The position numbers were made by a program, and so were the translations under genes. From an uncultured Gemmataceae bacterium (GTDB lineage Bacteria > Planctomycetota > Planctomycetia > Gemmatales > Gemmataceae): 64,000 nucleotides of DNA. This document shows, piece by piece, positions 1 through 64,000 of this stretch. Numbering within the stretch: position 1 is the first letter of the stretch; every line of letters starts with the position of its first letter. The stretch spans positions 1,728,001 to 1,792,000 of the forward strand of contig CAVVPN010000011.1 of NCBI GenBank assembly GCA_963750165.1, written 5' to 3'. The notes under the pieces were generated by a model. It worked only from the letters and a program-made list of their open reading frames with translations. It did not search any database and was not told the DNA's origin.

Positions 1-671
1 GCGTCGGTTTCGTGGGTCAGGATTTCCTTGTACAACTCAATGGCCCGGGTGCGGTCGAGGGTCATCTTGTCGTACAGCCGGGCGGCGCGCAGCCGGGCGT
101 CGCGCGTCGTCGTCGGGTTCCACTGGAAGCAGCGCTCGTAGTACGCCGCCGAGCGCCGGTACTGCCGATACACCTTGCTCTCGTAGATGTCGCCCAGCAT
201 GTAGGCGGCGTCGGAGATCTTGTCGCTGTGCGGGTACTGCGTCAGCAACTGCTGAAACAGGATTTCCGCGCACCGCTGGTTGTCCTGGTATTCCGTGCTC
301 CAGCCCTTGTCCTTGTACGACATGGCGCGCGTGAACAGCTTGTTGGCATCGGGCACGTTGATGGGGTCGGGCATCTTGCGTGGCGGCACTTCCAGTTCGA
401 GGCGGAACGCCTGGTGGGGGATGCGGTGGAACTGCCGCAACTCCTCTTCGGCCCAGCGGGCCTTCTCCGTGTCGCTGACCTGGTTATAGTGGGCGCGCAG
501 CTGTTCCAGCGTATGCTGGTAGTTCTTGCGCACGGCGATCAGGCGTTCGACCAGTTCAAAGTCGGACATGCCGCCGGGGTTGTTCTTGGCGTCGGGGGCC
601 TGGGCGGTGGTGACGCCCAGGCCGGCGCAGAGCACGAGCGTGGCAATCAGGGGGACGTGGCGGTAGGCCAT
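1..671 (-). CDS. Secreted TPR-like protein (BamD/YfiO-like), 3' end runs off the window
   Basis: Manual translation from ATG at 671: MAYRHVPLIATLVLCAGLG (signal peptide) ... LLTQYPHSDKISDAAYMLGDIYE (TPR-like). GAGG lies just upstream. No stop inside the window, so absent from the ORF track. Confidence 0.65.
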   Translation of the reverse strand, partial: MAYRHVPLIATLVLCAGLGVTTAQAPDAKNNPGGMSDFELVERLIAVRKNYQHTLEQLRAHYNQVSDTEKARWAEEELRQFHRIPHQAFRLELEVPPRKMPDPINVPDANKLFTRAMSYKDKGWSTEYQDNQRCAEILFQQLLTQYPHSDKISDAAYMLGDIYESKVYRQYRRSAAYYERCFQWNPTTTRDARLRAARLYDKMTLDRTRAIELYKEILTHETD

Positions 672-729
672 ACAAACCTCACCTCGCAGGTCAAGCGAAA
701 GGGTGTGAGGTCGGGCCGGGCCACGCGTC

Positions 730-1839
730 TCACGATGAGGTTGGGGCCGTGACGCTGCGTGGCTCGATCCGACCGAAAATCATGCGCCCCGCGGGGGTCT
801 GCAACACGCTGGTGACCGTGATGTTGACCTCCTGCCCGATCGCGGAACGGCCCTGCTCCACCACCACCATGGTGCCGTCGTCGAGATAGCCGACGCCCTG
901 CCCGGGCTGGTCGCCGTGCTTGACAATGCGGATGGGCAGATGCTCGCCCGGCAGCGCCACCAGCTTCAGGGCGTTGGCCAACTCGTTCAGGTTGATAACG
1001 TCCACGCCCTGCAACTGGGCGATCTTGTTCAGGTTGAAGTCGTTGGTCACGACGCGGGCGCCAAGCGCCTTGGCCAGGCCGACCAGGCGCTCGTCCACCT
1101 TTTGCAACTCGCGCAACTCGGGCAGGTTGGCCTCGTGCATTTGCAACTCCACCTTGGAGTTGTTCTGCATCCGCTTGAGCATGTCCAGCCCGCGGCGACC
1201 GCGGTTGCGCTTGATCTTGTCCGAGCTGTCGGCGATCCCTTGCAGTTCTTGCAGGACGAAACGCGGCACCACCAACTTGGTGTCGATGATCCCCGTATCA
1301 CAAATATCGGCAATCCGGCCGTCGATGATGACACTGGTGTCGAGCACGAGCGGTTTCTGGCCCTTGACCTGTTTGGAAAATTCCACGTAGGGGATGATGA
1401 AGCGGAATTCGTCCTTGGTCTGCAGCAGCGTGGAGGTGGAGATGTAGCAGCAGATGATGGTGATGAGCAGGCGGATGGCCTGGAGCAGGTTGGCGTCGTT
1501 GCCGACCATGTCCTTGATGAACGGTTCCAGGGCGGTGGTAAACAGGGTGCCGAGCAGCAGCCCGAGCAGCAGGCCAAAATAGACCGCCGAGATGCTGGTG
1601 ATCTGCTTGTTGCGCACCGCCAGGTCGATGACGACGACGAAAAGGCCGGCGGCGAGGATGCCGACGAACGCCCGGATGGCCGTCTCGGGGTCCTTGCGCT
1701 GGTCGTTAAAGTAGGTAAAGGCCATCCAGGCCATGAGGATGATGAGCACCCCAAAGCCGCCGCGCAGCAGCCACAGCAGGACATTACCGGGGGCCGGCTT
1801 GCCGCCCAATTGATCTGAGGAAAACCAGCGGGAAAACAT
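730..1839 (-). CDS. PIN/TRAM domain membrane protein (YacL-like)
   Basis: N-terminal TM helices, PIN motif LDTSVIIDGRI, RGRRGLD, C-terminal TRAM QGVGYLDDGTMVVVE. Start chosen at MFSRW. Confidence 0.9.
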   Translation of the reverse strand: MFSRWFSSDQLGGKPAPGNVLLWLLRGGFGVLIILMAWMAFTYFNDQRKDPETAIRAFVGILAAGLFVVVIDLAVRNKQITSISAVYFGLLLGLLLGTLFTTALEPFIKDMVGNDANLLQAIRLLITIICCYISTSTLLQTKDEFRFIIPYVEFSKQVKGQKPLVLDTSVIIDGRIADICDTGIIDTKLVVPRFVLQELQGIADSSDKIKRNRGRRGLDMLKRMQNNSKVELQMHEANLPELRELQKVDERLVGLAKALGARVVTNDFNLNKIAQLQGVDVINLNELANALKLVALPGEHLPIRIVKHGDQPGQGVGYLDDGTMVVVEQGRSAIGQEVNITVTSVLQTPAGRMIFGRIEPRSVTAPTSS

Positions 1840-1966
1840 GGACAACCTCCGAAAGCGCCGGGCCGCGGCGCGGGCTGGGGGCGTGGGTTGGCGAAGGGGC
1901 GGTGCCGGTCGGCCCGCCAGGGGGGGTGGCGGCCTCTGGGCCTGGCCCTTGGCAGCAACGGCCATT

Positions 1967-3136
1967 CTATACGGGAGTGTACGGCTGGAACAGTCTTTGG
2001 TACTCGTCCTGGGCATAGCGGTCGGTCATGCCGGCCAGGTAGTCGCAGACGGTCTGGTGCAGGGCGCCACCGAGGGCGCGCCGGGCGTAGCGCTCCGGCA
2101 GTTGCCGCGGCTCCCGACAGTACTCCGCGAACAGTTGCCGCAGGAAGCGCTGGCCCTTGGCGGCCATGCGCATCACGCGGTGGTGGTGGTAGACGCGCTG
2201 CCGCAAGAATTCTTCCAGGCTCGTCTTGAGCGCCCGCACCTCCGGCCCCGGGGCGGCCAGCAGCGCGGCGGCGGCGCGCACGTCCTCGACGGTGCGGACG
2301 CGCTGCTGCCGCAACCGCTGCCGGGTGTGCTCCAGCAGGTCGTTGACCTGCCAGTTGATGAGTTCGCGCAGGACGGTGGGCACGAACTGCTCCGGCCCCG
2401 CCCGGCTGGTGTGCCGCCGCACGCGCTCGACCCCCTGCTGCCAGAACGGCACGTCCTGCAGATCGGCGGCCGCGATCAGGCCAACGTTGAGGGCGTCGTC
2501 GAGGTCATGGGTGTCGTAGGCGAGGCTATCGGCGGCGTCCACGACCTGGGCTTCGAGGAAGGGTTGGCCGCCGTCCTGGTATTCGCGGAGGTCGGGGTCA
2601 TCGCGGTGTTTGCCGTGCAGGGCCTGGGCCTGGCGGACCTCGAAGGACAGGTTGAGGCCAGGGAAGTCGGCGTAACGGTATTCGAGGACTTCGAGGATGC
2701 GCAGGCCATGGCGGTTGTGCTCGAAGCCGCCGTGGTCGCGCATGCAGTCATTGAGGGCGTCCTCGCCGGCGTGGCCGAAGGGCGGATGGCCGAGGTCGTG
2801 GGCCAGGGCGATGGCTTCGGTGAGGTCTTCGTTCAGGCCGAGCTGGCGGGCGATGGTACGGCTGATCTGGGCGACTTCGAGGGTGTGCGTCAGGCGGGTG
2901 CGGTGGTAGTCGTTGGTCTGGTTGACGAGCACCTGGGTCTTGTACATGAGGCGGCGGAAGGCGGTGCTGTGGACGATGCGGTCGCGGTCGCGGGTGTACA
3001 GCGGCCTGTAGGCGTGGTCCTGTTCGGGGTAACGACGGCCGCGGCTCAGGCGTGTGCGCATGGCGTAGGGGGCCAGCAGTTCCTCCTCGCGCTGCAGCCA
3101 GTCGATGGGCACCAGGTTCCAGGGGTCGTCGCTCAT
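1967..3136 (-). CDS. dgt: Deoxyguanosinetriphosphate triphosphohydrolase (HD family)
   Basis: RDRDRIVHSTAFRRL, RTRLTHTLEVAQ, HDLGHPPFGHAGE, DYLAGMTDRYA. Confidence 0.93.
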   Translation of the reverse strand: MSDDPWNLVPIDWLQREEELLAPYAMRTRLSRGRRYPEQDHAYRPLYTRDRDRIVHSTAFRRLMYKTQVLVNQTNDYHRTRLTHTLEVAQISRTIARQLGLNEDLTEAIALAHDLGHPPFGHAGEDALNDCMRDHGGFEHNRHGLRILEVLEYRYADFPGLNLSFEVRQAQALHGKHRDDPDLREYQDGGQPFLEAQVVDAADSLAYDTHDLDDALNVGLIAAADLQDVPFWQQGVERVRRHTSRAGPEQFVPTVLRELINWQVNDLLEHTRQRLRQQRVRTVEDVRAAAALLAAPGPEVRALKTSLEEFLRQRVYHHHRVMRMAAKGQRFLRQLFAEYCREPRQLPERYARRALGGALHQTVCDYLAGMTDRYAQDEYQRLFQPYTPV

Positions 3137-3169
3137 GAGGGCCTCATCGGTTCTGCCGCTTGGGGTCCG

Positions 3170-3393
3170 GTTGTGGCCTGGTCTCCCGACCAGGCCACGG
3201 TTGTGGCCGGGTCCCCGGTTGTGGCCTGGTCTCCCGACCAGGCCACTCGGCCGGATCGAAGGTCTCCCGCCTTCCCGCGACTATGAAGAGGAGACCTTCG
3301 GTCGCAGGTCGTGGCACGGTCAGGAGACCGTGCCACAACGGGCACAACGGGGGGAGGTCAAGAGACCGTGCCACAACGGGGATGTGCCACAAC
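3170..3393. repeat. Composite REP/REPIN-like palindromic element
   Basis: GTTGTGGCCTGGTCTCCCGACCAGGCCAC at 3170 and 3218, inverted variant GTGGCACGGTCAGGAGACCGTGCCACAAC at 3311-3339, plus partial copies. A related element lies at 56524-56629. Confidence 0.85.
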
Positions 3394-3406
3394 GGGGATT
3401 TCGGAT

Positions 3407-3901
3407 TTATTCGCGCAATTGCGCCGTCAACAAATCATACAGCGTTTCCAGCGACTGCACGATAACGCGCACGTCGCTGACGACGGTCATGAAGTTGGTG
3501 TCGCCGTTCCAGCGCGGCACCAGATGCCAGTGCAGATGGCCCGGCAGGCCAGCGCCGGCGGCACGACCGAGGTTCAGGCCGATGTTGTAGCCGTCGGGCC
3601 GCAGCAGGCCGTCGAGGGTGCGCACCAGGCGCTGCAGGAGTTGCTGCGTGTCGAGCAGCACGTCGGGCGACAGTTCGTCGAGGCGGCCGAGGTGCGCCCG
3701 CGGCGCCACCAGCAGGTGACCGTTGTTGTACGGGAAGCGGTTCAGGACCACGACGCTGAGGGGGGTGCGCAGGGCGATCAGATGGCGGCGGTCGTCGTCC
3801 TGGGCGAGGCCCTGGCAGATGAAACAGGGCTCGGCGTCGGCGGCCGGCTTCGGGTTGGCGACATATGCCAACCGCCAGGGGGCCCACAGTTGCTCCATCA
3901 T
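3407..3901 (-). CDS. HIT domain protein (Ap4A hydrolase/phosphorylase-like)
   Basis: LWAPWR, CFIC, LNRFPYNNGHLLV, HLHWHLVPRW. Confidence 0.92.
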   Translation of the reverse strand: MMEQLWAPWRLAYVANPKPAADAEPCFICQGLAQDDDRRHLIALRTPLSVVVLNRFPYNNGHLLVAPRAHLGRLDELSPDVLLDTQQLLQRLVRTLDGLLRPDGYNIGLNLGRAAGAGLPGHLHWHLVPRWNGDTNFMTVVSDVRVIVQSLETLYDLLTAQLRE

Positions 3902-3968
3902 GGCGTCCTCTTTATGATAGCGTTCCCGTACAGGCGCTGGACAACTCCCAGTAGACAGGGTGGCAAAT

Positions 3969-4361
3969 ATGGGGCGGCCGGCAAGCAGAAAATTGCAGAT
4001 TCGCTATCACGTGGCGGTGGCGCTGGGCCTGGCGCTCCTGGGGATGCTGGCGCTGTGGTGGGGTTTGAGCATGCGCTCGGACTGGCAACACTGGCTGGCG
4101 TGCTGGCTGGTGGCGGTCAACGTGGTGGCGTTCGGCTACTACGGCTATGACAAGGGGCGGGCGCGGTTCAGCCGGTCGCGCGTGCCGGAGGTGGTGCTGC
4201 ACGGGCTGAGCGCCGTTGGCGGCAGTGTCGGCTCCTTCCTGGCGATGCAGACGTTCCGTCACAAAACCATCAAGGGCTCGTTCCGCCTGCTGTTCTGGAT
4301 CATCGTGCTGTTGCAGCTGACGCTGATTCTCTGGATCATCAAGCTGGTGTGGTTCACGTAA
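3969..4361 (+). CDS. DUF1294 family membrane protein
   Basis: YGYDKGRA...RVPEVVLHGLSAVGGSVGSFLAMQTFRHKT signature. Confidence 0.85.
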   Translation: MGRPASRKLQIRYHVAVALGLALLGMLALWWGLSMRSDWQHWLACWLVAVNVVAFGYYGYDKGRARFSRSRVPEVVLHGLSAVGGSVGSFLAMQTFRHKTIKGSFRLLFWIIVLLQLTLILWIIKLVWFT

Positions 4362-4372
4362 CGGAGAAACCC

Positions 4373-5212
4373 ATGCCGATCATCGACGCGCACGTCCACG
4401 TCTGGACGGACGACACCGCCCGCTATCCGCTGGCCGCGGGCTACATCGCGGAGCAGATGGTGCCGCGTTCGTTCACGCCCGAGCAACTGTTCGCCCACAC
4501 CCGGCCGGCCGGCGTCACACGCATCCAACTCATTCAACCGCGGTTCTACGGATTCGATAACTCTTACATGGTCGATGCGATGGAGCGCCACCCGGGAGTC
4601 TTCGTCGGCACCGCGGTCATCGACCCGCACACGGACGACGTGGCCGCCCGGATGGCGGAGCTGGGGCGCCGCGGCGTGCGCGCTTTCCGCATCCATCCGC
4701 GGCTGAGCGGTCAGCAGCCGGCGACGTGGCTGCGTCCGGAAGGCTTCACGCGGATGTTCGCAACGGCCGCCCACACCCGCCAGTTTGTGAGCTGTCTGAT
4801 CGACCCCGACGGTCTGCCCGAAGTGGATCGCATGTGCGCGGCGCACCGCGACACGCCCGTCATCATCGACCACCTGGCGCGCGTCGGCGGCGACGGCACC
4901 GTCCGCGAAGCCGACACGGAGGCCCTGTGCGCCCTGTCCCGGCACCGCCACGTGTTGGTCAAGCTCGGAGCCTTTTACGCGCTGGGCGCACGGCAGCCGC
5001 CCTACGACGACCTGGTGCCGCTGCTGCACCGGGTCGTGACGGCGTTTGGCCCGCGTCGCTGCATGTGGGAGAGCGATTGCCCCTACCAGGTGCGGCGGCT
5101 GCACACCTATGCGGACAGCCTCGACCTGGTGCGCCGCCTCAATTTTCTGAGCGACGCGGAGCGGGAGTGGCTGTTGTGGAGGACGGCGGCAACATTTCTC
5201 TTCGACGAGTGA
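4373..5212 (+). CDS. Amidohydrolase_2 family protein
   Basis: IIDAHVHVW, IIDHLAR, FGPRRCMWESDCP; GGAG RBS upstream. Confidence 0.88.
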   Translation: MPIIDAHVHVWTDDTARYPLAAGYIAEQMVPRSFTPEQLFAHTRPAGVTRIQLIQPRFYGFDNSYMVDAMERHPGVFVGTAVIDPHTDDVAARMAELGRRGVRAFRIHPRLSGQQPATWLRPEGFTRMFATAAHTRQFVSCLIDPDGLPEVDRMCAAHRDTPVIIDHLARVGGDGTVREADTEALCALSRHRHVLVKLGAFYALGARQPPYDDLVPLLHRVVTAFGPRRCMWESDCPYQVRRLHTYADSLDLVRRLNFLSDAEREWLLWRTAATFLFDE

Positions 5213-5262
5213 CCCCGTTTTCAGTTTCGCGCACCCTGAGCGCGAAACTGAAAACGGGGTCA
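5210..5262. terminator. Perfect 23-bp hairpin between convergent genes (terminator or REP)
   Basis: TGACCCCGTTTTCAGTTTCGCGC-7 nt-GCGCGAAACTGAAAACGGGGTCA. Confidence 0.7.
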
Positions 5263-5292
5263 GGAAAGACTCGAAGCGACCTGAGCCGCTCA

Positions 5293-7146
5293 CTACAGGC
5301 AGGGCGTTTTCCATTGCCGGCTGCCGGGTCCCTGCTTTATCTGGGTCCGCTCGAGGGGCTGGGGGTCGAGCAGCGCCCGCCACTGCTCGGCGGTGGTGCC
5401 GGCGTCTCGGCCGGTCAGCGCCCGCAGCGCGAAGAGGATCGCCTTGCGGTGCGCCGACAACGGTCGGGTTTCAGGTCGCTCGGCCGCGAAGGCGACCTGT
5501 TCTTCCGCGGTCAGCGGCCGGACGCGCACCAGGTAGTCGAAGCGCTGCCAGGCGGGCCAGACGCCGTGATCCTTCACCGGCTGCAGCACCGAGAAGTCCT
5601 GCCGCAGATACGTCACGTCCGCCCGCACCAGCGTGTAGCCGCTGCGCTCCATGTAATAGATGCTGGACCTCTCGGGCACCTCCTCGCCAGGCGGCGGCAC
5701 CGGGGCGCGAACGTGGTCCGTCTTGGCGGTGGACGGCGAATGGCACAGCAGGCAGTTGCGCAGATGGTTAACGCGCACCAGTTCACGCTTCACGAGCACC
5801 CGGCGGTTCGCGACCCGCTGCTGGAAGGGTGCGTCCGGGTCAGGTTCGCCCAGCAGCGCCACCAGGTGCGGAACGGCCTCGGTCGTCCCCAGGGCGGCCA
5901 GGGCCTCGGCGGCGTGCTCGGCGGCTGCCGGCCAGGGGTGGCGCAGGCCGTCGAGCAACACGGGCAGGAATTCTTTGGCAGGTCGCCCGTGCAGCCCCAC
6001 GACGGCCGCGCCGCGCACCTCCGGGTCCAGGTCAAACACGGCGGCCTCGGCGAGGTTTCTGACCGCCTCGCTACGGCTCGTCTCGTTCAGGCGCTTGATA
6101 AAGGAGAACCGCAGGCCGGGGTCCTTCACCGCCAGCATTTGTCGGAGCGCTGACAGCCCCGCCCCGTGGTCGTACAACCCATTGCCATTCTTCTGCAGGG
6201 TCGTCCAGAAGAGTTCCGACTCGTGCAACGGTGCGTCCGGGACGGGCTTGGTCTGTTTCTGCAAGGATTTCTTGGAGGCAACCAGGCTGCCGTCCAGGGC
6301 GGTGCGAATGAGCCGCGACCGAGACTCCAGTTCATACCCTGCCGTCCCAGTCAGCCGGCAGTCCTGGCCCATGCGCCACGGCAGGCCCGCCAGATCCTCT
6401 CGCTTCTCCTTGAGGTGCATCACGAACGCATCCGGGTTGCTCGTGATCTGCTTGGCGATGGCGTTAGCCTGGGCCTGGATGTGCTGTCGGGCCGCCTTCG
6501 CGTCCGTCCCCTTCGTGGGAGCGGCGTCCGTCTCCAGGGCCACCTCCGGGACATCCTTGAGGAGTTGCTCGCGCAGCACCTCCGCGGTGCGCGACTGCTG
6601 GTGTTTGGCCGAGAGTTCGACCGTCGCCCGCACCCTGGCTTGCAGTTCGGCTTTCTGTTGCTCCGGGGTTTTCTGCGGCGCGTCCAGGGCCGTGGCCAGA
6701 CGCTTTGTGGGCGGCAGCTTCACCCAGGCCAGCGTTGTCTCCTTCCGCGGCGCCAGCTTGCCCTGGGCGCGGACGACCTCCGGCGCAGGCGCGGCCGGCG
6801 CCGTGGCGACCGGCGGCAGGGGCGCGGGCGTTTCACGAGTTTCGGGCTGCACGGGTGAAAGCACTTTGAGGCAGGATGGTCCACCATCGCGTGCCGGCGT
6901 TTCGGCGCGGTGGACGAGCACCGCCGTCACCAGGATAGCGGCCAGCAGCATCGTGGCCGCGGTCCCACCGATCACGAGGCCGCGGCGTCCGCCCGCCACG
7001 GCTTCTCCGGGTTCGGCCAGGCGGTAAGTGTTGCCGTTGCGGCGGGCGATGACGAGGCCACCCTTGCAGGCGGGACACTTCGCCGGCCGGCCGGCGCCGG
7101 CGCGGATGGCCGGGAGGGGTTCGCAGTAACAGCAGCGCGAAGACAT
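5293..7146 (-). CDS. Membrane-anchored HEAT-repeat protein with N-terminal Cys knuckle
   Basis: CxxC...CPAC N-terminus, one TM helix, HEAT repeats (DPEVRGAAVVGL, AAEALAALG), NHLRNCLLCH. Confidence 0.65.
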   Translation of the reverse strand: MSSRCCYCEPLPAIRAGAGRPAKCPACKGGLVIARRNGNTYRLAEPGEAVAGGRRGLVIGGTAATMLLAAILVTAVLVHRAETPARDGGPSCLKVLSPVQPETRETPAPLPPVATAPAAPAPEVVRAQGKLAPRKETTLAWVKLPPTKRLATALDAPQKTPEQQKAELQARVRATVELSAKHQQSRTAEVLREQLLKDVPEVALETDAAPTKGTDAKAARQHIQAQANAIAKQITSNPDAFVMHLKEKREDLAGLPWRMGQDCRLTGTAGYELESRSRLIRTALDGSLVASKKSLQKQTKPVPDAPLHESELFWTTLQKNGNGLYDHGAGLSALRQMLAVKDPGLRFSFIKRLNETSRSEAVRNLAEAAVFDLDPEVRGAAVVGLHGRPAKEFLPVLLDGLRHPWPAAAEHAAEALAALGTTEAVPHLVALLGEPDPDAPFQQRVANRRVLVKRELVRVNHLRNCLLCHSPSTAKTDHVRAPVPPPGEEVPERSSIYYMERSGYTLVRADVTYLRQDFSVLQPVKDHGVWPAWQRFDYLVRVRPLTAEEQVAFAAERPETRPLSAHRKAILFALRALTGRDAGTTAEQWRALLDPQPLERTQIKQGPGSRQWKTPCL

Positions 7147-7533
7147 GCCAGAAACCTCCTGAAAGGCACCAACCCTTCGTGGAATGGCTCAAGAAGGTCA
7201 GGGGACCGACGCGACGTTACAGCAGTGGGCGCCGGAAGGACCGCGCCCGTGGGTGTTGCTCGAAGAGCAACCATTGCGATTGGTGAAGTTGATTGTACCC
7301 CAGTCCAGGCCGACCGCAACCGTTTTCTTCCGTGGTGCAGGCGGCTCGCCCGATCGTGTAACCCAGGAACGTGAACGCCTCTTCCGGCACGCGGCACCCA
7401 TGTAGCCCAGCAGCGAATCGGTCAACCGCAGCAGCCGGAAGGGCCGGTCGGTCGGGCCCAGCTGCAGCGAGAACGCGCCGATGGCCACGCGGACGCGGAC
7501 GATCTCTGAAGGCGGTACTACGAACAAATACCG

Positions 7534-9309
7534 TCACATCCGCTCAATCGTGCGAATGCCCAGCAACTGCAGCCCGCACTGGATGACGCGCGCCGTCAGG
7601 TCGCACAGCAGCAGCCGGCTGCGCTTCAGCTCCGGTGTCGGCGCCTTCAGCACCGGGCAGTTCTGGAAGAAGCCGCTGTACGTCTTCGCCAGGTCCCACA
7701 GATACGACGTGATGGCGCTCGGCTGGCACTCCGCCGCCGCGCTCGCCAGCGCCTCCTCGAAGCGCAGCAGCGCCAGCGCCAGCGCCCGCTCGTGCGGCGT
7801 CTCCAGCAGCGGCCGCGGCGGGTCGGTGCGGTAGGGCGTCACGTCCTCGCCGCCCTTGCGGAAGATGCTGCGGTTCCGCGCGTAGGCGTATTGCATGTAC
7901 GTCGCCGTGTTGCCCTGCATCGCCAGCATCTTGTCAAAGTCGAACTTGTAGTCGGTGGTGCGGTTCTGGCACAGGTCCGCGTACTTCACGGCCCCGATGC
8001 CCACCGCTTCTTCCACCTGCCCCCGTTCTTCGGGCGTCAATTCCGGCACCTCTTCACCTCGGGCAAGGCGGTCTTGCCGTGTCTGCTCGTAAACCTCGGC
8101 GGCCCGCCGCACAGCCTCGTTGAGCAGGTCCATTAACTCGGTGCCGCCGCCCCGCCGCGTCGAGAGCAGTTTGCCGTCCGGTCCCAGCACCGAGCCGAAT
8201 TTGACGTGCTCCAGCTTCACCCGGTCGTAGCCCCACCGCCGCGCCGCTGCGAACAGGTTCTCGAAGTGCAGCGACTGCGGCGTGCCGACCACGTACAGGA
8301 TCTCGTCGGGGTGCCAGTGGTCCAACCGATACTGGATCGTCGCCAAATCACTGGTGGTGTAGGTGAACGCGCCGTCCCGCTTGCGCACCAGGGCCGGCGG
8401 CTTGTTCTCTCCAAAGAAGATCGCCATTGCCCCCTGGCTTTCCTGGGCGATGCCCGCTTGTGCCAGACTGTCCACCACGCCGGCGAGCATCGGCTGGTAA
8501 AAACTCTCGCCGTGGAAGTGGTCGAACTCCACGCCCAGCCGCTGGTAAATGTCGTCGATTTCCTCCCGGCACGGCGGCTCGAACAGCTGCCACAGCCGCA
8601 GGTTTTCCGGATCGCCGGCGTGCAGTTTCGCCGTCTCCTGCCGCACCGCCTCCGCGACCGGGTTGCCGGCGGCCCCCTCGTCCTCCTCGCCCTCGGCCTT
8701 CATGAGCTGCCGCACATGCAGGTACAACCGCAGCAGTTCCCGCAACGGCGCCGCCTGGAACGCCACGTCGTCCCGGAAGTGCTTGTAGCCGTACAGCAGG
8801 ATGCCGAACTGTGTGCCCCAGTCGCCGAGGTGGTTGTCCGCGATGACCGTGTGGCCCAGGAACCGGAACAACCGCTTCAGCGCGTCGCCGATGATCGTGC
8901 TCCGCAGGTGGCCGACGTGCAGCGGCTTGGCCACGTTCGGCGAACTGTAGTCGATCACGATGGTCTTCGCCGGCCGCGCCACGCCGACGCCGAGCCGGTC
9001 GCTCTTCGCCATCACTTGCAGCTGCACCGCCAGCCAGTCGTCCCGTAGCCGCAGGTTGATGAAGCCCGGCCCGGCGACCTCCGGCGCTTGCAGTTCGTCG
9101 CCGAGCGGCAGCCGTTGCACGATCTCCTGCGCAACGTCGCGCGGTTTCTTGCCGAGCATCTTGGCCAGACTCATGGCGCAGTTGGCCTGGTAGTCGCCGT
9201 GCCTGGCGTCCTGCGTTGGCTTGACCATCGCGGCGTACGGCGCCGGGTCCGGCACCAGGCCCGTCAGCGCCTGGGCAACCTTGTCCTGCATCAGCTGCAG
9301 CAGATTCAT
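7534..9309 (-). CDS. argS: Arginine--tRNA ligase
   Basis: DYSSPNVAKPLHVGHLRSTIIGD (HIGH), HLGDWGTQFG, GNTATYMQYAYAR. Confidence 0.97.
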   Translation of the reverse strand: MNLLQLMQDKVAQALTGLVPDPAPYAAMVKPTQDARHGDYQANCAMSLAKMLGKKPRDVAQEIVQRLPLGDELQAPEVAGPGFINLRLRDDWLAVQLQVMAKSDRLGVGVARPAKTIVIDYSSPNVAKPLHVGHLRSTIIGDALKRLFRFLGHTVIADNHLGDWGTQFGILLYGYKHFRDDVAFQAAPLRELLRLYLHVRQLMKAEGEEDEGAAGNPVAEAVRQETAKLHAGDPENLRLWQLFEPPCREEIDDIYQRLGVEFDHFHGESFYQPMLAGVVDSLAQAGIAQESQGAMAIFFGENKPPALVRKRDGAFTYTTSDLATIQYRLDHWHPDEILYVVGTPQSLHFENLFAAARRWGYDRVKLEHVKFGSVLGPDGKLLSTRRGGGTELMDLLNEAVRRAAEVYEQTRQDRLARGEEVPELTPEERGQVEEAVGIGAVKYADLCQNRTTDYKFDFDKMLAMQGNTATYMQYAYARNRSIFRKGGEDVTPYRTDPPRPLLETPHERALALALLRFEEALASAAAECQPSAITSYLWDLAKTYSGFFQNCPVLKAPTPELKRSRLLLCDLTARVIQCGLQLLGIRTIERM

Positions 9310-9350
9310 GATGGCACCGAATCGGCGAATTTGTGTATCAGTTTGGTTAA

Positions 9351-9406
9351 TTCCCCGTGCCACGGGGAACACAAACCCCCGGGCGCTCGGCCAAGCGCCG
9401 GGGGTC
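9351..9406. repeat. Two adjacent small palindromes between rsfS and argS
   Basis: TTCCCCGTG-C-CACGGGGAA, then ACCCCCGGGCGCT...AGCGCCGGGGGT. Confidence 0.5.
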
Positions 9407-9437
9407 ATGTTAGAAAACCTGGAAATCCGCGGCACCG

Positions 9438-9821
9438 TCACGCCCAGGGCACCTTGGGGGCGTCGGCCCACAGATCCTCCAGGGAGTAGTATTCGCGCGA
9501 ATCCTGGTCGAACACATGGACCACGATGTCGCCATAGTCCTGCACCACCCACTTGCCGGCCTCGTAGCCCTCGATTGACAGACGGGTTTCTCCCTCGGCG
9601 CGCATGGCGTCGTCAATCTCTTCGGTGATCGTGTGGATTTGCCGGCGACTCAGGCCGGTGACGAGGATGAAGAAGTCATACAGGGGGGTGATGGCCCGCA
9701 TGTCGAGGATGACCACATTGCGGCCTTTGTTGTCCTCGGCCACCCGGGCACAGTTACGGGCGCGTTCGATTGCCACCGCCGCACGTGCGGCCGGTACTTG
9801 TCTCGCGATTGCGCTGCTCAA
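9438..9821 (-). CDS. rsfS: Ribosome silencing factor
   Basis: DFFILVTG..RRQ, WVVQDYGDIVVHVF...REYYSLEDLWAD; TTG start after AAGGAGG. Confidence 0.93.
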   Translation of the reverse strand: MSSAIARQVPAARAAVAIERARNCARVAEDNKGRNVVILDMRAITPLYDFFILVTGLSRRQIHTITEEIDDAMRAEGETRLSIEGYEAGKWVVQDYGDIVVHVFDQDSREYYSLEDLWADAPKVPWA

Positions 9822-10405
9822 AGGACCTCCTTCCGCCGTTGCGCTGCGGGTCTGGAGGTCGGGGCACCTGAGCCCCGCCGCGATCGCATTGTGCAATGAA
9901 TCGCCGTTGGTCACCTCCAGGCCTGAGCTAGATTCAAGCCCACCGTTTGCAGGAAGAAACCCACCCGGCCATCCGTCGATGGCCGTCTTCAGGCATCATC
10001 CTTCATCGGAAGACCGCCGTCAAGCAGTCAATGGCAAAACGCATTCCGATTCCTCCCCAACAGCGCCGCCCCGACGCCGCAGCCTCGTCACAATCCGCGT
10101 AAAGCGCCCGTCATGGAACACGTCCCTCCGCGAACTCCACCATGACACTACGAGCCCCCGGCGTGTTCACGCGCCGGGTGAGATTTGTCGAAACCTTGCC
10201 TTTCCTGCCTGCGTCACGTTTCCTTCATATTGTACACACGGCGCGACTGGGAAAAGCGGGAAATTGGCCGTTTCGTGCCGCTCGCCTCAACCCAGCGGCA
10301 CGAAACGCCACCTGAACCAGCTGCAGCCGGGCCAACGTTGCAGGGCCGGTTTTGCCGATAATAGCGAAGAGGATCGCGCTGGGTTCGGAAGTGAAAGGAG
10401 CAGCG

Positions 10406-10762
10406 ATGGCCGGCAAACGTCTGTGGCGGGCGGCGCTGGGGTTGGCGTTGGGGGCGGTGCTGCTGATACCCTCCCAGGCGCTGGCCGGGCCATACTTCGG
10501 CGAGTGGGGCCTGTTCTGGCACCAGGCGAAGGACTGCCCGCACGGCGTCTATTCGCCGCTGCACTACTGGGCGCCGCGGCTCTTCTACCTGCGGGCGTTC
10601 TTCCACCCTTCGTACCTGGACCAGTATCCGCCGGGCCCCAGTCCGGCGCCTCCGGTCAACTTTGAAGACCACCGCTACCCCTGTCGCTCGCTGCCGCCGA
10701 CACCCACCAGTCCGTACGCCTACCCGTCCGAGTATTTCGGCCGGCAGATTGCGCCACCGTGA
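10406..10762 (+). CDS. Small secreted Pro/Tyr-rich hypothetical protein
   Basis: AAGGAG RBS, signal peptide ending SQALA, DCPHGVYSPLHYWAP. Confidence 0.65.
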   Translation: MAGKRLWRAALGLALGAVLLIPSQALAGPYFGEWGLFWHQAKDCPHGVYSPLHYWAPRLFYLRAFFHPSYLDQYPPGPSPAPPVNFEDHRYPCRSLPPTPTSPYAYPSEYFGRQIAPP

Positions 10763-10763
10763 G

Positions 10764-10836
10764 GATGAAGGGGTGAAGGGGTGAGGGGGTGAAAGACAAC
10801 GGCTCTTTCACCCCCTCACCCCTTCACCCCTTCATC
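10764..10836. terminator. Perfect 33-bp hairpin built from GGGGTGAA units between convergent genes
   Basis: Arms 10764-10796 and 10804-10836 are exact reverse complements. Confidence 0.75.
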
Positions 10837-10837
10837 T

Positions 10838-12179
10838 TTAGTTGTGCCGCAGCGCCTCAATCGGATCCAGGCGCGATGCCCGGCGCGGGATACCAGCCGA
10901 ACAGCACGCCGACGCCGATGGCCACGCCCAGCGACAGGAAGATCGAACCGACATCCAGCTTGGCCGGCATGTTCATTTTCGACACCAGTCGCACGAACCA
11001 CGGCACGCCGAACACTGTTACCAGCCCCAGCAGCGTGCCCAGCAGGCCGCCGATGCTCGTCTGCACCACCGCCTCAATGATGAACTGCAACGTGATGTCG
11101 CGGCGCTTGGCTCCCAGCGCCCGCCGGATGCCAATCTCGCGCGTCCGCTCCGTCACCGTCGCCAGCATGATGTTCATGATGCCGATACCGCCGACCACCA
11201 GCGAGATCGACGCGATCACGAACAGCAGGACGTTCATGCGGTCGCGGGCCCGCTCCGCCTCCTCCAGCCGGTCCAGCGGCACGATTACCCGCCAGTCCTT
11301 CTTGATGTGATTCCTTTCGATCAGGCTGCGCACCGCGTCGCCAGTGATACGCACCTTCTCGATGTCCGAAACCGTTAGCGTGATCTGGTGCAGCTGCACC
11401 TGTTCGCCGGTGCGGCTGCCGCCCTGGCGGATGATGACCTTTTCGCCGTAACGCACCTGGCACGTCTTGATGGGGATGTACACGTCCTTGTTGAAGTCCT
11501 CCGACGAGCCGCCGCCACCGCTGCGCGCACGCCGCTCGTCGATCACGCCGACGATCACGTATTGCTCCTTGTTGATCACGACGGACTTGCCGATAGCGTC
11601 TTCCAGGGGGAACAACGCCTCGGCCACCGTCGCCCCGAGCACGACCACGGTGCGTAAGCGCTGGTCGTCACCCTCGTCCAACTGGTTATCGCCGTCCACC
11701 AGGAAGCGGCCGGCGGCCATCTTGAAGTGGTTGATTTTGGCGTAGTTATCGGTGGTGCCCACCAGCCGGGCGTTGATCGACTTCTCCAGGTTGCGGATCT
11801 CCTGCGGGAAGACGCGCATCGGCACCGAGCTGATCACCGTGTCCAGTTTGTCCAACCGCTTGTAGTCGTCCCAGGTCAGGCCGTACGGCACGATCCAGGC
11901 CCGCGACTGGGCGGTCGTCTCGTCCACGGGCTTGACGCTCTCGACGATGATGTTGGTGGTGCCCTGCTGACGGATGTCTTCCAGGGCGTCTTCCATGCTG
12001 CCCTTGCCGAAGGCCATCAGGATAATGACCGCCGCGGTGCCGATGATGATGCCCAGCACCGACAGCACCGCCCGCAGCTTGTGCAGCCACAGACTGCGCA
12101 GCGCCAGCACGAAGCCGCTGCGGTACTTCATCCAGGTGACGGCGGCGTGGTCCAGGTAGGATCGGAAGGTGGTGGTCAT
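10838..12179 (-). CDS. MacB/FtsX-type ABC transporter permease (apparent frameshift near 10885)
   Basis: GGIGIMNIMLATVTERTREIGIRRALGA. The canonical tail RRASRLDPIEALRHN* continues in another frame to the stop at 10838. Confidence 0.9.
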
Positions 12180-12194
12180 GGTGCTCTCTGGTCA

Positions 12195-12247
12195 GAGCCC
12201 AAGCGCCAGCGCGGGGTAGCGTCCGCCCCGCGCTGGCGCTCGGGCTC
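12195..12247. repeat. Palindromic REP-like element (second copy at 18001-18044)
   Basis: GAGCCCAAGCGCCAGCGCGGGG...CCCCGCGCTGGCGCTCGGGCTC. Confidence 0.8.
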
Positions 12248-12257
12248 GGAAAGAAGA

Positions 12258-13025
12258 TCAACGCGGCGCCGGTGGGCTGACGATGAGTTCGGTGGACGCC
12301 GGCGCGGGCAGGGACGGGGCGACGGCCGGCGGTTCGGTGTCGTTGCGCATGTCCGATTCCACGTGGCCGTCGCGCATGCGCACCATGCGGCGGGCCCAGG
12401 CGGCGATGTCGTTCTCGTGCGTGACCATGATGATGGTCTTGCCGGTCTGGTTCAACTTGCGCAACAGCCGCATGATCTCGTCGCTGGTGTGCGAGTCGAG
12501 GTTGCCGGTCGGCTCGTCCGCCAAAATGACGTGCGGATCGTTGACCAGGCTGCGGGCAATGGCCACGCGCTGCTGCTGGCCGCCGGACAGCTGCGTCGGC
12601 CGGTGGTCCAGCCGCGAACCCAGGCCGACCATCTCCGCCAGGGCGATGCAGCGCTGCGTCGTCTCCTCGGTCAGGCGGATGCCCTGGTACAGCAGCGGAA
12701 TCTCAATGTTCTCCACCACCGTGTACTGCGGCAGCAAATTGTACGACTGGAAGATGAAGCCGATGTACTTGCTGCGCACCTCCGAGAGTTGATCGTCTTC
12801 CATGTGGGCAACATCCTCGCCGCCGAGGAAGTACTGGCCGCTGGTGCAGCGGTCCAGGCAGCCGAGCAGGTTCAGCAGCGTCGATTTGCCCGAGCCGGAC
12901 GGCCCCATCAGCGCGATGAAGTCGCCCTCGTCGAAGGTCAGCGTCACGCCGTTCAGCGCCGGCACGACAACCTCTTCCATGTGATAATTCTTGACCAGGT
13001 TCACGACCTCTGCGATGGCGCCCAT
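12258..13025 (-). CDS. ABC transporter ATP-binding protein (MacB/LolD-like)
   Basis: [32 protein letters not shown]. Confidence 0.95.
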   Translation of the reverse strand: MGAIAEVVNLVKNYHMEEVVVPALNGVTLTFDEGDFIALMGPSGSGKSTLLNLLGCLDRCTSGQYFLGGEDVAHMEDDQLSEVRSKYIGFIFQSYNLLPQYTVVENIEIPLLYQGIRLTEETTQRCIALAEMVGLGSRLDHRPTQLSGGQQQRVAIARSLVNDPHVILADEPTGNLDSHTSDEIMRLLRKLNQTGKTIIMVTHENDIAAWARRMVRMRDGHVESDMRNDTEPPAVAPSLPAPASTELIVSPPAPR

Positions 13026-13124
13026 ACCGGATGCTTCCTCTTCGGGAGTGTTCCGCGTGGTGCTGCTGCTCGCGGCCCGGCGCTTCCGCCAGGCCGCGAG
13101 CAGCAGAAAACCTGCTGCCAACCG

Positions 13125-15200
13125 TTACGCCTCGCTCCGCTCCAGGCGGCGGAGCAGCGGCGTGGGCAAGGCCAGCCGAGCTGTCTCCGTCGGCAACGCC
13201 TCCGGCCGGCGCAGCCAACCCGCCTGATTCGGCGCGGCCTTGTTGCCGCCTGGCGGGCCACCGCCAGGGGCCACGGCCTTGCCGTCCTTCTTCGGCGGGA
13301 TGACGCCTGGTGCGGCGCCCTTGAGACCGCCGCCCTTCTTGCCGTCGCCGCCGTAGCCACCCGGGCCGCCCGGGCCGCCCTTGCCGCGCGGCCGGCCCAC
13401 CCGCAGGCCGTTCTCATCGTCCTTGATGAGCGAACTCGGGTCCAGGACGATCTTGTCGCCCTCCTTCAGGCCCGACTTGACTTCCACGTCGCGCTCGTTG
13501 CTCAGGCCGATCTGGATGGCCCGTTTCTCAGGGAAGCCGGCCTCGTTGATGACGAAGACGTGCCGGTCGGCGCCCGAGTTGATGGTACCGATCACCGACT
13601 GGATCGGCACCAACAGAACGGGATCCTTGGTTTCCTCGGCCACGATGGTCACCTCCGCGGACATGCCAGGTTTCAGGCCCGTCATCTTGGTGTCGATGGA
13701 CACCAGGGTCTTGTAAACCTTCACGTCGGAGGAGAACCAGTCCTGCTGCGAGGCGACCGTGTCCACCACCTTGACGTGGCCCGGGAGCAACTGCGCCGGG
13801 AAGGCGTCCACCTTGATGGAGGCGTGCTGCCAGCTGCTCTTGTTCTCCTTGTCCGCGCTGTGCAGGTGCCGCACGAACGCCTCGGGGACACGGACGTTGA
13901 CCATCATCTTGTCCAGGTCGGGGATCTGCATCATCTTCTGGTTCTCGCGCACCGGCTCGCCCTGGGCGACGATGGACTGCTGCGTGCCGCCACCGCCGCG
14001 CACCTGCTCGGGCACATAGTACACCAGCAGGCCGTCCTGCGGCGCCCGCACCGTACACTTGGCGATCTCACTGAGGATTTCCATCTGCCGATCCAGATCC
14101 TGCCGATACAGCGACGTCTTCTCCTTGCGCACGGCCTCGGCCTGGATCATCTTGGAACGCGCCAGGAGTTCCGCCTTGCGCAGGTCACGTTGCTTCTCGT
14201 TCTGCTTGCTGGTCAAATCCTGGATGGTGCGCGGCTTGATGTACTTCTCCAGCACGCGCTGCTCCTCCTCGACCTTCTGCAGGGCGATGCGCGAACCCTC
14301 CTCGCGGTCCTTGTCGGCGTCGGCCTGGACCTTGCTCATCAGGCCCTTCTTCCACATGCGATTCGACCAGGCGGACCGCTCCTTCCAGCTAATCAGGTCT
14401 GACTTGGCCGTCTCCATGCGGCCCTCCACGTCCTTGCGGGCCTGCTCGTAATCGCCCTCGATGTACTTCTTCAGGTCGATCTTGGCCAACTCGTAGGCAT
14501 TCCGCTTCACTTCGATGTCGGTCTCGTTCTCCAGTTCCTGGATGCGGTAGTCCTGCTCGGCCTTGATCATCAGGGACATGGACGTTTCCACCGCCTGGTT
14601 CTTGTCCTTGAGCTGCTCCTGCAGGCCGGACGACTCCAGTTCCATGATGACCTCGCCCTCGCTTTTCGGCTTGCCGTACGTGGCCACGATGGCCGGCGTC
14701 AGCGGGCCGCCGCCCACGGTGGGGATGCTCCACTGGAGCAGGCCGCGCGCGAAGTCGGCGATCTGGTCGTGCTTCCACTTCGGCCCCTTGATGTAGGAAC
14801 CGGCCTCCACCAGTGAGCGGATGGTGGTGGCGGTGGTGCTGTTGGTGGTGCGCGGCTTGACGGTGCAGTAGATGTCGCCGTTCTTGGCCGACTCCAGGGT
14901 ACCGCGGGCCACGATGGTGACCTTGAGCCGCTCCTTGCGGACGGTGGCCGTCAGCCCGGTGTAGGGCGAGCGGCCGAAGATGACGCCCGTCCAGGACAGC
15001 GTGCCCACCACCCCGCCCACCAGGACAAGGGTGACCAGCACCAGGGTGACGATCCTGCGCCGCCTACTCCAGCCCTGCTTGGGCCGCGGTGGGCGGGAGG
15101 AGGACGGCGGGATGGTACTCAAGCGAGACTGCGGTTCCCCGTTGGTTACCGGGGACTGGGAGCTGGGGGGGGAGGAGCCGGGGGGTTGGGAGGAGCTCAT
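13125..15200 (-). CDS. Efflux periplasmic adaptor subunit (MacA/HlyD-like)
   Basis: One TM helix, long coiled coil, VRAPQDGLLVY, LKPGMSAEVTI, VKSGLKEGDKIVL. Confidence 0.88.
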   Translation of the reverse strand: MSSSQPPGSSPPSSQSPVTNGEPQSRLSTIPPSSSRPPRPKQGWSRRRRIVTLVLVTLVLVGGVVGTLSWTGVIFGRSPYTGLTATVRKERLKVTIVARGTLESAKNGDIYCTVKPRTTNSTTATTIRSLVEAGSYIKGPKWKHDQIADFARGLLQWSIPTVGGGPLTPAIVATYGKPKSEGEVIMELESSGLQEQLKDKNQAVETSMSLMIKAEQDYRIQELENETDIEVKRNAYELAKIDLKKYIEGDYEQARKDVEGRMETAKSDLISWKERSAWSNRMWKKGLMSKVQADADKDREEGSRIALQKVEEEQRVLEKYIKPRTIQDLTSKQNEKQRDLRKAELLARSKMIQAEAVRKEKTSLYRQDLDRQMEILSEIAKCTVRAPQDGLLVYYVPEQVRGGGGTQQSIVAQGEPVRENQKMMQIPDLDKMMVNVRVPEAFVRHLHSADKENKSSWQHASIKVDAFPAQLLPGHVKVVDTVASQQDWFSSDVKVYKTLVSIDTKMTGLKPGMSAEVTIVAEETKDPVLLVPIQSVIGTINSGADRHVFVINEAGFPEKRAIQIGLSNERDVEVKSGLKEGDKIVLDPSSLIKDDENGLRVGRPRGKGGPGGPGGYGGDGKKGGGLKGAAPGVIPPKKDGKAVAPGGGPPGGNKAAPNQAGWLRRPEALPTETARLALPTPLLRRLERSEA

Positions 15201-17898
15201 CGGATGCAGGTCTCCATTGATCGCCGGGCACGGGCTGTCCCAGGGACGCCCCGGGGGCAGCACAGCTGGAGCAATCGGTTACGTCGGCTAATTCGTCAAT
15301 CCAGACGCCGCGGGCGTCCAGGGGCAGGCGCTCGAGGTCGAGGAACATTTCCATGCGCGTGGCAAGGAAACTGAGCCAGAGGTCGTACATCTTGGTCTGG
15401 GCACCGTTCAGGTTGCCCAGGGCTTGCAGGTACTGGTTCGTCAGGGCGGCGGCGTTGGCGGCTGAAGCGGGACCGAGTTGGCTGGGATCGGCCGGGGCCA
15501 CGATGACTTCCAGGGCGTTTTCCACCTGGTTGTAGTACGACTCCAGCACCTTCTGTTGGATTTTATAGTTCGCGGCGAACAATTGCAACTGGCGAACGTC
15601 AAATCTTACCTGGGCGGCAATGTTATCTTCCAGGCTCATCAGGTTGCGCCGTGCGCGCTGGTAGTTGATGAGCGCGGTGCGGTAGGTGATCTGCTCGACC
15701 TTGCGAACGAGCGGCAGGGCGGCGTTGAACGTCAGCGAGGCGCTGGTCCGCGACGGCGCGAAGGCGAACGGCAGCGACCGGCCCGCCGGCGTCGAACTGC
15801 TCAGGTTGCCGGCGACGTTGAAAATGCCCAGCAGGGCGTTGGCCGTCACCCGCAGCTGTCGCCAGGCGTCCACCACCTGGGCGCGGGCGTTCATCAGATC
15901 GACGCGGTTGCTCAGGGCGTACCTGACCGCCTCCTCCTGCGCCTTGTCCACATTGGCGGTGACCAGATCGAGGCCGTTCAGGCACACTTTCGGCTGTTCC
16001 GGCCAGTTGCGACCGACGGCCTCGAAGCGGTCGTTGCGCGCCCAGGCCAGCATCAGGCCGGCGGAGTACAGGACCAGGCGGAACGTCTTGAGCCGGTCCT
16101 GCCGCCGCTTCACCTCGTCCTTGATGTTCTTCCACGGCTCGCCCTCGTAGAAGCGCAGATCCTTTTCCAGGGTGCCCACCTGGCCGAGGAAATCCACCTC
16201 GGTGAGTCGGGCGGCGTCCTGCGGCGACATCGCTATTTTCTTGACATCCAGGTCCGTCTTGAGGTCGAGCAGCTTGCTGCGCTCCAGGGCCAGCTTCTGC
16301 TGCCGCTCGGTCAGCTGCTTGTCGGTCAGTTTGGTTTTCTCCACGGCGTCCAGGGCGCGCCCGATGTTCTTCTGGAAGTCCGTTCCCTTGACTAACGCAT
16401 CCGAAGTGAACAACTTGCGCAGGAAAACGCGAAGTTGCGCCGGCGGCAGCGCGTCCTGTTTCTCGACCTCCTTGTAAGCGGCGTCGGCCTCGGCCAGAAT
16501 GTCGTAATAGGCGTCCAGCTGCCTGGTGACCGGCCGGCCGGGCGAATCGTCGAGCACCAGCGGCACGTTGGTGGGGATGCCCAGTTGCAGCTTGAACTGG
16601 TCCTTGGCGTTGGTCATGTCCTGGTAGTCCTTCAGGACGGCGTTGCGGGCATTGAGCAGGGTGCTGGTAACCTGCATGACCTGCAGCGGCGAGACCTGGC
16701 CGCCTTCCTCGAAGCCCTCGAAGAGCTTGAGCGACTTCTCCAGGTCGCGGACGTACTTGGTATCGACGGCCAGGTCGAACTCACGGTAGAGCGACGGCAG
16801 GTAGCCGCGGAACTCGCCGGCCACGTCGGTGCTGGCGACGCCCAGGGTGGCCAGCGTCGAGATGGCCGTGTTGCCGGTGACGCTGACCGCCGCCTCCAGC
16901 GACGCGGGCGGTACCGTGCCCAGGGCGATGGACAGGTAGAACTGCCGGCGGTAGCGGGAGTACGCGCGGATGTCGTAGACAAGGGTGCGCTCGACCTGGG
17001 TGAGCGGCTCCAGGGTGACAGCCCGGCCGCCGCCGCGCAGCAACGGTTGCACGATGTCGAGGTTCACGGTCGAGACGCTGGTGGTGTGCGGGCCGACGCC
17101 GAGGAAATTGATGACGGTGTTGTTGGCGAAGGCGGCGGTGAGCAGGGCGCCGGTGCTGAACAGCTTGCTGAAGCCGCCAGCCGTGCTGACGTTCCAGTTG
17201 TTGGTGTGGCCCAGCGGCGACAGCGGGCCGGCCCAGTTGCGCATGGCGTCCTCGGTGGCGGAGAACTGGTAGACGAAGCTGAAGCGCTGCAGCGCCACCG
17301 GCAGGGAGTTCAGATACAGATCCTCGCGGATGAACTGGTATTCGCGGCTGTTGATGAGACCGAGTTCGACGGTCTGGTCGAGCTTGAGCAGGAAGCCGGT
17401 GCGCTCGGCATACAGGGGCAGGTCAAAGATGGTCTGCAGGGGCGCCCGGGTGATGTCGGCGGGGTTGGTGGGCCGGGCGGGGCCATCCTTCTCGCGCTGC
17501 TCGCGGTTCTGGCCGTCCCAGATCTTGAGCATTTCCACATAGGCGGTGCCGTACACGTTGCCGACGCCCGCGGGGTAGGGCTGTTGCGGGTGCGGCGTGA
17601 CGCGGTAGGTGTAGTCGTCATCGGTCGGCATCGGCGGCCGATCCGGGTTGGTCGGGTCGGCGAAGCGGGCGCGCTGGTCCGGGTAAACGTGGTACTGTTC
17701 GATCTTCCACAGCAGCGGCGACTGCTTGTCCTTTTCGGCCAGGATGTCGTTAACTTCCTTGTCCTCGCACTTGCGGTAGTAGGCGCGCGTACAGCCGCTC
17801 AGGACGATGAGGACCAGCGCGAGCAACGCCAGGCTGAGCAGATAACGGCTCAAGGGGAAAAGCTGGCGAGACTGGGAGGTTAGCGCGCGATCTTCCAT
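15064..17898 (-). CDS. Large TolC-family outer membrane lipoprotein
   Basis: Lipobox LSGC, NSREYQ..REDLY, QPLLRGGGRAVTLEPLTQ, ALSNRVDLMNARAQVVDAWRQ; clustered with adaptor and ABC genes. Confidence 0.8.
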   Translation of the reverse strand: MEDRALTSQSRQLFPLSRYLLSLALLALVLIVLSGCTRAYYRKCEDKEVNDILAEKDKQSPLLWKIEQYHVYPDQRARFADPTNPDRPPMPTDDDYTYRVTPHPQQPYPAGVGNVYGTAYVEMLKIWDGQNREQREKDGPARPTNPADITRAPLQTIFDLPLYAERTGFLLKLDQTVELGLINSREYQFIREDLYLNSLPVALQRFSFVYQFSATEDAMRNWAGPLSPLGHTNNWNVSTAGGFSKLFSTGALLTAAFANNTVINFLGVGPHTTSVSTVNLDIVQPLLRGGGRAVTLEPLTQVERTLVYDIRAYSRYRRQFYLSIALGTVPPASLEAAVSVTGNTAISTLATLGVASTDVAGEFRGYLPSLYREFDLAVDTKYVRDLEKSLKLFEGFEEGGQVSPLQVMQVTSTLLNARNAVLKDYQDMTNAKDQFKLQLGIPTNVPLVLDDSPGRPVTRQLDAYYDILAEADAAYKEVEKQDALPPAQLRVFLRKLFTSDALVKGTDFQKNIGRALDAVEKTKLTDKQLTERQQKLALERSKLLDLKTDLDVKKIAMSPQDAARLTEVDFLGQVGTLEKDLRFYEGEPWKNIKDEVKRRQDRLKTFRLVLYSAGLMLAWARNDRFEAVGRNWPEQPKVCLNGLDLVTANVDKAQEEAVRYALSNRVDLMNARAQVVDAWRQLRVTANALLGIFNVAGNLSSSTPAGRSLPFAFAPSRTSASLTFNAALPLVRKVEQITYRTALINYQRARRNLMSLEDNIAAQVRFDVRQLQLFAANYKIQQKVLESYYNQVENALEVIVAPADPSQLGPASAANAAALTNQYLQALGNLNGAQTKMYDLWLSFLATRMEMFLDLERLPLDARGVWIDELADVTDCSSCAAPGASLGQPVPGDQWRPASDELLPTPRLLPPQLPVPGNQRGTAVSLEYHPAVLLPPTAAQAGLE

Positions 17899-18000
17899 GA
17901 CGCCCTCGTGCTCTCGGCGATACACACGTCACATCCGGTATCTTTGGTATCGGCCGAAAAGTCGCGCCAACTTGACATGCGGGATTCAGGAGGTGGGTCG

Positions 18001-18044
18001 GAGCCCGAGCGCCAGCGCGGGACCCCGCGCTGGCGCTCGGGCTC
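18001..18044. repeat. Palindromic REP-like element (copy of 12195-12247)
   Basis: GAGCCCGAGCGCCAGCGCGGG-AC-CCCGCGCTGGCGCTCGGGCTC. Confidence 0.8.
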
Positions 18045-18057
18045 CGACCAGAAGCTA

Positions 18058-19740
18058 CTAATGTGCCATCGCCACGGCGGGTTCGCTGACCATCCGGCCG
18101 TTGAGCCAGCGGTCCAGATGGCCGAAGAGCGGGCTGACCTGATCGCGGGTGACGGCGCCCATGGTGGCGATCTGCACCATGCGCTTCTCGGCGAGGTAGC
18201 CGCTCTGGCCGCCGATGGCGAAGCCCCACAGCCGGCAGCGGGCCACGAAGGCGTTGGAACCCTCCATCCCCGGCGGCGCGAACGTGGTCACCACCGGGCA
18301 GGCGTGCTCATCGCGCGCGAGCGGGTCCAGGCCCAGGCGGCGCAACTCGCCGCGGACGTAAGCCCCCAGCTCGGCGTAGCGGTCGTAGGTGGCCCGGGCG
18401 CGCGCCGGCGTCGCGTACTCCTGCAGGGCCGCCTCCAGGGCGCGCAGCGTTGGCGACGGGAAGGTGTAGCACGGCCCCTCGCTGGCCAGCGCCGCCACCA
18501 CGTCGAAGTAACTCGGCACCCGACTGCGGTCCAGTGTCTTCAGCGCCTCGGCGTCGGCGAAGATCAGCGCCCCGCCGGCGAACGAGCCGAGCGCCTTGCC
18601 AGTCGAGCCGGTCGCCATGTACACGTCGCGCAGGTCGAGCGGCACGGCGCCAAGGCTGCTGATGCAGTCGATGCAGACGCGGACGCCGTGCTTGCGGGCC
18701 ACACGGACCAGGCCAGGGAGATCGTTGAGCACGCCAGTGCTGGACTCCTGATGGACGCCCCAGACCCAGCTGCCGGCCGGCTCCTCGCGCAGCGCCGCCT
18801 CCACTTCGTCGAGGTTCCAGGGTTCGCCCCAGGGCCACTCCAGCAGCCGCGGTTGCAGGCCAAAGCGCGTCGCTTGCCGGGCCAGGCGCTGGCCGAACTC
18901 GCCAGTGCTGAGCAGCACGCCGCGACCGCGGCCAGCCGTCGCCGCCAGCGTCGCCGCCACGCTCTCGTTGGCCAGCGTGCCGCTGCCGTTGAGGATGGCC
19001 GCGGCGGGCGCGTTGACCAGCTCCGCCAGCTGGCGACGCACGGACTGGAAGCGACGGATGAACTCGGGGCCGCGGTGGTAGATCGGCGGCTCGTGGAAGG
19101 CGTCGCGCACCGCCTGCGACGTGGTGACCGGCCCCGGCAGCAGACACACCGTCTCGCGCGGCGGCAGTCCCTGACGGCGGACATGCCCCTCCCACATGCG
19201 CTTGACGCGCTGAATCTTGGCCGGCAGCGCCGCCACGTCGAGCATCATCGGCACGAACGCGGCGTTGCCACAGTGGACCGCCGGGCCGAGCGGCACGAAG
19301 CCGATTTTTTCGTACAGGTCGAGCCGCGACTCGACACCGGAGATGAACAGGTGCGTGTAGCCGTGCGCCTGCGTGTAGTGCTCCAGCGACCAGATCAGGC
19401 CGAAGAACAGCGTGCTGTTGCGCTCCTGCGGCTCGATGGCCAGCAGCCGCACCTCCAGCGGCCGGGTGCCGGGCCGCGTCAGGATGCCCGGGTCGGGCAG
19501 CCGGTCGGCGACGGAGAACGGTGGCTGATCGTGGACGCTGAGCATGCCGACGACGCGGTCGTCGCGCAGGACGATCAGGTAGTCGTTTTTACTGTGAAAT
19601 TTATCGACGAGCATCCCGGTGCCGGTGTCGGGGTGCTGCGGAATTTCGCTGACGAAGGTCCGATAATTGAGGCAGTGAATCTGCTCAAATTCCTGCCGCG
19701 TGTCCGCACATTTGAAGACGTAGTGACCGACTCGCAACAT
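18058..19740 (-). CDS. GNAT-type N-acyltransferase fused to class V PLP-dependent aminotransferase
   Basis: N-terminal EQIHCLNYRTFVSEIPQH, EVRLLAI, LYEKIGF. C-terminal LLPGPV, GSGTLANE, HQESSTG, DCISSLG, STGKAL (PLP lysine). Confidence 0.85.
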   Translation of the reverse strand: MLRVGHYVFKCADTRQEFEQIHCLNYRTFVSEIPQHPDTGTGMLVDKFHSKNDYLIVLRDDRVVGMLSVHDQPPFSVADRLPDPGILTRPGTRPLEVRLLAIEPQERNSTLFFGLIWSLEHYTQAHGYTHLFISGVESRLDLYEKIGFVPLGPAVHCGNAAFVPMMLDVAALPAKIQRVKRMWEGHVRRQGLPPRETVCLLPGPVTTSQAVRDAFHEPPIYHRGPEFIRRFQSVRRQLAELVNAPAAAILNGSGTLANESVAATLAATAGRGRGVLLSTGEFGQRLARQATRFGLQPRLLEWPWGEPWNLDEVEAALREEPAGSWVWGVHQESSTGVLNDLPGLVRVARKHGVRVCIDCISSLGAVPLDLRDVYMATGSTGKALGSFAGGALIFADAEALKTLDRSRVPSYFDVVAALASEGPCYTFPSPTLRALEAALQEYATPARARATYDRYAELGAYVRGELRRLGLDPLARDEHACPVVTTFAPPGMEGSNAFVARCRLWGFAIGGQSGYLAEKRMVQIATMGAVTRDQVSPLFGHLDRWLNGRMVSEPAVAMAH

Positions 19741-20096
19741 CCTGGACCACCTCCGACGGTGCCTCGCCCTGGCGCGCGGTGAGGGACGCAACGCCCTTCG
19801 GCGCTTGAAGGGCGCAGCCGCGCAGCACCTCGTATGGCAGAGAGGTTATAAACCTTTGCGGTAGTTTGCAAGGACTTGCTGAAAAGAGAACGATCAGAAG
19901 CTCGCCGCTTCGTTAAACCTTCTTGTTTGTAGGTTCTGCGAAAGATCTCCGGCAAGGGAGCAGGCGTTCAGGCCGTCGGAAAAGACCGCGTGTTCAGTGT
20001 TCGGAGTTCGGAGTTCGGTTTTCCGTGGTCCACGGACAGCTGCTCGATTATGATGCGGATGGGGTCTTGTCACCGAACACCATTCCGGAGGAATCC

Positions 20097-21026
20097 ATGC
20101 CGACCCAGGCCGTCATCGCCACCTGGCCGTTTGGCCAGACGGCGGCGCGCGTGGCGCTGCCGATGCTGCAAAAAGGCCGACCCGCACTCGACGCCGCCAT
20201 CGCCGGCGCCCAGGCCGTCGAGGACGATCCGCGCGTCAACTCGGTAGGCTACGGCGGCCTGGCCAACGCCATCGGCACCGTGACGCTGGACGCCTGCGTC
20301 ATGGACGGTCGCACCCTCGGCTGCGGTGCCGTCGCCGGCCTGGAGAACATCCGCCACCCCGCGGCGCTGGCACGGCGCGTCATGGAGCGAACGCCGCACA
20401 TTTTGCTGGTCGGCGAGGGCGCCCGCTGGTTCGCGCTGCAGCAGGGTTTTCCGCTGGAAACGCTGCTGACGCCCGATAGCGTCTCGCAATGGGAGAAGAC
20501 GCGGCCCAAGGCCCAGGCACCGAAGCCGAAACCGGGGCCGAACCCGGCGCCGGGGCCGGAGCCGTGGGATCCCATCGGTCACGACACGGTGACGGTGCTG
20601 GCGCTGGACCAGAAGAGCAATCTTGGCGGCGTCTGCACCACGTCGGGGCTGGCGCACAAACTGCCGGGCCGCGTCGGCGACTCGCCGCTGATCGGCTCGG
20701 GGCTGTACGTGGACAACACGGCGGGCGCCGCTGGCGCAACCGGCGTGGGCGAGGAGATCATCCGCATTAACGGCAGCTTTTTCGTGGTGGAGCACATGCG
20801 GGCGGGACGGACGCCGCAGCAGGCGTGCGAGTTGGCGGTGCGCAAGGTCAACGCGGTGGCAGCGCGGCGCGGCGTCCACCCGGCGCGGGTGGCCTTCCTG
20901 GCGCTGAACGTCAAGGGCGAGCTGGGGGGCGCGGCCACGGTCGGGACGAACTTTCAGTACGCGGTCAGCGTCGGCGACAAGGTGGAGTTGCGCAAGGCGC
21001 CGGAGATCCCGGCAGCCAAGCAATGA
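20097..21026 (+). CDS. Ntn-hydrolase, N(4)-(beta-N-acetylglucosaminyl)-L-asparaginase / asparaginase 2 family
   Basis: SVGYGG, LDACVMDG, HD|TV autocleavage site, TTSGLAHKLPGRVGDSP, ATGVGE. Confidence 0.92.
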   Translation: MPTQAVIATWPFGQTAARVALPMLQKGRPALDAAIAGAQAVEDDPRVNSVGYGGLANAIGTVTLDACVMDGRTLGCGAVAGLENIRHPAALARRVMERTPHILLVGEGARWFALQQGFPLETLLTPDSVSQWEKTRPKAQAPKPKPGPNPAPGPEPWDPIGHDTVTVLALDQKSNLGGVCTTSGLAHKLPGRVGDSPLIGSGLYVDNTAGAAGATGVGEEIIRINGSFFVVEHMRAGRTPQQACELAVRKVNAVAARRGVHPARVAFLALNVKGELGGAATVGTNFQYAVSVGDKVELRKAPEIPAAKQ

Positions 21027-21070
21027 CGCCGCATCCCCGCTCATCTACCGCTGGCGGCAGCACCAGCGCC

Positions 21071-24000
21071 TCAGTCAACCACGCTGAGGTGCAGCACCAC
21101 GCCAAGGTCGCGGTGTGGATTGTAGCTGGTCAGCGTCGGGGTGTTCCACGGTCCCGGGTGGCCCTGGTAGCGAATGATCTCCCCGGCCGCGTGCGTGTGC
21201 CGGAAGACCGCGGTTAGCTGCGTCGGGTTGGCCGCGTTGTCCACCGCGGTCACCACCACTACCTCCTCGTTGGCGGCGCCCTGGTTGACCACCAGCCGCG
21301 AGCCGACCTCCAGTTTGATCCGGTTGCCGCTCACCGTGAACAACTGCTGCGCATTGTTGAGGGTAATCGTCGTGGTCACCGGCACACCGTTGGTTACGGT
21401 GATGTTGTTCACCAGACTGATGGTGGCCGGCGTGAACGTGGTGCCATTCATGGCGTAGAACGAGTTGTCCACGCCCGTGCGGTCGATGATGGCGAAGAAG
21501 CGGTGACGGAGGTGGCGGTTCTCGTTACGGTACAGCTCGGCCCCCAGTGTCGCCGGCCTGACCGTCTCGTTGGTCACCTCGAAGAAGCCGACCGTCACCC
21601 ACACTGCGAAGACGTTGCTGCGCGTCGTCACGTTGTTGAACAGCTTCGTCAGCAGGGCGTTCTGCTGGTAGGGGTGCGCCGCGCCCGGCACGCTAAGCAG
21701 CGGTGTACCGCCGGGGCCCGCCGCGCCCGCCGTCAACAGTGTGTTGTTGAGGCCGATGGCGGTCGGGTACTGGTTGACGGCGACGGCCGTGGCGGCGGTG
21801 GTCACGCCGACGCTGAAGGGGCTGAAGGGGCGGTCAAATGTCGTCGCGTTGACCGCGGCCGCCCTGTGATGCCAGGTCGGATTGATCGTCCCCGTCGCCA
21901 GGCCCGGGCTGCGCCAGCCGATCATGTTGTTGTACAGCGTCGGCGCCTGCGCGGGAGAGTCGAGCAGGGCGTAAAACACCTCCGGCTCCCAGATGGTGTT
22001 GACGTTCACCTTGCCCGGCACGCGGAAGCGGCTGGCGGAGGTGTAGCCGGCGGCGTTGCTGCCCGTGGTGATGCTGTTGCCAGCGCCGCGGTCGTGCGTC
22101 TTGACGAACTCCAGGAAGCGGTAAATCCGTGAGGTCTGCATGAACCACGGGGCATAGTGGCCCGAGGGCGCTGCGACGCCAAACTTCTCCGTCAGGCGGT
22201 GCGGCGGGTAGGCGGAGACGTACAGCAGTTCCAGCGGGCTGATGAGCGGCCGGTCCAGGTGCGTCAACCAGTTGAACGGCACCGTCAGGGTTTGCGTCTG
22301 CGCCTGCGTCGTGGGGGGCGTGCTGCTCTCGCCGTTGTGGCGGAAGAAGGTGCTGTACGTCTGATAGGCGGTCGGCGGCGGCGTGGGATTCTGAGGCGTC
22401 AGGGCCACGCCGCCGGCGTAGGGCTGCTTACGGCCGAGCGTGCGATAGGTGTTGACCGGCGCCGGCGACGGGTTGATTTTCCCGCCGAGGTCGTAGACCG
22501 TGCCCTTGATGACCGTGACGTTGTTCATCACGTCCACGGTCACGTAGGGGTTGGTGACAGCGTTGTACGCCAGGTTGGGGCAGGCCAACCGCTGCAGCAG
22601 GATGGAGACGACAGCGGGGGCTTGGTTCACGCTCTTCGTCATTTTGAAGGACATCGCTGGGCTGGCGAGCGTCACCGGCAGGTTCGGGTTGCGGTTCTGG
22701 ATGAAGTTCGGCAACGGCGCCGCCCCGGTCTGTGGCCCGACCACGTAAAAGCCCTGGTTGGTCTGGGTGGTGTCACGGTAGGCGCCGTTGGCGGGCAGGA
22801 TGCGGCGTTGCGTGGCGGTGGTGCCCCAGGTCGTCAGCTGGTTTAGCAGCGCCGCGGCGGGCGCCTGGCCGGTCGTGTTGCCGGGACTGGTCAGGCCGTT
22901 GGTGGCCGTGGCCAACGTCGGGTCCATGACCTGGAGCCGATACGGCACCTGGAGCGTCTTGGTCGATGGGTACTGCAGTGTCGCGATGCCGGTGTCGGTC
23001 GTGCGGAGCGGGCTGACCACCTGGTTCCGGAACGAGTTGTGCAGCTCCACCCAGGCGTTGAGCTGGAAGTAGGTGGCCTTCTGCTGGGCGACGTTGGGGG
23101 GCGCCAGGCCCGGGTCGTGGGAGTCGTTGTCGTAGGTGACGAAGGCCTCGTTGAGCAGCGCGCGCGGCAACTCGGTGCCATAGACCCACTCGCTCTGACC
23201 GTTGCGGTTGAACCAGTTGAACGGCGTCATGTAGTCGTCGTCGTCGAGGTAATCGACGATGTTGACGGCCAGCTGCGCCAGCCAGCGGGCGGCCTGGAAG
23301 TCGGTCGGGGCATTTGCCAGGTTGAAGCCGGCCGGAACGGTCCACTGCGGGTTGTTCGGGTCGCGGGCGCCGGTGGTCTGGATCAGGATGGTGTAAAGGT
23401 CCTGGGCCAGCTGTTGCCGCGTCGTCTGGGCGAGGTTGAACTGGGCGAGGTTGGCTTTGGCGATCAAGCCCGTGTTGGCGTTAAACGTCGGGTAATCGAC
23501 CAGTTGGCGGCTGAGGTCGAGGCGGTTCAGGGCGGCGCTGACGGCACGCCAGGTGTTCCCGTCGAACTCACTGCCGGCCTGCGTGTTGCCGCGCTGGGCG
23601 GTGGTGGGGAAGGCGATCGCCGGGCCGGTCGGGAAGGCGCCATTGGCGACATAGTTGTAAGTCGGGTCGGTGTAGGGGTTGTTCCACACCCAGGGCGTCA
23701 CGCCGGGCAGTTCGTAGTCAGAGCTGTCGGTGGTCAGCAGATAGCGCAACTTCTCGTGGTTAGCGAGGAAATTCTGCGGCAGCAGTCGCAGCAGTTCAGA
23801 GGTCAGGGCGGGGCGCCCCGGTCGCCGCGGCGCAGCAGCGCCTCCTGGTTGCTGGTGGGGAACTTGCGGTCAGGGGTCAGCGGGGCGAAGAAGCTGAAGT
23901 TCGAGGGGTGGTTGGCTGGCACGAGCGTGGCGTTGTTGTAGCCCGTGAAGGTCGGGAAGGTGAGGAACTGGCCGGCGGTCGGCAGCACGGGCGGGGTGCC

Positions 24001-25190
24001 GCTGCCGATGATGTCCACCGGTGCATACCAGGGGCCGAGGGCGCCGGCGTCGGCGCCGTGCCGTGCGGGGCGGTGTTGTTCAGGCCGTAGAGGCCGACCT
24101 GCGGCAGAGCATTGTTGCCCTGGAAGACGTTATTGAACTCGGTCGGCACTGTGCCGAGCCGCGTCAGGTTCATTTCCCAGCGGCCCCAGCCCTGGTTCGA
24201 CCGGGCCAACATGCTACCGGCGATGTTCAGGTTGATGCGGTTGTCCAGGTCGATGATGAGCGGCGCGAACAGCATCTTGTAGCGCCGGCCGTCGGGCGCC
24301 GTCATGATGGGGGCGTCCAGGTCGATCCAGAGGCTGTCGTTGCCGCCGACGCCGTAGGCACCGAGGCCGAAGGGGAGGTTGCGCACGTCGCCGCCGCGGT
24401 CCTCGGGGTAGGGGAAGCCGGGGTTGCCGTTGATGCCGGCGTTGTCCACCGGCCGCGGCCGCAGCGTCTTGTACTTGCCGCTGGTGTTGAGCCAGTTGCT
24501 GGCGGCGGTTGCCTGCTGAGCCAGGCTGCCAAACAGGTACTCGCGGTGGAACGATGGCGTCAACACGGTGCCGTCGGAGCGGATCGCCGCCAGGAAGAAG
24601 TTGTGCAGGTCGGGGTAGGTGTACGGCACGTTGACGCCGAAGGTTTGCGTGCTCAGCGCCGACGCCAGGTTGGCGCGGAAGCCGATGCGTTCCGGGTCGC
24701 GCAGGGGGCCGCCCAGGCCCTGGAAGAAGGTGTAGTTGATGGCCTCGTAGTCATCGATGCCGGTGAGGGCGCCGGCGCCCATGGCGGCGGTGAGGGAGTA
24801 GTGCAGCCGGCCGGTGCCGCTGAACGGGGCGCTGCGGCAGTGCATAATCATCTGCGGCGGGCTGACGGTGGTGTCGAAATCGTAGTCCATGCCGTAGACG
24901 GTGCGCAGCAGGGAGTGGCCGCGCAGCGCCGAGTAGGCGCCGCCGGTGTCGTCGCGTTCGTCGTAGATGAGTTTGCCGAGGAAGAAGCCCATGGCCGCTT
25001 CGGGATCGATGTCCGGGACGCGCAGGTCCACTGCCTCACGGGCGGAGCCGGAGGCGGTCGCCTCGGACTCGGCGTAAGTGACGAAGGCGATACCGGTGAT
25101 CGCGAACAGCGTCAGCATGGTGATGACGATGAGCAGCACCATGCCCGGCCGGCGGCCAGCGGTCGGCGAAAACGGCGGTTGCAATATCAT
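21071..25190 (-). CDS. Large (~1370 aa) PilX/GspK-like protein with prepilin-type N-terminus (two apparent frameshifts near 24045 and 23812)
   Basis: RRPG|MVLLIVITMLTLFAITGIAF N-terminus. ORFs 23877-25217, 23803-24018 and 21071-23749 join into one Asn/Thr/Pro-rich protein with GKVNVNT and TTRSNVFAVWVTVGFFEV. Confidence 0.7.
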
Positions 25191-25215
25191 GGCCGAAAAC
25201 TCCCGTTGAGGAGGC

Positions 25216-25298
25216 ATTAGGCATTAGTCATTAGTTTTCAGACATCAGTCCCTGGTCATTAAATTCTGTCCTAATGACTAATGACTAATGACTAATGA
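25216..25298. repeat. CTAATGA heptamer tandem repeat with inverted copies
   Basis: CATTAGG-CATTAGT-CATTAG on the left, (CTAATGA)x4 at 25271-25298. Confidence 0.8.
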
Positions 25299-25309
25299 TT
25301 ATTACATAT

Positions 25310-25677
25310 GCAGCACGCCGCGACCGCGGCCGGCCAGCGACGCCAGCGTCGCCGCCACGCTCTCATTGGCCAGCGTGCCGCCGCCGTTGAGGATGGCCGC
25401 GGCGGGCGCGTTGACCAACTCCGCCAGCTGGTGGAGCACGAACTGGAAGCGACGGATGAACTCGAGGCCGCGGTGGTAAAAGGGCGCAGCCGTCCCGGCA
25501 CCTCGTATGGCAGAGAGGTTATAGACCTTTGCGGTAGTTTGCAAGGACTTGCTGAAAAGAGAACGGTCTGAAGGCCGCCGCTTCGTTAAACCTTCTTGTT
25601 TGTAGGTTCTGCGATAGATCTCCAGCAAGGGAGCAGGCGTTCACGCCGTCGGAAAAGACCGCGTGTTCAGTGTTCGG
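25310..25677 (-). pseudogene. Diverged partial duplicate of the aminotransferase gene and its upstream region
   Basis: 25310-25478 matches 18912-19080 and 25480-25677 matches 19808-20004, with scattered substitutions. Confidence 0.9.
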
Positions 25678-25885
25678 TGTTGTGGTCCGCGGACAGGCCG
25701 ACGCCCCCACAGGGTTTCAACAATGCAGAATGCTTCTTTTTTATGAAGTTGCTGACCTGTTCCGACGAATGGATTGATGTATACTATACAAGAGAACACT
25801 AAACCTGCATTCGCCCTCAAACGCAGCGTAATCAACCAGTGGTCGCCGGCCCATTGCGGCCGGCCCTGTTCCGAGGAGGTGCATC

Positions 25886-26243
25886 ATGAAGAAGTCCGAA
25901 ACCCCGGCTGCGGACACCGCGCCGAACCGCCCCAGCGTCCAGGAGCTGACGCAGGCGCTGGCGGAGCCGTTCGAGTCCGCCGAGGTCAAGTTCAAGCCGG
26001 CGGTGGTCAGCGGCAATCGCGCCATGGCGCTGGCCTACGTCGATGCGCGCGTCATTCAAGACCGCCTGGACGATGTGCTCGGCGTCGAAGGTTGGCAGGA
26101 CGACTACGAGTGCCGCGAGGACGGCAGCGTGATTTGCCGGCTGCGGCTGCGGCTCGGCGATGAGTGGGTCACCAAGGTGGATGTGGGCGGCCCCAGCGAG
26201 CAGCCCGACGGCGGCGACCGACTCAAGGCGGCGTTCTCCGACG
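25886..26243 (+). CDS. Rad52/Rad22-family single-strand annealing protein, exon 1
   Basis: GGAGG RBS; ALAYVDARVIQDRLDDVLGVEGW...CRLRL...KVDVG...LKAAFSD, interrupted by the intron. Confidence 0.88.
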
Positions 26244-28693
26244 GTGCGCCGTGTCACGGCTGATCTCATCACCGCTTGAAGCGGTAGGGACTTGACCGAA
26301 GTCCCTGGGCCAGCGCCTAAGCCGAGTCCGAAAGGACGGAGCAAAAATAGCATGGCGTGCAGAAGCGTGGAGTGGAGTAACCGCAATACAAACTGCCACG
26401 CAGGCCCGCGTCCCAAGGCTAAGGCTAAACTGCTTGAATCCGAATCCCCAAGCGCTTATGAAGCGAGCCTCCGGAAACGCGGTTGATTACCGGATGCGGT
26501 TGGTATGCGAGGAAAAGTGCGTCGGGTTCCCCGCAAGGTCAAGCCAACCGGCGACCACAAGACAGTGAGTTCAAGGGGATGAGTCGGAAGCCTACAGGAC
26601 GCTAGAACGTGAGAGCAGTTCGGAACACGGGATTGCCTACGGGGGGCGACCCCTATGGCAACGGAGCCGCCGTAGTAGTCCGAGGTCGGGAAAGCCGGCC
26701 ACATGGCGAAGGGCGGCAGGTGTCTGAAGACCTGGCATACGAAGGCGGTGCGTGATGCACAACACCCAACGTAAAGACGCGATCCACGAGGAACGCGGCA
26801 GGCGAGGTCTGAAACTGGAACGTCTGTATCGTGAACTCTACGACCTGGACCGCTACTTGCAGGCGTACGGCAAGCTGTACCGCAACGACGGTGCCATGAC
26901 GCCCGGAGTGACGACGGAAACGGTGGACGGAACGTCGGTGGAGAAGATGCAACTGATCATCCGGCACCTGCGGGATGGCAGTTTCGGCTGGACGCCGACC
27001 AAGCGAATCCACATCCCCAAGAAAAACGGGAAGATGAGGCCGCTGGGATTACCGACGTGGTCCGACAAACTGGTCCAAGAAGTAATCCGCTCCCTCCTGG
27101 AGCCTTACTACGAGGCCAAGTTTCAGGACAGCAGCCACGGGTTCCGACCGAACCGAGGGTGCCACACCGCCCTGCAAACCTGCAAGCAGAAATTCAGGGG
27201 GGCGAGTTGGTTCATCGAAGGGGACATCAAGGGATGCTTCGACAACATCGATCACGATGTCTTGCTCGACATCCTGCGGGAATCCATCGACGATGAACGA
27301 TTCGTTCGGCTCGTCAAGGACATGCTGGAAGCGGGGTATTTGGAGGAATGGCGGTATCACGACACCCACTCGGGGACTCCCCAAGGCGGCGTGATCAGCC
27401 CCCTCCTGGCCAACGTCTACCTGCATAAACTGGACGAGTTCGTGGAAGACGTCCTGATCCCTCGACACACCCGAGGAGGAACAAGGAAGCACAACCCGGA
27501 ATACCGGAGCATCTGTGACCAGATGAAGAAGGCCAAGAAGTACGAGGACTGGAACAGCTGGTGGGAACTAAAGAAGGTGCAACGCACCCTCCCGTCCCTC
27601 AACCAAATGGACCCAGCCTTCCGGAGACTGGCCTACGTCCGTTATGCCGACGACTTCCTCCTCTCGTTCACGGGGCCAAGGTCAGAAGCCGAAGACATCA
27701 GGCAGCAAATCGGTGACTTCCTGAAAAGCACCCTGAAGCTGCAACTGTCCGAGGAAAAGACTTTGATCACCCACGCGAGGACCGAGAAAGCACGATTCCT
27801 GGGGTATGACATCACGATTATGCACGAAAATAATCAGATGTCAGCCGGCAGAAATCACGCCGGACGGTTCTTCAAACGGTCGATCAACGGGGGCGTCATG
27901 CTCTCGGTGCCCTGGGAAAAGATCGAGGCGAAGTGCCATGACTTTATGAAAGGCGACAAAATCCGCAAGCGACTCGACCAGACAACCAACGAGGACTTCT
28001 CCATCGTGGCCTGGTACGGGATCGTCTTCCGAGGCGTGGCCGAATACTACTGCATGGCACACGACCGGGCGAAGAAGCTGTCAAAGCTGAAAAACGTCAT
28101 GCAAACGTCGATGCTAAAAACTCTGGCTGCCAAGCACAAGACGAGTGTCGCTGCAATGGCAGGCAAATACAGAGTCCAACTTCAGACGCCAAATGGCGAA
28201 TACACAGCTTACCAAGTGGTGATTCCGAGAGAAGGAAAACTCCCGCTCATCGCCACCTTTGGGGGCTTCGGGCTCAGACGGCAGGACAAGGACATCAACG
28301 ACGCCCCGTCCCGTAACCGGAACGGGCGAACTGAAATCCTGGAACGACTTCTGGCAGACCAGTGCGAATACTGCGGAGCAGAAGGGGACTGCGAAGTCCA
28401 CCACATCCGCAAACTGGCGGCACTGCTGAAGCAGAAGAAGGTCACAGGATGGAAGCGGTTGATGACCATCAGAAAACGAAAGACGTTAGTTCTCTGTCAG
28501 AAATGCCACTCGGCACTACATGCCGGGAAACTGGACTAACAGAGACTCCGGAGACACTGGAGAGCCGGATGCGATGAAAGTTGCACGTCCGGTTCGGAGG
28601 GGGGCCATCGGAAAAGGGACTCATCCACGTTCGGGAACTGGTTACTGGTTGACTGTTCCCGGTATGAGTCACCTCGCCGGTGGCCTACCCTAC
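26244..28693 (+). mobile_element. Group II intron (IIA-type), 2450 nt
   Basis: 5' GTGCG; domain V GAGAGCCGGATGCGATGAAAGTTGCACGTCCGGTTCGG at ~28560; 3' end CCCTAC; removal restores the host ORF; visibly less GC-rich than the flanks. Confidence 0.95.
26755..28539 (+). CDS. ltrA: Group II intron-encoded reverse transcriptase/maturase with HNH endonuclease
   Basis: RPLGLPTWSDK, SHGFRPNRGCH, WFIEGDIKGCFDNI, GTPQGG, YVRYADD, FLGY, CEYC..EVHH...CQKCH. Confidence 0.95.
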   Translation: MHNTQRKDAIHEERGRRGLKLERLYRELYDLDRYLQAYGKLYRNDGAMTPGVTTETVDGTSVEKMQLIIRHLRDGSFGWTPTKRIHIPKKNGKMRPLGLPTWSDKLVQEVIRSLLEPYYEAKFQDSSHGFRPNRGCHTALQTCKQKFRGASWFIEGDIKGCFDNIDHDVLLDILRESIDDERFVRLVKDMLEAGYLEEWRYHDTHSGTPQGGVISPLLANVYLHKLDEFVEDVLIPRHTRGGTRKHNPEYRSICDQMKKAKKYEDWNSWWELKKVQRTLPSLNQMDPAFRRLAYVRYADDFLLSFTGPRSEAEDIRQQIGDFLKSTLKLQLSEEKTLITHARTEKARFLGYDITIMHENNQMSAGRNHAGRFFKRSINGGVMLSVPWEKIEAKCHDFMKGDKIRKRLDQTTNEDFSIVAWYGIVFRGVAEYYCMAHDRAKKLSKLKNVMQTSMLKTLAAKHKTSVAAMAGKYRVQLQTPNGEYTAYQVVIPREGKLPLIATFGGFGLRRQDKDINDAPSRNRNGRTEILERLLADQCEYCGAEGDCEVHHIRKLAALLKQKKVTGWKRLMTIRKRKTLVLCQKCHSALHAGKLD

Positions 28694-29181
28694 CGCTGAA
28701 GCGCGCCGCGGTCAAGTTCGGCATCGGCCGTTATTTGTATCGACTGCCGAACCAGTGGGTCGATTACGACATGCAGAAGCGCACCTTCGCGCGGACGCCG
28801 ACGCTGCCGGCGATGTACCTGCCGAAGAAGGCCGAGCCGGTACTTGAGGCCGCGGCCCCGGCACCGAAGCCCACCGCGAAACCCGCGGCCAAACCGGCGC
28901 CGAAGACCGCCGCCAGGGTCGCGGCGCACACACTGCCGAGCAGCGGCGACGAGTTCCAGCGGCGGTTGTACGACTATGACGCCAAGCTGGCACGCGAGGG
29001 CGTGTGTCAACCGGGTGAACTGGTCAAGCGCGTCGTCGAGGCGGGCGCGAAGGCAGGCTTCGACCCGGACCTGGCCACCTGGGACGCCCGGGGCATCACC
29101 CTGGCTGCGGAGCAGACCAAGGTGTTCGAGGCACACGCCCGGCAGCGGCCGGCACCGCCGCAGCGCAAGGAAGTCGCGTAG
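28694..29181 (+). CDS. Rad52/Rad22-family protein, exon 2
   Basis: Spliced junction GAC G|CG CTG AAG gives SDALKRAAVKFGIGRYLYRLP. Confidence 0.88.
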
Positions 29182-29186
29182 GGAAA

Positions 29187-29294
29187 AGGATTTCACCACA
29201 GAGAACGTGGAGAATGCGGAGAAAAAACAAAGAATGGCAATTTAATTCTTTTGTCGTTTCTCCGCGCACTCCGCGTTCTCTGTGGTGAAATCCT
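29187..29294. repeat. TTCACCACAGAG-family long inverted repeat between convergent genes
   Basis: GGATTTCACCACAGAGAAC...GTTCTCTGTGGTGAAATCC; related to 36896-37000 and 60703-60757. Confidence 0.8.
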
Positions 29295-29299
29295 CTTCG

Positions 29300-29863
29300 T
29301 TAACCGCCCGCCGAGCGCTGCACCTCCTGCGCCGTCTTCAACGAACTCTTCCAATCATCCACGCCCGAGCGCCAGTCGTCCACCTGCTCCGAAGGAACGA
29401 CCGCGACCAGCGTGCCGGTGACGTTCGCTAGCACCGGCGCGATCGCCGATTTCTCCAGCAATTCGTCGGTGACGGTGTGGGGGAAATTCATCATGGCCAG
29501 GAAGATGCCGCCGAGCACCACGGCGGTCTTGCCAGCGCCGAGGACGCCGCCAAGGACGCAATTCATCGTCTGCAGCTTGATCTCCTTGAGCCACTTCTCC
29601 GCGGCCAGTGAGGCGAAGTGGAACGCCAGGTACACGACCACGAACACCAGCAAATAAGCCAGCGCCCCGCTGACGCGCGGGTCCGCTTCCTGGAGCACCG
29701 CGTCGGACAGGGCACTGCTGGCCCATTCGTGCAGGGCGACCGCGGCGTAGACGCCGACACTGAGGCCGACAACGCGCGCCACCTGCATGAGCAGCCCGGA
29801 GATGGCGCCGAAGGTTGCCCCGACGCCGAGTAGAACCAGGATGATGGTGTCGAGCCAGTGCAT
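29300..29863 (-). CDS. CvpA family membrane protein
   Basis: MHWLDTIILVLL, four TM helices, LGGVLGAGK, S-x-IAP. Confidence 0.85.
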   Translation of the reverse strand: MHWLDTIILVLLGVGATFGAISGLLMQVARVVGLSVGVYAAVALHEWASSALSDAVLQEADPRVSGALAYLLVFVVVYLAFHFASLAAEKWLKEIKLQTMNCVLGGVLGAGKTAVVLGGIFLAMMNFPHTVTDELLEKSAIAPVLANVTGTLVAVVPSEQVDDWRSGVDDWKSSLKTAQEVQRSAGG

Positions 29864-30105
29864 GGCGTGCATCCTCGGGGCGGGCAGGACTCAAACCTCA
29901 TTATTCACATCCGGTCAACCGACGCAAGCACCGCCGGATGAATCCGTGAGCTGGCGGCGCCGACCAGACCGCACGGCCGCCCTATTTGGTAATTCGCTCA
30001 CCGTCGCCCATCCTCGGCGCAAAATGTAACTCCCGCGCCCGCCGCTGGCTCCAATCCCGAGATGTACCGCCGTTTTTGGGTGTGCCGCTGGATTTGGCAT
30101 TTGCG

Positions 30106-30173
30106 GGCGAACGGCGCGGCGTCAGCCCGCCGGTGCTTCAAAGTACCGGCGGCCTGACGCCGCGCTGCTCGCC
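30106..30173. repeat. Palindromic REP-like element
   Basis: GCGCGGCGTCAGCCCGCCGGT...ACCGGCGGCCTGACGCCGCGC. Confidence 0.7.
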
Positions 30174-30213
30174 AGGGAGTGACCTTGGCCGCGCTGGTCG
30201 CAGTAGTTGGCGC

Positions 30214-32575
30214 TCAGCGGTAGCGCACCGCCCACGGCCGGCCATTGCACTGGCGCTCGAAGATGCGGTTGCCGTTGCGGTCCAGCTCGGCGATCTGGCG
30301 CGTCGTCATGCTTGCCACCAGCGTATTGCCGTTCGGCAGCCGCGTCGCCCGGAAGACGCCCGGCATATTCGCCTTCCAGAACACCTTGCCCGTCGTGTCG
30401 ATCTCACGCACCTCGCCCTGCGACATCAACGCCACCAGGTAGCGGCCGTTCGGCAGCAGCTCGACGCTGCACCAGTTGCCGTTGGCGCCGAGGTTGATCG
30501 TCCGCACTTCCTTGCCGGCCGTGTCCATCTCCACAATGGTGCCGTTGGAGGTGATGTACAGGATGTTGCCGTTGCGCAGTTTCTGGGCGCCGAAGATGAT
30601 GTAGCCGTTGCGCTGATGCGTGTAGACGACGTTGCGCGTCGGCGACAGCTCCAACACCTGGTTGTACGCGGCGATGAAGGTGTTGCCGTTGGGCAGCCGC
30701 TGCACGGCCACCGGGTTGTTGACGCGGTATTCCCAGATCACGGTGCCCTTCTTGTCGCGCTCGCTGACCCTGCTGCCGGAGTTCTCGGCCACCAGCACGT
30801 TGCCGTTGGGCAGCACCTGGCCGTCCATGGCGCCGAGCAAATTCTTGATCTCCCAGCGCGGCTTGCCGTCGCGGCCGCACTCCCAGAGGCGGCCCTGACC
30901 GCCGCCGTTGAACGAGTCGTACTCGGCGATGGTGTACAGGCCCTGGAAGTGGTCGTCGCGCAGGTGCTGGCCGAGGTCGATGCGGTCGCCCTGCTCGCGC
31001 CACCAGGCGGCCCAGGCGACAGCGGCCTTGGCGCGGCCGCCCGGGCCGGGCGACTCCACCGCCAGCGGCGTCGGCGACTTGCCACCGGCCAGGCGCACCA
31101 GCGGTTCCTCCACCTTCCACACCAGGCTCTCCGGCGCGACCCGCAGCAACTCGATCAGCGCCGGCACCGCCTGCTTGTCACGGCCGGCCAGCAGTCCCTG
31201 AGCGGCGCGCAGCCGCACCTTCAGCGTCGGGTCGTTCAGCAGTTTGCGGACCTGCTGCCGCTGCGCCTCGGTGCCGACGCGGCCCAGCACATAGGCGGCG
31301 GCGGCGCGGCGCAACGGCAGCGGGTCGGTCAGCGCCTTGACCAGCGCCGGCTCAAGTTCCGGCCGCCGCACGCTCAACAGGCTCAGGCTGGTCAGCACCT
31401 CCTCCTCGATCTGCTCGTCGTCGGCGAAGGGGAAGTAGGTCAGCAGGGCCTGCAGCGGTTCGGCGGTCTTGCCGTCCTTGACGGCGGGCAGATCGGTCAG
31501 CAGCCGGGCGGCGGCGATCGGCAGGGCCGGCGGCTCCGGCGGTTTGATGCGGTCGATGCACACCTGGGCCCGGCGGGCCTTCTCCGCCACGGGGTCGTCA
31601 GTCGCCAGGCGCAGCAGCGGGATCGCCAGCGGACCGCGCTCGATCAGCTTGCGGCTGGCCTGCTCGCGCACGGCGTAGCTTTTGGCGCCCAGCTGGACGA
31701 TCAGCGTCCGTATGTGCTCCTGGTCCTTCTCGCTCAGAGTGCGCGCCAGCAGGAATTTTTGCAGGGCCTGCTGGTCAACGGCCAGCTTGGCGTTCTGGAA
31801 AACGACGGCGGCCTGGGCGACGTTTTCGCGGGCGCCGAGCACGGTGCGCTTGCCGAGAAAGCCGGCGGCGGCGCGCTGCTGCACGGCCTCGTTCTTGTCC
31901 GCGAGCACGGCGCGCAACTGGTCGCGCTGGCCGGAGGAGCCGAACTGGGCCACGACGAACGCGGCGGTGGCGCGGCGGTCGGCGTCCTTGTCCTTGAGGG
32001 CCGCCGCCAGGATCGGATCGAGTTTGCCTTCCTTGAGCCCCAGGCGGGCGACGCAGGCGAGCACCTCGTCCTCGGCGTACTCGTCGTCGCAGCTGGGCAG
32101 GTAGCTGAGCAGCGCCTTGAGCGTTTTTTCGTGCAGCGCCACGGACTTCGGGGCGGTGCGCAGGCTCAGCAGCCGGGCCGCGGCCACGACCACCTCGGGG
32201 GCGCGCGACCTGTCAATCTCCTTCAGCGCCAGCTCGATCCTCCTGGACGTATCCTTCGACGCCGTCGGCAACGCCTTCTTCAAATACGGCACCGCCAGCG
32301 CGCCGCGTTTGATCAGGTCCACCTGGGCTCTGGCGGGCCACTTCACTGGCGGAGCCGAGCTGGCCGACCAGCCGCCGCAGGGTGGCGCGGTCGCTGTCGG
32401 CGAGGGTGTAGCGGGCGAGCAACTGGAACAGGGCGTCATCGTTGGTGCCGAGCTTGGCCTGTTGCAGCGTTTGCTCGTCGGCCGTGCCGGGCTTCTGGGC
32501 CGGCGCCTGCGTGGCGACGGTGGTGCCAAGAAAAGCAAACAGGGATAGGCAAACGTACAGGAAGCGGCGCACCAT
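30214..32575 (-). CDS. Secreted HEAT-repeat plus beta-propeller protein (apparent frameshift near 32337)
   Basis: Signal peptide MVRRFLYVCLSL in the 32213-32677 frame, duplicated HEAT module, repeated LPNGNxLV blades. Confidence 0.8.
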
Positions 32576-32901
32576 GAGAGGGCTCTCCCCCAAGCAACAA
32601 AGTCGGCTCACTCCCCCCCAACATAAACGGTTCGGCGCCGAAATCCTAACGGATTCTGGAAGCGCCGGCCGGGGCAAGGCTTGCGTGGCGCGATCTGCGG
32701 GTCATGCGAGTTGTTCGGGTTACGCCGTTGGCACCCGATGCAACGGATGTGTCGATTCCTCCCAATGTAGCGGCTGAGTGGGTCGGCGAACCTGCGAAGT
32801 ATGTTCCGTGCAGGCAAGCGCTCTCGCGGGCGCCGCCTGGACTGGGTAATGGTGGTGCAATTGTTTCAACGATTTTCGGGGTTGGTGGGAAGGTGCAAAG
32901 C

Positions 32902-33843
32902 ATGACAGCGGAAAGCGAACGTCCGCGAGCCCTGGTGGCGGTCAGCCCCGGCGCCGAGCCGTTGCTGCGGTCCCTGTTCGGCCGCGCGGCGCTGGCCGAC
33001 TGGGACCTCACCGTCAGCGACAGCAGCGAACAGGCCCGCTTCGTCCTGCAACACACCCCCCACGACGTGCTGCTCATCGACGAGAGTATGATCGAGCACC
33101 GGGGTGTGGACGCCCTGTCCTGGCTGGCCCGGCAGCACGAGGCGCCCGCCGTCTTGCTGGCCGGCCCTTCCAGTCGCCTGTGGGCGTACGCCTTCGAGCA
33201 CGGCGTCAACGCCTGTGTGCCGCGGCAACTGGGACTGGAGTACCCGAACCTGGTGGCCGCGGCGCTGCGCCGTGCCAGCCAGTCCGCCCACCTGCTGCGC
33301 GGTTACCGACAGGCGCGCGAAGGGTGGCACCAGTGCCGCCGCCAGGTCGATCGCCTGGTGGACCTGCTCTGGCGCGCGGTGCCGCTGGAGCAGGCGGGCG
33401 TCTGGTTGACACAGCGGCACATCCTGGAGCGGCTGCGCGACGAGGTGGCGCGGAGCGGCCGGCACGGCGTACCGCTGACGGTCGCCCTGGGCGAGGTGCA
33501 GGCCGAGGGCGAGACCGGGCCGGCCCAGCTGGCGGACTGGACCTCGCAGCGGATCGCCGGGGTCAAGCGCCGCTGCGACGTGGCCGGGCAGTACGGGCCG
33601 CATGGCTTCCTGCTGCTGATGGTCCATACGCAGGGGGAGGGCGGCGTCGCGTGCTGCCGGCGGTTGCAGAAGACCTTGCAACAGGAGCAGCCCCTCGGAA
33701 GCGGGCCGCCGCCGGTGCGGGCGAGCTTTGGCGTCGCCAGTTACTCGCCGCGGTACGACACCCTGCAGGCGCTGCTCGGCGGCGCGGAACAGCGGTTGGA
33801 GGCGGCCCGGCAGGGGACCACCGGGGGCGTCGTCGCGGATTAA
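32902..33843 (+). CDS. Receiver-like domain plus degenerate GGDEF domain protein
   Basis: DVLLIDE receiver-like segment; RRCDVAGQYGPHGFLLL in place of GGDEF; ASFGVA...AEQRLEAARQG. Confidence 0.75.
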   Translation: MTAESERPRALVAVSPGAEPLLRSLFGRAALADWDLTVSDSSEQARFVLQHTPHDVLLIDESMIEHRGVDALSWLARQHEAPAVLLAGPSSRLWAYAFEHGVNACVPRQLGLEYPNLVAAALRRASQSAHLLRGYRQAREGWHQCRRQVDRLVDLLWRAVPLEQAGVWLTQRHILERLRDEVARSGRHGVPLTVALGEVQAEGETGPAQLADWTSQRIAGVKRRCDVAGQYGPHGFLLLMVHTQGEGGVACCRRLQKTLQQEQPLGSGPPPVRASFGVASYSPRYDTLQALLGGAEQRLEAARQGTTGGVVAD

Positions 33844-33868
33844 GGTAGCACGAAGCTGCGCTGCCTGC

Positions 33869-34651
33869 TCAAAACCGCCCGCGCCGCCGCTCCTTCGCCG
33901 GCAGCACCTCCAGGCACGTCGTCCACCAACCCGTACGCACCGTCTCCACAAATTCCTCCGGCAGCCCTTCGTCGCGCATCTCGCGGGCCAGCCGTTCATG
34001 ATCGTAGGCCACCGGCACGAACTCGACGCGCAGTTCGGGGCCGGCCTCCAGCAGCGCGTACCAGACGTTGGTGCGGCCGTCGTTCTCCGGCCGGCCGAGC
34101 ACACCGACGTTCACGAAATGCCGGCCGCCGCCCAGCGTCCGGTGCCACTTGATGCCCGTGTGCGTCGCCAGGATCACATCAGTGTCATGGGTGTGACACA
34201 GGTGCTCCAGAAAGTGTGTCGGCGTCGTCGATTCCCACAGGAACTCGTTGACGCGCCGCGGGCTGCCGTGGCACAGCAGCAGTCGGTGGCGGCCCAGCTG
34301 CAAACGGCGCTGCGGTGGCAGTGCTTGCAGCCAGTCGCGGTGGGTCACGCTGGTGTGGCGGAGCGTGTAGTCGTAGCTGATCTGGGCGAAGTGGTTGTCG
34401 CGCGGGTCGGTGTAGCCGCACTGGCAGTCGGCCAGGCCGTTGCCGATGGAGTGATCGTAGTTGCCCTGCAAACACTGGACGCGGTGCTCGTGCAGCAGCG
34501 GAAACACGCGATCCGGAAAGGGGCCGAAGGCGCCGAGGTCGCCGAGACAGTACACGGCGTCGGCACCGCGGCGGCGCACGTCCGCCAGCGCCGCGGCCAG
34601 CGCCAGGTAATTGTTGTAGACACCGCCGAACACCGCCAGTCGCTCACGCAT
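33869..34651 (-). CDS. Metallophosphoesterase-family protein
   Basis: CLGDL, QGNYD, CHGSP, THTG, NVG motifs; start overlaps the radical SAM stop by 8 nt. Confidence 0.85.
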   Translation of the reverse strand: MRERLAVFGGVYNNYLALAAALADVRRRGADAVYCLGDLGAFGPFPDRVFPLLHEHRVQCLQGNYDHSIGNGLADCQCGYTDPRDNHFAQISYDYTLRHTSVTHRDWLQALPPQRRLQLGRHRLLLCHGSPRRVNEFLWESTTPTHFLEHLCHTHDTDVILATHTGIKWHRTLGGGRHFVNVGVLGRPENDGRTNVWYALLEAGPELRVEFVPVAYDHERLAREMRDEGLPEEFVETVRTGWWTTCLEVLPAKERRRGRF

Positions 34652-35561
34652 CGCGCCGGCCCCCCGACGGGTTGGCGCACAGGGCGCCGTGCTGGTAACA
34701 GGTGTAGCACGCCCGGTGCCGCAGCCGATACGGGCCGAGACCATCCGCCAGCGTCGCCCCCAGCGTGGCGTCCGGCGCCTCAATCAAGATCGGGCAGACG
34801 TGGACGCCGCGCTCCGTCACGATGCGGCTGTGCTGGCATAGCAGCTTCGATTGGTCGAAGTCCATCAGCATTTCCGCGGTGACGCGCTCGTCCGGCTGGT
34901 AGCCGCGCTGCCGTTGCACTTCCGCCCCGAGCCGCAGCGTCGGCAGCAATTTCAGGCGCGGCCGGTCGTAGCCCTGTGACCGCAGCAGTTCGACGAAGCC
35001 CGTGAACAGCGCCGCGTCGTCCTGGTCGTCGCGCGTGCGCGTCACGGTGACGATGGGCAACACGCCGTACCGCACCAGCTGGCGGACACCGCGCAGGATG
35101 CGGTCGAAGGTGCCGGGGCCGCGCACCGGGTCGTTGTCCGCCGCGGTGAAGCCGTCCAGCGACACGCGGATTTCCAGGCTGTAAGGCGACGCCTCCTCCG
35201 CCCGCCGCAGCCGCTCCAGCCAGGCGTCCTGCAACACGGTGCCGTTGGTCAGCACGGTTGCCGGGCCGTAGCGCAGCGTCAGTTCCAGCATGTCCACCAA
35301 ATCGCGGTGCAGGAACGGCTCGCCGCCGGTGAAGTAATACTCCTTGACGCCGAGCGGCACCGATGCGTCGAGAGTGCGCCGCACCATCTCCAGGTCGAGG
35401 AAGCCGAACGTGTGGTTGTGCGGGCTGCAACTGATGAAGCAATGGCGACATTCGAGATTGCATAGCGTGCCGGTGACCTGAAACCACAGTTCGTCCAGGT
35501 GGCCGAGCGCCACGGCTGGGCCGTCGGGCAGCGGGTCGATGAGCGGCAGCGGCGTGGTCAT
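34644..35561 (-). CDS. Radical SAM protein
   Basis: CNLECRHC, FTGGEPF, LTNG, VSLDG, NDPVRGPGTF; C-terminal Cys cluster. Confidence 0.92.
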   Translation of the reverse strand: MTTPLPLIDPLPDGPAVALGHLDELWFQVTGTLCNLECRHCFISCSPHNHTFGFLDLEMVRRTLDASVPLGVKEYYFTGGEPFLHRDLVDMLELTLRYGPATVLTNGTVLQDAWLERLRRAEEASPYSLEIRVSLDGFTAADNDPVRGPGTFDRILRGVRQLVRYGVLPIVTVTRTRDDQDDAALFTGFVELLRSQGYDRPRLKLLPTLRLGAEVQRQRGYQPDERVTAEMLMDFDQSKLLCQHSRIVTERGVHVCPILIEAPDATLGATLADGLGPYRLRHRACYTCYQHGALCANPSGGRRDA

Positions 35562-35587
35562 GGTTCAGCGCTTCTTCCGCAAATACT

Positions 35588-35615
35588 CCCCTCTCCCCCT
35601 GCAGAGGGAGAGGGG
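35588..35615. repeat. Short REP-like hairpin
   Basis: CCCCTCTCCC-...-GGGAGAGGGG. Confidence 0.6.
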
Positions 35616-35625
35616 CTTTCGATGC

Positions 35626-36870
35626 TCAGCGTTTCTTGTAAAGGTCGAGGCCAGGCTGGCCGGTGATGAGCGTGAACACGTCGCGCACCTGCTCGAAGCC
35701 GGTGCGCAGCAAAAACGTCGAGCCGCGGCCGTAACTCTTCTGACCGAGGATGAAAAAATTCGGCTCGGGGTTGCGAAGCACATCGGGGCCGCAACTCGCC
35801 TGCTTCAAACAATCGTCGCTGCGCTGGCCGAGCAGGGCGGCGGCCAGCTTCATCGGGCCGAGCGACGCATAGCACTCGTGGACCTGCAATTCGCGATACA
35901 GACCGGTGTGCGGCGTGTAGCCGACGTTGGCGATGACGCGCTCGACTTCCCAGGTTTTTAGCTGGCCCTGACAGCGGCCCTGCACCTTGAAGCCGCGGTC
36001 GGGGCCGGGGCAGTCGATGGCGTCGATGGCGCACTGCGGATGGAATTCGACGTTGCCCTCGTTGCGCGTCGCCAGGGTGTTGGCCCGCAGTGCCAGGCGG
36101 TCACGCTCGCGCAGTGGGTCGTTGGCGAAGCGCGCGATCGGCTGCGAACGGACGCCGCGCGCCAGCCAGATCACCCACGTTTCTGGCTGCGTTTCCGCCA
36201 GGGTGGCCAGGTCGCAAACCGTCGTCGCCGCGGAGTAGCCCGCGCCGATGACCAGGACGTTCCGGCCCGCGTAGTGTTTGCGGCGCTCGCCGAGCACGTC
36301 TTCCAGGCCGTAGGCGAGGTGCGGTTCCGCGGCGGTTTCGCCGAGCGCCGGGATGCCGCCGTCGCCCAGCCAGCGGTGCTGACCGTAGGTGCCGGTGCAG
36401 TCCAGTACCACGTCCGCTTCCTCGACGCTCTCTTTTTTATCGGGTCCGCGCAGCAGCAGACGGAACGGCTGTTTGCCGCGCCGCGCGTCGCCGGGGGCGT
36501 CCTGCTTCAGAAAACCCTGGCGGCCGACGTGCAGCACCTCGACGCCGATGCGGAGGCAGCCGCGCAGCGCGTCGGTCCGGGCGAGCGGTTGCAGGTACTG
36601 CTCGGCGTGCTGTTTGGCGGTGACGCAATCGTCGTCGCCGGGGAAGTCGTGGCGGGCGTGTTCGGCCAGGATGGCGGCGCGGCCGAGCGGTGTCGTGTTC
36701 ATGCCGAAGGGGCTGAACAGCCGCACGTGGCCGAAGCGCTGCCAGTGCTCGGCGACGCGGCCGCGCTCGTAGACGGTCACGGCCAGGTCGAGCCGGCGGG
36801 CGTACAGGGCCGCTTCCAAACCGACAGGGCCGGCGCCCAGCACGGCGACACGAGTGTCCTTGCGCGGCAT
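35626..36870 (-). CDS. FAD/NAD(P)-dependent oxidoreductase (flavin monooxygenase-like)
   Basis: GAGPVG, DCTGT, GAGYSA, ANVGY, LGQKSYGR; AGGAGG RBS. Confidence 0.88.
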   Translation of the reverse strand: MPRKDTRVAVLGAGPVGLEAALYARRLDLAVTVYERGRVAEHWQRFGHVRLFSPFGMNTTPLGRAAILAEHARHDFPGDDDCVTAKQHAEQYLQPLARTDALRGCLRIGVEVLHVGRQGFLKQDAPGDARRGKQPFRLLLRGPDKKESVEEADVVLDCTGTYGQHRWLGDGGIPALGETAAEPHLAYGLEDVLGERRKHYAGRNVLVIGAGYSAATTVCDLATLAETQPETWVIWLARGVRSQPIARFANDPLRERDRLALRANTLATRNEGNVEFHPQCAIDAIDCPGPDRGFKVQGRCQGQLKTWEVERVIANVGYTPHTGLYRELQVHECYASLGPMKLAAALLGQRSDDCLKQASCGPDVLRNPEPNFFILGQKSYGRGSTFLLRTGFEQVRDVFTLITGQPGLDLYKKR

Positions 36871-36895
36871 GACGCCTCCTTGATCCAAAAACAAT

Positions 36896-37000
36896 TCACC
36901 ACAAAGACACAAAGAGACACAAAGAAGAAAACAGGGGAAGAAGAAGTTTGGCATTCACGGTGTTGTCTTTCCTTTGTGATTCTTTGTGTCTTTGTGGTGA
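36896..37000. repeat. TCACCACAAAG-family long inverted repeat
   Basis: TCACCACAAAGACACAAAG...CTTTGTGTCTTTGTGGTGA. Confidence 0.8.
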
Positions 37001-37036
37001 GTTATTTTTCACCCTCCTTTGTAGCGCTGCCGTCCA

Positions 37037-37464
37037 CTACGGCTCGCGGGCCGTCAACTTCAGGTCGCCGAGGTCGCCGCCGTTCTTGCTCTTCCAGACG
37101 CAGGTGATGACATCCAGTTTAGCCGAGACCGTCCCCTCGAACACGCCGTTCACGTCAGCGGCCTTGGTCGGCTCGGACAGCGTGAAGGAAATCTTGCCCG
37201 CCTTCAAATCGATGCGGCCGGTCGCCTTCTCCGTCAGGTCGTACGGCTGATACGTCTGCTTGCCGACGAAGGTGATGACGCCGTCCTTCTTGACCGCCTT
37301 CTCGATCACCAGCGTGACCTCGTAGGGGCGCCGCCACCGCGCGTCTCGTAGAAGCCCTTGAACGCGCGCGGCAGTTGCTGGTTCGCCCCCTGTTGCGCCG
37401 GGGCGGTGAGGACCGCGGCCGTCAGCACGGCGACGACGGTCAGTGCCAGACGTGGTGCGACCAT
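37037..37464 (-). CDS. Small secreted hypothetical protein (apparent frameshift near 37328)
   Basis: MVAPRLALTVVAVLTAAVLTAPAQQ signal peptide, joined to the ORF 37037-37309 frame. Confidence 0.55.
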
Positions 37465-37622
37465 TGGCGTACTCCCTGGAAAGGATTCGGGGTACCGGGA
37501 CGCCTTTTACAGTAGCGTGCGCACCACGCCGCCGTCAACCGGCAGGAACCCGGCATGATGCCGTTTACGTTTCGCGCAGTCGGCGTCCGCGCGAAACGTA
37601 AACGGGTCTCGGGTGGTGCCGT

Positions 37623-38264
37623 TCAGCCCTTCTTGATCTCTTTCCCTTCCACCTTGTCCTTCACCTTGATCACTTTCCCTTCCACCTTGCCCTTCACCAC
37701 GCAAACGACGATGTAGCCGTAATCGTTCCACCAGCACAGCACCTCAACGGTCGTTCCCTTGATGTGCGTCAGGTCGAGGTTCATCCCGTCCCTGGCATCT
37801 TGCAGGGACACCGGATGCCCCTTGCCGCCCAGGATTTTTTCCACCTCCGCCAGCGTCTGGGAACCGTTGTCCTTGATCCTGGCGAAGTTGGCCCAGGACA
37901 CCTTGCCGTTCGGTTTGCCGGACAGGAACGCGAGGCGATCCGGGCTTTTGATGGTCTTGGACACCAGTTTGTCGTCCAGGAAAACGCCGATGGCGAACCG
38001 ATTGCCGTCCCCCCAGCGCAGGATCTTGACCTCTTTCCCCTCTGCCTTGATCCCGATGTCCATTTTTTCGAGGTCTTCCGCGCTGAGTTCCTTCCCGCGT
38101 TTGCCCAGGAGTTTCTCCACCTCCGCTCGCGTCATGTGCTCCTTGACCCTGCTCCACTGCGCCTTGGTGGGCGCATCAGTCCCGCCGCCGCGGGCGACGG
38201 TACTCAGGCCCAGCGCAACCAGCAGGGACAACACCAGGCCATACGTGCTCGAATGCCGAACCAT
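37623..38264 (-). CDS. Secreted protein with two SmpA/BLIP-like repeats
   Basis: Signal peptide; two repeats (W/F)xx(V/I)K..(M/Q)TxAEVEKxLGxxG. Confidence 0.65.
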   Translation of the reverse strand: MVRHSSTYGLVLSLLVALGLSTVARGGGTDAPTKAQWSRVKEHMTRAEVEKLLGKRGKELSAEDLEKMDIGIKAEGKEVKILRWGDGNRFAIGVFLDDKLVSKTIKSPDRLAFLSGKPNGKVSWANFARIKDNGSQTLAEVEKILGGKGHPVSLQDARDGMNLDLTHIKGTTVEVLCWWNDYGYIVVCVVKGKVEGKVIKVKDKVEGKEIKKG

Positions 38265-38339
38265 GAAGCGTCTCCTCATCGTTGGGAATGGATGTCGGGG
38301 CCCACGAAGCCACCGGGGAAATGGTACCGGCCCGGCCGG

Positions 38340-39235
38340 TCAGTCGCCAGCAAGAATCTGCCGCAAGTGGAAGTGGTGCGGCCCCAACTTGCCGCCGTAG
38401 TTGCCCGCCGTCACCTGCACGACGCCCGGCCCACACGCCCCGCGCGCGCCACGCGCATCGCCTGCGCTACCGCCGCCGCGTCCACGCCGTCGATCACGAC
38501 CTCGTACACCGCGTTGACGCCCTCGGGCAGGGCGGTCTTCACCACGCCGCGCAGCGTCGGGCAGTAGGCGTCGTTGGTGCTGGCCCGCAGTTTCTGGTAG
38601 CGGCTGCCGACCTTGCTGCCGCTGCGCACCACGCCGCCGGGGAACGGCAGGATCACGCCCGGCACGGCGCGGATCGCCGTCACCGCCGCCTCCGCCGCCG
38701 CCAGGCCCACGTCCTGGCTCGTCGCCAGCAGCAGGAAGTTGCCGCCCGCCACGCCCTTGACCGTGCCGAACACGTCCTCACACAGAAACTCGCCGTCCAT
38801 CACCGGCAACCGCCAGAAGCGCCGGCCCTCCAGCTTCTTGCTGAACTGGAAGCCGTCGCCGAAGAAGCGCAGGTTGCCGCCGACGCGGAGGGACTTCTCT
38901 TTGACGATGGGCAGGTCGTTGTAGCAGGCGGTGGTGGGGCAGGTCAGGATGCACTGGCCGACGCGGTTGATGACGGCCTTCTGTAGCGCAGCGAGGTTGA
39001 AGGCGAACAGCAGCAGGCTGACGCCGGGGCGGCCGTCGGGGGTTTCGCTCGGGGAAAGGGTGCGTTCGATGCCGGCTTCCGCGTCGCAGCCGATGACGGA
39101 GGCGGCGTAACCGGTGGTGACCTGGCCTGCTGTCTGCGCCCAGGCGGCGGTTGCGGCCGTGACGACCAGGCGCGTCGCGGTCATCGGAAACGCTTCCGCG
39201 AAGGTGTCGTCAATGACCGTGTCGTGCAGGGTCAC
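38340..39235 (-). CDS. fhcD: Formylmethanofuran--tetrahydromethanopterin N-formyltransferase (apparent frameshift near 38445)
   Basis: [38 protein letters not shown]. Tail [17 protein letters not shown] continues in another frame to the stop at 38340. Confidence 0.92.
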
Positions 39236-39278
39236 CCGGCGCCTGATGAGGTTGAAACGAGGTGGTGGAAGAAGTTAG

Positions 39279-39351
<73 letters not shown>

Positions 39352-39617
39352 AATATCGTCCTTCTTCCGCTGAGTCCGTCAATTTGTGTGTAGAACGGAA
39401 TCAACTCACACTCTTAAAAGTATTCCTGCGGCGCGGAAATGTCAACCCTCTCGTTCCCACACTCGGCGTGGGGGGCTGCCCGCACTACGAAAGGCCGCGG
39501 GAATCGGGTTGCCGGGCAACGGCCGGGGGTGGAAAATGGAGGCGTTGCTCGCCCCGAAGTCGCCGATGGCAGCGGACCACACTTCCACGAGGCCGGCGCG
39601 ACCGGCGAAGGCCGACC

Positions 39618-43011
<3,394 letters not shown>

Positions 43012-43021
43012 AGCCAGCCGG

Positions 43022-44077
43022 TCACCGCCACGGATCAATGGCGTACTGAATGCCCTCGCTCCGCTGCAACCGCTGCATGGCCTCCGCCAGTTGCTCCAGC
43101 GGCAGGCAGTCGCTGACGAGCGGCCCCGGTGTCAGGACGCCCTCCAGCAAGAACTCCCGCGCCTTCGCCACGTCGCGCGGTGAGAAGTGGAAGCTGCCCA
43201 GCAGGCGAACCTCCTCGTAGTGCAGCCGATAACTGTCCACCGGGAACGGCGTGCCGCGCGGCAGACCGCCGAACAGCACCACCTGACCGAACGGCAGCAC
43301 CGCATCAAAGGCCGCCTGCCAGCCGGCGAGATGGCCCGTACATTCCAGCACCAGATCGAAGCGCCCCGGCGGCGGCACCTGTTCCGTCAGCGGCGCCTCG
43401 GTCACGTCATGCACCGCGGCGGCGCCGAACTGTCGGGCCAGCTCCAGCCGTCCGGCCCGCCGTCCCGCGGCGACGCGCTCCGCCTGCGTGTAGTGCGGCA
43501 GCAGTTGCAGGAACAGCAGCCCCATCGCCCCGAGGCCGAGCACCAGCACCCGATCAACGCCGCGCCAATCGACCAACTCCAGGGCATGCACGACACACGC
43601 AAGCGGTTCGAGCAGTGCCGCGTGCTCGGGCCGCAGTGACTCCGGCCGCGGGAACAGGTTCTGCCGCGCCACCGGCCCCGGGATGCACAGGTACTGGCCG
43701 AAGGCGCCGAGGACTTTTTCGCGCATCACGTCCGGGCACAGGTGCCAGCGCTCCTTGCCGCAAAATGGGCAGTCGAGACAGGGGGCGCTGTGGACGCCCA
43801 TGACGGGCTGGCCGATCTCGAACAGCGGCGCCTGCGGTCCGAGACCGGCGACGATGCCGGCGTAGCGGTGGCCGAACGGGCCGGGCATGGGGATCTGGGG
43901 ATGGCCGCGCACGAACGCCTTGCGGTCGGTGCCGCCGACCAGCGCCCGCTCGATGCGCAGCACCACCTGACCAGCCTCGGGGCGCGGCAGCGGCACGTCG
44001 CGCAGTTCGACGTGGCCCGGCGCTACCAGGAAGGCGGCCCGCTGCGTCTGGTCGCCGTGCTGCGGCGGAAGGGACAT
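43022..44077 (-). CDS. Zinc-binding (MDR) alcohol dehydrogenase family protein
   Basis: CLDCPFC...C structural Zn site, LLEPLAC, GLGAMG. Catalytic motif appears altered (VGGTD, GHRY). Confidence 0.85.
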   Translation of the reverse strand: MSLPPQHGDQTQRAAFLVAPGHVELRDVPLPRPEAGQVVLRIERALVGGTDRKAFVRGHPQIPMPGPFGHRYAGIVAGLGPQAPLFEIGQPVMGVHSAPCLDCPFCGKERWHLCPDVMREKVLGAFGQYLCIPGPVARQNLFPRPESLRPEHAALLEPLACVVHALELVDWRGVDRVLVLGLGAMGLLFLQLLPHYTQAERVAAGRRAGRLELARQFGAAAVHDVTEAPLTEQVPPPGRFDLVLECTGHLAGWQAAFDAVLPFGQVVLFGGLPRGTPFPVDSYRLHYEEVRLLGSFHFSPRDVAKAREFLLEGVLTPGPLVSDCLPLEQLAEAMQRLQRSEGIQYAIDPWR

Positions 44078-44385
44078 GCGTTACCTTTCGGCACGGTCGG
44101 GGTGGTGGTTGCTCCCGGGACTACCACTGGGAACCGCAGAGAAAGCGTCATTCTAACAGCGCGGTGGACGGTTGACACGGTGGGGCAGTGGGTGGCGTTG
44201 TCTGTCAGAGCAAGGGGGCCAAGGAGGCCAAGGGGGCCAACTTTTTCACACGTCGAGATTCGGCGCCCTGGCTGACCTTTGGGCGGGACCGCCGGCTTGC
44301 TACGATGATCGGGGAAATGATGACCCCTACACTCCGCGAGCCGACCCATGCCATCCTGGACCACCCCGACGACGATGCGCCGCCG

Positions 44386-44694
44386 TCACTTCAGCCCCCA
44401 CGGGTCCACCCAGCCGCGCGACAGATAATCCGTCATCGTGTAGCCGATCAGGATGAACAGCCACAGCAGGCTGCCCAGCGCCACCACCCACGTCAGCCGC
44501 GTGCTGTAGTAGACGTGCATGAAAATCATGACGACCAGCATGGCCTTGGCGCTGGCGATGGCCAGCCCAAGTACCAGGTGCCACGCCGGCGCCAGCGGCA
44601 CCGTCGAGAGCCCTACCGTCAGCACCGTCAGCGCGATCAGCGCCGCGAAGATCAAATAATATGTCCGCACTGTTGGTTGCTGATGCTCGGCCAT
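44386..44694 (-). CDS. ctaF: Cytochrome c oxidase subunit IV family
   Basis: Three TM helices, KAMLVVMIFMH, DYLSR; operon position. Confidence 0.88.
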   Translation of the reverse strand: MAEHQQPTVRTYYLIFAALIALTVLTVGLSTVPLAPAWHLVLGLAIASAKAMLVVMIFMHVYYSTRLTWVVALGSLLWLFILIGYTMTDYLSRGWVDPWGLK

Positions 44695-44700
44695 GATGCG

Positions 44701-45491
44701 TCAATGCCCCCCCCAGGTCTGCGTGCCGATCAGGTACAGCAACGGCAGCAGGAAAATCCACACCACGTCCACGAAGTGCCAGTACAACCCGCCCACCTCC
44801 ACCGGCGCGTAATAGCCCTCCGTGAAGTGATCACGGTGCGCCAGTAGCGTCAGCACAGCCATGATGCCGATCCCAATAATCAGGTGGACCGCGTGCAGCC
44901 CCGTCATGATGTAGTAGAACATCAGGAACAGCTGCACCCGCTGCGGGTCCAGCGGCACCGGACGGCCGTTGTGGTCCTTGTGATCCTTCCAGTCGTTGTT
45001 GTTGAACGCCAGGTTGGGGACGAGGTTGTTCTTGTAGTCCTCGGCGTATTCGAACACCTTGATGACCAGGAACGCCGCGCCCAGCAGCGCCGTCGCCACC
45101 AACAACCACGTCAACTCCTTGCGCCGCCGCGCCGACGCCGCATGCACCGCCAGCGCCATCGTCAAGCTGCTGGTCAGCAACACCACCGTGTTGATCGCGG
45201 CGAACCGGATGTCGAGTTTCTGGCTGGCCGCCTCGAACTCATGCGGGTAAATCGTGCGGTACACCGTGTAGCCGGTGAACAGCGCCCCGAAGACCATCAA
45301 CTCCGTTGCCAGGAACAACCACATGCCCAGCGTATGGGCCTCATGCTGCTGGCCCAGGTCGTGGAAGTGGTGCGCCAGCGCCGGGTGATGCGGCGCCTCC
45401 TCCTGCGCGGGAACCTGGGCGGCGGCGGCCTCGGCGAGCGCGCGGCCGCGCCGGGCAGGTTCGGGTCGGTGGCGGGGTTAGCCGACGACAT
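44701..45491 (-). CDS. ctaE: Cytochrome c oxidase subunit III (apparent frameshift near 45440)
   Basis: [31 protein letters not shown]. Confidence 0.92.
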
Positions 45492-47136
45492 GCGGCACCT
45501 CCTCGTGGTAATGGTAGGGCCCGTGCGTTACCACCGGCGTGACCGCGAAGTTGTCCGGCGGCGGCGGCGACGCCGTTTGCCACTCCAGGCCGGTGGCGCC
45601 CCAGGGGTTCGGCCCCGCCTTCTTGCCCCAGCCCAGCGACCACAACAAATACATCAGCGGCAGCACGTAGCCAGCCCCCAGGATCGACGCGCCCGCCGTG
45701 GACATGACATTCAGCACCTGATACTCCGGCGCGTAGCGCCAGTAGCGCCGCGGCATGCCCTGGTAGCCGACCACGAACTGCGGCAGAAACGTCAGGACGA
45801 AGCCAACGAAAATGATCAGCGCCCCCAGCTTGGCCGGCCCCTCCGGGTACATCCGCCCCGTCATCTTCGGCCACCAGTAATGCAGACCGGCCATGTAGGC
45901 CATCACCATGCCGCCCACCATGATGAAATGGAAGTGCGCCACCACGAAATACGTGTCATGCACATGCACGTCCGTGCCCAGGCAGGCCAGGAACAACCCC
46001 GTCAGCCCGCCGATCGTGAACAGGCCGATGAAGCCGAAGGCGTACAGCATCGGCGTCGCGAAGGAGATCGAACCGCGATACATCGTCGCCGTCCAGTTGA
46101 AGACCTTGACCGCCGACGGCACGGCCACGAAGAAGCTCAGCAGCGAGAAGATCATGGCGGCGTAGGCGGAGATGCCCGCCACGAACATGTGATGGCCCCA
46201 CACCAGGAACCCCAGCACCGCAATGGCGATGCTGGCGCCGGCCACGAACTTGTAGCCGAAAACGCTCTTGCGCGAGAAGCAGGCCACGACCTCGCTCATG
46301 ACGGCCATGCCCGGCAGGATCATGATGTACACCGCCGGGTGCGAGTAGAACCAGAACAAATGCTGGAACAGCAGCGGGTCGCCGCCCAGCGCCGGGTCGA
46401 AGACGCCGACGTTAAAGATCCTCTCCACCGCCACCAGCAAGATGGTCATGGCGACCACCGGCGTGCCCAGCAGGATGATGATGCTGGTGGCGTACATCGA
46501 CCAGATGAACAGCGGCAGCCGGAACCACGTCAGCCCCGGGGCACGCATGCGGTGGACCGTCACGATGAAGTTCAGCCCCGTCAGGATCGACGAGAAGCCC
46601 GCGACGAACGCGCCCAGCGCCGCCGGGATGACGTGCGAGCGGGCGTACTGCGAACTGTACGGCGTGTAGAAGGTCCAGCCGGTGTCCACGCCGCCGCTCA
46701 GCGTGACCCAGAGCGTGAACACGCTGCCGATCACGTAGACGTACCAGCTGAGCAGGTTGAGCCGCGGGAAAGCCAGGTCCTTGGCCCCGACCATCATCGG
46801 CAGCACGAAATTCCCCAGCGTCGCCGGCACGCCGGGGATCAGGAAGAAGAACACCATGATGATGCCGTGCAGCGTGAAGAACTTGTTGTAGGTGTCCGGC
46901 GTCAACAGGTCGTTGCTGGGCGTGAGCAGCTGCAGGCGCACCATCGTGATGAAGGCGCCGCCGAGGAAGAACATCACTGTGATGGAGATCAAATAGAGGA
47001 TGGCGATGCGCTTGTGGTCGGTGGTCAGCAGCCACGAGCGCACGCCGTAACTGACGTTGAGGTAGTCGATGCGCGTTGGCTCGGCGGCGGGCGGCGGCTG
47101 CGGCACAACGGGGGCGGGAAGGGTTTCCGTGCTCAT
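45478..47136 (-). CDS. ctaD: Cytochrome c oxidase subunit I (A2-type)
   Basis: [37 protein letters not shown]. Confidence 0.97.
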
Positions 47137-47137
47137 G

Positions 47138-48146
47138 CTATTTGTCCTGCGCCTTCTTCTGGTTGCGGTCTACCGCGGGCGGCTCAGCGTGCTCGACGCG
47201 CCGCGGCGTCTGCCCCCGCTCCAGGGACTTGATGAACGCGATCAACTGGAGGATCTCCTCCTCGTCCACGATGCCCTCGAACGAGGGCATGATATTCTGA
47301 TAACCCGCCACAATGTCCTTGCCGGGGTACAGGATCGACCGCCGTAAATAGCCCTCGTCGGCGAGGACGCGGCGGCCGCCCTGCAGGTCCACCTCCCTGC
47401 CGTACAGCTGCTCCAGCACGGGCGCCCGCGCCGGCGTCGGCGCTGTGGCAGGTGATGCACTGCAGCTTCGAGAAGAGTTTGCGGCCCTCCGTGGCGGGCG
47501 AACCGTCCACGCCGCGCGCCAGCCACGCCTGATAGGCATCCTGCTCCATGACGATGATGCGGCCGATCATCTGCGAATGATAGGTGCCACAGTACTGCGA
47601 GCAAAACAGGTGATAGGTGCCCGTCTTGTTGGCCTCGAACCAGACGGTGGTGTAGCGGCCCGGCAGCACGTCCTGGTGGACGCGGAACTCCGGCACGAAA
47701 AAGCTGTGAATCACGTCCTGCGAGATCATCGTCAGGTGGACCGGCCGGCCGACGGGGACGTGCAGGTCGTTGATCTCGCGCTGGCCGCCGGGGTGCTGGA
47801 ACTTCCACATCCACTGCTTGCCGACACAGTAAATCTCCAGGCGGTCTTCCGGCGCCTTCGCCCAGCTGAAGTAGAGCCGCGCCCCCCAGACGAAGATGAC
47901 CAGGCCGAGCACCAGCGGCACGGCACTCCAGAAGATTTCCAGGCGCAGCGAGCCCTCAATGCGCGGCGGTCGCTCGGCGTCGGAGCGGCGGCGGTACTTG
48001 ATGGCGAACGTAAGCACCAGCACCGCGACGAGGGTGGTGAAGAACACGGTGATGCCCAGGATGAAGAAGAACAGGGCATCGACCTGCTGCGCCTGCGCCG
48101 TCGCCGCCTCCGGGAACAGGTGGATTTGCTGGACCTGTGCGAACAT
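47138..48146 (-). CDS. ctaC: Cytochrome c oxidase subunit II with C-terminal cytochrome c (caa3-type; apparent frameshift near 47428)
   Basis: [18 protein letters not shown]uA site, CITCH; tail continues in the 47138-47539 frame. Confidence 0.93.
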
Positions 48147-48185
48147 CGGTTGGATTACCCCTGTTACGCGAAACGATAAATCGGG

Positions 48186-49004
48186 TCAGAGGGCGCCCGG
48201 TCCCCCCGCCGCCTTGCGGCGCTCGCGCCGCCAGTGCCACCACAGCAGCCCCGCGATCACCACCACCGTCAGCGCCCCGGCCAGCCGTACCAGGCGCATG
48301 ATTTGCAGCGTGTACTGGCCCGTCTCCGGGTCGTAGTCGAAGCACAGCAGCCGCAGCGGTTGCGTCACCGGCGAGCCAATCCGCTGCGCCGCCGCGTCCT
48401 CCAGCCCGAACTGCAGGTCGCGGGCCGGGTAGTCCAGCCCGTAAAAGTAGCGGGCCAGCTTGCCGCGCGGCGTCACCACCATGATGCCGCTGGCGTGGGC
48501 GTACTGCCCTTTTTTTTCATCCCAGAAGTAGCGAAAGCCGACCGCGTCCGCCAACCGTGTGATGGCCGGCTGCTCGCCGGTCAGGAAGTGCCAGCCCGCC
48601 TTGGCCTCGGGCCGGCCGTAGGCATCGACATAGGCCGCCTTCTTGGCGCGGGCCAGTTGCCAGCCCTCCTTGGGGTCGATGCTCACGACAACCACCGTGA
48701 ACTCCTTGCCCGGCGTGAACTCCAGGCGGCGCAGGCTCTCGACCAGCTTGTTGAGCACCAGCGAACACAACCGCGGACAGCGGTAGTAGGCCAGTACCAG
48801 GATCACGGGCCTGTCCCGGAAGTAGTCGCCGAGCGTCACGGCCTGGCCCTCGTCGTCGCGGAAGGGCAGGTCGAGCGGCACCTGTTCGTTGAGCCGCTGC
48901 TCGATGGCGACCCCAGCCACCTGGGCGCGCTGGTTGTCGGCGGCAGCGCGGCCCGGCAGCGCCGTCAACACGAGCAGACCGAACAGAAGCGTTCGCCGCG
49001 TCAC
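48186..49004 (-). CDS. SCO1/SenC family protein
   Basis: YYRCPRLC, VSIDP, YAHASG. Confidence 0.9.
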   Translation of the reverse strand: MTRRTLLFGLLVLTALPGRAAADNQRAQVAGVAIEQRLNEQVPLDLPFRDDEGQAVTLGDYFRDRPVILVLAYYRCPRLCSLVLNKLVESLRRLEFTPGKEFTVVVVSIDPKEGWQLARAKKAAYVDAYGRPEAKAGWHFLTGEQPAITRLADAVGFRYFWDEKKGQYAHASGIMVVTPRGKLARYFYGLDYPARDLQFGLEDAAAQRIGSPVTQPLRLLCFDYDPETGQYTLQIMRLVRLAGALTVVVIAGLLWWHWRRERRKAAGGPGAL

Positions 49005-49522
49005 TTGCCACCCCCCTTGGCCGTCACCGCCGGCCGCGGCGCCTCCAGCTTCCTGAGCCGTTCCGACTCCGCCGCCGGTCGCACGCTAATGCCGTGTTTT
49101 GCCGCGAATTTCGGTTCCGCCATCTGCGCAATGGCCTCGTCAATAGGAACGTGGACCGTCCTGTCCTGGCGGTTCACCCAGCCGTATTGTTTCAACCGGG
49201 TGACCTCCTCCTTGCGCAACGCGTCCAGGTCGCGCTCCTCGGACTGCTGCAGCACCGGCCCGGGAATGCGGTTCAGGTCGCGCGGCAGAACCAGTCGCTC
49301 CTTCTTCGCCAGCGGCGGCAGCGGTTTGTCCTGCTGCTTCTGCACGTCCGCGCACCAGTCGAGCATCGCCAGCGCGAGCAGGTGGGCGACGACCCCGAAC
49401 GCGATCAGGCCGACGCCGAACCAGACGATGGCGCGCACGTTCGCGTCGCTGCTTTCATGCTGCGTGTTGGGGTTGACGGCCTGCCCGTTGCGGTGGGCGA
49501 AGCCGTTGGTGTGGTCAGGCAT
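49001..49522 (-). CDS. Single-TM protein, ActG-like
   Basis: HESSDAN-TM, YGWVN...HVPIDEAI; lies between actF and SCO. Confidence 0.65.
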   Translation of the reverse strand: MPDHTNGFAHRNGQAVNPNTQHESSDANVRAIVWFGVGLIAFGVVAHLLALAMLDWCADVQKQQDKPLPPLAKKERLVLPRDLNRIPGPVLQQSEERDLDALRKEEVTRLKQYGWVNRQDRTVHVPIDEAIAQMAEPKFAAKHGISVRPAAESERLRKLEAPRPAVTAKGGGK

Positions 49523-50715
49523 GGCTCAGCACCTCCTCCGGTTCGGGGTTGTGGACGGGCACCAGCGGCCGCAGGCTCAGCTGCCGGAAGAACTCCGCCA
49601 GCCACAGACCGCCGACGGCCGCGAAGGCCGCCACGTCCAGCCAGTGCAGGGACATCGGCTCGTACAACCGCTCCTCGAGCCGGAACGCCGGCTTGACCAG
49701 CCAGAATTCCTGCACGACGCTCATGGCCGCGATTGCCAGCGCCACCCAGCCCAGCCGGTGCGGATAGCGTTTCACGTCGCGCGACAGCAGCAGCAGGAAC
49801 GGCAGCGCGAAGTAGAACAGGCCCAGTGCCGCCGCCACGAACTGCCAGCCGCCGTCGCTGCGCGCCAGATACCAGGGAATTTCCTCGGTGATGTTGCCGC
49901 TCCAGATGAGCAGGAACTGCGAAAAGGCCATGTACGTCCACAGCATGACGAACGCCAGCAGCAGGTTGCCAAGGTCGTTCCAGATGTCCGGCTCGGCGAT
50001 CTCCGCCAACCGGGGGTCGCGCGGCGCCAGCCAGCCGGCGCAGGCAATGGCCAGCGCCAGCGCCGGCAGCACCTCGCCCGTGCCGATCAGCGCCTCCGAA
50101 GATGGTCGAGTACCAGTGCGGCTCCAGTGACATGATCCAGTCAATGGCCGAGAAGCTGACCGCCAGCCCGAGCAGCACCAGCATCGGGCCGCTACACGTC
50201 AGCACGCGCCGCGCCAGCCGGCGGTCGTTCAGTCGATCCTGCAGCGCCGACCAGTAGTTGAACAGCAACGCCATGCCGATCCAGATGGCGAAGTAGATCA
50301 CCGTCCGGATCAGGAAGAACGGCACGTTGAGGTAGTTCTGCACCTTGAACGTCAGATCCTGGTGGTGCTCCAGTACGTCCGGTTTCGCCCATTCGTAGAC
50401 GTAAGGTAGGCCGAAGGCCAGCGGCACGAACAGCAGCGCCATTAGCGGCAGCACGCGCGTGGCCGCCTCCAGCACGCGCTGGATGACGACGCCCCAGATG
50501 CCGCCGGTCAGGTTGTGCAACAGCCAGATCGCCAGCGCCCCCAGGCTGAGACCCAGCCAGTAGTGGAACGCCGCCAGGTACGACTGGAAGAACTGCGCCG
50601 GGTTCGGAAGAAAGACGCCAATGATGCATAACAGCGCCCCGCCGAGGCCAACCGCTAACGCCCGCTGCGACAGCCAGCGGACCAGCGCTGTGTGCGTGGT
50701 TGCGGCGGTGCTCAT
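49515..50715 (-). CDS. actF: Alternative complex III subunit ActF (apparent frameshift near 50095)
   Basis: DWIMSLEPHWYSTIFG joins DLGNLLLAFVMLWTYMAFSQFLLIWSGN. Confidence 0.88.
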
Positions 50716-51418
50716 GGCTGCCCCCCCTTGCCGGCCAGTGCCTTCTTGCCCGCCGCGCCCACGTCGGCGAGCGGCGCCGCCTGGCTGTACTGCAACACAC
50801 GGATGTAGGCGACGATCTCCCAGCGGTCGTGGACGGGCACCTGGGAGGCGTAGTCCGGCATGGCCCCGTAGCCGTTGGTGATGACGTGGAAGTAATAGCC
50901 GACGGGCGCGTTGCGCAGTTTCACGCGAATGCCCTTGATGCGGTAGCCGCGTGAGTCGTCGGTGTGGAAATTCGGCGGCGGCGTGAAGCCGCGCTGGGGG
51001 ATCATGCCCTTGCCGTCGCCGACACGGCTGTGGCAGACCGCGCAGAAGATGTCGAACTGCTGCCGGCCGTGCTCCAGACGTTCGCGGGTCATCGCGAAGG
51101 GGAACTCGTCCGCGAACGGGGATTCGTACCCCGTCCAGGCGATGGCCGCCAGCGGCGACCGGCCGGCCACGTCGCCGATCAGGCCCGTCAGCTGGCCCGC
51201 GTCGGGAGCGCTCGGACGCTTGCCGGTGTACAGGAGCATGTCCGCCTTGAGCTGGCCGCGCGCGACGGTGCCGTCGATCAGCGGCCGCGACGCCCGGTCG
51301 TTCGCGAAGAAACTGCTGGGCGCAACGGCCGGTAGGACGGCTGCAACGCCATCTGCTGCTGACAGCCGGCCGCCAGCAGGCAGGCCAGCAGGAGCCCGGT
51401 TGATTTTACGTTCCCCAT
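50712..51418 (-). CDS. actE: Alternative complex III monoheme lipoprotein ActE (apparent frameshift near 51318)
   Basis: Lipobox LAAGC, QQMALQP, GTVARG, CAVCH, ITNGYGAMP. Confidence 0.85.
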
Positions 51419-51447
51419 GTCATCCCCAATTCCCCGGCGCTGAGACT

Positions 51448-51984
51448 TCAGTGCGGCACCTCGCTCACGTCGCGCGGCCCGAGCGTGCCGAGCAGTCGCC
51501 GCGTCTCCGCCTGGTCGAACAACGGGTCGGTCGCCTCGACGCACAGGAAGAAACGATCCCGGCTGGCCAGGGCGAAGCGCGGCACATTGAACACCGGATG
51601 GTACGGCATCGGCAGCCCGTTCAGCGCGAACAGCCCGAGCACCGCCGACAGCGCCGCGATCAGCACCGTCAGCTCGAACGTGATCGGGATGAACGCCGGC
51701 CAGCTGAAGAATGGCCGGCCGCCGATGTTGAACGGATAGTCCACCCCCGCCGAGTACGCCAGCATGAAAAAGCCGCCGACACAGCCGACAATGCCGCCGA
51801 TCAGCACGACCAGCGGCAGCCGTGTGTGCCGGAAGCCAATCGCCTCCGCCAGCCCCTCGATCGGGAACGGCGAGTAGGCATCGACGTGGCGGTAACCGGC
51901 GGCATTCATGGCGCGGGCGGCGGTCACCAGGGCGTTGGTGTTGTCGAACTCCGCCAGCAGTCCGTAAATCGGCGGCCGTTTCAT
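51448..51984 (-). CDS. actD: Alternative complex III subunit ActD (DUF3341)
   Basis: [28 protein letters not shown]. Confidence 0.9.
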
Positions 51985-53401
51985 TTCGCCTCCTCCTTGA
52001 CGTGCGCCTCCGGCAGCAGCGTCCGCATTTCAAAGATCGAGATCATCGGCAGGAAGCGCAGGAACAGGAAGATCAGACAGACGAACAGGCCGAGCGTGCC
52101 CACGAAGGTCGCCCAGTCCCAGAAGGTCGGGGTGTACATGCCCCACGACGACGGCAAAAAGTCTCGGTGCAGGCTGGTCACCACGATGATGTAGCGCTCC
52201 GCCCACATGCCGACGTTGACCAGCATGGCGATGCCCCAGACCACCTTCACGTTCGAGCGCATGGAGCGGAACCAGAGCAGCTGCGGCGCCAGGCAGTTGC
52301 AGAAGATCAGCGCCCAGAACCACGGCCCGTACGGCCCGAGGACGCGGTTGATCGCCACGTAGCGCTCGTATTCGTTGCCGCTGTACCACGCCATGAAGCC
52401 TTCCATCACGTAGCCGTAGGTGACAATCAGGCCGGTCGCCAGCATGATCTTGGCCATGTTCTTGATGTGCTTCATGGTGATGAAGTCCTGCAGGCCGTAG
52501 ACCGCCCGCACCGGAATGGCCAGCGTCAGCACCATCGCGAAGCCGGCGAACAGCGCCCCCGCGACGAAGTACGGCGGGAAAATGGTCGAGTGCCAGCCCG
52601 GCACCTGCGCCACCGCGAAGTCAAAGCTCACCACCGTGTGCACCGACACGACTAGCGGCGTTGCCAGGCCGGCGAGCAGCAGGTAAGCGACCTCGTAGCG
52701 GTGCCAGTGCCGGGCGGAGCCGCGCCAGCCCATCGCGAAAAAGCCGTAGATCCAGCGGCCGGCCCGCGATTGCGAGCGGTCGCGCAGCGTGGCCATGTCG
52801 GGCACCAGGCCGGTGTACCAGAACAGGATCGACACGGTGAAGTAGGTGCCGACCGCGAACACGTCCCAGACCAGCGGGCTGCGCCACTGCGGCCACAGGT
52901 GCATCGTGTTGGGGTAGGGCAGCAGCCAGTAGAAAAACCACGGCCGGCCCATGTGGATCAGCGGGAAGATGCCGGCGCAGGCGACCGCGAACAGCGTCAT
53001 GGCCTCGGCGAAACGGTTGATCGACGTGCGCCATTTCTGGTGCAGCAGCAGCAAAATGGCCGAGATCAGCGTGCCGGCGTGGCCGATGCCGATCCACCAC
53101 ACGAAGTTGACGATGGCCATGCCCCAGGCGACCGGGACGTTGAGGCCCCAGATGCCGACGCCGTAGGTCAGCAGCACGGCGATGGCCCAGTGCAGCACGA
53201 CCACCAGCAGGAACGAGATGCCGAAGCCGAGCCACCAGCCGCGCGGCGTCTTGCGGCTCATGGTGATGGCGGCGATCTTGTCGGTGATGCCGCCGAAGGT
53301 GTACCCCGGGGCGATCACACGCGAGCCGGGCGCGTGGGCCTCGGGGTGGGCGGCCCCAACTTCCGGGTGCGGAATCGGGGGCGCGGTCTCAGGCTCGGTG
53401 C

Positions 53402-53405
<4 letters not shown>
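51981..53405 (-). CDS. actC: Alternative complex III subunit ActC (NrfD family)
   Basis: [41 protein letters not shown]. Confidence 0.93.
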
Positions 53406-56483
<3,078 letters not shown>

Positions 56484-56502
56484 GGATGCGTTTCCTCTTT
56501 TC

Positions 56503-56661
56503 TGCCGCTTGCGGCTTGGCGCTGTTGTGGCCCGGTCTCCCGACCGGGCCACCGCGATGACCGAAGGTCTCCCTCAGTATCCCGGAGGAGACCAATTCCC
56601 GTGGCTTGGTCCGGAGACCAGGCCACAACGCGAGGTTCAGAGCGCCAAGCCGCAAGCGGCA
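56503..56661. repeat. Nested palindromic elements between actA and actB
   Basis: Outer arms TGCCGCTTGCGGCTTGGCGCT / AGCGCCAAGCCGCAAGCGGCA; inner 56524-56629 matches the 3170 family. Confidence 0.85.
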
Positions 56662-56670
56662 AAAGCAAGC

Positions 56671-57318
56671 TCAGCGATGGCACGTCGAACAATCCGTCTT
56701 GCCGTGGACCTTGTACTCATCCTTCAGCTGGCGGCCCTTCACGTCCTGGTCCGGCGGCGGCTCCCAGCTCATGTTGTAAATCTCCGCGCGCGGCCGCAGA
56801 AACTTCTCCGGCTCCTTGTGGCACTCCAGGCACCACTCCATGTGCAGGCTGGCCGTCTGCCGCGTCAGGTTCATCTGATCGACGCGCCCGTGACAGGTGG
56901 AGCAGCCGACGCCCTTGTTGACGTGGATGCTGTGGTCGAAGTAGACGAACTCGGCCAGGTTGTGGACGCGGTTCCACGGGATCGACTTGCCGGTGCGGTA
57001 GCTCTCGCGCACCGGCTCCAGCATGGGGCTGTTGACCCAGATTTGCGAGTGACAGTTCATGCAGGTGCGCGTCGGCGGGATGCCGGCGAAGCCCGATTTC
57101 TCCACGGACGTATGGCAGTAGCGGCAATCGATGCCCAGGCCGGCGACGTGGTGCTGGTGGCTGAACGGCACCGGTTGCTCGACGTGCTCATTGACGCGGG
57201 TCACGTAATCGGAGCGCGTGTAGCGCGACCAGGCCCAGCCCACGAAGGCGAGAATGAACACCGCCCCGAACAGGGTCACCTTCGAGATGGTGTTGAGGCT
57301 GCGGTGGAAGACTTGCAT
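56671..57318 (-). CDS. actA: Alternative complex III pentaheme cytochrome c ActA
   Basis: One TM helix and five CxxCH motifs (CRYCH, CMNCH, CSTCH, CLECH, CSTCH). Confidence 0.93.
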   Translation of the reverse strand: MQVFHRSLNTISKVTLFGAVFILAFVGWAWSRYTRSDYVTRVNEHVEQPVPFSHQHHVAGLGIDCRYCHTSVEKSGFAGIPPTRTCMNCHSQIWVNSPMLEPVRESYRTGKSIPWNRVHNLAEFVYFDHSIHVNKGVGCSTCHGRVDQMNLTRQTASLHMEWCLECHKEPEKFLRPRAEIYNMSWEPPPDQDVKGRQLKDEYKVHGKTDCSTCHR

Positions 57319-57359
57319 CGTGAATCATTCCCTTGAGCGGTGCGACCGGACCAGCCCGC

Positions 57360-57569
57360 TTAGCCGATTTTTGGTTTATGAATTGGAGCGGTGTCCGGCT
57401 GCGCAACGGTGGTGTCCGCGGCCGCGACCGTTTCGGCGCGGGCCACGCGCACCGTCGGTGGAGCGGTGACGCCGAGGCGCACGGTGCCGCCGCGAACCGA
57501 CGCCAACGTGATGTGAATGTTGTTGTTGATGACGATCGTTTCACCCACCTTGCGAGTCAGCACGAGCAT
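57360..57569 (-). CDS. csrA: Carbon storage regulator CsrA family
   Basis: MLVLTRKVGETIVI...VRLGVTAP..VRVARAE; GGAGG RBS. Confidence 0.88.
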   Translation of the reverse strand: MLVLTRKVGETIVINNNIHITLASVRGGTVRLGVTAPPTVRVARAETVAAADTTVAQPDTAPIHKPKIG

Positions 57570-57673
57570 GGCGAGCCCTCCCTGGTTGAGCACGGTTTGG
57601 GCACCGATTCTGTTGCAACCCCTGTGCCGAACCGGGGCGCGCGCTGTGCGGTCGCGGCGCAGCCCGGCGCCCT

Positions 57674-57697
57674 GGCAGACAGGAATGTCTGCCCCAC
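57674..57697. repeat. Short REP-like palindrome
   Basis: GGCAGACA-GGAA-TGTCTGCC-CCAC. Confidence 0.65.
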
Positions 57698-57829
57698 GAA
57701 GCACGCGGCAGGGGATGGCCGGCAACGCCTCCCCTTCATAATCCGTGAACAGGAATCACGCGGAAGTTCTCCGTTCTGAGAATCGGCTACCCGAGGCCGG
57801 GAAAAACAAGCAGCCCCGGCCGTAATCAA

Positions 57830-57845
57830 AGCAACCCCGGTGCCA
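57830..57845 (-). promoter_or_regulatory. Putative sigma54 (-24/-12) promoter facing csrA-act-cta
   Basis: Minus strand TGGCACCGGGGTTGCT fits TGGCAC-N5-TTGCW exactly. Confidence 0.6.
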
Positions 57846-57847
57846 CG

Positions 57848-57863
57848 AGGCATACCGTTTGCC
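57848..57863 (+). promoter_or_regulatory. Putative sigma54 promoter facing hsp20-lon
   Basis: AGGCATACCGTTTGCC, GG-N10-GC spacing. Confidence 0.45.
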
Positions 57864-57943
57864 TTCGGTATTCGCGGCCCGTGACGAGCCGAAGCGTATA
57901 ATGCTGGCGCAGCCGGGGCGGCCGCCCCGGGAAGGAGTGCTGC

Positions 57944-58315
57944 ATGACCCCCGACCACGCACGATGTTTGCACGCCCTGTTCCTGCCGGCGACGCACCAC
58001 CACGGCCCGGTGTGCTGGTGCCCGGCCGCGGACGTGTACCGCACGCCCGGCGGCTGGCTGGTGAAGGTCGAGCTGGCCGGGGTGCGGCCCGAGGACGTGA
58101 CCCTGACCGTCGCCGGCCACCGCCTGGTGCTGCGCGGCCGCCGTCGCGACTGGACGCTGGAGGAGGGCCACACCCATTACCGATTGGAGATCGCCTACAG
58201 TCAATTCGAGCGCAGCCTGGAGCTGCCCTGCGACCTGGACCGGGCGGAAATTGGCCTTGCCTCGCAGCACGGCCTGCTGATGATTACGATCCGGGAAAAG
58301 GAGACCGCACTGTGA
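57944..58315 (+). CDS. Hsp20/alpha-crystallin family protein
   Basis: WCPAADVY, VELAGV, EIAYSQFERSLELP, GLLMI. Confidence 0.9.
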   Translation: MTPDHARCLHALFLPATHHHGPVCWCPAADVYRTPGGWLVKVELAGVRPEDVTLTVAGHRLVLRGRRRDWTLEEGHTHYRLEIAYSQFERSLELPCDLDRAEIGLASQHGLLMITIREKETAL

Positions 58316-60668
58316 GCCCCGAGAACGATAACCTGGCCAGCCTGCCGTTGCTGGCGCTGAAGAACACGGTCCTGTACCCGTACATGTTCATGCCGCTGTC
58401 GGCTGGCCGGCCCGGCTCGGTGGCGGCCGTCGAGGCGGCGCTGGCGACCGAGGAGAAGGCCCTGGCCGTCTTCGCCCAGCGCGACGCCGCCGTCGATCAG
58501 CCCGGCGGCGACGACCTGTTCCCCATCGGCACCCGCGCCGTCATCAAGAAGATGGCACGGACGCCGGAGGGGGTCGAGATGCTGGTGCAGGGGCTGGAGC
58601 GTGTAACGCTGGTGCGGCTGGAGCAGACGGAGCCGTACCTGCGGGCGCGCGTGCGACCGCTGCCGCTGCCGGAGGACCACGATCCCGAGACGGAGGGGCT
58701 GTACCGGGCCGTTCTCGATCAGGCGGTGCGCATCGTCGAGTTGACGCGGCCACAGGCGCCCATCAACATCGCCCAGCTGGCCGCCGAGGCGGAGAAGCAC
58801 GAGCAGGTGGTCTACCTGCTGGCGTCGCTGCTCAGTCTTGATCTGGCCAAGGAACAGCAGCTGCTGGAGGCGCCGTCGTTGCTGGAGGCGCTGCGTGCCC
58901 TGTACGCGGCGCTGGCCCACGAACTCCAGGTGCTGGAGGTGCGGGCCAAGATTCAGAACCAGGTGGAAACGGAGGTCAACCAGCAGCAGAAGGAGTTCCT
59001 GCTGCGGCAGCAGCTGCGTGCCATTCAGGACGAGCTGGGCGAGACCAACCCGGAGAAGGCCGAGCTGGAGGAACTGCGCAAGCGGCTGGCGGAGGCCGAT
59101 TTGCCCGACGAGGTGCGCAAGGAGGCCGACCACGAGTTCGGCCGTCTGGAGCGGCTGCCGGCCGCCGCGCCGGACTATCAGATCACACGCGGCTACCTTG
59201 AATTCATCCTGGAACTGCCCTGGCGCAAGGGCACCGAGGCAAGTATCGACCTGGAGCACGCCCGCCAGGTGCTGGACGAGGACCACTACGGTTTGAAGGA
59301 CATTAAAGAGCGGATTCTGGAGCACCTGGCGGTGCTGAAGTTGAACCCGAAGGCACGGGCGCCGATCCTGTGCCTGGTGGGGCCGCCGGGGGTGGGCAAG
59401 ACCTCCCTGGGCCAGTCGATCGCGCGGCGCTGGGGCGGAAGTTTGAGCGGCTGAGCCTGGGCGGCATGCACGACGAGGCCGAACTGCGTGGCCACCGCCG
59501 CACGTACATCGGCGCCATGCCGGGCCGGCTGTTGCAGGCGATCCGCCGGGCCGGCGTCAACAACCCCTTGATGATGCTGGACGAGGTGGACAAGGTGGGC
59601 CGCGATTTCCGCGGCGACCCCGCGGCGGCGCTGCTGGAGGTGCTGGACCCGGCGCAGAACAACAACTTCCGCGACAACTACCTGGACCTGGCGTTCGATC
59701 TGTCGCGCGTGTTCTTCATCACGACGGCGAACACGCTGGACACGATCCCGGGGCCGCTGCTGGACCGCATGGAACTGCTGCGGCTGTCGGGCTACAGCGA
59801 GGAGGAGAAGCTGGAGATCGCGCGCCGCTACCTGCTGCCGCGGCAGCTGGCCGAGGCGGGGCTGACACCAGGGGAGTTGCAGGTGTCCGACGAGGCGATC
59901 CGGCGCCTGACGGCGCGCTACACGCGCGAGGCGGGAGTGCGCGAGCTGGAGCGGGGGCTGGGCCGGCTGACGCGCAAGGTGGCGCGGCGCTTCGCGGAGG
60001 GCCACACGGAGCCGGTGGCGATCGGGCCGGAGCAGCTGGCGGAATTGCTGGGCCCGGAGCGCTTCCGGCCGGAGGCGGCACGGCGGCAGCTGGGCGCCGG
60101 CGTGGCGACGGGTTTGGCGTGGACGGAGGCTGGCGGCGAGGTGTTGTACGTGGAGGCGACGCTGCTGCCGGACGGCCACGGCGTTCGGTTGACGGGCCAA
60201 CTCGGCGACGTGATGCGCGAGTCAGCGCGGGCGGCGCAGACGTATGTGTGGAGTCACGCCCGGCAGCTGGGCATCAACCCGGAGCTGTTCCGCAAGGCGG
60301 GGGTGCATATTCATGTGCCGGCGGGCGCGGTGCCGAAGGACGGCCCGAGCGCCGGCGTGGCGATGGTGACGGCGCTGGCGTCGGCGTATGCGGATGTGCC
60401 GGCGCGGCCGGATACTGCGATGACGGGCGAGATCACGCTGAGCGGTCTGGTGCTGCCCATCGGCGGCGTCAAGGAGAAGGTGCTGGCGGCGCGGCGCGTG
60501 GGCATTCACCGCGTCATCCTGCCGCGCGACAACGAGCAGGATTTGCAGGAGTTGCCGGAGCAGGTGCGGCAGGAGATGGAGTTTATTTTGGCGGAGCGCA
60601 TTGAGGACGCGCTGGCGGCGGCGATACCGGACCTGGCGCAGCAGTTGCAGCCGATGGCGCAGGTGTAG
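58312..60668 (+). CDS. lon: Lon protease (apparent frameshift near 59427)
   Basis: LON N-domain, [37 protein letters not shown]. Confidence 0.95.
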
Positions 60669-60702
60669 GGCCAGAGTAACCCGTAGTGGATGCCGCTGTT
60701 TG

Positions 60703-60757
60703 CCCGGAGGATTCACCACAGAGCACGCGGAGAGCGCTCTGTGGTGAATCCTCCGGG
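60703..60757. repeat. TTCACCACAGAG-family hairpin between convergent genes
   Basis: CCCGGAGGATTCACCACAGAGC...GCTCTGTGGTGAATCCTCCGGG. Confidence 0.8.
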
Positions 60758-60793
60758 TTAACTCGCAAGCGGTTGAACAGACGCGCACTCGAT

Positions 60794-62137
60794 TCAATTC
60801 CCCCCCAGGCGAATCCTGATTGCCCGCTCCAGCGATTGCAGCGTGTTCGCGTCCAGCGCCCCCTCGTGCCGCCACACGCTCGTCCAGCCGTTCTCGTCGA
60901 TGAGCACCAGGGTCGGCAGGACGCGGACGAAGAAATCGCGCTGTACCGGGCAGTGGCTTTGCGCCAGCAGCAACGGGTAGTTGATGCCCAGCTTCTGCGC
61001 CGTGGCTCGCACTGCCTCGGCCTGGTCGGCCATCGTGGCGCTGGCCTCGTAGGCGATGCCGATCACTTCCAGGCCCGCGGGCCCGTACTTGCTTTGCAGG
61101 GCGACCAGATCCGGGATGGCACGGCGGCACGGCGGGCAGTGCGTCGCCCAGAAGTCGAGCAGGACCAGTTTGCCGCGCTTGCGCTCGCGGTAGATCCACG
61201 GTTGACCGTTCAGGTCGAGCAGCGTGAAGTTGACCAGCTGGCGGCCGACCAGCAGGCACGACGGCACCGCAGCACTGCTGGACGGCGGCGGATTGACGGA
61301 CGACTGCTGCGACGAGGGCACCCACGGTTTCGGCAGTTCCGGCGCCGTCTTCGGCACCGGGGACGGGATCACCACCGGCGGCGGCCGCCATTTCGGGACT
61401 TCCGCGCCGGCGATGCGGTTCGGGTCCACCGCGGGCGTCGGCTTGGTGGCGTAGGGGACGGTTTCCCAGCGCTGTTGTGGCGACGGTTGCACCTTGACCG
61501 TCGGCCGGGCGGAATCCGGCACCTGCACCTGGACGGTCGGCACCTCCCAGACGGGCACCTGCGCCGACGCCTGCTCGGCCCCGGTGGCGGCCGGCTTCTT
61601 GCTGTCGTCTTTCTTCTCCTTCTTCTTCGGCTGGAAGGCGGGCGGGTCTGGCAGCGGCGGCGTGTTCGGCGATACCTGGTCTTCACTCACCCGAATGATC
61701 GCACGGATGTTGGGCGTCTGGTAAAAGGCCGTACCCGCCAGCAGACGGTTGCCCTGCTTGCCGCGGGCGATCAACTTGTAGTGTCGGCCGGGCTTCAGGC
61801 CCTGGATGGTGAAATTGCCGAAGGCGTCCGTCTTCACGTCGATGCCCTTGTCGTTGCTGTCCTCCGCGCAGGAGAAGAGGACGTAGGACTCGGCGGGCGG
61901 CAGGCCGGTCTGCTTGATGATGACCTGGCCGGCGAGGAAGCCGGCGGTATCCACCGTGGGGCTGGCGTTCAACGGATCGACGGGCTCGCCCTTCTTGGGC
62001 CCGACGGCGACGTTGACGCCGACATTGCCGCCGCCGGGGGCAAAGTTGTTCCCGGCCGGGCGGCGGTTGAACAACTCGCAACCGCCCAGACCAAGGCAGA
62101 CCCCAACCATCAATACAACGCAGGGCACGACGCGCAC
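60794..62137 (-). CDS. Lipoprotein with carboxypeptidase-regulatory-like domain and C-terminal TlpA/redoxin domain
   Basis: LGGC lipobox, GNFTIQGLKPG, Pro-rich linker, LDFWATHCPPC; start codon uncertain. Confidence 0.8.
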   Translation of the reverse strand: MRVVPCVVLMVGVCLGLGGCELFNRRPAGNNFAPGGGNVGVNVAVGPKKGEPVDPLNASPTVDTAGFLAGQVIIKQTGLPPAESYVLFSCAEDSNDKGIDVKTDAFGNFTIQGLKPGRHYKLIARGKQGNRLLAGTAFYQTPNIRAIIRVSEDQVSPNTPPLPDPPAFQPKKKEKKDDSKKPAATGAEQASAQVPVWEVPTVQVQVPDSARPTVKVQPSPQQRWETVPYATKPTPAVDPNRIAGAEVPKWRPPPVVIPSPVPKTAPELPKPWVPSSQQSSVNPPPSSSAAVPSCLLVGRQLVNFTLLDLNGQPWIYRERKRGKLVLLDFWATHCPPCRRAIPDLVALQSKYGPAGLEVIGIAYEASATMADQAEAVRATAQKLGINYPLLLAQSHCPVQRDFFVRVLPTLVLIDENGWTSVWRHEGALDANTLQSLERAIRIRLGGN

Positions 62138-62490
62138 GGCTTGGCCCTCGCTTCTCGTTCGAGCATCAAAGTGGGTAAACTCAGAGTCGGTCCCGGGGTG
62201 CCGGACTTGCCGCACCCCGCTTCGCACCGGGCCGTCAAGAGACGCGGCCCGGCGAAGATGGGAAAACCTACAGCCCGCGACCCGCGACGGCCCGTCTTCT
62301 ATCATCGAACCGCGCCAACCGGCAGCTTGAGCAAAATCGGCGACAACGCCGGGAGCCGCGGCCGGGGCGACGCTGAAGTGCAGGCGCCGCCGCAGGCACG
62401 CGGGTCGATCGGTTCGCCCGGCTGGCCCATCCGAGACACGGGGGCCGTCCGAGGCTACAAAATTCTTTCCCCCAATTCGCGCCGCGTCAA

Positions 62491-64000
62491 ATGAAAGCGA
62501 GGGCCGCCAAGGTGGAATGGATCCGCGTGCGCGGAGCGCGCGAGCACAACCTGAACAATGTGGACGTGGACCTGCCGCGCGACCGGCTGACGGTGCTGAC
62601 CGGCCCCAGCGGTTCGGGCAAGAGTTCGCTGGCGTTCGACACGCTGTTCGCCGAGGGGCAGCGTCGCTACCTGGAGACGCTGCGCGGCGACGCCCGGCGC
62701 GCTTCGAGCAGTTACCACGGCCGGACGCCGATGTCATCGACGGCCTGCCGCCGACGCTGAGTGTGGCCCAGCACAGCGGCAGCGTCAGCCCCCGCAGCAC
62801 CCTCGCCACCCTCACCGAGATCCACGATCACCTGCGGCTGCTGTGGGCCCGCCTGGGTACGCCGCACTGCTGGCAGTGTGGGGCGCCCATCCGCCGGCAC
62901 ACCATCCCCGAGATCGTGCGGCAGACGCTGGCCCTGCCGGAGGGGGCGAAGATTTACCTCCTGGCCCCGGTGGTGCGCGGCGCGAAGGGCGACCACGCCG
63001 AGGTGTTTCAGCAGTTGCGGCAGGCGGGCTTCCTGCGGGCGCGCGTGGACGGTGTGCTGACGGAGGTGCGCGACAACCCGCGACTGAACCCGAAGGTGAG
63101 CCACACCATCGACTGGGTGGTGGACCGGTTGGTGGTGAGGCCGGGCATCGAGGAGCGGCTGACGGAGTCGCTACGGACGGCGGCCCGGCACGGCAACGGC
63201 AGCGTCATTGTCACGCACGCCGAGGAAGGCGACTGGACCGACCTGACGTTCAGCACGCGCTACGCCTGCCCCAACTGCCAGATCAGCTACGACGAACTGA
63301 CACCACGCAGCTTCAGCTTCAACAATCCGCAGGCGGCGTGCCCGCGCTGCGACGGCCTCGGCGTGGTGCTGGAGCTGGACCCGCAGCGAGTGGTGCCGCG
63401 CCGCGATCTGCCGTTGTCGCAATTGCTGAGCCGGCTGAAGGAGCAGACCGGCGGACGCGTCAAGCTGTCGAAGGCGGAGCAGGCGACGCTGCTGGAGTTG
63501 CTGGAGACGTTCCCGACGCCGCCGGGCGTGGCGTGGGGGCCGAAGACGCCGCTGGCGCTGTGGCCGGAAGCGGTATTCGCGGTGCTGCTGCACGGCCGCG
63601 ACGACACGGTGCCGCCGCTGCCGGGACTGCTGCCGCAGCTGCGCCGGCTGGGTGAAGCGGAAGACGGCGCGGACGGTGACAGCCCGTTGACACTGGACGA
63701 CTTCGCGGGGCAGCTGCCGTGTCCGGAGTGCGGCGGGGCGCGGCTGCGGCCGGAGGCGCGATCGGTGCGCTTCGCCGGACGCGCGCTGCATGAGGTCACG
63801 GCGCTGACGGTGGACGCGGCGCTGGCGTGGTTCTCTTCCGCCGCTTGCGGCTTGGCGGGGAGCGCCTCGCTGGCGCTCCCCGCCAAGCCGCAAGCGGCAG
63901 ACCAGACGGCGCAGAGCGCCATCAAAACCGTCCTCTTCCGCGAAATCACGCACCGGCTGCACTTCCTGCAAGAAGTCGGCCTCGGCTACCTGACGCTGGA
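62491..64000 (+). CDS. uvrA: Excinuclease ABC subunit A, partial (apparent frameshift near 62697)
   Basis: [66 protein letters not shown]; runs off the window. Confidence 0.92.
63840..63898. repeat. Perfect 27-bp palindrome inside the uvrA coding frame
   Basis: GCCGCTTGCGGCTTGGCGGGGAGCGCC-TCGCT-GGCGCTCCCCGCCAAGCCGCAAGCGGC; arms shared with 56503-56661. Confidence 0.88.

Follow-up and report, generated by a model that had tools for sequence, protein, structure and literature searches.

An apparently intact group II intron in a planctomycete Rad52/22-family gene, likely of an old lineage that homes into conserved codons

Housekeeping genes are said rarely to carry group II introns; the same source reports such introns in recA of Geobacillus/Bacillus caldolyticus and in polC, radC, mutS-family and uvrD/rep genes of the Bacillus cereus group (PMC2504315). 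Introns of the IIA RNA type are described as going together with encoded proteins of the ML class (PMC4424553). Among the proteins of the Rad52/22 family, the chromosomally encoded DdrA is described as protecting 3' ends and as showing no annealing in vitro (PMC515370). DNA-repair genes are already known as hosts of group II introns, and the lineage and hotspot that we describe here were not found in print. A search for introns in bacterial Rad52/Sak genes returned nothing in the literature covered, with subscription journals, supplements and the intron database outside its scope.

Here, we analyze a locus of an uncultured Gemmataceae bacterium (GenBank assembly GCA_963750165.1, contig CAVVPN010000011.1) within a window of 64,000 nt. 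Our data support, with a probability of about 0.8, the reading that a single chromosomal Rad52/22-family gene carries a IIA/ML group II intron that is intact and likely mobile, and that likely belongs to an old lineage whose homing targets are conserved codons in this family of genes.

The interrupted gene and its intron

An earlier note on this DNA had proposed that removal of the intron joins two exons into an ORF of 846 nt encoding 281 aa. The coordinates proved exact (Table 1), and the joined frame has no internal stop. Although 17 junction registers within 3 nt on either side lack a stop, only the proposed junction reads S-D-A-L-K-R, the reading present in 14 of 15 intron-less relatives. 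We confirm the note's further point that the Rad52/22-family gene needs splicing to yield its full protein, because the unspliced frame stops ahead of the K-R helix.

Table 1. Features of the interrupted gene, by position in the 64,000-nt window
Feature	Position	Strand	Remarks
Tandem upstream motif, two copies	25772..25802	+	consensus TACA-N3-GTACACT; candidate LexA/SOS operator, alternatively promoter element
Exon 1, Rad52/22-family gene	25886..26243	+	119 codons + 1 nt; PF04098 E 2.6e-5; phrog_1097 E 1.7e-19
IBS2 (26231-26236) and IBS1 (26238-26243)	26231..26243	+	pairing count
Group II intron, IIA RNA type / ML protein class	26244..28693	+	2,450 nt, single copy in genome
In-frame stop ending unspliced reading (125 aa)	26261..26263	+	
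Predicted EBS2	26475..26480	+	5/6 Watson-Crick pairs with IBS2
Predicted delta (26519) and EBS1 (26520-26525)	26519..26525	+	delta pairs with first base of exon 2; EBS1 6/6 Watson-Crick pairs with IBS1
Intron-encoded protein, 594-595 aa	26752..28539	+	RT (YADD), maturase X, HNH endonuclease; Pfam RVT_1, Intron_maturas2, AI2M-like_HNH
Domain V (AGC triad) and long domain VI, bulged A at 28687	28562..28693	+	Rfam; fold z -5.6
Exon 2: remaining Rad52 domain (K-R helix, GRYLY), Pro/Ala linker, helical C-terminal domain	28694..29181	+	

The host gene belongs to the Rad52/22 family. When the exons were scanned separately against the Rad52_Rad22 profile that the note had named as a check (PF04098), exon 1 matched positions 3-55 above the cut-off (24.6 bits against 20.3), but exon 2 matched positions 119-149 below it (E 0.015); all 15 intron-less homologs match the profile, the best at E 6.8e-21. 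Among PHROGs, exon 1 matches an Erf-like ssDNA annealing protein family (phrog_1097). A model of the homolog that is 63% identical (pLDDT 84) aligns to human RAD52 with Z 12.4 and rmsd 2.5 over 123 positions, to Mgm101 with Z 11.3 and to 80a Sak with Z 10.5, so the host protein is predicted to share the RAD52 N-terminal fold. This likeness emerges from fold search only, as a PDB sequence search with the host family gave nothing significant. The junction falls in the helix just ahead of K-R, which by position likely corresponds to RAD52 K152/R153, residues reported to contact ssDNA (PMC6137706). Beyond the Rad52 domain lie the Pro/Ala linker and a helical C-terminal domain of about 70 aa, where the 15 homologs scanned have no Pfam match. 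The description of the gene as a Rad52/Sak-type annealing gene therefore stands as to family, by profile and fold. Annealing itself is a family label, and membership does not guarantee the activity because DdrA did not anneal in vitro.

This genome holds one PF04098 gene; D. radiodurans, in the control set, also matches. With a profile of 15 homologs, we detected the gene in 148 of 267 genomes of its order, mostly as a single copy, and in 85 of 121 genomes of a second planctomycete order; it was not found in the other 119 genomes of its own order. We considered and set aside a prophage Sak/Erf gene as its origin. None of the 10 flanking proteins matches a phage structural or lysis family in PHROGs (the two with any match are a beta-propeller and a radical SAM protein), which agrees with the note's remark that phage genes are missing from the flanks. 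Together with the mostly single copies in 148 genomes, this indicates that the gene is chromosomal and not part of a prophage. Synteny with cvpA was likewise discarded: of 47 loci, a single one has cvpA following the gene, and the order of the neighboring genes shows no conservation.

The intron itself has the features expected of group II. It opens with GTGCG (5' GUGYG) and closes with CCCTAC (3' AY), domain V bears an AGC triad, and the bulged A of domain VI lies 7 nt before the 3' end. Domains V and VI fold well, and Rfam Intron_gpII matches 28560-28693 at 65.7 bits (cut-off 40); the Rfam domain-I families gave no match to the intron. GC content is 57% in the intron and 69-70% in the exons and flanks. 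The predicted pairings of EBS1 and EBS2 with the end of exon 1, and of delta, the base preceding EBS1, with the first base of exon 2 (one G-C pair), use loop positions placed by analogy and by one pairwise alignment rather than by a full domain I model. Around EBS1, the stem carries compensating changes when set against a relative. IBS1-EBS1, IBS2-EBS2 and delta-delta' pairing adjoining EBS1 is the arrangement of IIA RNAs.

As the note had observed, the intron ORF retains YADD (residue 298) and the cysteine/histidine pattern of HNH. Over its whole length, the closest solved structure is LtrA (E 4.8e-121; the next RT is at E 1.4e-39), and this match, with the AI2M-like_HNH domain, marks the protein as a predicted member of the ML class. 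The NCBIfam model for group II RT/maturases (TIGR04416) is a near miss, 281.5 bits against a cut-off of 300, a shortfall outweighed by the Pfam, PDB and Rfam matches. A blastn search of the genome for further copies, as the note had advised, showed the intron to be single, with one unrelated, interrupted RT elsewhere; there is no sign of recent movement. Judged by its sequence, the intron appears free of decay and is presumably spliced.

The note had also pointed to the exon junction as a check in sequencing runs, and this did not bear fruit. Four soil runs, which contained relatives only, yielded no spliced read of this allele. Exon-joined contigs from one DNA run and one RNA run had to be rejected as proof of splicing: they are evidently intron-less alleles of other strains, because they carry other bases at the junction (CC where exon 2 has CG) and occur in the DNA run as well.

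Insertion sites in related genes

Among 75 genome loci encoding relatives of the intron protein, 74 lack Rad52 flanks. The exception, in an Isosphaeraceae MAG of the second order (locus L018, genome G268), is also the closest protein of the 75, at 69% identity. Its intron interrupts a Rad52-family homolog, 44% identical over the middle exon, at the same codon and in the same phase. With its own exon, this intron forms only 5/6 pairs through EBS1 and 4/6 through EBS2, the latter taken in the same register. The Isosphaeraceae gene consists of three exons, as its R-L-D motif is interrupted by a second, unrelated intron whose protein is about 50% identical. A metagenome fragment (L094) carries a close 3' intron end followed by A-L-K-R-A-A-V, where the exon match stops after seven codons. 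A search of metagenomes for the junction pattern gave 20 matches: 18 are without domain V and due to chance, one duplicates the Isosphaeraceae locus, and one is the fragment just described. Viral contigs yielded no junction match and two chance EBS matches, and seven distant introns lacked Rad52 flanks. No further case was seen at the DNA level in 400 other genomes of a phylum sample (E 1e-190). Loci with a partial gene match, in ten Gemmataceae genomes and in six regions of four second-order genomes, contain no such intron. One partial-match locus has about 1 kb inserted, a segment that gives no RT match.

Occupied genes can also be recognized from protein lists. Gene callers read exon 1 into the first bases of the intron, which leaves a tell-tale tail on the protein. 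We inspected 386 homologs, comprising the best 120 of 426, the best 120 of 169 and 146 further sequences from the best 150 of 5,231. Among those listed, 16 end in D-G/C-A-P/T, as expected when the reading frame runs on into GTGCG here; they take in one near-copy of the present gene and the Isosphaeraceae case. Four others end in G-R-C-A, the tail predicted for a third candidate site, which the tails place 37 nt downstream, inside the arginine codon of G-R-Y-L-Y. For tail-bearing proteins on contigs of at least 2,300 nt, the contig matches that of an intron protein in nucleotide size in 6 of 10 cases (controls, 0 of 38). Three sites and two unrelated intron lineages thus bear out the suggested preference of introns, as far as this gene is concerned. 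The three sites rank 29, 9 (this site) and 13 of 141 five-residue windows in conservation, so that the note's placement of the junction in the most conserved motif holds for the block, the most conserved one, but not for top rank.

The same site is used in homologs that are only 42-54% identical between the two orders. This recurrence argues against a one-off, poorly splicing insertion that knocked out a dispensable gene, as do an EBS1 that fits its own allele exactly and two open exons that share 63% identity with the best intact homolog across 293 columns. A knock-out would agree with the 119 genomes in which the gene was not found, with the lack of a spliced read in the four runs and with the report that many bacterial intron copies are inactive (PMC4424553). 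On balance, we regard it as unlikely.

In a tree of 98 intron proteins, the clade of this site (49 tips, support 0.995) and that of the third site (19 tips, 0.98) are sisters (0.967). Site labels are available for 4 of the 49 tips and 3 of the 19, five of these seven being assigned by equal contig size and not by DNA, and from them we infer that site specificity extends across each clade. The next branch holds an intron protein, 62% identical, that lies in an AAA-ATPase-like gene; with this relative, and with Rad52 flanks at 1 of 75 loci, target specificity is not family-wide. The target itself is conserved. In 47 Gemmataceae alleles, the bases at -4, -3 and +1 never vary, and 46 of these alleles have G at -1. 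Close relatives of the intron in the four soil runs have the EBS1 CGTCGC, which fits 26 of the 47 alleles at 6/6 (those with the commoner AGC-serine), and the EBS1 of the present copy, CGTCGG, fits its own TCC allele and 11 of the 47 at 6/6. One lineage likely colonizes planctomycete Rad52 genes, which would make this gene an old hotspot of selfish elements and not the seat of a built-in switch.

The note had raised such a switch as a reason for the intron, that is, a domesticated element whose stress-dependent splicing gates the repair protein to the benefit of the host. It is true that unspliced RNA cannot encode the full domain and that the gene has been invaded repeatedly, and for the recA intron of Geobacillus a regulatory function has been put forward (PMC2504315). 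However, the search for intron-less alleles that the note had recommended showed the intron to be missing from most relatives, and this speaks against a switch. Among the matches listed, occupied alleles number one in 148 gene-bearing genomes of this order and one in 85 of the second, a count to which 47 further matches of an order-wide profile search do not contribute and which is probably too low, as assemblies break at introns. The intron is in complete mobile form, its endonuclease and RT kept as in a selfish element, and different lineages sit at different sites. We therefore consider a conditional switch very improbable.

Upstream motif and a proposed mechanism

The tandem motif upstream of the gene raises a further possibility, which would add to the explanation by a selfish lineage and not replace it. 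If the host gene is repressed by LexA, the intron could be a hitchhiker that is expressed, as RNA and protein, chiefly in the SOS response, with its spread timed to DNA damage. The consensus derives from 48 regions that lie upstream of homologs. With this gene left out of the matrix, its copies at 25772 and 25787 score 13.6 and 12.6 bits, and the same matrix gives 14.4 bits before recA and 13.1 before lexA of this genome, two genes picked ahead of the scan; of 9,112 ORF-upstream windows, 0.11-0.18% attain 12-14 bits. The motif is likewise present before ssb (16.2) and before two tyrosine integrases (15.6); in reverse orientation, it stands before a radical SAM gene (13.4) and before a UvrC-type nuclease (10.6). 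DdrA, moreover, is described as damage-induced (PMC515370).

Several observations weigh against this coupling. In five other genomes, at least 11 bits are reached upstream of recA in one and of lexA in none, and only 2 of 29 second-order homologs have the motif at that level. Sites of at least 14 bits number 20 in the genome, not above column-shuffled matrices (10-79), many of 41 sites precede unrelated genes, and the motif core resembles a -10 box. For Ll.LtrB, constitutive SOS is reported to leave homing at 81-87% of wild type, without a rise (PMC3636086). We rate damage coupling somewhat below an even chance.

Planctomycete LexA is described as not using the E. coli motif (PMC3108266). A Verrucomicrobia-type LexA palindrome had scattered two-mismatch matches only, a palindrome search found nothing shared, a sigma-70 scan returned no promoter, and the literature searched, subscription journals and supplements being outside its scope, contained nothing on a Gemmataceae LexA box.

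In the mechanism that we propose, a host promoter would transcribe exons and intron together, and the intron protein would assist RNA folding and splicing while EBS1, EBS2 and delta pair with the exons, pairings that can be read in the sequence. Spliced mRNA would yield a 281-aa DNA-binding protein of predicted RAD52 fold; unspliced mRNA gives the 125-aa fragment without the K-R helix. The excised RNA-protein particle may then enter intron-less alleles, at a target that the alleles indicate is held constant by the protein motif. The lineage would persist because two orders conserve this target and because its cost is held low by precise splicing. Its sister appears to have moved its target 37 nt inside the same gene, and an unrelated lineage took the further site at R-L-D. 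One could envision the whole as a three-site hotspot in which a single old lineage, diversifying along with its hosts in two orders, was re-aimed by 37 nt, a promoter under a hitherto undescribed Gemmataceae LexA box (TACA-N3-GTACACT) ties intron particles to DNA damage, and the repair protein arises only after splicing. This combined account is tentative, and we doubt that it holds in all its parts.

Comparison with known systems

Two sister clades with neighboring targets in one gene would constitute a natural record of a change of site. The lineage also supplies a new RT of the LtrA class together with a new set of targets. For annotation, genes of this kind are mis-called as short fragments, and 20 of the 386 listed proteins look so. 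Our data also point to a widespread, apparently unstudied planctomycete gene of RAD52 fold and to a candidate SOS operator.

The host protein shares its PF04098 domain with DdrA, with phage Rad52-like proteins labelled Sak or Erf, with human RAD52 and with yeast Mgm101. Identity of the host family to the listed phage and plasmid members is 35-45%, and the linker and helical C-terminal domain set it apart from these proteins.

Ll.LtrB of Lactococcus lactis (IIA/ML) resides in a relaxase gene. The present intron is like it in having LtrA as the best structure match, in its RT-X-HNH layout and in exon recognition by EBS1, EBS2 and delta as given for IIA introns (PMC4424553). Unlike Ll.LtrB, it has a chromosomal Rad52-family host, another target sequence and a long domain VI. 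Like the introns of recA, polC and radC, it is an intact retroelement in a conserved DNA-repair gene, but gene family and phylum are different, and the lineage extends over two orders and the hotspot over three sites. Trichodesmium reportedly has three group II introns in a ribonucleotide reductase gene, as Liu and colleagues are said to have described in 2003 (cited in PMC4649490). There too, several group II introns share one gene of DNA metabolism, as two do in the Isosphaeraceae gene; whereas that case concerns one genome, occupancy here is patchy across many genomes.

Surroundings and C-terminal end of the host gene

Upstream of the Rad52/22-family gene that is split by the window intron, we find a candidate LexA box (see table), which in the same genome (G000) also occurs at C3:1504057, C11:29243 and C3:1361477, before recA, lexA and ssb. 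This candidate motif is weak in five other genomes. One segment of the neighboring mosaic is duplicated from 18912-19088 (92%) and the other from 19825-20008 (95%). The inverted repeat at the far end of the gene belongs to a REP/MITE-like family, with 54 matches genome-wide by blastn, both arms counted. The end of the second exon (28900-29181) encodes a conserved C-terminal domain of ~70 aa that is predicted to be helical, based on a confident model in a homolog; this domain has no Pfam match.

Features in the window and at compared loci
Feature	Location	Strand	Remark
Mosaic of two duplicated segments	window 25310-25681		just 5' of host-gene promoter
Candidate Gemmataceae LexA box, TACA-N3-GTACACT	window 25772-25802		5' of host gene
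Inverted repeat, 72-nt arms	window 29160-29321		after host-gene stop codon
tRNA gene	window 39279-39351	minus	
Rad52-family gene, three exons	L139, G268:C85:80000-95000	minus	two group II introns
Rad52-family gene, ~1 kb interruption	L149, G231:C6:577-2279		
Second group II intron remnant in G000	L287, C11:809000-813500		Rfam D1-D4 match

Interrupted Rad52-family genes elsewhere

The two introns of the Isosphaeraceae gene (L139), 2,417 and 2,423 nt long, are of different lineages and both look intact. The L149 interruption gave no match to a reverse transcriptase (RT) and is probably an insertion sequence.

Group II introns at other sites

The RT of the G000 remnant is broken by a ~2.4 kb insert carrying an ORF that we take to be recombinase-like. 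In the metagenome fragment L094, a close relative of the window intron is cut off by an opposite-strand gene that looks like a transposase gene. Other related introns (L157, L162) lie in genes that, judging from translated flanks, appear AAA-ATPase-like; one sits directly 3' of a G-K-S motif. On viral contigs, group II introns (L173, L174) apparently split genes, presumably tail-like and portal-like phage genes by their translated flanks. Many Dehalococcoidia genomes (L021-L089) carry several related introns each, at diverse coding sites, and some of these are apparently nested.
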